From: Rhynchobatus australiae
Taxonomy: Eukaryota
NCBI GenBank assembly: GCA_034780895.1
Contig: JAUZTB010000078.1
Coordinates: 6,097,672 to 6,161,671 of the forward strand
Direction: 5' to 3'
DNA length: 64,000 bases
The translations under genes and the position numbers were made by a program. Positions within the stretch are counted from its first letter, which is position 1. Every line of letters starts with the position of its first letter. Of the stretch, positions 1 through 64,000 are shown one piece after another. The notes beneath the pieces were generated by a model. It saw only the letters and a list, made by a program, of their open reading frames with translations. It did not search any database and was not told where the DNA came from.

Positions 1-19
1 AGGGAAGGATGGATAGGAC

Positions 20-80
20 AAAGTCAAGTTCATTGTCATATGTACAGGTGCAATGAAAAACTTGCAGCAGCATCATATGA
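20..80 (-). mobile_element. Rex1/Babar-like LINE 3' tail fragment
   Basis: aagtcaagttcattgtcatatgtacaggtgcaatgaaaaacttgcagcagcatca resembles the reverse complement of such tails. Confidence 0.35.
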
Positions 81-669
81 GCAGCATTCAGAAAATTTGA
101 GCAACATTGTAGAAAATACATCAAAATCTGCCTTGGCGTATTTCCTTCATATAACTTGAAACTATTTTGGAAGTTAATGTTGATAAGATCCTGAGTTTTA
201 TTAATATAGTGGCCCCAAAGATGCTTGTATTTGGAAATTGCTATGATAGTTCAATTAGACTCTGGCTCTCAAACATGTATGTTGTTCATCAGTGATACAC
301 TCTTCAAATTTTATTTCTCAACCCAAAAACAAATTGATTCAATAAAGTTTAATGTTTTCAATTAAGACTTGTTCTGTTTATCTATCATGAATGCTGTAGT
401 CATCTTGAGTGCTTAATTCCAACCTGAGTCCCTACTATAATTTTTCTGGTCTGTTTTACTGACATTGAAATTGACCATATGTAAACTTCAACACAAAAGT
501 CCAGTGTACTGTACCTGTAACAGCATTGCTAGCAGTGGTATGTCAGTGGTGCTGATGAATGAGTTTTTTTTAAACTGCTCTAGCTTATCACCAGTTTGTA
601 TAATTTAAACCAAAAACATGAATGAAGGTCTTAAATCACCGGCAAAATGAATTGTGCTCTTTATTTTGA

Positions 670-852
<183 letters not shown>

Positions 853-2164
853 TGATGCATCTACATTGAGATAATGAAAAATAAGCAAAACTTTTCTTGC
901 AGAGGATTCCTGAAATAGATATCAGGATAAATTGTATGCCTTGCAAGGAATAAGTTTTGTTTGACTTCCAGATTGTTGCTCTCCCTGTCCAAGCCCTTTT
1001 TGAAGTATGGTTCTGCTGCTCAAGCAATTGTCCAGTAGTTCACTCAGCTGTGATTTTTATAGAAATTTTGATAAACTGTTTGTTCCATGATGGAAATTCT
1101 CTTATACAAGAATATCTGCTCTAAGATGTGTGTATTTATTTGTGTATTTCAACATGTTACATTTTGTGAATACAGCAAGTCCTTGTTATTTTGAGGGAAA
1201 GGGACAGGGGTGACTTTCAGATGGGGGGATAAAAGTGGAGATGCCATTCAGGCTGCTGGCAATGACAGTGGTCAACCCCTCCATGAATATAACAGTTGTT
1301 AAAGCAAGTTTCAGGTTGTATGTTTCAGCTTATAAAAATAAGCTGATCCCAACTCCGGCTCCAGCTGCACACTGACCATTGATAATTCACTCCATTACAT
1401 TTGTCAACATTCCTATTAATGCACAGCCAACCTCATGGGTATGCAGATCTGCTGATAATGTCAGCAGATAACAAGGACTTGGTGTGAAATACAAGTAAAC
1501 TGAATTACAAAAATCCACGTCTCCAGACCGCTGCTAGATTCTAGCATTAAAATAAAAAAGAATTTGGGCAGTTGTATTTTATACAGTCATTCCATAAGAG
1601 CTTTTCTTGACTAGATTAAGTGGTAATTTTAAGTTTTTAATGCAGAAGTACCAGTATTTTATGTGCATTTTGATAAATCTGGCGTTTTGGATCTTAACTG
1701 AGGGAAATGGAATATCCAAGGAGACATTCCAGGTCACCTCAATATTGGAAATAGAAACTGAATATTCTGACAATTCAATCAAGATCTTTTATTGATTGAT
1801 TTGAGGGGACCAGTGTACTTGTGGAGAACCAATGAAGAATTGGATGGTGTTTTCTGTTTACTGCAGCTGAGAGGTTTTCAGCATGACTTATGAGAAAGTT
1901 GTAGCGGATGGCTCCTAAGTATAGTGTCCTTACTGTCATGATTTAAAGTAATTTTTCAATGAATGTAGCAAATAGAATTGCAATATACAGAATGGGCTGT
2001 ATTTGTGTTTCACTTGGTATGTCTGGGATTAAATTTAAACTGCAGATTGAGATCATGAGTGTGAGGGCTCAGATTTAACTGCCCACCACTACTCCTTCCA
2101 GAGTGCTACATTTCAGTAAGACACAGAATAACACAGAATGAGTATCATCTCCATTTTTGCGCTC

Positions 2165-2770
2165 TCTACCCAAAAGAAGATGTAGAGAAGGTGCAATGAA
2201 GATTCACCAGATGATTTCCTCAGATGTAGGCATGTTCAGTGAGAAAAGAGACACAAGAAATTGTAGATGGTGGTAACTGGAGCAAAAAACAAGGTGCTGG
2301 AGGAACTCAGCAGGTCGAGCAGGACCTGTGGAGGCAAAGGGATAGTTGATGTTTAGGGTCAAGATCCTGCATCAGGACTGGAGCCCCATGATAATTACTG
2401 AGTTGATTTGGCCTTTACATTCTGTAAAGAGGTGATCTCTGAAAGTTATAAAACTCTTACAAGATATTGCAGTATTGCTGCAGGGAGGATGTTTTCCCTG
2501 GCTGAGGACCAGGGGATCGCAATCTCTGAGGGGCAAACCATTTAGGACTGAGATGAAGAGAAATCTCATCACTTGAGGGAGGATATTTTTCTTAAATTCT
2601 CTACCCTGGAAAGCTGTGGGTGCTCAGAGTTTATTCAAAACAATAATAAATTTCTGCATATTAAGGAAACAAAGGGTATGAGTGCAGTGCAAGAAAACAA
2701 TGTGGAGGTGGAACAGACATGGTCTTAATGAGTATCATCAGATGGTCTGCTTCTAACTGTTTTTATGAGT
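2165..2770 (+). mobile_element. Degenerate CR1 LINE 3' end, interrupted by a Penelope-derived element
   Basis: CR1 C-terminal motifs (agaaggtgcaatgaagattcaccag; ggtgatctctgaaagttataaa; tttaggactgagatgaagagaaat) followed by a 3'UTR-like tail. Confidence 0.6.
2247..2380 (-). mobile_element. Penelope-like (PLE) terminal-repeat-derived element with a decayed minimal hammerhead motif
   Basis: gtgctggaggaactcagcaggtcgagcag...gtttagggtcaagatcctgcatcaggactg; the reverse complement gives CTGATGC-AGG..CCT-AAAC, a decayed CTGANGA...GAAA core. Confidence 0.55.
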
Positions 2771-2869
2771 TAATTTTTTTTTGATGGAATAGGAGACAGC
2801 CGGGGACAGAAAACATTGATGCAAGTTTTCTGTAGGCCCTCAAGCAGTAGTGGTATTTTGGCCATAGTG

Positions 2870-4335
2870 AGAATCAGAAATTAGAAGAGTCTGAAAGAAA
2901 GGAAATACCATAATAATGGCAGGAGTTCAATTTGCATATGGACTGGCAATAGCGTGGAGAATGAATTCACAGAGTGGTTTTCTAGATCAGTATGCAGAAG
3001 AACTAACAAGACAACAGACCTTTTTCACATCTGGTGTTGTCCAGTGGGAAAGGATTAAATTAAAAATGTGGTAGTTAAGGAGCTTTTAGGGAAGGGCAGT
3101 CATTATATAGAATTTTTACATAAAGATGGAAGTGATTTAGTTCAATTTGAAATCTGGATCTTAAACTAAACTACAATGGGTGAGTTGAGTTTGGTGGATG
3201 GGCGGGGGAAAAAAAACTATTACAAGATGTTAGAGTCCACAATGACCAGCAGTTAAAGATCTAAATACATAATATACATAATTTGTAAAACAGATGTATC
3301 TTGAAGACGAGAAAACCCTCAAGAAAACTGGTTCAACTGTGCCAAATGCAAAACTAAATATAGTGGATCAAAGGAAAAAGTCTTGTATCATTGGCAAAAA
3401 AGCAGTGCGAACAAAATTTCAGAATTCAGCAAAGGGTGTCCACAAAATTTCCATGGTAATCTAGCATGAATTGTGAGCACAGTCTGTAAATGCTGCTTCA
3501 GATAGTAAAAAGCAAAGTAGCAAAAGTCATTGTGGTTCCCTTACAGACTGAGATGAGAAATTACACATTTTATGTTGTCTTTCTCCTGGGAATGAAACAC
3601 AGAAATAGTTGTGACCCAACAGATCCAGAATGAATGTAGAGCTGAAAGAAAGTAGCCTCAGTTTAACAAAGAAAAGTATTTTTTTAAAAAAGGGTTTTAA
3701 AAGAGGAGGATGTGTAAATTATGGAATAGTTCCACCCAAAATCAGTCCATCCATTGATTCTTGAGCTGTTTGGAAGGTAATAAATCTAATCCTGCTAATC
3801 AAAAAAGGTGAATGAGAGAAAAAGGGCAGTTGACCAATGGGGAACGGAAAAGTTAGCCTGATATCAGTCATGGTAAAATTGCTATAATTTATTATAGAGG
3901 ACGTGAACATTGGGCAATCAAATAGAATTGGGCAGAGTCGGTAGGCATTTATTTAGACTCGGCCAGCTCCATCATGGGCACAACCCTCCCTGCCATCAAG
4001 GATATCTTCAAGGGGTGATTTCTCAAGAAGGCAGCATTCGTCATTAAGGACCCTCACTACCTGAGACGTGCCCTCATCAGGTTACTACCATCGGGGAGGA
4101 GCCTGAAGACCCACACTCAATGATTCAGAAACAACTTCTTCCCCTCCACCATCAGGTTTCTGAACAGTCCACGAACACTACCTTGTTCCTCTTTTGCACT
4201 ACTTGTTTATTTTTGTCACGTATAGTAATTTTTATGTCTGTCTTGTTAAGCCGCAGCTGTACAGTGCAAGTTTCACAACATATGTCAGTGATAAATATGA
4301 TTTATGAAATGGAGACCAGTTTGAAAAGTCCAAGT
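2870..4335 (+). mobile_element. Highly degenerate CR1 ORF2 relic (endonuclease to RT start) hosting a Rex1 insertion
   Basis: Remnants such as taataatggcaggagttcaatttgcatatggactgg, gttagcctgatatcagtcatggtaaaattgct and, after the insertion, atttatgaaatggagaccagtttga. Confidence 0.55.
3955..4300 (+). mobile_element. Rex1/Babar-like LINE 3' end
   Basis: Translates to SASSIMGTTLPAIKDIF..LKKAAFVIKDPH..LPSGRSLKTHTQ.FRNNFFPSTIRFLN, followed by a typical 3'UTR. Confidence 0.75.
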
Positions 4336-4798
4336 TTTTTTAAAACTTGTAACAAGTGAAATAGTAGTTCTAAAACCACCAACAGCACCTTTATTGCTAT
4401 TCTTACTGAAATTAGTAAACTTCTTGAATATGCTGGGCTCCAGGCCATATCAGGCTGTATGTGTAACAATCAACTGTCTTATTTTTAATGTCATATCTGA
4501 ATTCTATTTTTTAAGCTCATCTATGCTCACATAATATTTTGGAAATGGCTCAAACATTTAGGCATTTTGGCGACCATAAGTCTAGTTTCATTTAGAATGT
4601 CATTCCTTTCATTGATTTGTGGAAGTGGAGTGAATAGATTTAAATTGATAACAGCATTTTTCTAGAACAGTTAATTTCCTTTTGTTTCCCTTCCAAATGT
4701 AAAATTAAGAATTGATAATCTATTGTTGTACTTTTACTGTTTAAACACTGTAAATCATAATAACTGTACAAAATAGATTTTCTTCCTTTCCTTAACAG

Positions 4799-4937
4799 CA
4801 AGGGGATGATATAGTCTTAATGGCAGAAGCTTTGGAAAAGATTTTTCTTCAGAAAATTTCAGAGATGCCACAAGAAGAGATTGAAGTACCTATACAGCCT
4901 GCCAAAGGATCACGGGGTAGAGGCAGAAAAGAAGCAG
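4799..4937 (+). CDS. brd4: BRD4 coding exon: BD1 helix C and RG-rich linker ([46 protein letters not shown])
   Basis: Acceptor ttcctttccttaacag|CAA and donor GCAG|gtaggg; 139 nt, phase 0-1. MAEALEK and RGRGRKE are BRD4-type rather than BRD2/3-type. Confidence 0.96.
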
Positions 4938-6090
4938 GTAGGGGATGTGTGTGTTTTACTTTCAAACTGTATTAGTGCTAAATTTAATATCAGTGGAATA
5001 AGGGTCATTCCACTATGATCAATGGTATTGCAAACTGTTAAGCAGTTGGAATTCCTAAGGGTCTGTTTCCTCGTCCTTCCCCCAGATAAGCCTTATTTTG
5101 GAGGTGAAATATTTGATAGTGATTTGGTTACCACACCTGTCACTTAATTTTATAAAAATTATTTGCGTGTATCCCCTTGTGTAGAGGATTTTTAACCAGC
5201 TTTTCTTTAAACCTATAGTTTCCCTTAACAGAATTGGTGTTGGCCATGAATGATGTTAAATAATTTGCTGCATACTGGGTCTCATTTGATGGACTGAACA
5301 GAGCCTCTCTCATGCAAGCCTTTTTCCCTAATGAAAGCATTGAGAGATCATGTTACTGCTACATCTGAACTGTCAGTATTGCTGTTACTGATCAGCAAAG
5401 GGGTTGACTACCCTGGATGCAGAACACTGAAATATCTCTAAGTATCATGTATAGTTGTGAACTTGACAATGTCTAAAAACTTAACATCTTTTCTGAGGTG
5501 TGATGAAGGAATCAATTTTGAGAGATTTTACAAATTGAACTCTTCCAATCCGTTCATGAAAAGCTGACAGCTTTAAATTTTATTTTAGTTTAGTATTCAC
5601 ATAAGATTGTTAGCAATTATCTACATGATTAGAGGGACAGATGCTCAAAAAGGTGCAGTTTTTCCATTCTAACTGGTGGGTGCCTACATGTCTTTTGAAA
5701 ACTTTTCATATTCCTCCTACCAGCAAAAGTTGAAATCATGCTGGAAATGTCTTTTTGTAATGTCTTCTATGATTTTCCAGGGGATAAAACAATCAAGAGG
5801 TCACTTAAATATTGAAAAGTTATGAACTGTACATCATCCTCTGTTCACTCATAAATGTTTTATAGCTAATCAAGTGGTTTTGAATTGCTTTCTGCACATA
5901 AAGGTTCTCAGTCACACTTGATAAAATTTAATTGATTTATATTGGTTCTTTAATGTATTAATTAAATTCGGCTGATCCAGGAGATGGTTTAGCATCTCCT
6001 ATGGAAGGCGAACACTTTTTTTATGGTNNNTCCACCTATTTGTAATAGTTTTTGAACTATTATATTGTGGCGGTCTTTTTACACTAGACA

Positions 6091-6435
6091 AGGGTGGCAC
6101 AGTGGTGTAACAATTAGCCCAGCTGCTTCATGCCTCCAGAGACTTGGACTCCATTCTGACCCTCCAGTGTTATGTGTGGATTATGCATGTTCTCCCTTTT
6201 GAATGTGTGGGTTTCCTCTAGGTGCTTCAGTTGCCATCCACATACCAAAAGCATGCTGGTTGGTAGGTTAAATAACTACACATTATCCCTAATGTAGGTG
6301 CGTGGTAGGTAAATCATGTGGGAGAGGGGGAGTTATTACTGATGAGGAAGATAAAATAGTATTAATATAGATGGGTGTTTGATGTTGGCATGAATACAAT
6401 GTGCCAAATTACTATTTTCTATGCTCTGACTCTGG
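6091..6435 (+). mobile_element. tRNA-derived V-SINE (HE1-like), degenerate
   Basis: Head ggtggcacagtggtgtaa; V-domain gcatgttctccc...gtgggtttcctctaggtgcttcagttgccatccacataccaaaagcatg; CR1-like tail. Confidence 0.7.
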
Positions 6436-7558
6436 TAATGAGATTTAACTTAAGTGATAATCGGCAGTCCCAAAAAGCATCAAAAACAAGTTGCACGGCA
6501 GAATTACTCTTTTTAAGCACATCATTGTCCTTTTTGGTTTATGGGGTTTATTTTTATGTGACAGGATGAGTGAGCTTAATGTGATACTTCAGTTTGAGTG
6601 TCAACATGTTCTTTGATGTACCACCACTGCANNNNNNNNNNNNNNNNNNNNNNNNNNNNNNNNNNNNNNNNNNNNNNNNNNNNNNNNNNNNNNNNNNNNN
6701 NNNNNNNNNNNNNNNNNNNNNNNNNNNNNNNTGTTGTACATGAAGCCTGGGTGGGGAATGGTTAGGAAGCTGGAATTAGTTGATGGGAAGGATAATTGTT
6801 GCCATCAGGTAGTGGTGGTGGAAACTGAGGTTTTAGTTGACAGTGGGTGAGTGTTTGGAGACATGGATGTTAAGATTAGGCAGGAGAAGGGTGAAGGGAG
6901 ACCTGTAGTTAATTTGAAGGGCACCCACCTGAAACCAGGTCTTTGTGCTGAATTCTCCAGGCTGGGACCTACCCTGGCAAATTCCCCTTGAGTCTCCCTG
7001 AAACAGAGCATACAACTGTCTGAGTAGCCATAACATCCCCTGACCACGTGCATGTTTACTTCATGAAATTAGTGTTCAGACATTTGCATGATGTTGGACG
7101 CCATTGTGCATCCTCGGCACTTCCGTGCATCGTGCAAGGAGGAACCAAATTACAACCCCCTCCCCAAAGATGCAATAACAGAATTTTATCAGAAAACTGA
7201 TCATGTAGTACATGTAATTGGTTGTGCTATTTCATAGAATTTCTAGGCTCCTGTGTGTTAGTTTTCCACATAAATGTTGTTAGACTTCAGTGTTGAGCAA
7301 TTTCTTCCTTCAGTATCCCACCAGGAGTGAAGTTTGTGCTTTATTTTTGCTACCTTAAAAATTCTGTTCCCTTGCCCTTGCATCCTCCCAGACCAAAGAC
7401 TGGTTTATACACTGGATCATGCCACAACCCACTGAACCTTAATATTGTTACATTTTATGTATATGTTAAACTTGTGGTTACTGGAAAGTTTTGTTTTGAA
7501 CTCTACTTGAGTATCCATCTCTCTGGATATTTAATATAAATGACGTTTTGTTTTTTAG

Positions 7559-7863
7559 TTCAGTCTAAAACCAACGTGTCAACTGTACAGACTGCCCCCC
7601 AAGTGACAATGCCAGTATCGGCACCAGCACAACCACAGCAGCCACCACCCCAGCGGGCACCTCAGGCATCTCAGCCTGCACCATCACAGCCACAGCTTCC
7701 ATCAGTATCTGTGCCGGCACCCACACCCCAGTCATTTCCTCCTGCGACTCCTGACTTGATTGTCCAGCCACCAACGACAACAGTGTCTCCTCATACTTCA
7801 GCTCCCCCAATGCCGACACTCACGCCAACAACTGTGATGACAACAGCACCACAGCCTTTAAAG
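7559..7863 (+). CDS. brd4: BRD4 coding exon: Pro/Gln/Thr-rich inter-bromodomain linker (VQSKTNVSTVQTAPQ...TTAPQPLK)
   Basis: Acceptor gttttttag|TT and donor AAG|gtaatt; 305 nt, phase 1-0, keeps frame. Matches ORF 7540..7878; the PDLIVQ motif resembles the BRD4 linker. Confidence 0.92.
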
Positions 7864-8529
7864 GTAATTCCCTCTTGAGTAGCTTTTCCACTAGAGTGCC
7901 TAAGCTGGGATGTGGTTCTAAGCACGTGATTTAATGGCCTCATCTAAATGTACCCATGATGATCTCAATAATTTGTAGGAGTGGAGGACAAATTGCTTGT
8001 TAATAACTGATTTTCCAAATTGTAGACTATAATTGGTTTATTTTATTCCTTTTTTCTCATATTGGAAGATGATTTTTACTGACTTTTTGGTTCCCTAATT
8101 TTGGGGGAGAATTTGAGGAATAAGAACAGTGAGAAAATTTAGAGGGTGGAACTATGAATGTTGGTATAATCTCGATTTTGATTGAAGCATTTAGTTCTAT
8201 ATTCACATCTCTTTCACATTTTGAAAAATCTGATTAAAATTTGGAGATATTTAAGACAAATTCTGTCTGATAATACAAGCACTATCTGTTACCATGTCAC
8301 ACCTTTTCATTCTGTCATCAGAAATTGGCTCACCATTCCCTCCCGATGTGGTCAAAATCCAGGAATTATCCATTACGTGGGGAAAAATGAGGACTTTGAT
8401 GTCCACTTTATAGGTCATTAGGATGTTAGATTAATTCCCTTCTCAACTGCCATATATGTATGCTGTTCATTTACTATTTCCTAGAAGGTTGGGATATTTG
8501 AATCTAAAATGTTCTCTTTTATTTTTAAG

Positions 8530-8943
8530 CATAAAAAGGGTGTGAAAAGGAAAGCTGACACAACAACTCCGACAACCAATGTTCCAGTGAAGAGTCGAGA
8601 GTCTTCTCCATTAATGACTGAACCCAAACCTGCAAAGATCCCTTCCAGGAGTGGTAGACCTCCAAAGCCCACTAAGAAAGAGATTCCAGACTCCCAACAG
8701 CAGCAACATCTTGAGAAGGGTGGGGGTGGAAGTGTTGGGATTGTAGCTGGTGTTGGGGTTGTGGTTGGCAGTGGAAAAGTTTCGGAACAATTGAAGTACT
8801 GCACTGGCATTCTTAAGGAAATGTTCGCCAAGAAGCATGCAGCCTATGCCTGGCCCTTCTACAAACCTGTGGACGTAGACGCCTTGGGACTGCATGATTA
8901 TCACGACATTATAAAACACCCCATGGATCTCAGTACTATTAAA
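8530..8943 (+). CDS. brd4: BRD4 coding exon: motif A ([14 protein letters not shown]) and N-terminal half of bromodomain 2 (…[38 protein letters not shown])
   Basis: Acceptor tttatttttaag|CAT and donor AAA|gtaagc; 414 nt, phase 0-0. Contains the WPF shelf and PMDL motif; ORF 8509..9009. Confidence 0.97.
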
Positions 8944-10074
8944 GTAAGCCCATACCTTACAGTATTTTACAGCTGTAATTTTAGAGCTTGGATTATGAAG
9001 CATCATTGAATCTGTATTGATTATTCTGAGGTGTCAGTCATATTATTTTGAATCTTTTATGGATGTTTAAAATGTGTGCATTATTTCATTGTTGACCTTA
9101 AGACAATGTATTGTCAAAATCTCAAAGATTGGTTGAAGGCATAAGTTGCTTGGGATGAGACCTTAGTGCACTTGACGATATTCTGGTGGTGGTTTGAGTT
9201 CTTACATGTGGTCAGTGTAAATAACAAATTGATCCCAGAAGAGCTTTGAACTCCCAGCTTCTAGTTGATTTGATGAGATGGTTTGATGATCTCCCTAGCC
9301 CGGGGAAACTAGAGGTTAAAAGTTAATTCTAAGTATTATTTAAAGTGTTATACATTGGTCAACAAAGTTTCTTAAATACAAAGATTGATTTAGCATCCTT
9401 AACATCTAAGTCATTCCACAATCCAACTCCCTGAATTATGGCAGACCTTCCTTTCAATCTAGTTCTATACTTAGGCTTCACAAACATGTATGTTCCCTTA
9501 AGATTATAACAACTTAATCATTTAATAAAATACANNNNNNNNNNNNNNNNNNNNNNNNNNNNNNNNNNNNNNNNNNNNNNNNNNNNNNNNNNNNNNNNNN
9601 NNNNNNNNNNNNNNNNNNNNNNNNNNNNNNNNNNGAAGTAACATTTAAGGCCATGTCTATTTAACATTATATTAAAAAAAAGTATCAATGAAACCTATCC
9701 AGAATCAAGCTTCATCTTTTTAATTAAAAGAACATGTTGAAGACAGCAGATCTGCAGGCCATCTGGTAATTAGACAAACTATGTTCCATTGTTTATAGGA
9801 AAGATAACCAAAGTAACCCCATTCATTTGTAATCTCTTGGCAAAAGTAAACACAATTAAATCAACAAGTTACTAAATTCAGTAAATTATGTACACTTCGT
9901 AAAGTTTAGTAATTGACACTTGATGGTGGTCATCTGCTTTCTATTATTGTCTCACTAAAACTTCAGTTTAGCGGGATAATTAAATTTGAATTTAAAGTTT
10001 AATTTTGAGACACATTGGTAAATAGCTGTAGTTTACTTTTCCAACTAAACATGTAATGAGGGCAAGTTCCTGAA

Positions 10075-12020
10075 TTGCAATGGGCTTCATCCTAGGTTCT
10101 TAAGAAGTGGTTAGTGAGACAGTTGATGCATTGGTTTTAATTTTCCAAAATTCCCTAGATTTGAGGAAGTTTCCATTGGATTAGAAAATATCCATTGTTC
10201 CTCTGGGCAAAAAGTGAGAGAGACAAAGCAAGAAATTACAGGTCATTTATCTTATGTCATAGGGAAAATTTTTAAATCTACTTTTAAAGATAGAGCAGGG
10301 CAGTTAGATAAATTCAAGGTAGCCATGCAGAGTCAATGTGGTTTTGAGAAAAAGGGAAATAGTGTTTGAACAATTTTATTGAAAAAAGTGATTGTACCTT
10401 GCATAGTATTCCAGAGGGCCGCATCAAGGGATTTTGCGCAAATAAGAGCTCATGGTGTTGGAGTTAATATAAATGTGGATAGATGGCTGGCTGGTTAAGA
10501 GGAAAAATTAGGCATAGATGTCTTTCTAATTAGTGCGAAATAACAAGTTCAGCGCCACAAGGGTTTGTGCTAGATCCTTAGTTATTCACAGTTTATGTAA
10601 ATGGCTTGGATGAAGGGACCAAAGGCTTAGTTGTGAAATTTGCTGATGCACAAAGATAGGGAGGAAAGCAAATGGCGAAGGGGACATAAGAAGATACAAA
10701 GGATATAGATAAGTGAGTGGGCAAAAATATGGCAAGTAAGTAAAATGTAGGAAAATGTGAAATTGTCCATTTTGGTAGGAATATATATAAAAAAGAACAC
10801 TAATCTAAATGTGTGAGATTGTAGAGCTCCGAGAAGCAGAGGACCTGGGTGGCCTACTGCAGGATTCGTAGAAACCCAAAATGCAAGAACAGCAAGTTAT
10901 CCAAAAATTGTTTATTGTGAGTGGAATTTAATTCAAAAATATTGAGATTATGCTTTAGTTATGTGGGGCATTGATGAGCCCATGTGTGGGATAATATGTA
11001 CAGTATTAGTTTCCTTTTTAAATAAGGATATTGGAAGGAGTTTGGAGAAGGTTTACTGGACCCTTACAGTCCACCACATCCATGCCAACCATGATGCCAA
11101 TCTACGCTAATCCCATTTGCCTGTGTTAGGTCTGCATCATCCTACATCCTTCCAATCCAAGGATCCTGGACAAATGCCTTTTATACATTGTATCTACCTC
11201 TACCACTTTCAGTTTGCTCCAGATAGCTGCTACCCTCTATGGAGGGATGGTGGGGGGAATCTTGCCTGTCAGATCTCCTTTAAATTTATCCTCCCTCTCA
11301 AACCTGTGCTCTCTAGTATAGATCTCCTGCCCTTAGGAAAAGACTGACTATCCTATCTATGCCTCTCATAATTTTAATAACCTCTAAGGTCTCTCCTTAG
11401 CCTCTTCCATTCTAGTCTACCAGTCTATCTAATCTCTTGTATTTAAAGCCCTCCTTTCCAGTCAACATCCTGTAGAATCTGTTCTGTGCTCTCTGTTGCT
11501 ACCACATCCTTCCTGTAGTGTGAGCAGAACTGTACACAATGCTCTAGTGTATGATCTAACCAATGTTTTGTACAGCTGTAACGTGTTCCATTCACTTAGA
11601 ATGGATGGGTTGTCTTATGAGGAGAGGTTGTCGTCACCAACTTTTATCTGCTGGAGTTTAGGAGCAGGGAATTGAATCCACTCAGATCCTGAAAGGGTCT
11701 TGACAGTATGGACCTGGAGAAGATATTTCCTCTTGTGAGGAAAATCTGGAACAAGGAATGGTAAGGGTCTCCTAATAAGAGATATTGCAGTCTCAAAGGA
11801 TCATGAGTTTTTGGAACTTTTTTTTCAAAGGGTAGTGGAAGCAGTCTTTAATTTTAAGGCAGAGGCAAATAGATTCTTATTGGCAATGGGTGAAATAAAA
11901 CTGGAGTAAGTGGGAGTGCAGAGTTGAGGTTACAGTCAGATCAGCCATGATCTTATTAAATGGCAGAGCAGGCTTGAGGGACCCAGTTGCTCTCTGCTGC
12001 TCAGTTCATATGCTTGTATG
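10075..12020 (+). mobile_element. Degenerate CR1 LINE (RT domain to 3'UTR), split by an opposite-strand CR1 insertion
   Basis: PRVLKEVASE.VDALVLIFQNSLD-like start, gtgaaatttgctgatgcacaaagataggg (KFADD), and 3' end gagcaggcttgagggg...ttcatatgcttgtatg. Confidence 0.8.
11061..11590 (-). mobile_element. CR1 LINE 3' fragment nested antisense within the CR1 above
   Basis: ccaccacatccatgccaacc...ctaatcccatttgcctg...tatctatgcctctcataatttta...cagaactgtacacaatgctc is the reverse of a CR1 3' end. Confidence 0.75.
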
Positions 12021-12404
12021 CTATTAGTTAACATTACCAAATGGAAGACTGAATTTTATTGAAAACTGAGCCTCATGACTGATTACCTTGTCAATCTTGT
12101 TTGTGAAGAGTAAAACCGTTAATTGTGAAATTATATTTTTGAGTTTAATGATGAGCTCCACTGGTATTGTCTTGTGTTTATAAATAACCATTCAGAAATG
12201 TTGACCTCTTAAGTTATTTCATACCCTGATTTAAAATCAGTTTTGACTACGGATATGCACGTGTAATTATTTTCTTTCTCCCTGCATTATTTGTCATTCG
12301 AGTTGGTAAATATATAAAGAAATGTCCAGCAGCTTGTAAGCTTAAAAAATCAGTTTTGTTTCCTATATCTGTAAGTTACAAGCCTAGGAATATAATTACT
12401 ATAG

Positions 12405-12640
12405 TGTAAGCCTTTGGAGGGTGGTGAATCTTAAGAATTTCCTACCCTGGAGAGCTATACAACCTTGGTCATTGTGTTCACATGAAACAGAGATTGATAA
12501 ATTTCTAAGCATTGGAGAAATTAAGGGATATATGGGGATAGTGCTGAAAAATGGTGCTGAGGTGGCACATCAGCTATGATTTTGATGAATGGGGGTAGGT
12601 GGGCGCATATGGCCTGTTCCTATTTCTAATATTCTTACGT
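12405..12640 (+). mobile_element. CR1 3' end fragment
   Basis: gagggtggtgaatcttaagaatttcctaccctggagagct...cagagattgataaatttct...ggcctgttcctatttctaatattctta. Confidence 0.6.
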
Positions 12641-13274
12641 GCTGCCCACTGGGTTTGTCCTGGAAATTCAGGCTTTCCCACGTTTGTTGCAATTTTACAA
12701 CAGCTGTTTGTTGAAGTAAAATTTATTGTTTCAGAATAGTCTTGCTTCATTCCTTTAACAGTTGAGCATTCTTTTACATTAATTGTTTGGGATTATGAAG
12801 CGATAAATTACAAATACAAACTTCTTTTCAACATCTCATCCATAATATACATGAAACACTGCTTTTGCAGTGCCAACACTTGACATTATTATACATAGAG
12901 CATTCGTTTATAACTACAGTCCACCCCAACTCTCTATTTACAAATCTTCAGTCTGCTGTTGAAGTGCTAGATTGGTTCCAAGCATTGTCTGCATGTTAGC
13001 TGAGATAATCTTGGTAATCTAAACTGTATAAATTGTGCCAGTGAAGCCAGAACAACATCACTTAAAGGGATTCACAAAGTGGTGAATCAGAAGAGAACTT
13101 GGAAGCTATTGTGACAAGGAAAGTTGAACAAAATTCTGCAAACCCTGAAGATTACAATTGATTTTGGTACAATTGAATGGATAGTCCAAGTATGAAATTC
13201 CATTTCACTGATTCCATTATTTCAATAATATGTTGAAAATTAGTATTCCAGGTTAAAGCATCGGCAGGAAATAA

Positions 13275-13770
13275 CTACATAAGTAGGATTAGTCCAATGA
13301 GCCCTTGAGCCTGCTTTGCCATTCAATATAATTTATTGTCTTGGCCTCAGCACCATTTTCTGCCCATAGCCTTTGCTTCTCTTTTTGTTAAAATACCTGC
13401 TGTGTTTCAGAAATGTAATGCCTTGCTTTGCACCTGTACTCATTAGGCATTCTTTGCATAAATTGTTTAAGATTATGAAGTGATTTTATGTTCAATGACA
13501 CTGCCTCCACAGCTCTCTGGGGTAGAGAATTCCGAAGGTTCATGATACTAGAAGAAATTCCTTCCCTTTGTATTAAACATGTGACCTCTGCCTTGCTTTA
13601 TAGAACCATGCTAGGAAATATCTTTTCAGCATTCATCCTGTCAACCTCCCTCAGAATCTTGTTTTCAAGGCTTACCTCCCATTCTTTTGAACTCCAGTGT
13701 GTAGCCTCAGCCTCATGTCAATTCCTTCATCCTAGTAATACATCTAGTGAGCCTTCTCAAATAAATTGAA
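13275..13770 (-). mobile_element. CR1 3' end fragment
   Basis: agcccttgagcctgctttgccattcaata...ctgcctccacagctctctggggtagagaattccgaaggttca...accctcctcagaatc-like reverse CR1 tail. Confidence 0.6.
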
Positions 13771-16700
13771 CTGTATCATGCAATCTTGTGGAAGCAGAGA
13801 AATTGAATAGGATAAAAATAGAGGAACTTAAAAGTTGGTGGTCTCTTTTGAAGTATCATTCATGATTGTTGAGGTAAACAATGTGGCAGAGGACTACTGG
13901 ATTGTACATGTGGAAACTTCTGGAGACGAATACAAGCAAAGGTCTGAAATGGAAAAATATGGAGGCTAGCCATTGATAACCTGTGGTGAATATATATGTG
14001 GATATTAGGCTTGGGTATATAGGACATAATTTATTGTTGAAACAAAGTTCACAAAGCAGCACAGTGAAAAAGATAGTAAACATAAAAGGATATAAAATAT
14101 GGGAATGGGTAGATTTAATACAGAAAATTGTTAAGCTGTACATTTAGTAAAGAATGAGAAGCAGTTTACATTGGATGGCAAAATGTTTTTAAATATGGTT
14201 CAGGAAGAGAGAAATAATAAGCTAGTTGGGGTTTGCAAATATTTAAGGAAATAATGATAAAGAAGCTTGATGTATGTTAATGCATATTTATGACATGTTG
14301 ACTTCTGTTTGGTTGCAAAAAAATTCAATTTATAAGTTGGGTCATGCGAAGGAATGGCTTAGGAAGCATTGACCTAGAATCTCTGCACATATCAATCTGT
14401 AGGTAAGTCCATCTTTCAGAAAACTTCACAGACCCTTGGCATCACAAAATTACGGGATAATTTACCAAATTAAGGAAGTTTATTAAAACTATTTCTTTCA
14501 TGCTCAGCCACAATATTGCTCAGCATTACGTTTTAGGAAGGCTGTCAAAGCCTTGTATTGGGTGCAGTAGTGATGAACTGAAATAAGGTGGTATGGTATA
14601 AAGCATGGAAATTTTAATGATGTTAAAAGACTAGAGAAGTCAAAAGCACTCAGCTTGATGCACGGAGGGTTAAGGGGAGATTTAATAGAAGTATTTACAA
14701 TGTCTTCTGACTGAATTAGTGAAAACAGTTTCTCCTGGCAAAGGGACAAGTAACTGGGCGATGCAGATTTAAGTAGTTATCTCCCATGCTGTCGGATTCT
14801 CTGTGGTGACTAGCATCAAGAATGTGGAAATGCATTTAAAAATCAAAAATAGCACATATGCTGGAAATGGGAAATAAAAGCAGAATTATGGAAATAAGCA
14901 ACAGGTAGATAAAGAACTCAGTGCCGACAGATCATTTACCTGTAACGTGAACTCAGTTTCACTCACTACGAGTCTGTTTGACCACCTGAGTTTTCCCAAT
15001 CTTTGTTACAATTTGGAATAGCAGTCTCTGTGACAGTGGGAAATTGGATTTGGGTTAATTCCTTAAGGTAAGCTCCAGTAATAAGTCACAAAAATTTAAT
15101 TTAGTGCTGGCAAATCCAGATGTTCAGAATTCAATTCTTCCATAAAACTAGTAGATGTGGTTTCTGACCAGTGTTCTGTCAAAGTAACACAGGTGGTTGT
15201 AGACCAACAGATGTCTGAACTCTTGGTGGTGTATTAACATCTGTGAAATAGTGAGATGGTATAATGGTTTGAATAGTGAGGTTTTAGGTAGTAAATAAAA
15301 ATAATCAGGCTATTAAGTTATGGTAATTTAGAGAGGTCAGATGAGATGTTTTTGGACTTTGCATTGTAGCTTCACATTCTTTTAATGTCATTTGCAATTT
15401 TTTGTGGATTTTTTTAACAATATTCTAGGGAGGTTATTTAGTAACTTTATTAATCTTTCTCCAAAATTTACTAATTTGGGTTGATGATTGTATTGGAATT
15501 ATTTGAACAAGTATCTGAAGGTTTGTGACTGTACAGCTAAATTAGATGGACTAGTTTTTTTCTCTCGTTCTCTGAAATGCTTTGAAATTAACTCTACAGA
15601 AGAGATTGAGCACAGATATAATTGCCGCTTTGTGTTCCACTGCTTACCATAGCTATCCTTTGTCACAGCTGGAATAGTTATCCTTGGATCTTTTCATTAC
15701 TGGTGAAAGGTAATATTTTAAGGTACATGTGCTACACAAAACAATTGCTTATTTCTTGTTAATCCATTGATCATTTCTACTTTGAAGAATTCATATTTAG
15801 TTACAGTATTGATGAATTTCTGAAATATACAGACATTGGCAATCAGGATTGAACAAGAAGTAGGGATGTGATTTTCTCCAAATGGCATTAATCTCACAGA
15901 TTAAATTTCAATTAAAACCAGTAGATTATAATATCACAAAATATATACAAGAACAAGCTATCTTGTCTAAAAAGCAATCTTAGTTCCTGACACATGACTT
16001 GCCTTTACTGGTGTTGTCTAGAATATGTGCACAAAAAACAGATTAGTGGAATGATTAACGGTAGTGAGTATAATCATCACAGGCACAGGAACAGAATGTG
16101 GTCGGAGTTGAACATAGAAATTGCTTTGGAGTGTTGCTAATATCTTAAGGATCACTTAAAAATGCGGCAGAGAATTTGTGTATCATTGAAACTGTCATTT
16201 GGCTATTAAAAAATATTAAGGAAATTCCTCAAAGTGATGGGCATATTGTCCTGATCTTGTAATTGTGTTTCAAATCACTGACCCATTGTAGTTTGATAAC
16301 AATGCTGTGTGCTGCTACAATTACAGTTCTTATTTGTAGCAGAAAGGAAGCTTCCATAATTGATGGTTACCTGTACTTTCATTCTCCATTGTGTTTCTGT
16401 GCTCCAATGCAATATGTTTTAATGCTTCTCTTTACATTTAGTAATTTGAACTTTATTCTACTGTGAATCCCAATATAATATTTAAGTGCAGTTTGAGTAG
16501 ATTTTCCTGTAGTACAACTTTGAAGGATTTCATTGATTTTGTAAAATGAAAACAGTAAGTGCAATTATTTACACTGGAGATGCATTAATTTGTTGAGGAA
16601 TCCTTGAATATTTCCAAAAAAGAAACTGATCAAACATTTAATAGAAACTACAACTTTTGCAGTTAAAATTTAATTTTCACTGAAATTAAATATTTTTTCA

Positions 16701-17701
16701 TGTATTTGAGTGAATAAGATTACAATTTGCAAGTCCAAAAGCATCTGTAAAGTGACAAAATGTTGCAGTTTTATCACCATTGTGGATTGTTGTTCCATAA
16801 TCTCATCATATGCAGAATAGTTTTAGCAAATGTGAGAGAACTGGTTTATACACCACTGAAGTTTTGGGAAATTTTTGGAGTTAGTTTTGCAGGCTGTTTT
16901 AATAACAAGGAAGCCCCTTTTGTAGCCCACAGGCATGGTGTTGGAAGCAAATGTGTATGCTCATAGCAAGGTTAGTGCTTTTATTTCTGATCATAGTCTT
17001 GGGATGCTTCTGGCAATGTTTTCTCCTTAGTACCTTGTCATTTTTTTTCTTTTTGGCCCTGTTGCTTTCCCTGGTGAAATTACTCTTTTGTGGTGATTTG
17101 TTTCTGCACCATTTTAAAACTTAAGTGATGTGAGAAGAGTGAAATGGGCTTCAGTTTAAACTGAATTAATAGAATTTCTTACAGGTTGCATTTTCTCCTA
17201 TTCCCATAATCTTAACCCAGTTTTATTGCACAAAATAAAGATTTTCATACTTGAGTGAATTTTGAAGCAGGTAAATATCTGTTCTGGTTATTTGAACATT
17301 GGAGAAATTATGGGTAAGTGTTAATTAAACAATTATGAAAAACAGCATAATCTCAAAATTTCAGAACTACAAAGAATTCAAGATGTAGCAGGAATTTCAA
17401 AGGCAAAAAATGAAATAGAGCACAGGAGAAAATGTGTGATAGACTCTGATGTAGCAATACAACACTGCATTTTTTTTCATAGCTTAGTTCTTCACTTAGG
17501 GATGGTAGCCAGTATGGATAACGCCTTTATTAGGGTATTGCGTATTTTCCTAATTTGCCATGCCATATTTTGGAGCCATCTAACTATCCGATGGAGATTA
17601 TAGATTCCAAAATGTAATTTACTGTTATATTCAATCTGGATTAACAGAAAATTTGGGCAAAAATTTAAATGACATTTAAGTACCAATTCTTCAAATGCAA
17701 A

Positions 17702-17878
17702 AAGATTAAGATTTCTTTATTAATCACATGTACATCGAAACAATGTATAGTGAAATGCATCTTTGCTTAGAATGTTCTGGGGGCAGCCCACAAGTGTCGC
17801 CACGCTTCCAGAGCCAACATAGCTTGCCTACAACTTCTTAACCTGGACGTCTTTGAAATGTGGGAAGAAACCAGAGCA
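17702..17878 (-). mobile_element. 5'-truncated V-SINE
   Basis: gtctttgaaatgtgggaagaaaccagagca is the reverse V-domain; its tail (ctttattaatcacatgtacatcgaaa) differs from the 39871 subfamily. Confidence 0.6.
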
Positions 17879-18469
17879 GTAAACTATATGTTTTTGGGAG
17901 TTTCTGATTAATTTGTGGCCAAATAGTCCATTTCTTACGCATTTCATTTCTTGGAAATTTTAAAACATTCTTTTCAGAGTAGCTGTTAGCTTGAGTGATC
18001 TTATTGGCTAACGTTCACATACCATAACCAGATGTTATTCCTTTCCTCTCAATTTCCTTTGCTAGCAGTAATGCCACTATTTAAGGAATCTGTCTGATCG
18101 CAATCTGGCGCTCTTGGTGCTGCACGGATTTAAGTTTTTGAGTTTGCATAGCAATTATGTGTTCAATTAGTTCCTAAATCAAAAACAATTATCTATCGGG
18201 CAAGAGTCTGTGAGTAAGGTGAACTTTAAGCCATATTTGTTCTGTGCTGAGGATCTCTACTATATACTATTTTAGCATTAAGTAATTGGAATTTTTCTGC
18301 CATGTTTCCTGTATTACACCAAAAGCACACAGTTTGTGATGTAACATTGCAGCATCTGTTGGTGATTCATTCTTGAATTTAGTGGGCGGAAAGGCAAAAT
18401 TAACAGACAGGGAACAGGTATAGCAAAGGTCTGTGCTTAAATGTTTGACAGCTCGGACCTGTACATAAT

Positions 18470-20460
18470 AATGGGATATGGTTCAATGAGCAGTACAAAA
18501 ACGATATCAGGAAGGGGGCAATGTATACCTGAAAATGAGATGCCAACTTGAATTACGGCATCTTTCACATCTGGTTGTGAATGGTGATAGACAATCAAAC
18601 GACTAACAGGAGGAAATGGCTCCAAGTATGTCCACATTTTTGAGGGGCTTGGGATTTGACTGCTGAACTCAAGGTGGATGCAACACAATCATTTTCTGCC
18701 ATGTGCGAAATCGATGATCCATCCTTGTTTCCTGTGATTCCCACCATCACAGAAGTCAATCTTCAACCAATTCATTTCCCTCTGTGATACCAAGAAACGG
18801 TTGAGAGCACAGGATATAGCAAAGACTATGCAACTGGATAACAGCCCACTGCAGTACAGTAGATCACTAATATTTCAGAACTAAGCACAGCTCTGGCCCA
18901 TGCTGTTTCAATGCAGTTATGATACTAGCATCTACCCCCAACAATATGGGAAATTGCCCAGGAAAAGCAAGTTCACAGCAAGCAACACAAATCCAGTCCA
19001 GCTACTTGCTGTCTAAGCACTCAGCCATTAGCAAATTATTGGAAGCAGCACTTATCAAAAACCAGTTCACTGAGGGGCAGTTTCATAGGACCGTGGCTCT
19101 ATCAGATCCAGTTATTTTCAAACCCACAGGTTCTTTCAGGAGTCCAGGAATGAATTGAAAACAACTTGGTGCTTCACAGAGTTTTATTGGAAAGTTTAAA
19201 ACAAAGAAACAGTCACAGAGCACATGGCACTAGCTTTGATGCATTGAGACACAGGGAACAAAAGAAAGCTCGGGCCAGGAGGGCGGTGAGCAAAAGGGAG
19301 ATTGCTTTTTTACACCTTTTATACCTGAAATAAGAGATGCTCTTTAGCTAACAATAGTCCATTCGGGAAACCTATTAGATACTTGTGGCCAAACCAACCA
19401 ATGAAAAAACTACATTCACCTGATGGACAAACCAACAAGCTAGTAAGCGGCCATTCCTTGTGGAGCCACTTGAGGTGTATTAAACACTATACATGTTTTT
19501 AAAACAAAAACTAATTAAAACAGTCGAATCCAACAGCTCCTTACCTCATCACAGCCTTTGTCCAAGTGTGGTTCAGAGAACTGAATTCCTGAAATAGAAA
19601 CAAAACACTCAGCAGGTTGGCAAATCAGCTGTGGGAACCAAAACAGTGTTAATGTTTCATGTTGAAGACACTTTCTCAGAATTGCTTTCTGCCACTTTGA
19701 CAGCTGATTCCCTGGTCCCAGCCAGCTCACCTTTAGGATAGGGAGCTGGATTCCAGAGGTTCAATTCCATTTGCAACTCAGCAAATGAATCCATACACTT
19801 GCAGAAATGCAATAGGCAATAACCTATGAGAGTGTCGAAGCAACTACCTTTGATGTTAAATGGCATTACCATCACCAGTTCTCCACTCTCGACCAGAAAC
19901 TTAAGTACCAGCCACATAAAGACTGGCTTTGAGAGCAGATCAGAGGCAGGGTATCTTGAAGCAAGTGACTTGTCTGATACCAGAAATCTTTTTGCTATCT
20001 GCAAGACAAATCAGAAGAATATTCCCTGCCTGGATGGGTGCACTCCCAACAATCAGAGCTTGTCACCAATCAGGACAAAGCTGTGTGCTTGATTGGCATC
20101 CCATCAACCATTCCAACAATTAAATCCTTCCTACATAGCATGCTGTAGCTGCAACATGTACCATCAACAAAATGCACGCAGTTACTTGCCTAAGTTCTTT
20201 CTGACAGCATTTCCTAAACCAGTGGTCTGTATCACCAAGATAGGCAAGGACTTGAGGCTCATGGGAACATCACCTGCAGACTCCTTAGAGGTTGCACACC
20301 ATCCGGATTTGGAAATATATCACGTTTCTTAATCAGCGCTAGGTTTAAAATCCTTATTCCCTTGATCAGAAGAACTCAAGATGGCAGCTCACTAGAACTT
20401 TAAGGACGTTTGGGGATGGGTAATAGATGTTGCCCTTGCCAGTGATGCCCAGATCCTGTT
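18470..20460 (+). mobile_element. Degenerate CR1-clade LINE (second family), interrupted by a solo LTR
   Basis: Shares motifs with 26160-27050 and 40880-41975 (ggcattaccatcacc, gaccagaaact, catgggaacatcacctgca, ttggaaatatatcac, ccttgccagtgatgccca). Confidence 0.7.
19100..19535 (-). mobile_element. Solo LTR (436 bp) with 4-bp TSD GCTC
   Basis: GCTC at 19096-19099 and 19536-19539. On the minus strand the termini are TGTTGGATTC...GGATCTGATA (imperfect TG..CA inverted ends), with a CCAAT-type box, TATAAAA (about 19320) and AATAAA (about 19185) in U3-R order. The host LINE is continuous across the insertion. Confidence 0.75.
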
Positions 20461-21282
20461 GAGCATTTGCATCTATCTGTGGGCTAATCTATGCTTTGTT
20501 ACTGCTATTTTGGAGTTTCGTACAGTGCTACATTCAGCAGATGATTTTTGCAAGTGGCAGAGATGCAAAGACCATGGTAAATATTAGAAATTTAAGGTTC
20601 CTGTTGGTGCCCATGTTTCATTTGGCAGGGGTTGTGGTAGTCTGGTGTAATTTCATGTTGGATTAGTGGGTGAAGGAAAAACATGATCAGTATCCTCAAA
20701 TGCTGTTGGCATAGGGAGAACACTGGGGCCGTGAAATAAATTCATGTTTGTTGANNNNNNNNNNNNNNNNNNNNNNNNNNNNNNNNNNNNNNNNNNNNNN
20801 NNNNNNNNNNNNNNNNNNNNNNNNNNNNNNNNNNNNNNNNNNNNNNNNNNNNNNNNNNNNNNNNNNNNNNNNNNNNNNNNNNNNNNNNNNNNNNNNNNNN
20901 NNNNNNNNNNNNNNNNNNNNNNNNNNNNNNNNNNNNNNNNNNNNNNNNNNNNNNNNNNNNNNNNNNNNNNNNNNNNNNNNNNNNNNNNNNNNNNNNNNNN
21001 NNNNNNGGTCTTTTCAAAGTCTGTTCCAAGCTGGTCACCTTTCATCCAAAAGGATTCATTCAGGTTATGCTGTTATTTTAACCTTTTTTGTTCTGGAAAT
21101 GTGATTCCTTGTTTGGCATAACTTTGTACAGTCCAGGAGCAAATGCTCAGGTCTTAGTTATTTTGATTTAAATTAATTTCAATAACATTAATATATAAGG
21201 AATCTTAAGATGCTTAATAATTTCAGAGTGAATAATAGCTTGCCTGTGAGTTGTAACTAATGGTTTTATCTTTTGTTTTTAG

Positions 21283-21426
<144 letters not shown>

Positions 21427-21809
21427 TGAGAAGGATATGCTGCAATGGATATTTGGTTTATTGGAATGCAGATCCTTCTGATTCATCCTTCTGCACTAGA
21501 AATGTATATTGCTTAAATACAGCAATCTGTAGTTAAGGCGAGGATAATAGGGAAAGGCTGGAAAAGTTTACTAAATTAGATTTGTTAACTTTTCACTGGA
21601 AGATATGTACCGGAGTAGCCTGAAAATGAAAATTTCCTGCAAATGAAAATATATTTTCCATCTTAGTTGTAAATTAACATCCAATTCTTTGGCCCTATGT
21701 CAGTGAGACCCATAAAGGCATAAGACCAGAAAACTGGGATGTAGCAAGCAACCTTTAAAATTAGGAGTGCAAGTAGAAAAGGTCAAAGTAAATAGGCCAG
21801 ATTTTGGGT

Positions 21810-22225
21810 CTTGGCTCAGTGATCTCATTTTTGCTTAAATCAAGAGGTTCATGAAATTCAGGTTATGTTCCAAAAATTTAAGCACCTTATCCAAATTGAC
21901 ACCTGATTGTACAGCATACTCACCTAGTACTATTTGAAGCAGCAACTCTCAGATTTTACATTGAATGTCTATCCAGTCAAATGTGCACACATGCTCCTAT
22001 GGCACTATTCGAAGAGGAAGAGAAAAGGACTTCATAACCATATTTCTTAATCAGTGTTCAAAAGATTTTTGTGGCCATTTATCACATTGCTGTTGGTGAG
22101 ACTTTGTGCAAAGCAGCTGCAGTTATTTTGTACATTTCCTTAATAACTGTACTTCAAACCAACTTGATGGTGAACTGCTGTGGGACACCAAAAGGATGTA
22201 AAAGTTGCTGTGTTGCAAATGCTGT
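21810..22225 (+). mobile_element. Deu-domain SINE (SacSINE1/AmnSINE1-like), degenerate
   Basis: ctatggcactattcgaagaggaag...atcacattgctgttggtgagactttgtgcaaagcagctgc...acttcaaa...gctgtgggacacc follows the Deu-domain motif order. Confidence 0.55.
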
Positions 22226-22928
22226 ACTTCTTGACCTATGGAGTCACTGACAATAAAAGCAGATCAATGATGTTGAATTATTCCATAACACTGGATTGTG
22301 TACAATTAAAATATTGTGCCTCATATTTTTGGAGCAGTGAAAAGGATGCATGGTGTACTCAGTAAAGCACCAAGAATATTTTTTTGCCATGAGAGGATTC
22401 AAAATTGAGATTTCGTAGAAATAGAAAATTGAGGATAGTTTTCATTGTTTTTGAGAGGGTAAGTAGTGAATTACTCTTTCCGCTGGGTGGGCAATTGGTA
22501 ATAAAGGGTATGTGTCAGGAATTTATTAGAGTTCAGTAGGTTTAGATTGGTTGCGGTCAGTTTGGGGTACAAAATCCTTGGTTTGGTTTGGGTTTTAATG
22601 TTATACTTGAGCAGATCTCTAGTGCAAAGTTCCCCTCTGATGGATTAGTTTTAGGGAGTTAAAATATCATTGTCACAATGATAACTGCAACCACCATTGT
22701 TGTAATTCAATACTGTTGAAAGGCAGTAGGAAGCAAGATCCCTGCAGTTATTTTGAGACTGTAGCTTTAGTACACCTACCCTTCAATTTTCAGTGCAGAA
22801 AATTCATAAAAATCACATTTTTTCCCATTTTCACAGATATATGACCATTTTTATTGAGAAAATGTTTCAACTTCAATGTGGCATCTTTTAGCCAGGTGTT
22901 TAAAATGTGGAAATTACTCCTGGTTGTG

Positions 22929-22995
22929 ACCTTTCTTACACGTGTTAAGAAAAAAATAGAGTAATGCTTCTATTTTTAACACGTGTAAGAAAGGT
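22929..22995. repeat. 20-bp perfect inverted repeat with extended inner pairing, containing two CACGTG E-boxes
   Basis: acctttcttacacgtgttaa (22929-22948) pairs with ttaacacgtgtaagaaaggt (22976-22995); inner aaataga pairs with tctattt. Confidence 0.93.
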
Positions 22996-23077
22996 GCATC
23001 TCTGACCACATTGTGTACAAAGCAAGCCAATTTAGGTGGAAGTTGGATTTCATACTTTGGTTTGTATTTTTTTCTAG

Positions 23078-23284
23078 GATGTTTTTGAGATGCGTTTTGC
23101 AAAAATGCCAGATGAGCCTGTTGAACCAGTTGTTCCATCTCCTCCTCCTGTGCCACCTCCAACCAACCAGGTGTCATCCTCATCCTCGAGTGATAGTAGC
23201 AGTGACAGCTCCTCTGACAGTGACAGCAGCACAGATGATTCTGAGGAAGAGCGGGCACAGAGGCTGGCTGAACTTCAAGAACAG
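23078..23284 (+). CDS. brd4: BRD4 coding exon: end of BD2, NPS Ser/Asp CK2 cluster, start of motif B ([14 protein letters not shown]...[25 protein letters not shown])
   Basis: Acceptor tttttctag|GAT and donor CAG|gtacca; 207 nt, phase 0-0. [17 protein letters not shown] matches BRD4. Confidence 0.97.
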
Positions 23285-26159
23285 GTACCATCTGTGAGGC
23301 CTCGTATAAATCATGGTGGGACATGATTTCAGTATCCTAGCTCCATATTTCTGCAGTAGGCAGGATAAAGGGAATTTATTTTAAGTTATTTTATATTAAA
23401 TGATTGTTACCACTTTAAGATGGTGTTGATATTTTTAAATCATTTGAGCTAGACTGTGAGGAGTTATTTCAAATGAAACTGTAGTAGTTCCCACTTGGTA
23501 GATAGGGAAGGTTGAATGGGCTGTTCCCTTTTCTGATGCTGGCTAAGGAATAGATTGTTCAAAGTGAAGTGTTCACTTGTGAATACCCATGTTCGAGGTC
23601 AAAAAAAGGCAATTTCATATTTCTGTATTCATGTGATTTACTGTTTCTAAAGACTTGTGTGTGTACATGGGTGACATAGCATTAATAAGAAATTTCAGCG
23701 CTGTTACTGGCCATGTAGCTCTGTCAATCAGGATTTGCATTTATCTTGGCTATTTGGGATATATTTACTCAAGTGAGTCTTTCTTTTTATTTCACTCATG
23801 TGCCCACTATAGAATGCCTTGGTTAAATGTTGATTTGGCTAATTCTTGGTCATACTGCAACACTCAATGTGTTTTGGCTGTTTATTATTAATACATTTTC
23901 TTCAGAGTTGGATGGCCTACCATGCTCTCTTGAATCATTCCCCTTTAAGCTGTGGAGCAAAATATTGCCTAATTTATCCTTGAATGTTACCAGTTAACCA
24001 AATGTTTTAGTACTGCCCTATTTTCCAAGCATTACAATTTTCTTTAGTTTTGATCTTAAGTAGTTGGTGTCTATAGTCTGCATTGACTGACTTAGCATCT
24101 TTTTATAGGCATTATTGCACCTCAACAAATGGAAGGCAGCCAATTAAGTATGACTTCCTATACCTCTAATGCAATTATAATTCTGGATGGAGCAGTGATT
24201 AGAAATGCAGTGAAGAGTGAATGTTTACTTAGAGCACTGAATATAGTTTTCTCTTTACCAGTTCCTATTTTTACAGCTGAAGTATTGTTTTTGGTCAGAA
24301 AGAAACCTATGAAATTACATGCTTGAAAGCCATATTATGAGTTTATTTCTTGGGCCCTGGATATTGTAGTAGAGGGGAAAAAAAGTGTCAGTAAATTAGG
24401 AACAAGATGGGAAAAATAGCGGACTTTCGAGTAAGTGATCAAAATTCAGTATTGTCAAATAAAAGGTGATCTGATCAATGTTCTTGATTTCACTAGATTT
24501 TGGGAAATCAACTTTAATTTGTAACTAAGCAAGGAAGATCACAATTTAATCAATGTTAAAAGCATGAATTCTATCAGTGTTGTGGAATTGTCTTGGAACA
24601 TTACATAAAGTTGCCAGCACCACCATAAATGATACAGAATCTTTTGAGGAAGACCTTGATACCAGCTAACTCATATTTTTGATTATGCTAATCTGTACAT
24701 TGAAATTCAATTCGATCAAAGTCATAATTTGAGAACTGAGAATGAGTTAGAATGTTATTCTAGCTGATTAAAAGAAGAAAAGCTCTTTGCAAAACTATTT
24801 AGTATCTTGTACAAATATACTGCTTCAGAATTGATTCCACTTTGAAACAAAATGTGGAATTTAGATGGAAGGCACTTGTAAATTCACGACTGAATCATGT
24901 TGATTGAATATTGTACAACTGAAAGTTTGGAGTAAACACTTAGGTTGGAAATGAGTTTGTTTAATTGCATATTGCGCTGTGGCTAGAGATGATGTCTGTC
25001 ACAAGTAAATCGTCTTTGGATGCAGGGTGTTTCTTTTTTCTCCTTGTGATGTGACTTACTTTTTAGTGATTGAAGACAGAATTCAGGGGAAAAAAAGGAT
25101 ATTGTCTACCCAACTGGAGAGCAAATTATACATGACATTTATTTGGAATGTGTAAATTCAGGTACATGTTGGAAATATGAGTAACATTTTCAAAATTGTC
25201 TTGGATTTTTAAATTTCCTCAAAGTTCTTACAATCGATCAGCAATAACAAAATATACTTGGGAATTTGAGGCTCAAGATAAAAATTAATGGATAATACTA
25301 GCTTATTTGCTCAAAGGTCAAACACTGATATTCTGATCTGTATGCAGCTTTTTATGAAGAGATCAGTCTCAAAGTATTGGAATTTTGCTATGTGGGTGTT
25401 GCCGTTTTGCCACCTTCCCACTTGTCCAGGCATTTCATTGTTACCTCATGATAGCAGTGGTTTAGTACATTTAGTTCAGAATATGCTATGCTTCAGCCAA
25501 CCACTTAAATACACCCAGCTTAATTGAGAACGCCAACATCAATTTTAAGAGACAGTATCAAGAAGAGAGTAAGTGATAGGAACTAAGGAATAAGCTGCTT
25601 ACCATGTTAGGAATTGATTCTTTCCATAGCTGAAGGACAGGTATGATTTGACTAATTTACAACAGTTAGATTTGTATGTTAACTGGAATTCTTAAAATTG
25701 AGTTTGCTGAATGACAATTTGGAAAACATTTTAACCCATCAAGGATGTGACTGAATCTACTCAATCTATAGAATTACTTGACTGAAATAAAAGCAGAAAA
25801 TCCTGGGAAAAACTCAGCAGATCATGCCTGATTTACAGTGAAACAGTTGAGTCAATGATCTGTCGTCAGAACTGGGAAAAGTTAAAAATTAAGTTTTAAA
25901 TTGCAGGAGAGGCAGAGAGAACAAAAGGAACAGCCTGTAATAAGGTGGAGATCAGGATAGATTAAATAACATAGAAACATAGGGAAGAGGAGTAGGAGTA
26001 GGCTAGCTGGCCTCTTGGCCCTGAACCTTGATTCAGGACTGGAATGATAATTATTAAAAATTGTTGAAGCTTAAGATAAGCTCAGAGCAGCTGCTCATCT
26101 TCCTAGAGCACACCTTCAGGGCATAACATGAAATTCAATGATTTCAGATTATTGCAATC

Positions 26160-27050
26160 TTTTATCAAAAGTAGGATGTTTGCTGATTGCACAGTGTTCA
26201 GCACCATTGAAAACGGCTCAGGTAATAAAGCAGTCCACATCCAAATGCAGCAAGACCTGGTCAATATCCAAACCTGGGCTGATGGCAGGTAAGTGCCAGG
26301 CAATGACAATACCCAACAAGAGAAAATCAAGCTATCACCTCTTGACATTAAGTGGCATTATCATTACTGAATCCCCCACTATCAATATAGATCACTAACT
26401 ACTCCAGTTCAGTTTCTGGTCAATGGGTAAACCCCACTTTTGGGTTTACCCATTGACCAGAAACTGAACTGGAGTAACCACATACAAATGTAGCTACAAG
26501 AGCAGGTCAGAGGCTAGGAATCTTGCAGCGAGTAACTTGCCTCCTAACTGCAAGGCCTGTTCATCATCTGCAAGACTCAAGTCAGGAGTCTGAAGGAAGA
26601 ATCTCCACTTGCCTGAATAAGTGCAGCTTCAACAGCACTCAAGAAGCTTGACATCATACTGGACGCAGCAGCCGACTTGATCAGCAATCCATCCGCAACC
26701 ATTCACTCACTCCACCACTAACATGCAATAGAATTAGTTTGCGCCATCTACAGAATGTACTGCAGCAACTCACCAAGACTCCTTGGATAAAACCTCAAGT
26801 TCTGCCAGTGAGAAAGACAAGGGCAACAAAGGCATGGGAACAGCATCACCTGGAAATTGCCCCCGCCAAGCCACATACCGTCCTGACTTGGAAATGTATT
26901 GCTGTCCCTTCACTGTCACTGGGTCAGCATCCTGGAACTGACTCCCGGACCACACCTCAAGCACTGCAGCGGTTCAAGGCACCACCTTTTCAAGGCCAAT
27001 TAGGGTTGGGAAATTAAATGCTGGCTTAGTCTGCAAAGTCCATCCCTTAA
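26160..27050 (+). mobile_element. CR1-clade LINE 3' fragment
   Basis: gtaggatgtttgctgattgcacagtgttcag (FADD region), gtagctacaagagcaggtcagaggctagga, and 3'UTR aaatgctggcttag. Confidence 0.75.
26400..26476. repeat. Perfect 35-bp inverted repeat with 7-nt loop
   Basis: 26400-26434 tactccagttcagtttctggtcaatgggtaaaccc is the exact reverse complement of 26442-26476. Confidence 0.97.
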
Positions 27051-27659
27051 ATAGAAAAAAGAGAACTAGAACATTGTTTTATTTTCGTTATCGTCTATAC
27101 CTCCTGCAGACATGCCCTGACCACTGTCAGCTAGTAGTATCATTTGTCATTCAGCCTCTGCTGGTCTCCATCTTATAAACTTTTCTCTCTGCTCTTCCCC
27201 TGTTCCTATGCAATTTAAAGCCTTAATTTTTAAATTTTCCAGTCTGCTGAAGGCTGTTCAAACTGAAATATTCTCGTCGTCCTCAGTGGCTGCCTGATCT
27301 GCTGGGTATTTCGAGCATTTTCTGTTTTTTTTATATTATACGTATAGAATTCTAGTATCTGCAGAATTTTGTTTTGAAATAATTTGGCTGCGTCTGTTCT
27401 GAGAAGCCAAAGGAATAATCATGTTGCACCAGAGAGATGTGGAAAATCATACCCAATTTCATTCTCCTTAATGTGGAGTTTATTGAATAAATAAACGGTA
27501 GACAATTTTTGAACTAGTATTTTTGACTCTCAATAATACTAATGGTTTATAACATTGCTGATCTGTTAAGTTGAAAAATATGTGAAGTGGAACTTGTATG
27601 CTCTGCTTGCCTAGTATTCCTGGAAGGTAATACTAATAAGGTGGCAGTCACTAGATAAA

Positions 27660-27875
27660 TATAAAATAAAAGCAGGAAAAGTTGCAAGTATTCAGTGTGG
27701 AAACAAAAAACAGTTAATGCTTCAGGTCAATATCCTTTCATCAGAATTGTTCATCTATTCATATGAAATGCCATGTCTAAAATATTATCTCTGTTTCTCT
27801 CTGCATAGATGCTGCCTGATTTGCTGAGTGTTTCCAGCTCTTTCTGTCCTTGTTTCAGGTTTTCAGCATTTGGCT
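27660..27875. mobile_element. Short palindromic Penelope-derived element
   Basis: aaataaaagcaggaaaagttgcaagtattcag...cctttcatcagaa faces ...gatgctgcctgatttgctgagtgtttccagc...; the minus strand contains CTGATGA-AAGG..CCT-GAAG. Confidence 0.55.
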
Positions 27876-27889
27876 CCTGAGAAAACTTG

Positions 27890-29075
27890 ATGCAGGGAAA
27901 GGATATTTGGCCCCCCTTGCCAGTTATGCCGTTAAGATTATATCTAATCTTTTTCCCTCAGTTCCACTTTCCTGCACTTACTTTATATTCCTTAACATCT
28001 AAAAATGTATATATTGATCCCTTTGAAGGAACTGAATGAGTCTACACAGCCCTCTTAACTGGTGGTCTCCAAAATTTCACCATCCATGCTTGAAGAACTT
28101 TTCTTTTGTCATCTTGGCTTCTTATAAGGTCATAACCCCTAGTTCTAGAAACGCTAGCTAGGGAGAAACCAACTCTACAACTATCCTGTCAAGCCTTTGT
28201 AAGAATTTTGTATATTTCATGAGATCCTCTTGCTCTCTCAAACTATAGAGAGCAAAGGCCCAGTCTGCTTAATCTCTCCTCAGTGGACAAATCCTCCATC
28301 TCAGAAATCTGTCTTTGTTAAATTCTCACTATTGCAAGTATGCTCTTCCTTTGGGTAGGGAGATCAGGCTTGTTGACAATATTTCCAGATGCAGTCTTAC
28401 CAAGCCACGTTTATAATTGAAGCAGGCCTTCTCTACTTTTCTACTCAAATCAGACATGCCAATTGCCTTAATGGCTTTCAATGATTCCTGTACAACATTT
28501 CCTCTGAACATCAATATCTTTTGAACTTCTCAGTTTAAAAAAAATTCCCTTTTCTATTTTTTCTACCAAGTGGATGACCTCACGTTTTTTGTTTTATTCC
28601 ATCCACCCATTCACTTTGTTTATTCATGTTTCTTTAAGGCACTTCTGCAATATCTTCGCAACTCATCATGCCACCTAGCCTGTACTGTCATCAGCAAATC
28701 TGCGTGTATTACATGATCCTGTCATCTAAATTATTGATAGATTATATACAACTGGGATCTCAGCACCAATCCTTTGGCATCTTGTGTACCTCCCAGCCCA
28801 TTTAATACTGTTTTCTCTATTATCAATCCTCCAATTATTCCAGTATATTAAACTTAATAGCATGTGTTCTGGTTTTTAATCTCATGTGTGGCACCCTATC
28901 ATAGACCTTCTGAAAATACACCACGACCCTTATCAATTCTGCTGGTTATCTCAAACATAAAAGATTTGCTAAATGTGATTTCTCTTCCATAAATTCATGT
29001 TATTTTCTAAGTGCTTTGTTACCACCTCCTTAATAATAGATTCCAGCAAATTCCTTCTTATTGATGTCTGACTAT
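27890..29075 (-). mobile_element. Degenerate CR1 LINE relic
   Basis: Reverse CR1 motifs (ctatcctgtcaagcctttgtaagaattttgtat, gtcatcagcaaatct = reverse FADD, accacctccttaataatagattccagc). Confidence 0.75.
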
Positions 29076-29584
29076 ATCCTTTGCATATAAATAATCAGGA
29101 AAAGATTTTTGTATAGTGAGTAGTTAGTCTGGTGTGCATTGTTGAGGTAGTAATGGAGGCAGATTGTAGAGTTGAAAAGTAATTGGGTGAATATCTCAAT
29201 TTTCAGGGCTATGGGGAGATGGTGGGTGTGGGACGAGCTGCATTTATTTTGCAGAGAGCCAATACAAAATTGATAAACCAATGAGTGGCCTCCTGTACTG
29301 TAACCATTCTGTGATTCTGGGTAATTGAGTGTTACATTATATTGTAACTAACATTCAGCATTACATCTTTGTAGTACCTGCCATTGGATAAAATTACTAT
29401 AAATTATTTATATAGTAAAATAAGTGTTTCCTGCCTCTTCAATCTACACTTCATGTGAATGTGCATCCATCAAAAAGATAAAAACAATGAACAGCTGTTA
29501 AAGGCAAATGCATGCAAAATGTTCTTGTATTCAAAATCTGAAGTAAACTGTAATTAAGTTTGAGCACTGTTTTGTATCATACAG

Positions 29585-29796
29585 TTGAAAGCGGTACATG
29601 AGCAGCTGGCTGCCCTTTCCCAACCACAACTGTCAAAACCAAAGAAGAAAGAGAAAGATAAGAAAGAGGAGAAAAAGAAAGAGAAGGAAAAAGAAAGGGA
29701 AAGGCATAAAAAGAAAGATGATGTGGAGGAAAAGAAGAAAAGCAAACCTAAGGAGCAACAGCCAAAAAAATCAAAGAAGAACAATGCAAATACCAG
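29585..29796 (+). CDS. brd4: BRD4 coding exon: motif B coiled coil and basic BID/NLS tract ([28 protein letters not shown]...KKNNANT)
   Basis: Acceptor tatcatacag|TTG and donor CCAG|gtaaac; 212 nt, phase 0-2; ORF 29585..29800. Confidence 0.96.
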
Positions 29797-30019
29797 GTAA
29801 ACCTTCCCAGCTGTGCAAAATTTATTCACATGTTGGTTTAATCTCAGTCATGGTTAAATCTCACTGTCAGTTGTCCTGTTTTCTGCTTCAGAGTCCTGAA
29901 ATTTGGAGCTCCCATTGATAGAAGGTTGCAAAGTATTTGGAAATACTGACCTTTTAGGTCTTGTTGCAATATTTTTTGTATGTTACTGATGGGAATGACT
30001 ACTCTTCTGATTGTAAATA

Positions 30020-30136
30020 TGCAGGGATCTGTGCTGGGACCTTTGATGCATTAAATGACTTGGATGTGAATGTAGGAGGTATAATCAAGTTTGCAGACAA
30101 CAAGATAAAAATTGGTGGTGGCCTGGGTAGTGAAGA
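30020..30136 (+). mobile_element. CR1 RT fragment abutting a gap
   Basis: Translates LNDLDVNVGGIIKFADNKIKIGG, which matches the CR1 INDLD...KFADDTKIGG motif. Confidence 0.7.
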
Positions 30137-31126
30137 NNNNNNNNNNNNNNNNNNNNNNNNNNNNNNNNNNNNNNNNNNNNNNNNNNNNNNNNNNNNNNNN
30201 NNNNNNNNNNNNNNNNNNNNNNNNNNNNNNNNNNNNNNNNNNNNNNNNNNNNNNNNNNNNNNNNNNNNNNNNNNNNNNNNNNNNNNNNNNNNNNNNNNNN
30301 NNNNNNNNNNNNNNNNNNNNNNNNNNNNNNNNNNNNNNNNNNNNNNNNNNNNNNNNNNNNNNNNNNNNNNNNNNNNNNNNNNNNNNNNNNNNNNNNNNNN
30401 NNNNNNNNNNNNNNNNNNNNNNNNNNNNNNNNNNNNNNNNNNNNNNNNNNNNNNNNNNNNNNNNNNNNNNNNNNNNNNNNNNNNNNNNNNNNNNNNNNNN
30501 NNNNNNNNNNNNNNNNNNNNNNNNNNNNNNNNNNNNNNNNNNNNNNNNNNNNNNNNNNNNNNNNNNNNNNNNNNNNNNNNNNNNNNNNNNNNNNNNNNNN
30601 NNNNNNNNNNNNNNNNNNNNNNNNNNNNNNNNNNNNNNNNNNNNNNNNNNNNNNNNNNNNNNNNNNNNNNNNNNNNNNNNNNNNNNNNNNNNNNNNNNNN
30701 NNNNNNNNNNNNNNNNNNNNNNNNNNNNNNNNNNNNNNNNNNNNNNNNNNNNNNNNNNNNNNNNNNNNNNNNNNNNNNNNNNNNNNNNNNNNNNNNNNNN
30801 NNNNNNNNNNNNNNNNNNNNNNNNNNNNNNNNNNNNNNNNNNNNNNNNNNNNNNNNNNNNNNNNNNNNNNNNNNNNNNNNNNNNNNNNNNNNNNNNNNNN
30901 NNNNNNNNNNNNNNNNNNNNNNNNNNNNNNNNNNNNNNNNNNNNNNNNNNNNNNNNNNNNNNNNNNNNNNNNNNNNNNNNNNNNNNNNNNNNNNNNNNNN
31001 NNNNNNNNNNNNNNNNNNNNNNNNNNNNNNNNNNNNNNNNNNNNNNNNNNNNNNNNNNNNNNNNNNNNNNNNNNNNNNNNNNNNNNNNNNNNNNNNNNNN
31101 NNNNNNNNNNNNNNNNNNNNNNNNNN
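30137..31126. other. Assembly gap hiding the 5' half and acceptor of the ET exon
   Basis: 990 N. The expected [32 protein letters not shown] segment is absent elsewhere in the window. Confidence 0.9.
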
Positions 31127-31280
31127 GTAGTTCACATCATTCAGTCCCGTGAACCCTCACTGAGAAACTCAAACCCTGATGAGATTGAAATAGACTTTGA
31201 AACATTAAAACCCTCCACATTGCGAGAGCTAGAACGATATGTTACATCATGTTTACGGAAAAAAGCGAGGAAACCTCAAG
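31127..31280 (+). CDS. brd4: BRD4 ET-domain exon, 3' part only; 5' part lies in the N gap ([51 protein letters not shown])
   Basis: Open frame begins immediately after the gap 30137-31126. Canonical ET motif [22 protein letters not shown]; donor CAAG|gtgaga, phase 1. Confidence 0.96.
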
Positions 31281-34200
31281 GTGAGAGTTTATCCCTTGCA
31301 TATGAGAGAGCTAATTGAATTTTTGGATCAATTTCACACATTTGATTTCTGCGTGCAAATTTACAGAAGCTATTCCTGAAATCAATAATCCTCTTTACTG
31401 ATATTATTCTCCACTTTCATGTCCCACACTATTTCTTGTTTGTAGGGTCAATAGGGAGATTTTTTTCCTCTAGGCTTTTCCTAGTATTACCTCTGAAAGC
31501 TGGCTGTTGGCGATGTATAAGACTGACATGGAGTGACTATTTCTTTCCTGAGCCCTAAGCTGGGTCCTGGGCCACATTACTGGTGTTCTGTGAAATGTGA
31601 GCACACTGCATTATTGCCAGAGACTGATTTATTGAAAGAATTGTCAATTTTAGAGAACAAAAACAATCACACATACTAAAAGCTGGAAATTTAAAACAAC
31701 ATGTTGGACTTGCATCTGAGAAGAAAAAAGTTCTTTTTACTCACTGATTGAAATAGTATCACCTTAAGCAAAGCTTAAGAGCCTTAAGTGACATCTTGGA
31801 ATCTAACACAAGGGGCGTAATATTCATTGGAATGGCCTTCCTTACAATTTCAGTCCCTTGCTCTAACATTTGGAATTCCACAAAAGAAATTTACTTCTGT
31901 TGCCTTGCTTGGTGGTGGATAATTTGAATCCCATTAGAGTGTTGTCTTGGCAGTTTCCCTTTATTCCAAAAAAAAATTCATACTCCATTCCCAATGAGAT
32001 CACCTTTTATTTACTGTTTAATATGAAGTGTAGGAAGTGAGACTACACTTCTATATTGTAACTTTATAATTCTGCATTCCTTTTTCTCCCCTCAACTTTT
32101 GAGGCATCGTGGCTTGCTAGAATGACCATTCTTCCCTGATGAGGAGCCAGTGAGACTTTGCTGATGAGCTGGAGGGTGTTGCAGAAATGCCTTTTTTCTT
32201 TTACGATCTTATGATCACCTTTTTCTAGCAATTGGCTTTGATAGAAAGCAGAAACAGGAATGCAGGGTGATATTTTCCCCTCCCAAGTGTCAGCTTGACA
32301 TTTCAGTGCAAATGCATTTTTGTTAACACTAATATTTCCTCATTTCTGTTTGGCCAGACTAGTGAATTGTAGCCAAGAATTTGATTAGTGTCATAAAGTT
32401 TAGGAAGTGTTGACAAGTCAGCATCTGACTTTGATGTTTTGCTTCCCACACTCATCCCCTTTCTGCTCTCCAGAAACTTAAGTATAGAGAGAAATTGAAA
32501 CAACACAGCAAAATCTGGTAAACTGATATTTTGGCTGGTTGTCCTGAGGCTCGGCACACCATACATGATAGATTAAAGGACTATTTTTTGTTTATTTTTA
32601 TTATTGTTTATTAAAATGATCAATAATGGTGCAGTATACAAATCCCTGAAGTTGATGACAATGAAGCCATTTTGTCAAAACTGTAGAATGTGAGAATAAT
32701 CTGAGTTTAAAAATGAAGCTCTTTAGGTTACTCCCACTCATTTCTATCTGCCACTTGTGGTTAAATCTGTTCAGGTGTTCATCCTTTTAAGTGGAACAGG
32801 AGTTATTGCTTCCCCACCCCTGTCAGGCAGCAAATTCCAGATCCCCATAATTTTTGGGTGAGGATTTTTCCCCATATCCCCTGTGATCCTTCCTGCTAAT
32901 TAAAGCCTGTGGCCGAGGTCATTATTTTAAGTGAGAGTCAATGGCAGAGGCAAAGGTGAAATACTTAGGAGGCGGAGGAATATCTAGATGGTTTCTTGAA
33001 TAATTGGACTACATAGAGTGATACAGGTGCAGGAAGAGAGTATGCTAGAGTTGGAGCCTCAGAATTAAATACACAAAAATGAAAATGTTAGCATTCGTGA
33101 TCGTAATCTTGATGGATATTAGAAGATGGAAAGAAAAGAAACACCAACTGTACTTCAGGCTAAGCCTCAGGCTAGTATGGATTTCATCTCCAGAAATTTA
33201 AAATCCATGTAGGAGATAACAGTGACATTGATGCCTAAATAAAACAGTTCAGGAAAATTATGAACAGCTGATGTAAGTTTTATCTCATAAAGGTAGATAA
33301 ACATCAGTGACAGGAAAGATACTGGTGTAAGTCTTGTTAAAATGTATGTGAGAGTTTTCATCTTGGTTGAAAGCAAAGCTTCACGTTGAAGTTCTAATTA
33401 ATTATGCTTCTGAAGTAGACCCCTTAAGAATTGTGTTAGCAAATTTCACCAGTGTAGTGGTATCAGTCAACATGCCTGTTGTTTTCCAATAATTCCTTTC
33501 GGATTTCACAGGGATAGAAGTTCATGTGCAAGGTGAAAAGAGATGATTAGGTGGAAAGGACTTGTACTCAGTGTGGGGCCAGTTAATTAACTTTTATGTT
33601 TTCTTGTTAGATAGAAGAGCTAATGGTCCTTTATTCATTTGGGAATCTAGAAAAACCTCATGAATTTAAAAGTTTGGCAACATGTATCAATTACCAGGAA
33701 TTGAGATGGAATTTGTGTTTTGCAGAATATGGCAAATATAAAATTTGACAGCAACCAATTTCTGTGGACCTCAGTTACAACCTGTTCTGTGGTTGAGTTA
33801 CTTTTATGGAGTTATGGTGTATTTGGCTTCTGAGATCACTAGTTTTGTTTCAGTATTTTACTGGTGTCTTAAGCTCCATATGTTTCATAAGTGGAAAAAA
33901 ATTATGGCTGACAAAAGTGAGTTGGAAACTTCCTCTTTGATGCAGAAAGTAGTTCTGCAGGAAGATATAATTTGCAGAGCTAAAGGGAGCATCAGTCACT
34001 TTTTGTACTATAGAATGTGTTCTATATAGAATATGCAGTGAACCTCAAATTTGGGAAAAGGTTTAAATACAGGCTGAGGTTTTTGGCCCAAAATTATGTT
34101 TGAAGCCTGTTAAGATCACTGAAGTGAGTAATAAAATCTATCAACTTTGAAGCCAATTTCAGTCTTGCAAACCACATTTCATTTTGTTTTTATTTTTGAT

Positions 34201-37200
34201 TACTTTTGAAATATTCTAGGCATACTTTACAGTTTAAACTACCGTTCCCCTCTTTTACTTGGTGCTTGTCAAATGGAACCTCTTTGTGCAGAAAAATGGG
34301 CCTCTTGTTTGTGTTAGGAACCCAGGGCCAAAATCAAACCATCCTAACTCGCAGCATATCCAAAAGTGCAGACAATAATGTTCCCTAACTCTGAATGCAC
34401 GGGGAACCCACGGGGCGATCCAAGTGCTCTTGGACCCCTAGTAAGTTATCCATGCATTCATTAAGATTATTAATGCTGTACTTGGGCAATTACGTGATGG
34501 GTTTTTGGCCTTTAAGGAGTTGACACAGTACAAATTCATTTTGCCTCATGATCTTATAATGCAATCACACAAAATAAATTGAACCCAGGTATAATTTTCT
34601 CTGCTTGTCCCTTCTGATCAAAGTGATTAACAAATACATGACCTTGGACCTTTTTATTTGAAGATTGTCACGGGTGATGCTTATATGCCATGATATAATG
34701 ATCCTCACTATTGTGGGGATAGGTGCTGTTACAAGTTTACCCATGCTGTCAGCATTGTTACTGTAACATTAACTGATCGAAACGACAAAAGAGCCTTTTA
34801 ATGCAGCAAAATGTCCCAAGACACTTAAGAGCAACGTTGGTATCCTTTTGATGGTGACACAGGCTATTATCAATGACAGTGATTGAAATTTGGTCTTTGG
34901 AGTAGATTTGTGGGACAGTTTTATGAGGAGAATTATAGGGCATGTTGGCAAGGTAACCAGTGATGAAGTGATTAGAGTAGAGGGTGTGCAAGAGGCCAGA
35001 AATGGGGGAACAGGGGGTCTTGAGATCTTGTTGAGCTGAGGGGGTGGAGCCAAGGTTGAGGACTTTAAAATGAGGTATTTGTTGCCAGGACCTGTATATA
35101 GTTCAGAGCATATGTTATGTATGATTAAAACTCATAGCAGTGAGTTCAGTTGTGCTTCTGTCAGGGGAAAATAGGAAAGAAGTATATTATGAGAGACTTC
35201 AGAGATGCAGAGGCAACTGGGTGAACTAGTGCATGATTTGCAAAAAAAGCTAGTATGCATACACCCAAAATAATGGAGAAAGCCATCACTGTCAGTGCTA
35301 GGGAGATCAGTTACAGAGGACATTGGTCAGACCACATCTGGACTACTATATGGCATTAATCTACTCTGAAAAGAAAGGATGTTAATATTGTTGGAGGTAG
35401 TTCAGAGGATTTCAGGACAAATAACTAAAATGAGGTTGGATAGGCTTTGCTTGTATGTGATAGAGCTTAAGAGTGAGAGGAAAGTTGATTGAAACCTAAG
35501 ATCTGACAGGATGGGAGAACATGTTTTTCACATAATAGATCGAAATACTGTGTTTCTGAGAGAAAACATTTCACAAAACTAACCCTTACTCAATTCAGGT
35601 GCAGTTGAACTGACTTTAGTCGAGTCTTAGCCAGAAACCACAGTGTGATGCTCCAGGTAAGCTATGACAGATGTACATCCCCAATGAATTAAATGTATGT
35701 GGGAACAGGCAACCCTAATCATAAATACAAAGAAAGATATTTGACGTTCCTGTATTAGTATGCTTATGGCTTTGCTCATTGGATTGGGCAGAATTGGTAC
35801 ATTACCACTATCCTTAAAATTAGCTCCAAACCTTTAGGATTGTGGAATTAAGATTGCTTAATTTAAACAAAATCACAAAATATTTTCTTCCACCTCCTGG
35901 TTTAAAAAAAAGTACCATGTAGTCCTTTACCAATACCTACTGTGTTAAACTGCAGTTTGAATAACAGGTAGTGGAACTCTGGGAAATTTTTCTACATCAT
36001 CAGTCCTTGAAAACTTGCTGGCTCCTTTTTTTTTGGACAGTTTCATTTTCTGTATTCCAAATGCCAAGAGCATTCCATTGTACATTAAAATGTCTTGTCC
36101 ATTAAAATGCTTTTGGAACGTAGAGCAACTTTAACCAGTTGCTTTGTAATTTGGTGCTTCCTGTACCAATGATTTGACCTTGAGATTGTGACAGATATCT
36201 GAATTTGCATGTTCTTGGTAGCTAACATCTATATGCATATATGAGGTCTAGATTTGTTCCAGATCCCAGGTTACAGCATTTTCTCTCTAATCAGTTCATG
36301 AACAGTTAAGACAGAATATGCTCTTCTGCTCACACATCTAAGATGTGATTGTATTCTTATGAAGACCATTGATAATCATATTTGTAAGATTCATGTATGA
36401 TGCTGGGGAAAAGGACTTGCTGTACAATAGTCGAATAGAAAATTTGCCTCAATGCATTTTATTGATAACTTGAGCAGTGGTTGCAAGTGAGATATAACCA
36501 ATATGTCCATGGATTACAGTAAGGACAGTGAAAAATTGTTAATTTTGGTGTAGTTATTGGTAACATGATGTGATTTTCATTGTGCTTTATGTGAATGGGT
36601 TCTTTGGCCCTAATCTGGGTGATATCTACCTTGTTTATTGGAAGATACTGTAATATCAGTTTTTTTGTGACAATGATTGTCTTTACTTTGGATATATGAT
36701 CATTGTTAAATGATCTACACTGTTACAGCATCATTGGACTTGTGAATGGGCATGCACAGGTTGGGTATTGACATCTTTGGGGCTGCTTAACTTAGAGGTC
36801 AGAACAACAGCTGGTTTTCAGAGGTACACTATTTCCTTTTTAATTTTGAATCAGATTTGACTTCTCCAGTGAAATAGATATTGAATTTGGCAAATGCTGA
36901 ATTTCAGTAGTGATGTCATGATACAAAAGTTTAAATTTTTTACATAGCAAAATCAACCTTAATTCTTAGACTTTGGAACAATGCATAGTTTCTGTTCAGT
37001 AACAAATATAGTCATTTAACACTCTCAGTATTAACAAATTGTGAGCAGGAGTAGGTCACATGAGTCTCTAAGCCTGCTCCAACATTTAATAAGATTGTGT
37101 CTGAAGTGATTGTAACCTCCTGTTTACCCATGGCAACCTTTTAGCCCCTTGNNNNNNNNNNNNNNNNNNNNNNNNNNNNNNNNNNNNNNNNNNNNNNNNN

Positions 37201-37943
37201 NNNNNNNNNNNNNNNNNNNNNNNNNNNNNNNNNNNNNNNNNNNNNNNNNNNGGCGCTGGGGGAATCATCGATGGATATTTATGGGGATGACAAAAAAATT
37301 ATGCTAGTTATGCTAACCCTGCTACTGCAGATGCCATAGAATTCTCTGGCTGTCATGGCAGCTAGTTTTTGGTTTTGAATCCCTTCAAATGGTTTGACCA
37401 TTGCTCTTTTGACATGAGTGAAAGTAGTTAAAAATTAAATTGGTCAAATTTTTTTTAAATGGGAATTTTTTTTAATCCCTCAATTCTTGAGCCTTGGGCT
37501 TTTTGCAATTAATTTCTGAAGTTGACCTCTTTGTAAGCAGTGACCAGGGATCATTCCCCTCACTCCCCTTCTCTCTGTCCTGTATTTTTGTGCAGCTCTT
37601 TACAGTAGCACAACCTGAGGTTGGAATGTGTTTCGCAATGAATTGAATCCTATATTCTATTTATTTCACTTCAATTTTTTAAAATGTGATTTAATGTTTT
37701 ATTAAGGCAATATTATCATGACCTCACTTCGTGCTTCCAAGCATTTGCTAAAGTCTCTTTAGATTATTGGCCTTCTAAGTTGCAAACAATGAATAGATCC
37801 TTTTTTCCTTTAGCTGCTTTTCCTTCCTTCAATTTGCATCTGATCCCATGTGCCAAATTAGATTAATTTTATTCACTGTGTTGTACCTGTGTAATGGTAC
37901 CAAAGAGCTTGGTCCAAATCTTGTTGTGTGATGCTGTTTGCAG

Positions 37944-38063
37944 TGAAAAAAGTCCCAGGGAAATCGAACGATGAGCTCCAGCTAGACTCGAAGAGTGAGC
38001 TGGATACCAGGTTACATGACGTTAGCGGCCAGCTGAGCTCTGGGAAGAAACCAGGCAGAAAAG
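37944..38063 (+). CDS. brd4: Post-ET coiled-coil exon of BRD2/BRD3/BRDT type (VKKVPGKSNDELQLDSKSELDTRLHDVSGQLSSGKKPGRK); probable cassette exon
   Basis: Acceptor gctgtttgcag|TG and donor AAAG|gttggt; 120 nt, phase 1-1, no stop. EL..RL.DVSGQL..KKP..K matches BRD2/3 [13 protein letters not shown](N/S)S.KKP; GC-richer than its flanks. Confidence 0.85.
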
Positions 38064-39214
38064 GTTGGTGTAGTGCAACCTTGTGAAGTAGATCCTTAGG
38101 TGAAATAGGTCGGGGCCAAGGTTAAAATTAATTTGTGCAAATATGTAATAGCTTTAATTTTNNNNNNNNNNNNNNNNNNNNNNNNNNNNNNNNNNNNNNN
38201 NNNNNNNNNNNNNNNNNNNNNNNNNNNNNNNNNNNNNNNNNNNNNNNNNNNNNNNNNNNNNGAAGAGCTTTAATTTTGTGGTGCACATACCTCTCAAACT
38301 GCAATGTAATTGGCAGAATTCTGGTTCGTGCTTGTGGAAGAGTGCGGCTTTTGGTGGCATTAGTAAATTGGCTGATTTTCATTGGTTGCATTTGGCTGCT
38401 ATTTCTCCAAGTGTTGCAGCTTTACATTGGGTCACAGTGATTTTTAAAACCATACAGTTGAGAGGTATGGTGGTAATCTCATCAGTATTTGATTTATTGG
38501 ATTGAAACAGGGTTTAATTCTGGATATATACTGCAGGTAATGATTCACACTGCAATTGTAGGTAGAGGGTAAGATGTAATTTTCTGAAATTTTGCTATGA
38601 ATAGAGATGTTTACTTTGTCCTGTGTTCTGCCTATAATGAGCAATCAATAATAATGTTGGTTTTTGTAGAAAATATTTCTTGGGAGTCAATGTAGCATCT
38701 GAAACTAACAATTCCTTAATCTTTTCTGCTAATGGAAAATTACTTGTATACAAATATTTAACTTTAAAACAGGAAACTGGTGATGCACCCGTTTTTTTAA
38801 AAAATGAGAGCATAGCCTTTAAATGTTCAGACCAGAGCAATGGGATTAACATTGTGTTTTCTCCTGGGTATCTTCCAATGTTGTACATTGAACCCAAGAA
38901 CTAATGATTTGCGGATTCGATATTAAAAGGGGATATCAAAAGCACCGATTCCAATACACCTGGCAGCCATCAGTTTGATGAAACATACTATTTTCTCTCC
39001 CCTCCCTGTTCCAGAAAACAAAAATTGGACAGTGCATTATTTCTCTTTACCAAAACAGTACAAATCTGTAATGTGCAACTCTTTATTTAACCAATGTTGG
39101 GTGCCTTGGACAGTTGAAGCATTTGGCACTTTATGCAGTGCCTCCTTATACTGCAAAATGATGCACATTGCAAGTCTGTACTTGTTTATATAACAGTGCC
39201 CTAGATTAATTCCT

Positions 39215-39622
39215 TGGATGGGCAGAATTTGCTCTGTTAGTAGAGATTAAGCAGACTTGATCTACATGGTACTATGAAAGGTGATCTCATTGAAGCACAA
39301 AAAATTCTAATAGGGGTTGACAGGTTGATGCAAGGGTTATGTTTGCATGGTCACAGTCTCAAAATAAGGCTCGGCCATTCTGGACTGAAATAGAAACAAA
39401 TTTCCTCACAGAAGTTGGTAAATCTTTGGAATTTGTTACCCAAAGGGCTTGAGAGGCTCAGTTGCTATGAATATTCAAGATAGAAGCCAATAGATGTTAA
39501 GGGAAATCAGTGAAGTATGGTTGGTGCAGGAAAGTGGCACCTAAGTAAAAGATTAGCCATGATCTTATTAATTAGGGAGCAGGCATAAAGGATACAATGG
39601 CTTAATCTTATTTCATGTTCTT
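39215..39622 (+). mobile_element. CR1 3' end fragment
   Basis: ggtgatctcattgaagcacaaaaaattctaatagggg...ggtcacagtctcaaaataagg...gattagccatgatcttattaa. Confidence 0.7.
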
Positions 39623-39870
39623 TGTCGGTGTTTGAAGTCTTTGTGATAAAAGCTGGATGTTGCCTCCTCTTGATATTGATGTATTTAAACTTGCATTAAT
39701 TGGTTGAAACATCAGACTTTACTGGCCTCCGCTCCAATCTCCCAAAAGGTTGGATATTTCACTCAATGTAAGTGGCTGGTAACAAGCTACTGAAAGTCCT
39801 GACCTCATTGTTCCCAGTTATCATTGCTATACAGACACACTCACTTCTGAAGGTTGAAGTTCATCTCTTT

Positions 39871-40300
39871 AGTGGTTAGCACGATGCTATTACAGCGTCA
39901 GTGACCCGGGTTCGATTCCCGCCACTGCCTGTAAGGAGTTTGTACGTTCTCCTGTGTCTGCATGGGTTTGCTCCAGGTGCTCCGATTTCCTCCCACATTC
40001 CAAAGACGTACGGGTAGGTTAATTTGGGGGTTTAAAATGGGCGATGTGGACTCGTTGGGCCGGAAGGGCCTGTTACCACGCTNNNNNNNNNNNNNNNNNN
40101 NNNNNNNNNNNNNNNNNNNNNNNNNNNNNNNNNNNNNNNNNNNNNNNNNNNNNNNNNNNNNNNNNNNNNNNNNNNNNNNNNNACATTCCAAAGACGAACG
40201 GGTAGGTTAATTTGGGGGTTTAAAATGGGCGATGTGGACTCGTTGGGCCGGAAGGGCCTGTTACCACGCTGTAAATAAAATTTTAAAAAATTTAAAATTT
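39871..40300 (+). mobile_element. Young tRNA-derived V-SINE; the 3' part is duplicated across a 100-N gap (assembly artefact)
   Basis: A box agtggttagcacg, B box ggttcgattccc, V-domain gagtttgtacgttctcc...ttcctcccacattccaaagac, tail gaagggcctgttaccacgctgtaaataaaa; CpGs are retained. Confidence 0.9.
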
Positions 40301-40879
40301 TAGATGAGAATGTACAGTTAAAGCCAAATTTGGACATTTTACATAAGGTACGTGATACAGAATCACTTTTTTGTGTAGAATTTGAGATCAGGCAAGTGGT
40401 TTCTTAGGAAACTGGCTTATCCAGAAACGTGCACTGTTGTAAAATTGAGTATAATTTGTGTCATTTTGGAATTAAATCAAGAGCATGAAGTGTTGGATAA
40501 TTTGGGTTTCACAAGCATGAAGGCCTTGACTCATTTTGCAGCACTTTCGGGATTGATGAACTTGAGATATTTTTACACATTTTAAATGTTTGGATCCAGT
40601 GCACAGACAACAATTGTAGTCTTTTTTTTATCATTTACTTCTATTTACAGGTTTAAACTTTGCTGAATTTTTCTGCTGATGCTCCTCTTCCCACTAATCA
40701 TGAGGGCACTGAAATGAATTGTATGTTGACTGCTGACTTAGTTGAAATTGTTTTGGACCAGAAACCTACTCCCAAAAAAAGCCATGAGTTATAATTTTAA
40801 TCGTATAGGTTTTCATTTAAAACTTCAAGATTTCTCGATGCTGTCTGTAAGCTTCCAACTTGAAGCCGCAAACACAGAG

Positions 40880-41975
40880 GGCTAAACAGCATGCAATCGG
40901 CAGAGCTAAGCAGTCTCTCAACCAACTGATCAGATCAAATCAAACCTCTGCACTCCAGCCACATTTAGTCATGTATGATGGACAATAAAAGAGGCTTTTG
41001 GGAGGCAACAGCTCCAAAGACTTTCTCATCCTTGACAAATGATCAGTGGGCAGCCAGCAAGTTAGTGCTGAAGATAAGGCTGACTCTTTTGCCATTATTC
41101 AGCCAGGAGTGATGAACAGATGGTGCATCTCGGCTCCATTCTGAATTCCCACCATCATAGAAGCCGGTGTTCAACCCACTTGATTCACTTCATGTGATAT
41201 CATGACACTGCTGAGAGGTCTGGCTATCATAAAGGCTGTGGGTTCAGATATCATCAAAGTTGTAGAACTGTACCTCGAGCAAAGCTGTTCTAATATAGTC
41301 ACAATACTAATCCAGCTGATCATTTGTTCACTAAAAGAAAAATAATCTTGTTTATAACAGCCCAGTCCGCACTGTGTCATCAATAATGCTAACAAGTGGC
41401 TCTTATTCACCAGTAACTTATTCGCTGCTGCCCGATTTGGGTTTTACCAGGGTGACTCCAAACCTCATTATAACCTTAATCTAAACATGGACCAGAAAAC
41501 TGGATTCCTGAAGTTAAGTGAGAGTAACTGCCTGTGACACAAATGTAATGATTGACTCAGATGCTGGACGTCTTTTAGTGAAGGACTGTCCTCCTGACAC
41601 CCTTTCCATAAGGCAGAAGTCAGGACTATGGTGGAATTCTCTCCACTTTCCTGGACTATGGCTGCAGACTATGTCATCTACAAAATACACTGCAATTTCT
41701 CATCTATATCTCTAGTATAGCTCTTCCCAAGCCCACAACCTCTGCCACCAAGAAGGCAAGAGGGCTTTAGGCACATGGGATCATCAGCACTTCCAGTTTC
41801 CCCTGATGCACACCATCTTGATTTGGAAATGTATTGCTATTATTTCATCATCTCTGATTGTAGATCCTAGTGGCCCATCCCAAACAATGGGGCTTCTTCA
41901 CCAAAAACATACAAAATAGCAGCATTTTCAAGGGTATTTTGGAACAGACTATAAATCCTGGCCTTGCCAACAATA
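40880..41975 (+). mobile_element. Internally deleted CR1-clade LINE relic (same family as 18470-20460)
   Basis: Shared motifs cccaccatcatagaagcc, cagtaacttattcgctgctgcccgatttgggttt, catgggatcatcagcac, ttggaaatgtattgc. Confidence 0.65.
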
Positions 41976-44900
41976 AATATCAGAAAAAAAATCCTCTGGG
42001 TTCAGTTCCATGTCTGTGCTGAACTAACTTATCTGTCTGGGAGATAAGATTGCTGCAATTGGCTTTCTTCCCCAATGCCCCATGTGTTTTAATTTTTGTT
42101 TGTGGGCTGGGGGGAGAAGAGTCAGAAGGGTCTAGATCACTTCCCAGTTACCCTTCTGAAACACGAGACTGGATAATGAGGTTTGGCTGTAATGTGTCCA
42201 GTGTTGAAAAGTGTGTTGCATCTTAATGTTTATGCTCAAACAAAGAATGGCTGCTTGGAAACTATGTGAGATTGTGGGTGGAACCATACTGTAGTAAGCC
42301 TACATTTTAAACAGCTGTTATACTTCAGAAATACTTAATTTTTAATTTCCAGTATGCAAAATACTTGGGCATTCTGTGTCCTTGAATGGAATGATGTAAA
42401 TGCTTTTCAAATGTCAATTATTTAAGGAACAACCTTGATGTGCAAAACTATAATCTTCCTTGTTCTTTGATTACCTTTTTCTGGATTACCCTGATTTAAG
42501 GTATCTTTTGTGGTCATAGTAACTTTTCTGGATACCATTTTTATTACCCTGCAGCGACTCTGCCTGATTATTGGTTATAAGAAATGTCAAGTGGAAAGAT
42601 GCTTTGTCATTGGAATCTCCAAGTGCCTGCTAATTAAAAGTGCTTCATATCAATTGCACTGGCATAGGGTCAGAAAAAAATGAACAGTTCATTAATTAGA
42701 GACCAAATAGGAAATTTGTTAAAACAATTTAACCTAGCACAAAGGAATAAATTATTAGCAAAAATTTTAAGAAGTGATTTCTGCATATTTTGAAAATGAA
42801 ATAGAAAGGAAGAGAAAACAAGACAGTGATCAGTCAAAGTACATTGTAACTATGCCTTCATAAAAAGGACCAGCATGTTCTTTGAGCCAGTATACTTGCG
42901 TATCATTTTTTATATTAACATTCCTAATCATTGGGTAAGGTAAAATCTTGTGGTAATAGAAAGTAATCTGGAAAATTCTTCTCTGATATCTTAAAATTGA
43001 TCAAACTAGTCTGAGGATCTGCAAAACCACTATTCATATTACTGAATATCCTTGTTAACTCTATTATGCTGTTGTGACCAAAAAACCAAGTATTGAAGTT
43101 TATGCCACATTTGCACACAACCTGGTATTTTCCATTGGTCTCCTGTCCCCTGCAAATATAGATTTTGCCATTATAAACAGCAATCTGTTCTCTTTATTTT
43201 AAGTACCTTCTATCTTGATCACACAGAAACTCACCTTAAGGGTAGTGTCCATTTCACCTCTGTGTCAAATGAGTCTTTCATGTATTTTAAGTCAGGACTA
43301 GCTGTATTTAACCATTAACATGTCCCTTTTGGGCCACTACTGTAAATCCATGTTATAAACTGTGGGAGACAACAGCCACAACTACTTGACGATCTCAGGC
43401 AACTGACTTTCATTGTTTAAGATTGTATTGCTTCTGTGTCTGAGAGATGTGTGGTGTTTGATAAGGGTATATAGATAAAGAACAGGAGTACAGTTGCTGA
43501 GTTTTTAAAAAATCAGTTTTTGATAGCAGCTAGCCTTGAGTTTTATCATGAGTATTTGTCATTTGAATGCGTTACTTAAGATGGGCAAGAGTTTGCTCAT
43601 TCTGTTGCTTTGAGATCTCTTTCAGGGTGCTATTTATGCGTGACCAGGAATGATTCTCTTGTTTTTGGAATACCCACTGGGTATTTCTTCATAAAGTACA
43701 AGCATAGGTCCTTCCACTATCAAGACAGCACAGTAAAAACTGAAATGCAGGAGGTTTGCACCTCTCCTTGGTGCAGTATGCTGGTGCATAATTGTGATAT
43801 ACATATTCAGGCTGTCGTTTTGTATGCTTCGGAGTCATACCTTAGCAAGTATACAACCTAGTGCTCTGCCTGGGCAGCACACCAAGGTAAATGCCCATTA
43901 ACATTTGCTCCCTTGTCTTGTACATCATACATCAGTACTTCAGAGAAAATCTGTATCCCTTGTGAAGGAGAAATGAACTTCCGGCTAATAAACTCAGCCT
44001 GAAGTTGCTTATAAGACAGCAAAGCATTTATAGCTGATCTAGATTGAAGGACAAATTTATAACTCCCATGAACTGCCTACACTACCATATCGCAGCATTT
44101 TATTAATGAACATTGTAATGCTTGTAAATTGATAATTGAGCCTATGCTTTGTTACATTTAATGGTGGTTATGCATACTGCATTGTGTTACTGTAGACTGA
44201 AGAACAATTTCTGGCCTGTTCCATTTTAAGCTTATAGCCTGATAACTCAATGAGTGGAGAAAATGTTCTTCATGTTCCACTATTGAATTATTTCAGCCTG
44301 AGTATACGCAATGGTATAACTGGAATTCTGAATCCTGTCATGTCAAGAAATGAAATCAGTGGTTTTGGTAATTTATCAGTTGATACTGGAAAAAAAAAAT
44401 ATTGGATGTAAAATACCAAGCTTTTTCTAATTATACCCACCAAGTAATTTAATCTGCCCCATTATTTTACTTCCTGATTTCAGTCCCAGAAAACAAAGTA
44501 AACTCTTAAATTGTTTGGAGATCCATGTAATCCAGGAAAACTCTTCAAAAATAAAATCAACTCATTTCCTGACTGAAAGGAAGAAATTTATTTCACTGGC
44601 TAAGAATTCATCTAAACAAACTGTTACAAATTATAGTAAAACCTGACCTGATAGTATTTACAAGAAATCACAATAAAGCCAACTTGAGATGGTGAATTTT
44701 TTTTTAACCAGAGGTATTTGGCACGTGCACAACCCTAGTGCAGCTGTGTGAATTCCTTATTCAGCTTTCTTTCACACAGGCTTTTATCTATGGGCCTTTA
44801 CATTTTTCTGCATGTTTCCCTTCCCTTCATTGAAATGAATCAGAAACATTAAGATCTTGTAATGGCACTGCTCTGTTTTGCCATCATCACTATACCTTTC

Positions 44901-46812
44901 ATTTATCAAAGTATTGACTGTCTATTGTTGAGCAAATATGAACGATAAAAAACTAAATATTTTGAAGGCTGAAGCCTTCATTTTTTGTCCCTACCATATA
45001 CGCCATTCCCTGTCCGTTGCTGCTTAATATGGCAACTGTCTATTGAGCCAGATTTGAGTAAATTTTTAACCTGACCACACCTCTGCTCCATCACTGTGAC
45101 TGCCTACTTCCACCACTAACTTCGTTTGACTGCAACATTCTTTCAACTAAAATGTTGTCACGCTTTTGTTATCTCTGGATTTTTCCCTATGATATCCTGG
45201 CTGAAATGTCATTTTTCACTGGAAATAAACTTGTATTCATCTAAAATTCTGCTACCTCTATTTATAGCTTGCAAAACATTCCCATTACCCTTTATCGACT
45301 TTGTACTGGTTTCCAGAACAGAATCTCAAAATTAACTTAATCTTTCAAATGCTTTGTGGCTTGAATATTTCAAAAGTTGAAGGGTGGGGTCAGGCAGCAA
45401 GATTGTGTTTTGAGGTAGAAGTTCAGCCATGGTCTTGTTGAATATTGGGATTGTTTTATATAATTTAAAATTATTTAAGGATTTATATAAAAGCCTTCCA
45501 AATTATTTTCACTGATGTGGCCTTTGAGCTGGTGTGAATAAAACATTAATGTAGCAACTCTATAAGACAATGGTATGAACTTGTTAAAGGCACTGGGAGA
45601 GAAACTTGCAAATATCAATTATTGTGAACTGTGTACAAAGTTAGAATTTTAATTGTCTGACTTATGAAAAGCAATATAAATTAAATGGGAAGATATTGCA
45701 TAATAAATTCAAACTGCTTGGAGTCATCTAAACAATATGATTGCATCAAAATAGAAGCTAATCACCATATTGAGTGAAGATCTTCAGGATGATTCAGCAG
45801 AGCTTGCTCTTTTAGACTTGGGTACAGAAAAAAATCCATATCAAGCTGATTGGATAACGAAACTCATAACTTGAGTTGTCTTGAACCCCATACCGTACTG
45901 AAATCGTTCTGACTAAAAGTATGAAAAAAAAATTCAACACTACCCGTTCCCAGTTAAATTTTTCAGTGTTTAGACTCATCCTCATTAGTCCATGAGGAAA
46001 ATTTCAAAAGCAAGAAAGAATATTTGAGGCACCAATACACCAGGAATTTGAACTGTTACCTAAATTAATCATTTTAACGTGAATACAAATATTCTGTCTA
46101 AGGTCTTCTCAACTTTGAATAGCCCAAGAGAGATGTTTTTAATTATTCTAAAAGGGGTTGGGAAGGTAAGAGAAAAATATCTGAGCCCAATTCTGTTGAC
46201 ATTTTAGGTTGTGTGTATCCTGTGATTGCTTTTTTTGTAAAAAGCCATTTAGATTCAAGTCACAGACTGTATCACTCATCTGTTATTATTTGTTATTCCC
46301 TATCCACTTAGTGAAAAATGGAATTAAATCATAGGTAAATCATTTTAGAGTTTAATTTCATTTGCGCAGAATATTTAGTTTGCTTGTGTCATGAAAGGAG
46401 AATGATTTGTGTAGTGCTCTGCAGTGAGAAGCAGTTCCAAAATGAGTGCATTCATTCAGAGGTGCTCTGAGAAGAAATGTACAGTAAATTATGAGTTTGA
46501 CCTAGTTAACTTGTATATTTAGAAGTTAAGCAGTTTAACTTCAATTTGGCCTAATCAAATTATCTGAGTCATGAATTGTCTAAAGTATTGATTTTTGTTT
46601 GTAAGAATTATAGATTTTGCAATACTTTGACTCTCGCTTAATATATATGTGATGTGAAGTAACCATCTTGAGAAGTGTTCATGATTAATAATAATTAACA
46701 AAACCCAAAGATAAATTGCAATTTAGAGCTTGGTGAAGCCAGTTAGTTTCAGTATTGATGGTTGAGCAGATTACTTAGTCCTTTTACTTACACAATAATT
46801 CTCTTTGTACAG

Positions 46813-47059
46813 CTGAGAAGCATGACGTAAGCATGGATGTGGGAGGCCCTTCAAGGATGAGAAGCAGCAGCAGTTCTTNNNNNNNNNNNNNNNNNNNNNN
46901 NNNNNNNNNNNNNNNNNNNNNNNNNNNNNNNNNNNNNNNNNNNNNNNNNNNNNNNNNNNNNNNNNNNNNNNNNNNNNNGGATGAGAAGCAGCAGCTGTTC
47001 TTCTGAGTCAGACAGTAGCAGTGACTCCAGCTCCTCTGAGAGCAACGACTCTGAAACAG
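46813..47059 (+). CDS. brd4: BRD4 SEED exon (AEKHDVSMDVGGPSRMRSSS[S/C][20 protein letters not shown]); 123 nt once the artefactual gap is collapsed
   Basis: Acceptor ctctttgtacag|CT and donor ACAG|gttagc. The 24 nt on each side of the 100-N gap are duplicates (46855-46878 and 46979-47002); collapsing them gives a phase 1-1 exon of 41 codons. Confidence 0.92.
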
Positions 47060-47835
47060 GTTAGCGTCAATTCTTTCAGTAATTGAGCCTGTTGCTAGCC
47101 TGGCGCTGGCAAAGTCTGTTTCCCCTCTGCCCCACGTACTCTCTGTAAACCACCCATCGTAGTTTCCAAGCGACAACCAGTGACTTCTAAATATCACTGC
47201 AATACATACAGTTTGCCAGATTAATGGAGTTGGAGCCTTTTGCCAGTAGTTCCTTGTGTTAAAAGAACAACATGTCTGGAAGAATTTCTAGCGCTAGTCT
47301 GTTTAAGCTGCATAGAAAAAGTGCAATAATGCTGACAGTGACCATTGAAAGCCATAAAAAGAGCTTAAGTTGCACTTAAATTAGAAAGCAGCTTCAACAG
47401 AGAAAATTGTTTTGCTCTTGGAAAAAACAGGATTGTTTTTTTTTCTACCTCGTCTTTTGAAAGATCAACGCTTGACTACCAGCAAATGAAATTTGCTTCA
47501 CCTGTCTAAAAAAAAATGTATGAAGGATTTCTGGTCAGGACATGCATATGGAATGCTTTTACAAAACATGGTGTTCACCTGTGTGCAGTTCGTGTAGCAT
47601 TTCAGGTGGTTGGTGCTAACACTGTTCTGTGGTGAATGGGACAGGTTTCAAGATATTCCCCCAACTCCATGTGCACTGTGGACTCTTGCGCAGTAAGGTA
47701 CATGTGCATTTTCTAAATTTGATTATATAAACAGTAAGAGGACAGTAAAAGGAGGAGAAAAAACCTGGTGGGCTACAGATCTTTATCCTTTCGACTGTCA
47801 CAATTGGCAAAAAATTATCTACATCCTGCGTTCTT

Positions 47836-47872
<37 letters not shown>
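47836..47872. repeat. (CTA)12 microsatellite
   Basis: Perfect ctactacta... run. Confidence 0.95.
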
Positions 47873-50207
47873 ACCTTCATGGCCGTCGACTCAGTGAGAA
47901 TTCGCATTTAAAGCAAGTAAGCTACTTAATTATGTACCTTTTTTTTCACCATTGTAGAAAGTACCCAGTTAGTTAGTTGCAAGGCTGTCCCTTTTAATCT
48001 TGGAGTCAGCTGTTTCAAGCTATGCTTGTATATTTTCTCTTGAATCAGTCATAGTTTATAAATGATCTTGTAATTCACTACCTAGATGTTTCCACATAAT
48101 TGTCATTTCAGAAAAAAACAGTTCTGCATAAATGACCCTGTCAGATCTTCATAATTGTCATAACCCATAGCAAAGTCATCGCTCAACGTTTGAACTAAAA
48201 TTTGATTATACACAGTGATCTGTCTGTTATCTTGCACACTATATCTAAATAAAGGCGTTGACTGAATGACAGTCAAGAATTGTCTGATTTGCAAATCGTT
48301 TGACAGCTGCGATTGGCAAAACTTCATCCAAGCCTTCCAACTCTTCCCTGTTCTGCATTCTTTTTTTCCACTGACTGCAGAAAAATAGTTCACAGTGCTG
48401 GACCATAATCCTAGATTTTATTTTGAAGTGTGGAAAATTACCGTCAAGATTTCTGGATGCTTACTTTGTGGTTTTGTCGTTCATTTCAAATTTTACAACT
48501 TTTCAAATTAGACCTTGGGAATTCTTTAGCTGACTGCACATCTGCTTCCCACCCCCAAAATCCAAATGTACTAAAATCAAAATATTTGTTCCACTGAAGT
48601 GTCATTAATTGTATTCTGATGAGAAAAATTGAATGATAGGTTTTGAATTAACGTGCACCTTCAGTTTATAGTGGGTAAATTTCACTTTGTACACTAGTTG
48701 GTCATTCAAGATACGGTCACAGAACTATTTTAAGGGGCTCTTGCTATGTGTATTTAATATATCCAAGATAATTGTCAACAGTTTTATTTTTGTAATGTGC
48801 ACTCATTATCTTGCGTGTTACGGTATGTATGGTCTTTGGATGCTGTGATTTCTTACACAAATGCTATCTTTGAGATGAGTGATTTTTTTTTAGTTGTAAG
48901 CTGTACTTTTCTACAGATTGAATTGTGTAATAGCCACAGAGTGCAGAGTTCGGAACTGAGAGGTCAGCCAGCTGTATATTTACATGGTTCCTGCTGTGAT
49001 TATAATACAAGTTTCGATCTTGTATCAGGATGAGTCACAGATGTGTTTGGATGTTGAAGTTATGTAAACTATGCATTGGAGTTGAGAAGTCCAAAAGCTT
49101 CGTTTGGAATTAGCTCATTGACTTCAGTAAATACACCTAATAAAATAACAATTCTAAGTATCGGGAACTTTTTTTAAAAAGCACAGCATAGCTCAGTGAA
49201 TACTGCACCACCTGTTTCATGAGACGGCCAATAGCCTAATTGTAGAGGGCTAACCTTTTGGTTTAAATCAAGGTTGCAATATCTCAAAAGAAAAGGTTGA
49301 AGTACTTGGAACAGTTTCTTCAAAGATGTATGAAATTTTGTGAGTCATCTGTCATCAATGGTGTATGCATGTGAAGCCTTGAGCTGAGACAAGTATAACT
49401 AATATGGATGTTGTTATGACTTAGATTTCCACATTATTGGGCAATGGATATAATATTTAATACTTTTAGCTAACTACAAGCTGTTAATTTTTCTTAGTGA
49501 TTTAATTAAATTTTCATTTCATGTTTTGCTGAAACTTGCATTTAGTTATCAGGAGTGGACTGGACGTGCACTCCTGAGTATCCATTGTAGATGTTAGATA
49601 ATTTGATTGCTAGGAGCAGCGCAGCTCAGCTTGATTCTGTTCACATTCAGTATGCCTGTTCCCATGCAGATGCTCATACATTTTCTATCAGGTGTTGCAG
49701 AAGTGCTCCAGACTTTCTCTCTTTTAAAATGGTTATAGTGATAACATGCCAGCTGTTATTTTGGTTGAGATCAACTGATTCATCACTGATTAATATTCAA
49801 TCCTGGAACTTTATGGCTTTGTATTGCGCCAGGCATTGGTTTCACATGCTGATCATTGGGGCCTGATTTCAGTCATGCATGTACACATCACATTATGCAG
49901 GTATATATTGCATTAAGATGTAATCAGACCTGCAGTCTAAATGGCCAACTTTGTCTTGTTAGCCAAACTGGGAAATATTCCACACTTGCCACTGTTTGTA
50001 CTCCTGACAAGCGTCACAAATGAAATATCTTCATTGTTGAGTTATTTATCTGGATTCTTGGGAACAGAACACTAGAGCAGCAGAAGAAAAATGTATAATA
50101 TAAAAGGATTTAATTCGTACCCAGCATATTGCAATTACTTAGAGTAGTTCCAAGTGTCATTACAGTATATTCATCTGTTGATTTTTCAACAAGGTTCAAA
50201 AAAAAGG

Positions 50208-50320
50208 TCTAAAGACATGCGAGTAGGTTGATTAGGGGTTTAAAATGCGCGGTGTGGACTCGTTGAGGCCAGAAAGGCCTGTTACCACGCTGTAAATAAA
50301 ATTTTTTAAAAAAATATAAA
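50208..50320 (+). mobile_element. 5'-truncated copy of the 39871 V-SINE subfamily
   Basis: aaagacatgcgagtaggttgattaggggtttaaaatg..gtggactcgttg..ggcctgttaccacgctgtaaataaaattt matches 40003-40082 and 40183-40280. Confidence 0.85.
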
Positions 50321-52312
50321 TTCTGTCAAAAACCACAGGAAGGAAAGATATTCACAGCTTGATTTTAATTGAAGCAGAGAGCACTTGGGTTTTCCTCATA
50401 CAAGCTCCCACCTTATGGAAATTTGTGACAACCCCAACAGAGAATGAATTTTGCACAGTAACTATTTCTTTGTGCATTTTTCTCCAGCAATTATTGGTGC
50501 TTCCATCAGCTTTTGATTTTCCAAAAGCGGAAGAATGTATAATAGGCCACAAGTCGCAGAGTGATGGAACAACAAATGACTTTATTGACACTTAAGTGAT
50601 TTGAGCAGTTATCACCCATTGCGTGTCTTGCATCAAATTGTCCCAACCACTGCTTCCTTTGGTGACTGACATGAAAGGATACACAAGTTCACCCTTGACA
50701 TGCATATAAAAATTCTCTCTTACCTATCAATAACTTTCAGTGAAATTCTTGTGGGGTAGAGTAATCTNNNNNNNNNNNNNNNNNNNNNNNNNNNNNNNNN
50801 NNNNNNNNNNNNNNNNNNNNNNNNNNNNNNNNNNNNNNNNNNNNNNNNNNNNNNNNNNNNNNNNNNNATCTACAGCATTACTGTATGTTACTTTGCATCT
50901 TCCTTTGATTTATTGGAATTCTTGACGGCATTTCAAGTTGTTTCCTTATGGAATGACTTAGTGCATTTGCATTAACCCCATTTCCCTGATTATTTACTGT
51001 GATTATTTTCACAGTTGGAAGTTACAATCTCACTGTTTGTCATTGTAGGAATTATCCAGTGTGGTAATATTGTGTTTCTGATTATAAAGCTTTTAAAGAC
51101 AGGTGCTATTTGAGCCATTCAAACTTGTTGGTAAATTTGAAGCCACTGTTTTAGCTCATAAATGTTTCAGACAATATTTTGAAATTCCTAAACTTCACTT
51201 TTTATTTTTTATTAAAAAGTGCAATTCAACGTACATGTGTGACATGCATGATTTTAAACTCTGGTGCTCTGAGAGACTTGCTTTTTTTTAAATGGTGTAT
51301 GAATCAAAAGTATTTTATCTGCAGGTTTTCAATCTTATTTCTGTCAGGGAAAAAAATCAGCGAAGTTGTGGTCAGTTTTATTATTGGTATACATTGGTGA
51401 TGCTTTTTGACTGTGGGGCTAGGTATTTGTCTTAAGAGTCTTGGGAGGCGGTCTAATGTGCACTTCTTGGAGTAAAGTTAATTGTGTGGCTGTTTTAATT
51501 TGTAACTAATTGAAATTGTCTATTTGGAAATTAATAAATCCTAATTTTTTGATAGAAATTGATGCTGCAATCTTTTTATTGATCCATATTGATGTGTTCT
51601 GAGACTGCTGCTGTGCAGTCTCAGGGAAAGATCCAGATTGGTGTGTTTTTGCTGTTAGTTTTTAAACTTCCTTTAGATCTAAATTGATGAGATCGTGACT
51701 GGTGCCACATTCGCCAGTCTTTCAAGCAAGGTTAGTCACAGGTTGGGAATGGTTTATTATAATCCTTTGTAGTTCAAGTTGGTTTCAGAATGCATAGCAA
51801 TTCTGTTTAAAAAATTTAGATTTGTGAGAGTTGGGGTTGCATTTTAGCCAGAAGTAACCTGTAAATAAGGTATCAAACTTGTTATTTTGTTAAATATCCT
51901 TTGAATACAAGTAGCAGAACAAATACCTTTTACTTCTCTTTGACCTGGCATAGCTGGCCCCTCAGTCAAAACTTTAGCACTCGTTGGCTACTTTCCTTTT
52001 TTTTACTTTTTTAAAAAAAAATTTGTAAGCCAAAACAGATGTGATTTTTTTTTGGGAAAAAGAAACTGGACATTGTATTCCAATTTATTGTGATAAAACA
52101 ATTCACTGTTCCAAAACTGTTGTTTTGTATGCAATTGTATATCTTATTTATTTTGACTTGCATGTTTTGTAATGGTGAACTTTTTTTTTGCTTTTAAAAC
52201 ACTTGTATTTTACTTTTGACTTTGGGGTCACAGGGATTGGTTGGTTGGAATAGCTGTTTTTATATGCATTGCATGCAAGAGAAAAACAGAGCTTGTGTAG
52301 TGATTGGCAGTT

Positions 52313-52457
52313 AATAAAATGAGATTGAAAGCTGTATTTCTGGTTTAAAAAAAACAGCTGTTAAACAACTGGATTGTAGAACACCTTGCCTGTTACCAAA
52401 GTCTCAGTTTTTGAGTTCCTTTGTTTATAGACAGCTTCGTACCTGTAGTTTAATAAA
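52313..52457 (+). promoter_or_regulatory. Candidate intronic polyadenylation signals (AATAAA at 52313 and 52452) for a short brd4 isoform
   Basis: Two AATAAA preceded by a dense cluster of TGTA motifs and U-rich runs (about 51990-52450), at the end of a TE-poor stretch following the in-frame stop. Confidence 0.45.
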
Positions 52458-52904
52458 GTGGTCATGATGTATTCTAATCAGTTGAGTTAATTAAACTGAT
52501 ATATCATTAAAATGGGAAGTAGCATTATTTAACATTACATTATGTCCACGTTATGCACTCCTATTGCGTAGGGCCTAAAGGAGATTCTGGTCAAAGTCGT
52601 TCATTGGGGTTGCCACTTTGCTGATTTGTCAATGACTTGGACAGATTTATAAAATTGTTGTCTGAGACCTATTTAACAGGCATCACAATAAAATTTTAAT
52701 ATAATTGGCTTAAAGGTTTGCAAGCAAAAGAAAACGTCTCATGGAATTATACGGGGCAGAAATGGTCCCTTTTAGTCTGCTGAGGTCCATTGCCTTACAA
52801 CCAAACGTTGAGAGGTCTAGTTTTTGTCTTTAGTAGCATTCCTAACCCCCCTTTATCAAGCCACCATCTCTCCCTGGCCCTACTTCATACATCCTAAAGA
52901 TGCT

Positions 52905-53263
52905 ACCTGAGGCCATTCGGCCCTTGTGTCATTGGTGCCAATCAGTGTAATTTCATTAATCTCATTGCCCTCTTATTTTTCAGTAACATATTGTGCATGT
53001 CTCTTTCATGCCCATCAACTTTTCATTCCATCCACCCACGATTCCAATCATCTCAGAACTCACCCACACTAGGAATAATTTCCAGGCCAATTAACCTATC
53101 GACTATTATGTCTTTGGGTTGTGGGAGAAAACTGAAGTACCTGGAGGGAACCCACATATTCACAAAGAACACACAGACTCCACATACAGTATCAGAGGTC
53201 AGGATCAAATAAGTCACTGAGCTGTGAGCATAGCGGGTAGAGAAGTTACTCACTGTGCTGTCC
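52905..53263 (-). mobile_element. V-SINE, minus strand
   Basis: gtctttgggttgtgggagaaaactgaagtacctggagggaacccaca...actccaca is the reverse V-domain; tail ggccattcggccc. Confidence 0.75.
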
Positions 53264-54104
53264 TTGTCATGATCTCTCTGCTTTCAGTCAGCTATCTCTT
53301 AAGACTGGCTATTCCCACTTCAGTAATGTCTGAATCTGCCCCTACCTCAGCTTACCTGATGGCTTTTGCATCATATCAATTCCAAAGGTAAGAAAGGTGA
53401 TAAAATTCTAGCTGCTCTTCCTCATTTAATTTCATGTAAACTGTCAACCAAAAATTTGTTTCCCTAATTTCAATTTGCAACAAGTCCTCTTAGCCTATTA
53501 CTTTTGTTTAGCGATTTATGTTGACTCCTAATTGACTAACTCCTTTTTAAAATTCTCACTGTGTTTGAACACTCCCATGACCATTTGGCTTGTCAAATCA
53601 AGTATTCTCTAGCCATACAAATCCACTTCTGATTTCTTGAATGTACCATTTCCACTGTTGACAGCCACACTTTCAGCCTGATCTTTAAAATTAAAAAATA
53701 ATCCCTCCATAAACCTCTTCTCTACATCTTACTATGTATTACTAAAACGCTGATCATTTTACTCTTTGGCCAAACATCTGATCATCTTTCCAAATATATG
53801 CCTCAGTGCCACATCTGGTTAATAATGATGCTGTTGAGCTCATTGGGGTCTTGCTGTGGCAGATGCATCATCTAAATATAAGTTACTATGGTAAAGCCTT
53901 CAGAAGAAGATGCTGCCTCTGAACAAAGGTGCATTCCTTTAGTTTGAATTTATGCATTTACAGTCTTGAGCTCCAAATGTTGTAATGTTTGTTTAGTTGC
54001 TGTATCTGTCTTTAAGTTGTGCCAACATGCATGGATAAATATTGAAGCTAAGATAATTGATAGGTTGGTAAACTGTCTTCTGTGAAACTGATGGAGCCAG
54101 CTCC

Positions 54105-54392
54105 TCTGCTAGTTGGACTGCTGCCTCACAGCTCCAATGATCCAGATTCAATCTTGACCTCCAGCATTGCCTGTGGAGTTTGCATGTTATCCCTGTGACC
54201 ATGTTGGTTTCCCCAGGTGTTCTAGTTTCCTCTCGTGCCAAAGACATGCATGATGGTACATTAATTGGCCACTGTAAATTGTTCCTAATGGGTAGGTAGG
54301 TGGATGATAGAATTGATGGGAATTTGGGGGAAAATGGGATTGTTTTGAGTAGGCATCAGCTCGATTGACTGAAAGGTCTCCTGTGTAAGGAA
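54105..54392 (+). mobile_element. V-SINE, plus strand
   Basis: ctgctgcctcacagctcca...gtggagtttgcatgttatccctgtgacc...ggtttccccaggtgttctagtttcctc...ccaaagacatg. Confidence 0.75.
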
Positions 54393-57300
54393 CAATGGAA
54401 GTNNNNNNNNNNNNNNNNNNNNNNNNNNNNNNNNNNNNNNNNNNNNNNNNNNNNNNNNNNNNNNNNNNNNNNNNNNNNNNNNNNNNNNNNNNNNNNNNNN
54501 NNACAATGGAAGTCAGTTTCAGAAATTTTGATCCAGCTCATTAAAGAGCAAATCTAAAACTGTTGCAGCTGGCACATGAAAGGGCCACGTGGGCAAAATT
54601 GCATCATTGCACTGAAACGTGTTCTTGAGCCTAGAGCAAGATAGATTTGACTGTACCCTGACAAATACCCTGACCTAAGAACATCGATATCGGTAAGCAT
54701 CAGCAATTAGATGTGTTCTTTCCTTATGTCCTCCCTAATGTTTAACCAGTGTAACTGGCATCATTTGATAAGCTTTACTCTCCCAGGCATTCTAGGCAAT
54801 CACCTTTCTCCTATTCATGTCATGTTGCATGACTTGGTCACAACCCGGTCTGTGGCATTGCCTGATTAATTTTATTGGGAATGCCTGATTCATTGTATTG
54901 GGAAACTAAGAATGAGAGTCCATGCAGTCCATGTGTGCAATGTTCTGTGGTTGATCTGGATCTTTTCCTAATGCTTCCTTTGAAATGATCCTGCAGTTCA
55001 TTTGCTGTCAACAGTTGATGAACCAGCAGAAAACATAGTAACAATTGGTTTTGGAAATTGGCGTGGCTGCAAACCACTTCTTGTGAAATTTAAACATATC
55101 CTTTCCAAGTCACTTAAGTCATCCCTGAATATATAGCGCAGGATTCATTTAATGGTCTAATCTACACATGGGAATTGGTATTTTCAAATGATAATTAAAA
55201 GTATCAGATAATTTTCCCAGCTGTGCCATGATCACCATTTCAACTGGATTTGAGGTACAAAGTAAATTGATCTTTCAGAACTAAATGTTCTGAGGTATTG
55301 CTGAGACTTGGCTTGATTTGCAGTAAAGCTCTATTTCATTTGAATAGTAAAGTACTGAGTGAATGCATTTATGCACGTTTCTGAACTAAGACATTCGGAG
55401 GTCCAAGAAAGTTATTTAAAAGGTCGTTTAACATAGTTGATGGAATACATGGCAGAAAAGATTGTGCTTAAGTGAACTCTCCAGAATCCTTAGCTTGGGA
55501 CTTTTGAGTATCCCTATCAAAACAAACAATTAACTGGGTATTTGTTACCAGAAATGCAGCTTTTGTGGTATATACTTTTTTTTACTCTTTCTACTTTCTA
55601 GTTTGATATGTATCCAATGCATGTTGACTTTCTATATTGGGGTTAAATTATATGTATTTTTTTTTACTTTGTATAGTTTTCTATTTTCATCATTTCTCAA
55701 ATAAAACAAGTTTACAAACAAGAATGTGTTTGCTTGCTGGGTTGAGTTGTAGACTGTCCAGATCCATTGAGGTCCCTGAATTTGAAATCTCTTGCACATT
55801 TCCTTGTCATTTGATGCACCTCATTGTTTAGGTGACCAGCTAGACAGGTAAGTTGGCTATGCATCAAAAATGATAATCTGAAGCCAGTTTTCAATCAAAA
55901 GTCATGTGATAAACCCTGTCACCTTTCTGTCAGTATTCCTATTGAATTTCATACTAAGGCTCTGAAATGTAATGCATATCCGTTATCTGAGAATGGAACT
56001 CACAAGACATAACTAATTAGCATGACCATAGATCATTCAGAAATACCTTCATCATTCTAATTGCCAACTTTAGCTTCTTGGCCTGATCTTACCAGTCCTA
56101 CAAAACTGTCCACTCTTGTGCAAAAACTACTTGCTGATCTCAACCTACACCCCTTGTCTGCAAGTTGAGAAAATTCAGCAGTTCGGTTTCAAGCATCCTT
56201 GCACTCAAAGCATGAAAAGTGTTTTTTTTTAATTACAATTTTGTTGGGGGTGGAGTGTTTGGAAGGTAGGTGTGGTAGTGTAAAGTGGTTGCTGCAGCTG
56301 AGAAGTAGCACTGGTAAACTAGTAGAAACATGAAAGTTTTGTCAAAATCTGTTTTGGGATTTTGAAATGTGATATTTACAAGTCTGTTTAGCAATTTGTA
56401 ACTTTTGTGATGTCAGTGTATTTATGCATGAATAAAATTATTGTAAGCAATTGAAGTGCTTAAATATTCAAAATTAAACCATTGGTATTTCTGTTTAGTA
56501 ATTAAAATATGGGGGGGGGGATATTATCGTTTGGTTAACTTTTTTTTGCAAATTACTACTTTTACAACTTTCCCAGACTTTTGTAGATGGAGAGAGATGT
56601 TCCTGGGAGCCAAATGTTTTTAAAAAAAATATTGATTCTGTAAAGCTCAGCAGCAGCAGCATATTCTCACCCCTAAGAATTCCATATCACTTGAAAACCT
56701 GCTTAATAGTCCATAACTAGATCTTTTGCTGTATCTGGGAGCAGGATGAATTGTGGTGGGGGTTGTTTTCCAAAAAGTCATTTGGACTGCATACAAAGTA
56801 TCAAAGTTCGCAGTGCATTACAAAGTGAACTTTTGTGTAAGCAGACATAAACAACTAGGTTCAACAAGAAATAGTGAGGTAAAGGACAGCTAATTGTGCA
56901 AGTAATGTTCAAGGGAAGAATGTTGACCAAGACCTTGACTACACACTTCAAGAACCATTGAATTTGTGTTTCTGTATCAACCGTATATTAATTCATGGGT
57001 TCATCTGAAGGTTGGGATCTTTGACACTCCACTGTGCTCTCATCACTTGTCAGCTGGAATGCACCTTCAATGCTGAACCTGTAGCCGGAGTGCAGATGCT
57101 CTCAGTGGACAAATCGAGTTCAAGAAGGCAGCTAATTTACTTCAAACTGAAGGGAAAATTCAAGTCTTTAAAAAAAAACAAAGATAAATTTACATTTTTT
57201 CAATAGGGTAATGGTAATATATAACCTATCTGTAAAATTAGCTCCAGGTTAATTTAAACGGGCACTTTGTGTTGCTAGTAATATGCACATTCTCTGTAAC

Positions 57301-58829
57301 TATCTGAAGAAAACCAGGTCATCAAATGTTGCTTGATAAATTGGAAGTTTCTTTAATATTAATGGTGAGACTTGGCCACAACTGTTGAAGTAACAACGTA
57401 TGAACTTCAAAAGGGATGCATGAGCCACATTTTTTCCCTTCACAACTGCATTATCCTCCCTATACATAAAGGACTTTGGCTTCCTGACCCTAAAATGACA
57501 CACAGCCTCTGTTTCCACGCTGAAGTAGCCAACCTTTTTTTAATTGTAGACAGGATAGCTTATTGAAAGACTGCTTTCACTGCATCTGAAAGCAAGAGTA
57601 TCATTGGAAATAAATGAGGGCAGGGTTATGAAAGTAGAAAATAGTCTTGTACAGGGGTTACAATAAAATAAATAGGCTACCTGATCTCTTCCTATAATTC
57701 ACTCCACTCTCTAGTCGCTCTCTTCATTTTTCTTCTTCCCTTCACCAAACCAGTATTCTGCCCCCAACCCCAAAGTTGCAGTCTCAAGTTGTCCCTAATT
57801 TCATTTCTCTATGTCCTAGCTCCAATTTGTCCGGGGGTAGGGGGGGGGGGGAAATGAATGTTATTTGATGCCACATGCTGTGAATGCCTGTGGAAGGAGC
57901 TGGGTTTGGTTTTGTACTTTGTAAACAATATAATTAATCTGGCCTAAAATTGCTAAAGTAAACTGGGTCATGTGTGTGACCCTGTGAGTTAGTGTCTTCA
58001 GGAGAGAAGAGAGGAAAAACTTAGGAGAACAGTCTCTTTCTTTTGTAATTGGCTGAATTTCCCAAGCAGTATGCAATACAGATGTACTTTATAAAGAAAA
58101 GCAAAATTTTCCAGAGGCATCAAAAATACACTGACAGAATATTTTCAAACATTTCAGCTCTTTAGGTAGATCAACTTTTGTTGATAGTGTGGGTAGCCAC
58201 CCCCTGTATATATATTTGGGATTTGGAACAATAATAACTTCCCCATTACATTTCTGGTGATAGTGGCTTGTAAATTTCTTGGGCCAGAGAATGTTTCCTG
58301 CTTTGAATAGCAGAAAGGTTTTTGGTTCCTATGAATGGCATCAAAAGGATCACAAAAAGTTGTTCATCCTTTATATTTGCAGGGTGGATTTCTGTGGTTT
58401 TATTTGAATTCTTCATGTGTGTTTAAAGCATTCGGTTCATTTCTAGGGCTGTAGGAAATTTTTACCTTATTTGTTATGGTGGGCTTTCAAGTAAAGGGAC
58501 TGCAGATGTCTCCATAGTGAATTGTACATTGTAACACATCGTAACTACAGGAATCTGCAATATTTTTGGCAGCAAATAAGGAAAGTTCTCATTGACTCTA
58601 ACATTTTGGATTAATTATTTTATAACATGCTTCTTCCCTTTATTCTTGGCTCTGTATGCAAATTAGTTTACATTTTCTGTTTTATCCATGGATGTATTCA
58701 GGCATGTTTAACTTTAATATATTTCTGTATCGTCTACAATGCTGTTGGAAGTTCAAATATTTCAGCACAAAGATGCTGGATAAAATATTGGGCTGGTTAC
58801 TCTGACCAGTCTTAAACCTATTGCTTACA

Positions 58830-59500
58830 GAGTTATTTATGTTAATGTTTTAACATCAAGGTGCTTCAAAAATAGCATTGTNNNNNNNNNNNNNNNNNNN
58901 NNNNNNNNNNNNNNNNNNNNNNNNNNNNNNNNNNNNNNNNNNNNNNNNNNNNNNNNNNNNNNNNNNNNNNNNNNNNNNNNNTTAACATCAAGGTGCTTCA
59001 AAAATAGCATTGTCAAACAAATCTTGATATGGAGCCACAAATAAATATTAAGGCTGATGAGGTAGGTTTTAAGGACCTTGAAGGAAAAACACAATTGGTA
59101 ACAGTTGGAGTTCCAAAGCTTAGTGTTTTGGTAGCTGAAGACTTGTGATTAAAATATGGGATGCTCAAGAGGTCAGATCTGGAGGAATTACGACTAAAGG
59201 AGATGACGAATATTGGGGGAAATGAGGCCATGGAGCGATACAAATACGAAGATAAATTTAAAAATGGGCTTCTATTTAGCCAGCATAGGTCAGCAAGCTA
59301 CAAGTTAATCGGTTGTATAAAACTTGAATCAGGGAGAGAGAGGGCAGTGGCATAGNNNNNNNNNNAAGCGACTGAGACTGCTTTGGAAAAGTTGAACCTA
59401 ATCATTTAGGGGTCAAACGTGGCATCAACGTTAGTGAGTGGTTCCAGATGGTTGTCACAAAGAGAAGTCAAAATGGTGATGACCAGTGGACTTACAGTTG
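58830..59500 (-). mobile_element. Degenerate L2-like LINE 3' fragment
   Basis: caaggtgcttca...gaggtaggttttaaggaccttgaagg...gggatgctcaagaggtcagatctggagga...gaggccatggagcga; similar relics lie at about 34790-35100 (-) and 61800-62150 (+). Confidence 0.5.
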
Positions 59501-62500
59501 GAGAAAATTTCCTCCTATCCAGCACTGGATCGTGGAGTAGTTAGTTGTGAGTTGGCAGAGCTTCCTACTCTTCCCCTACATCTCAGCTGCATATATTTGC
59601 AGTCAGATGAAATGTAAGCATTAGCTGTTGAACTGTGAAGCAGGAATTTAGCTTTCGGATGGGAAACATTTGCAGCCTGAAAGAGTGGCTGCATGTTGAC
59701 TCTTGTACATGTGTGATTAAAGAGAAGAATGTTTGATATTTCCCTTCATCCTTTGCTAAATTACTAAGTTAATTGAATTAATAAAATTATGATTGGATAA
59801 AAGGTAACTGGTTGATCAACTGATCTGTGATCTGGAGGGGGAAAATTATTTTCAGTGAATTCATCACACGTGATATCTGCAACTCCACTTGAAGCAACAT
59901 ATAAAATGACTAAAATAACCAAAGATATGTCTTCCATAGCCTGGTCTAATTGATTCTGCTTAAACAGAATAAATCCTTGTGTTCCAGTGCTTGACAGTAA
60001 TTGTTGAGGAAGCCCATCAAATATCATAATCTGGCAAAATAAAATTTGTGCTCCATTGATTTTGCAGAACTATAAAAAGTAGAGTGGCCTAACTTTTTCC
60101 TCTGACTTTTAACTTCTCCAAAGGCGNNNNNNNNATTTTGGAGTTTCGTGGAAGATAGTTGCTCCGTGAAAACCTTTTTGCATGGAAAATGGCTCTCATG
60201 TTGGGCTGCTAAAGGTAGTCTAATATTGGGCTGTTTTTTGGGTGCAGGAAATTGGTGGAAGTAGGGGGAGACCTTTTTTGGGGAAAATATTCCCAGGATA
60301 TACACATCCCAAAACAAAAGTAACTTGATAAGCAGTGCCATCTGGAATTGAAACTATTAATTGGAGATAATGAGATAAGCATTCCTTGTATTTGGATATT
60401 TATATGGAAAAACTTGGCTTTTGTGGCCTCTATCTATTGGCGTTTGATCCCAGTTTTTAATTGTTGGGCTGATGCTGTCACAAGACCCTAACATCACCGT
60501 AATGTTCACACAGGTCCACTATTGAGCACATCCTTGCAGACCAGCTTTTACCAACCATATTTGAGGACTCTTGAAACACCTTTCAGGGTCCCAACAATTG
60601 TCTTAGCTGGAAGAACACACAAATCAAACCCTCCCCTGTTTGACGGTAGGCAAGGCGCATCCTAACTAAAGTGTTAGGGGAACTGTCTCGCACATTTCAT
60701 TACCACTGGGTCATAATGGCACTCATAGAAAGTGATAGGTTGGTGTAACAGTTAACACGGAGTAACCAGAATAATAAAAAAACACACACAACCACTATAT
60801 ATTTAATGGATGCTTCATGCAGCCTTATTACTGCTTAGTTTGTCCTAAACTATTGGAGCAGTGGTGTGGTTTGGCAGCAGAGAGGATGCCAGTTTGCATT
60901 AGTATTGTTCTTGAGAAAACTTGAATGTGTGTCCTTCAAAATTCGAAACTAGAAACTAATGGAGTGAAATCAGTGGATATCGTAAATCAGTCCTTAATAG
61001 ACTTATTATTAATGAAACTTAAGACTGGTCACTATCCTGTACATGCGAGATTTCTTAATGTTTTTCACACCCATCCCTGTAATTTGTAGTGAAACTTTAT
61101 CATCTAATTAACAATTTTAGTATTGCTTATTTTCTTGCTGACAATAATTACATGTTCAGTTTGGATGGTCATGGAGTTAGAGATGCAGCAAGGAAACAGG
61201 GCTTTGGTTTACTGGGTCCATACTGACCATCAAGAACCAAATGGTGTGCCATTTAGCTTTCACCTTCCAAATTGACTGTATTTCCTGAAAAGAATTTTTA
61301 ATTGAGTTTCTCATCTTTTCCAAGATTCTACCATTTGAGTGCATTCAATAAAAGAAGAAATAAATGGAAGATTTGATTTGGGACTGGCATGGGGAAAATT
61401 CATTATCACCAAAAGTACAATTCAACAACAGTACATTTCAAAACTCCTACATCCCTAATTTATGGTGGGTATACAGAATTTCCTGTGAACAAAGAAAACT
61501 AAGGAATGATCTACTTGAAAGAGTAGTTGAGGTGAAACAACTTCATTTTTGACCTCCCACTGATTCTAATTTGTCATACTTGGTTTTGCATCCAATTTGA
61601 GATCAGCATTAATTTCCTCAGTTAAACATTGGATGGACCTAGCGAATGACTCCATTTTCCTTCCTGTTACTGAACCGGACAATTCATACTTTCCTAGTGG
61701 TATATCTGATTCAGAAGAGTATCAAACCTGACTTCTATTTATTTCTATTTTGAGAACATTCCCGAAATGTCTCAGCTTGTTTGCAAAACCATCTAATATG
61801 CCTTTGTTACCTCTGGACTTGATTCCAACACAATCTTGGCTGGCTTCCATGTCTGTCTGTTAACTGTTCACTGCCTCCTGGTTATGTATTAAAATTCATG
61901 GCCTTATTTTCAAATTCCTCCATGGCCTCATCTCCCTCTAATCTAATCTCCTCATATCTTGCAATGTTCCAGTATATCTACAAATTCTGGCTACTTGATC
62001 ATTCACCATTATCAGCTATGCTTTTAGCTTCTAAGGGCTTGCACTCTGAAGTTCCCTCTAAACTCTCTGCCACTTGACTTCTTTCTCCTTTTAAACTGTT
62101 TTTCACTGAACATTTAGTCATTTGCTACACAGCTTGGGTATACATTTAAATAAAATTATGGGCAATCTGCTGTTTGGCCTCCACTTCATTTTCCTGCCAG
62201 ATCCCCATAAACTTCTTACTGGTCTTGAATATATTTAATGAATCTGCATCCACGGTGCTCTTGTATAAAGAATCTCCAAAATTCACAGCCTTTGACAGTG
62301 AAAATTTAAATTATGCTAAACTTTCACATTATGACAACTGCTTGTATACACACACACAAAGTCCAGTAAAACTGGTGTATATCCCACCAACTCCCTTATT
62401 TTAAAATAATTTCCCTAATCTTGAAATAATTACCTGTAGTTCTCAACACCCTTTCCAGCAGGTGCAACCCCATTAGCATCTGCCCTCTGACAGAATCTTA

Positions 62501-63014
62501 CTATCTATTGAGGATGTAGATATATCAACATGTTGATGTTATTACATTTTGGGCGAAATAATTAGGTTCTCTTATAATAGGGTCATAATTTGTATACTGA
62601 ATGGGTTATGAAAGGTTGACTAAATAATCTTTCTTACTTGTAAATATCTTTTCAATCTTGGAATTCAGTGATGTCATTCTCCTGAATATCAACACTGGGG
62701 ATTTTTTTTCTCACCAGAGGTTTCCAGATGAGCATTTTTTTTCTTGCTTTTTTTTCCTCCCCATGTTTTTTTTTGTTGCCTGATTTCTTATGTTGCTTTT
62801 GTTTTCTTTTTCTCACTGGGTATCAGCTCTTTGGTTCCTATTCACCATTTCCTGATGTACTCTTTTATTCTCCCATCTACCTTGCTAATCTGTAGTGGGA
62901 CCTTGGCCCTTTATTTAATTGTGGAAGAAAGTGACCTGAGGTAAAAAAAAGTTTAGAAACACCATTGTTAGAAAATATTGTGCTTTGCGATGTCAAAATA
63001 TACTTAAATAAAAA

Positions 63015-63130
63015 CAGACTTGCATTTTTTTTGACACCAAATTCCAAGATGTCCTAAAGTACCTTATCAAATATCCTTGAGGTATAATCATGATGTAATG
63101 TAGACAATGCGGCACTCACTTTGCGCTTCC
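63015..63130 (-). mobile_element. Deu-SINE 3' tail fragment
   Basis: acttgcattt...gatgtcctaaagtaccttat...gatgtaatgtagacaatgcggcactcactttgcg. Confidence 0.4.
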
Positions 63131-64000
63131 ACTGAAAAGGAATTTGATAGTGATCCTATAATTGAGAGTCTGGAAGACTAATGGAGTACTTCAGATTTTG
63201 TAGTTCAGCAAGCAAGACAACTTTGGAAATTTCATCTATTGAAGTGTTGGTTCAGATTTTTGTGGAAAAGCATTTTATGGTTCGTGTTATGAAAACGAGT
63301 TGTAAATATAAGAATCTACCTCAATGATCTGTTGTAAAGTGATAGTCTGCTTTAAAATTTAACTACCAGAACTACGTTTAACAACTTTGTTCCTTAAAAA
63401 TTTTACTGCTTGTCCACTCCTTCTGCTACCATTGGCTCCCATGCTTTCATGTCTCAGGCCTGATATCCAATATTTCTTTCCTATACCAGTCCCTTTTTAA
63501 ACCCTGCCTAAGTCTTTGATTAAGCTTTAATCGTATTCTAATACTACCCTTGAGCTTTGTATCCATTTTCTTATATTTAGTCATGCTTTTAAGAAGCATG
63601 TTCAAACATTTCATTCAGTTAAACGTTGTAATATAAAGTTGTAAATTGTTTCTTTGAACTTCAATGTATACTCACATAATATTTACCATCCAGAAATTTC
63701 TTCATTCATGCATCTTCCTGTTTTCATTCTTCTCAATTTCCAAATCAGGATTAGTTATCATACCTGTTTTATACTTCCATATCACAGATGTTGATGGTCA
63801 AAGATATCTTTCCCAAATAATTTAGCACAATCTATTAATGTAAAGGGACACTAGATCTAGGTGGAAAGTAGATGATTGCAGGTTTTGAATTTGGGAGCAT
63901 TGATATAGCACTTGGACAAATTAATGCAGTTAATTGTTTGGTGCTGGGATATACACCAGTTTTACTGGACTTTGTGTGTGTGTATATACAAGCAGTTGTC

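Follow-up and report, generated by a model that had tools for sequence, protein, structure and literature searches.

An intact but worn homologue of the BET coiled-coil exon in the ET–SEED intron of a cartilaginous-fish brd4

The intron between the ET and SEED exons of brd4 in Rhynchobatus australiae contains a stop-free, 120-nt exon that is homologous to the coiled-coil (CC) exon of BET genes (Table 1; positions are those of the window, which is the whole stretch of 64,000 nt analyzed here). The best explanation is that this is the ancestral BET CC exon, intact but worn, which is retained in the brd4 of a cartilaginous fish and is probably still spliced into some or all of the transcripts. 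In one review, the CC is described as a feature of BRD2, BRD3 and BRDT that BRD4 lacks (PMC11939847).

Table 1. Positions of the brd4 exons, splice sites and assembly gaps discussed in the text
Feature	Position in window	Strand	Description
Exon with motif A and bromodomain 2 (first half)	8530..8943	+	91% identity to whale shark BRD4
ET-domain exon, 3' part	31127..31280	+	Ends KPQ, phase 1; Pfam BET 55 bits
Assembly gap left of exon contig	37152..37251	.	No flank overlap; join without sequence support
3' splice site of CC exon	37921..37943	+	UG-rich tract, gcag; mid-rank strength (17/37)
CC-homologous exon	37944..38063	+	120 nt, phase 1-1, 40 codons, stop-free
5' splice site of CC exon	38061..38069	+	AAG/gttggt; lower-third strength (9/34), near brd2 CC donor
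Assembly gap right of exon contig	38150..38277	.	Last 12 nt before gap recur 4 nt after it
Next assembly gap	40010..40270	.	73-nt flank overlap, links to contig with SEED exon start
SEED exon	46813..47059	+	AEK start, phase 1; 100-N gap inside, duplicated flanks

The boundaries proposed in a first-pass annotation of this DNA are read directly in the sequence: the acceptor is gcag/TG and the donor is AAAG/gttggt. The ET exon ends at 31280 with KPQ G/gtgaga, and position 46813 is the first base of the SEED exon (cag/CT GAG AAG); both boundaries are in phase 1. Inclusion of the exon yields KPQ-V...RK-AEK and skipping yields KPQ-AEK, with the frame kept either way. The splice sites are canonical, the phase is symmetric and both joins are in frame. 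No Pfam family matches the exon. Two assembly gaps damage the neighboring exons: the ET exon has lost its 5' half to a 990-N gap (window 30137-31126), and a gap with duplicated flanks (window 46879-46978) splits the SEED exon. Because of these gaps, automated models of brd4 in this region will be broken.

The homology of the exon to the BET CC exon is evident from the profile match, from its identity to the CCs of brd2 and brd3, and from its length and phase. A profile of 22 CC segments taken from other proteins was run against five loci, cut into 17,010 reading-frame segments, and matched the exon with an E-value of 3.2e-13, the best non-CC match being 0.45; this rules out a chance pseudo-exon. 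In the 2.2-Gb genome, the exon peptide has two further matches, which are the brd2 CC (54% identity) and the brd3 CC (49% identity). Identity is highest to the CC of an elasmobranch-like BRDT (P0164), at 21 of 35 residues (60%), which is nearer than the brd2 CC. The hydrophobic residues L12, L20, L24, V27 and L31 are retained. Like the brd4 exon, the brd2 CC exon and a CC exon on the metagenome contig L066 are 120 nt long and in phase 1-1. The brd2 CC of this genome has a methionine, as do all the skate and ray entries listed, and the listed sharks have a leucine; by this residue the DNA probably comes from a batoid.

A metagenome scan for the CC exon gave at least one confirmed locus among the 603 stretches listed. 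The exon on L066 (L066:6554-6673) is an animal BET CC exon, and no other BET exon was found across 12.6 kb of this contig. CC sequences of the L066 type are presumably insect-like. The start of the L066 exon resembles that of the window exon more than the start of the BRD2 CC does.

The assignment of the gene to brd4, made in the first-pass annotation, holds on three counts: its position in the tree, the C-terminal PF17105 motif and the BRD4-type tail exons. Four BET loci are present in the genome, and in a BET tree they correspond to brd4 (the window), BRD2 (C81), BRD3 (C69) and BRDT (C76). The window locus clusters with the BRD4 proteins of whale shark, gar and eel (support 100/99) in this tree of 19 rows, which was rooted at the midpoint and in which the rows from this genome cover about 43% of the kept columns. 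Identity with brd2, brd3 or brdt was rejected, as those clades are filled by the other three loci. The brd4 locus encodes two bromodomains and an ET domain. Some 20 kb beyond the end of the window come tail exons of the BRD4 type together with the PF17105 motif (at G000:C78:6182133-6182198, 45 bits against a cut-off of 27); BRDT also carries such a motif.

Several other features of the locus were observed. A Gly/Val-rich insert precedes bromodomain 2 of brd4 (window 8716-8775). Whale shark, gar and eel BRD4 have Gly-rich equivalents, which the three other paralogues of this genome lack. In the SEED exon (window 46813-46878), the serine run is preceded by a GPSR-type motif, as in BRD2, BRD3 and BRDT. 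This motif has no counterpart in gar, eel and human BRD4, suggesting that the elasmobranch BRD4 region is more ancestral overall. The SEED exons of brd4 (window 47057-47064) and brdt (G000:C76 near 12930721) both end with G/GTTAG, where read-through would immediately give Gly-stop; the identical GGT TAG terminates the brd2 gene (G000:C81 near 10048629). To judge from the sequences, the stop of BRD2 appears to be the homologue of the donor through which BRD4 and BRDT enter their long tails.

The exon contig is bounded by gaps, and its placement in the brd4 locus is supported by a chain of overlaps that crosses two gaps to reach the contig with the SEED exon. The first overlap is 12 nt, is shared with the next brd4 contig and ends at the last base of the exon contig; the second is 73 nt. 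None of 4160 mismatched flank pairs, drawn from 65 gaps as a control, reached 9 nt. As the left gap lacks an overlap, the link between the exon contig and the ET exon is provided by the scaffold. The 910-bp contig might alternatively be an assembly artefact, in which the CC exon of brdt was scaffolded into brd4. The left gap without overlap is compatible with this, as is the state of brdt itself: its locus (G000:C76) lacks the ET and CC exons, its ET exon is on another scaffold (C135), its CC exon was not found in the assembly, and the 2110-N gap before its SEED tail is large enough for the exon contig. The match to the BRDT-like P0164 (60% identity, 35 residues) also fits, although this likeness would be expected from shared ancestral residues as well. 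Against such misplacement, the exon contig shares no comparable overlap with the edges of the brdt gap, where the best matches are 6 and 8 nt and internal. The brdt SEED tail of this genome is identical to P0164 at 21 of 23 residues, so that a CC with 60% identity is unlikely to be the orthologue of the P0164 CC; the true brdt CC should be far closer. Moreover, the SEED exon of P0164 follows the CC after about 27 intron codons, whereas the 98 nt that follow the exon in the brd4 contig contain no SEED start. The contig is located in the homologous intron in the correct orientation, and a 462-nt stretch has a single match in the genome. Misplacement is thus considered improbable. The brdt ET exon is on a 3.9-kb contig (G000:C135:71485355-71489239) that was scaffolded into another chromosome-scale piece than the rest of brdt (C76:12871691-12955861); this placement is itself an assembly error, which would break the annotation of brdt.

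The exon in brd4 is partly degenerate, as had been proposed. Fourteen columns of the CC are near-invariant (at least 90% invariant in 24 distinct homologous cores); 10 are kept in the brd4 exon and four are changed (E10D, E15D, K16S and E21D). At the same columns, 20 of the homologues have no change and four have one, with the proviso that 5 of the 14 columns lay within the pattern used for picking homologues, by which the degenerate tarpon BRDT was dropped. The invariant charged core of the CC module is accordingly incomplete in the brd4 exon. The number of acidic residues in the core is unchanged at six, and that of basic residues is two, compared with five to seven in ten homologues. DVSGQL is kept. 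Not all of the residues first called degenerate need be so: P5, S8 and D10 may be ancestral, because all three are present in the L066 exon and P5 and S8 in the elasmobranch-like BRDT. The structural comparison with the brd2 CC, suggested by the first-pass annotation, was carried out using AlphaFold2 without an alignment. The brd4 exon is predicted to form a helix at residues 17-32 (16 residues, mean pLDDT 75) and the brd2 CC at residues 8-30 (23 residues, pLDDT 85); as single-sequence folds of 40-mers, these helix lengths are weak evidence.

The codon positions of the exon are identical to those of brd2 at 27/31/12 of 39 sites, the corresponding values for brd2 and brd3 being 31/33/16. This pattern suggests selection at the protein level over most of the history of the exon. 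Neutral decay was simulated from brd2 DNA, with an assumed indel rate of 0.1 per substitution and with consideration of runs having the same number of changes (four). At 0.05, 0.1, 0.15 and 0.2 substitutions per site, the splice sites and the frame were kept in 27%, 11%, 4% and 2% of these runs, and the five hydrophobic positions were kept in addition in 14%, 5%, 2% and 0.6%. An intact frame, splice sites and hydrophobic positions are thus improbable under neutral decay, and to judge from the sequence, constraint on the exon is relaxed but likely not gone.

These data also bear on the idea that the exon is a dead relic, which is no longer spliced and drifts neutrally, as yet without a stop or an indel. 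Elasmobranch genomes change slowly, which would explain the absence of such lesions in a dead exon. Change in 4 of 14 conserved columns corresponds to about 0.1-0.2 neutral substitutions per site, several of the changes in the exon are third-position transversions, and no protein record holding the exon was found. At 0.1-0.2 substitutions per site, however, simulated copies keep the sites and the frame in 2-11% of cases, and the hydrophobic positions as well in 0.6-5%. At 0.3 substitutions per site, 0.3% of the simulated copies stay intact, which excludes death of the exon at the time of the shark/bony-fish split under the assumptions of the simulation. A dead relic is consequently unlikely, if less so than misplacement of the contig.

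The preferred reading, a worn exon still in use, raises the question of how the exon is spliced. Both splice sites had been called suboptimal. This is only partly right: the donor is in the lower third, near the brd2 CC donor, and the acceptor is of middle rank, above those of brd2 and brd3. Taken together, the two sites are ordinary and no weaker than those of the brd2 CC exon. Counted from the weakest, the acceptors of the brd4, brd2 and brd3 CC exons rank 17, 3 and 11 (n = 37) and the donors rank 9, 14 and 20 (n = 34), by a small home-made matrix with a few mis-snapped comparison sites. The strength of the splice sites gives no special sign of skipping. Judged from sequence, use of the exon as a cassette and its constitutive use appear almost equally probable, with a slight leaning to the former.

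Among 22 listed sequencing runs, 17 hold at least half of nine 31-mers sampled from the exon stretch (10 organism labels, 10 studies); one of these 17 may be the source of the assembly, and none of the listed runs is on record as RNA. Such sharing suggests that relatives, which may be very close kin, still carry almost the same stretch. Fourteen of the matching runs are RNA by our guess, and four of these, from one organism, hold seven of the nine words. As 90 of 121 31-mers lie wholly inside the exon, a proportion near the seven of nine, this pattern might be read as spliced RNA, but interspecific divergence would produce it as well.

A related possibility is that the exon is a regulated switch. 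An alternatively spliced module would produce a BRD4 isoform that combines working ET-CC binding with the P-TEFb-binding tail, and the substitutions in the exon would represent a change of function rather than decay. The exon is symmetric and its donor is in the lower third; its hydrophobic positions are kept, as is each of the six acidic residues, the changes being mostly E to D; and the exon stretch is common to several organism labels. These features are consistent with a switch. The changes, however, affect columns that are invariant in 24 of 24 homologues (E15, K16 and E21), the predicted helix is shortened, and the constitutive CC exon of BRD2 has equally modest splice sites. A regulated cassette in cartilaginous-fish BRD4 that alternates between a mammal-like protein and one with working ET-CC plus P-TEFb tail, the loss in teleost BRD3 being independent, is therefore doubtful, though somewhat less so than a dead relic. 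If it were true, the switch would be a living intermediate that predates the division of work between BRD2/3 (initiation, TFIID) and BRD4 (elongation, P-TEFb).

The distribution of the CC among BET proteins suggests when the exon was lost. The statement that human BRD4 joins KPQ directly to AEK is borne out by a structure (PDB 36iu chain K). The first-pass annotation had set the lack of the exon in mammals; the lack in human BRD4 stands, but the loss would extend beyond mammals to bony vertebrates, as the gar (P0038) and moray-eel (P0015) BRD4 models also have no CC segment, a placement given by three BRD4 proteins (human, gar and moray eel). These BRD4 proteins are orthologous to the window gene in the tree and share with it the AEK start of the SEED exon and the C-terminal motif; they differ in joining ET to SEED without a CC, as compared at the level of proteins. 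In teleost BRD3 (3a and 3b), 36 of 36 rows among the 120 listed likewise join ET to SEED without a CC; these rows were labeled by the analyst and represent 16 species with many isoforms (e.g., P0025, P0069, P0079 and P0098). BRD3 of sturgeon (P0149), bat (P0002) and this genome has the CC, which suggests repeated loss of the exon, with teleost BRD3 likely a second case on this sequence comparison. The CC of tarpon BRDT (P0073) is degenerate, and a CC is missing from one model of chimaera BRDT (P0055).

An ET-coiled-coil (ETCC) module of BRD2 and BRD3 has reportedly been described by Werner and colleagues in 2020. PDB 6CUI contains the ET-CC of BRD2. The brd4 exon resembles this module in its place after the ET domain, in the length and phase of the brd2 exon, in 54% identity, in the hydrophobic positions and in DVSGQL. 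It differs in residing in brd4, in the changes at E15, K16 and E21, in having two basic residues instead of five to seven, and in a predicted helix of 16 instead of 23 residues. BRDT (coelacanth P0143 and elasmobranch-like P0164) likewise has a CC, a long tail and a C-terminal motif in one gene, P0164 being the nearest peptide match, so a single gene that unites a CC with the C-terminal motif is already known. Unlike the brd4 exon, the CCs of P0143 and P0164 keep the charged core.

As for function, a recent preprint reports that the CC-holding C-terminal region of BRD2 is needed for binding of TFIID and that human BRD4 associates with P-TEFb instead of TFIID; its authors propose that the initiation role disappeared from BRD4 once the P-TEFb tail had been acquired (10.1101/2025.09.20.676678). 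The region deleted in that work includes the homologous CC, but TFIID binding was mapped to a C-terminal fragment and not to the CC alone (10.1101/2025.09.20.676678).

Searches of protein records with the 40-aa peptide against longer proteins gave 15 candidates, of which the sole match was bat BRD3, and no orthologue with the exon; the 63-aa open frame gave no candidate among short proteins. Among 50% representatives there were 34 matches, none a close orthologue, with a spurious repeat protein at the top. In a search with the bromodomain-2 exon, the only elasmobranch BRD4 among the 120 matches listed of 3154 was a truncated whale shark BRD4. Because no full-length elasmobranch BRD4 occurs among those 120, absence of the exon from protein records is weak evidence. 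A literature search listed no description of a brd4 CC exon from fish, shark or other non-mammalian species, although automated gene models may contain it. In the excerpts available, PMC13083254 and PMC11335234 mention the CC in BRD2 only, and those of PMC10789245, PMC2373290 and PMC13373324 contain nothing on a brd4 CC exon.

We propose that a single BET gene, before its duplication, had the 120-nt exon and that all four paralogues would have inherited it. In brd4, constraint on the exon may then have relaxed; the exon being symmetric, skipping would have been possible without harm. Bony vertebrates would subsequently have lost the exon, and the cartilaginous-fish lineage would keep a worn copy. 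When included, the exon is predicted to add a shorter, less basic (more acidic), amphipathic helix after the ET domain, which would putatively allow only weak binding of BRD2/3-type partners (TFIID, PAF). The worn exon thus likely represents, on the evidence of its sequence, a halfway stage in the loss of the CC by BRD4.

A brd4 with the CC exon dates this loss to after the shark/bony-fish split. It also provides a natural, part-worn CC with few changes in invariant residues, which could be tested in existing complementation and pull-down assays. The exon alters the evolutionary account of an established module and leaves the kind of system to which it belongs unchanged.
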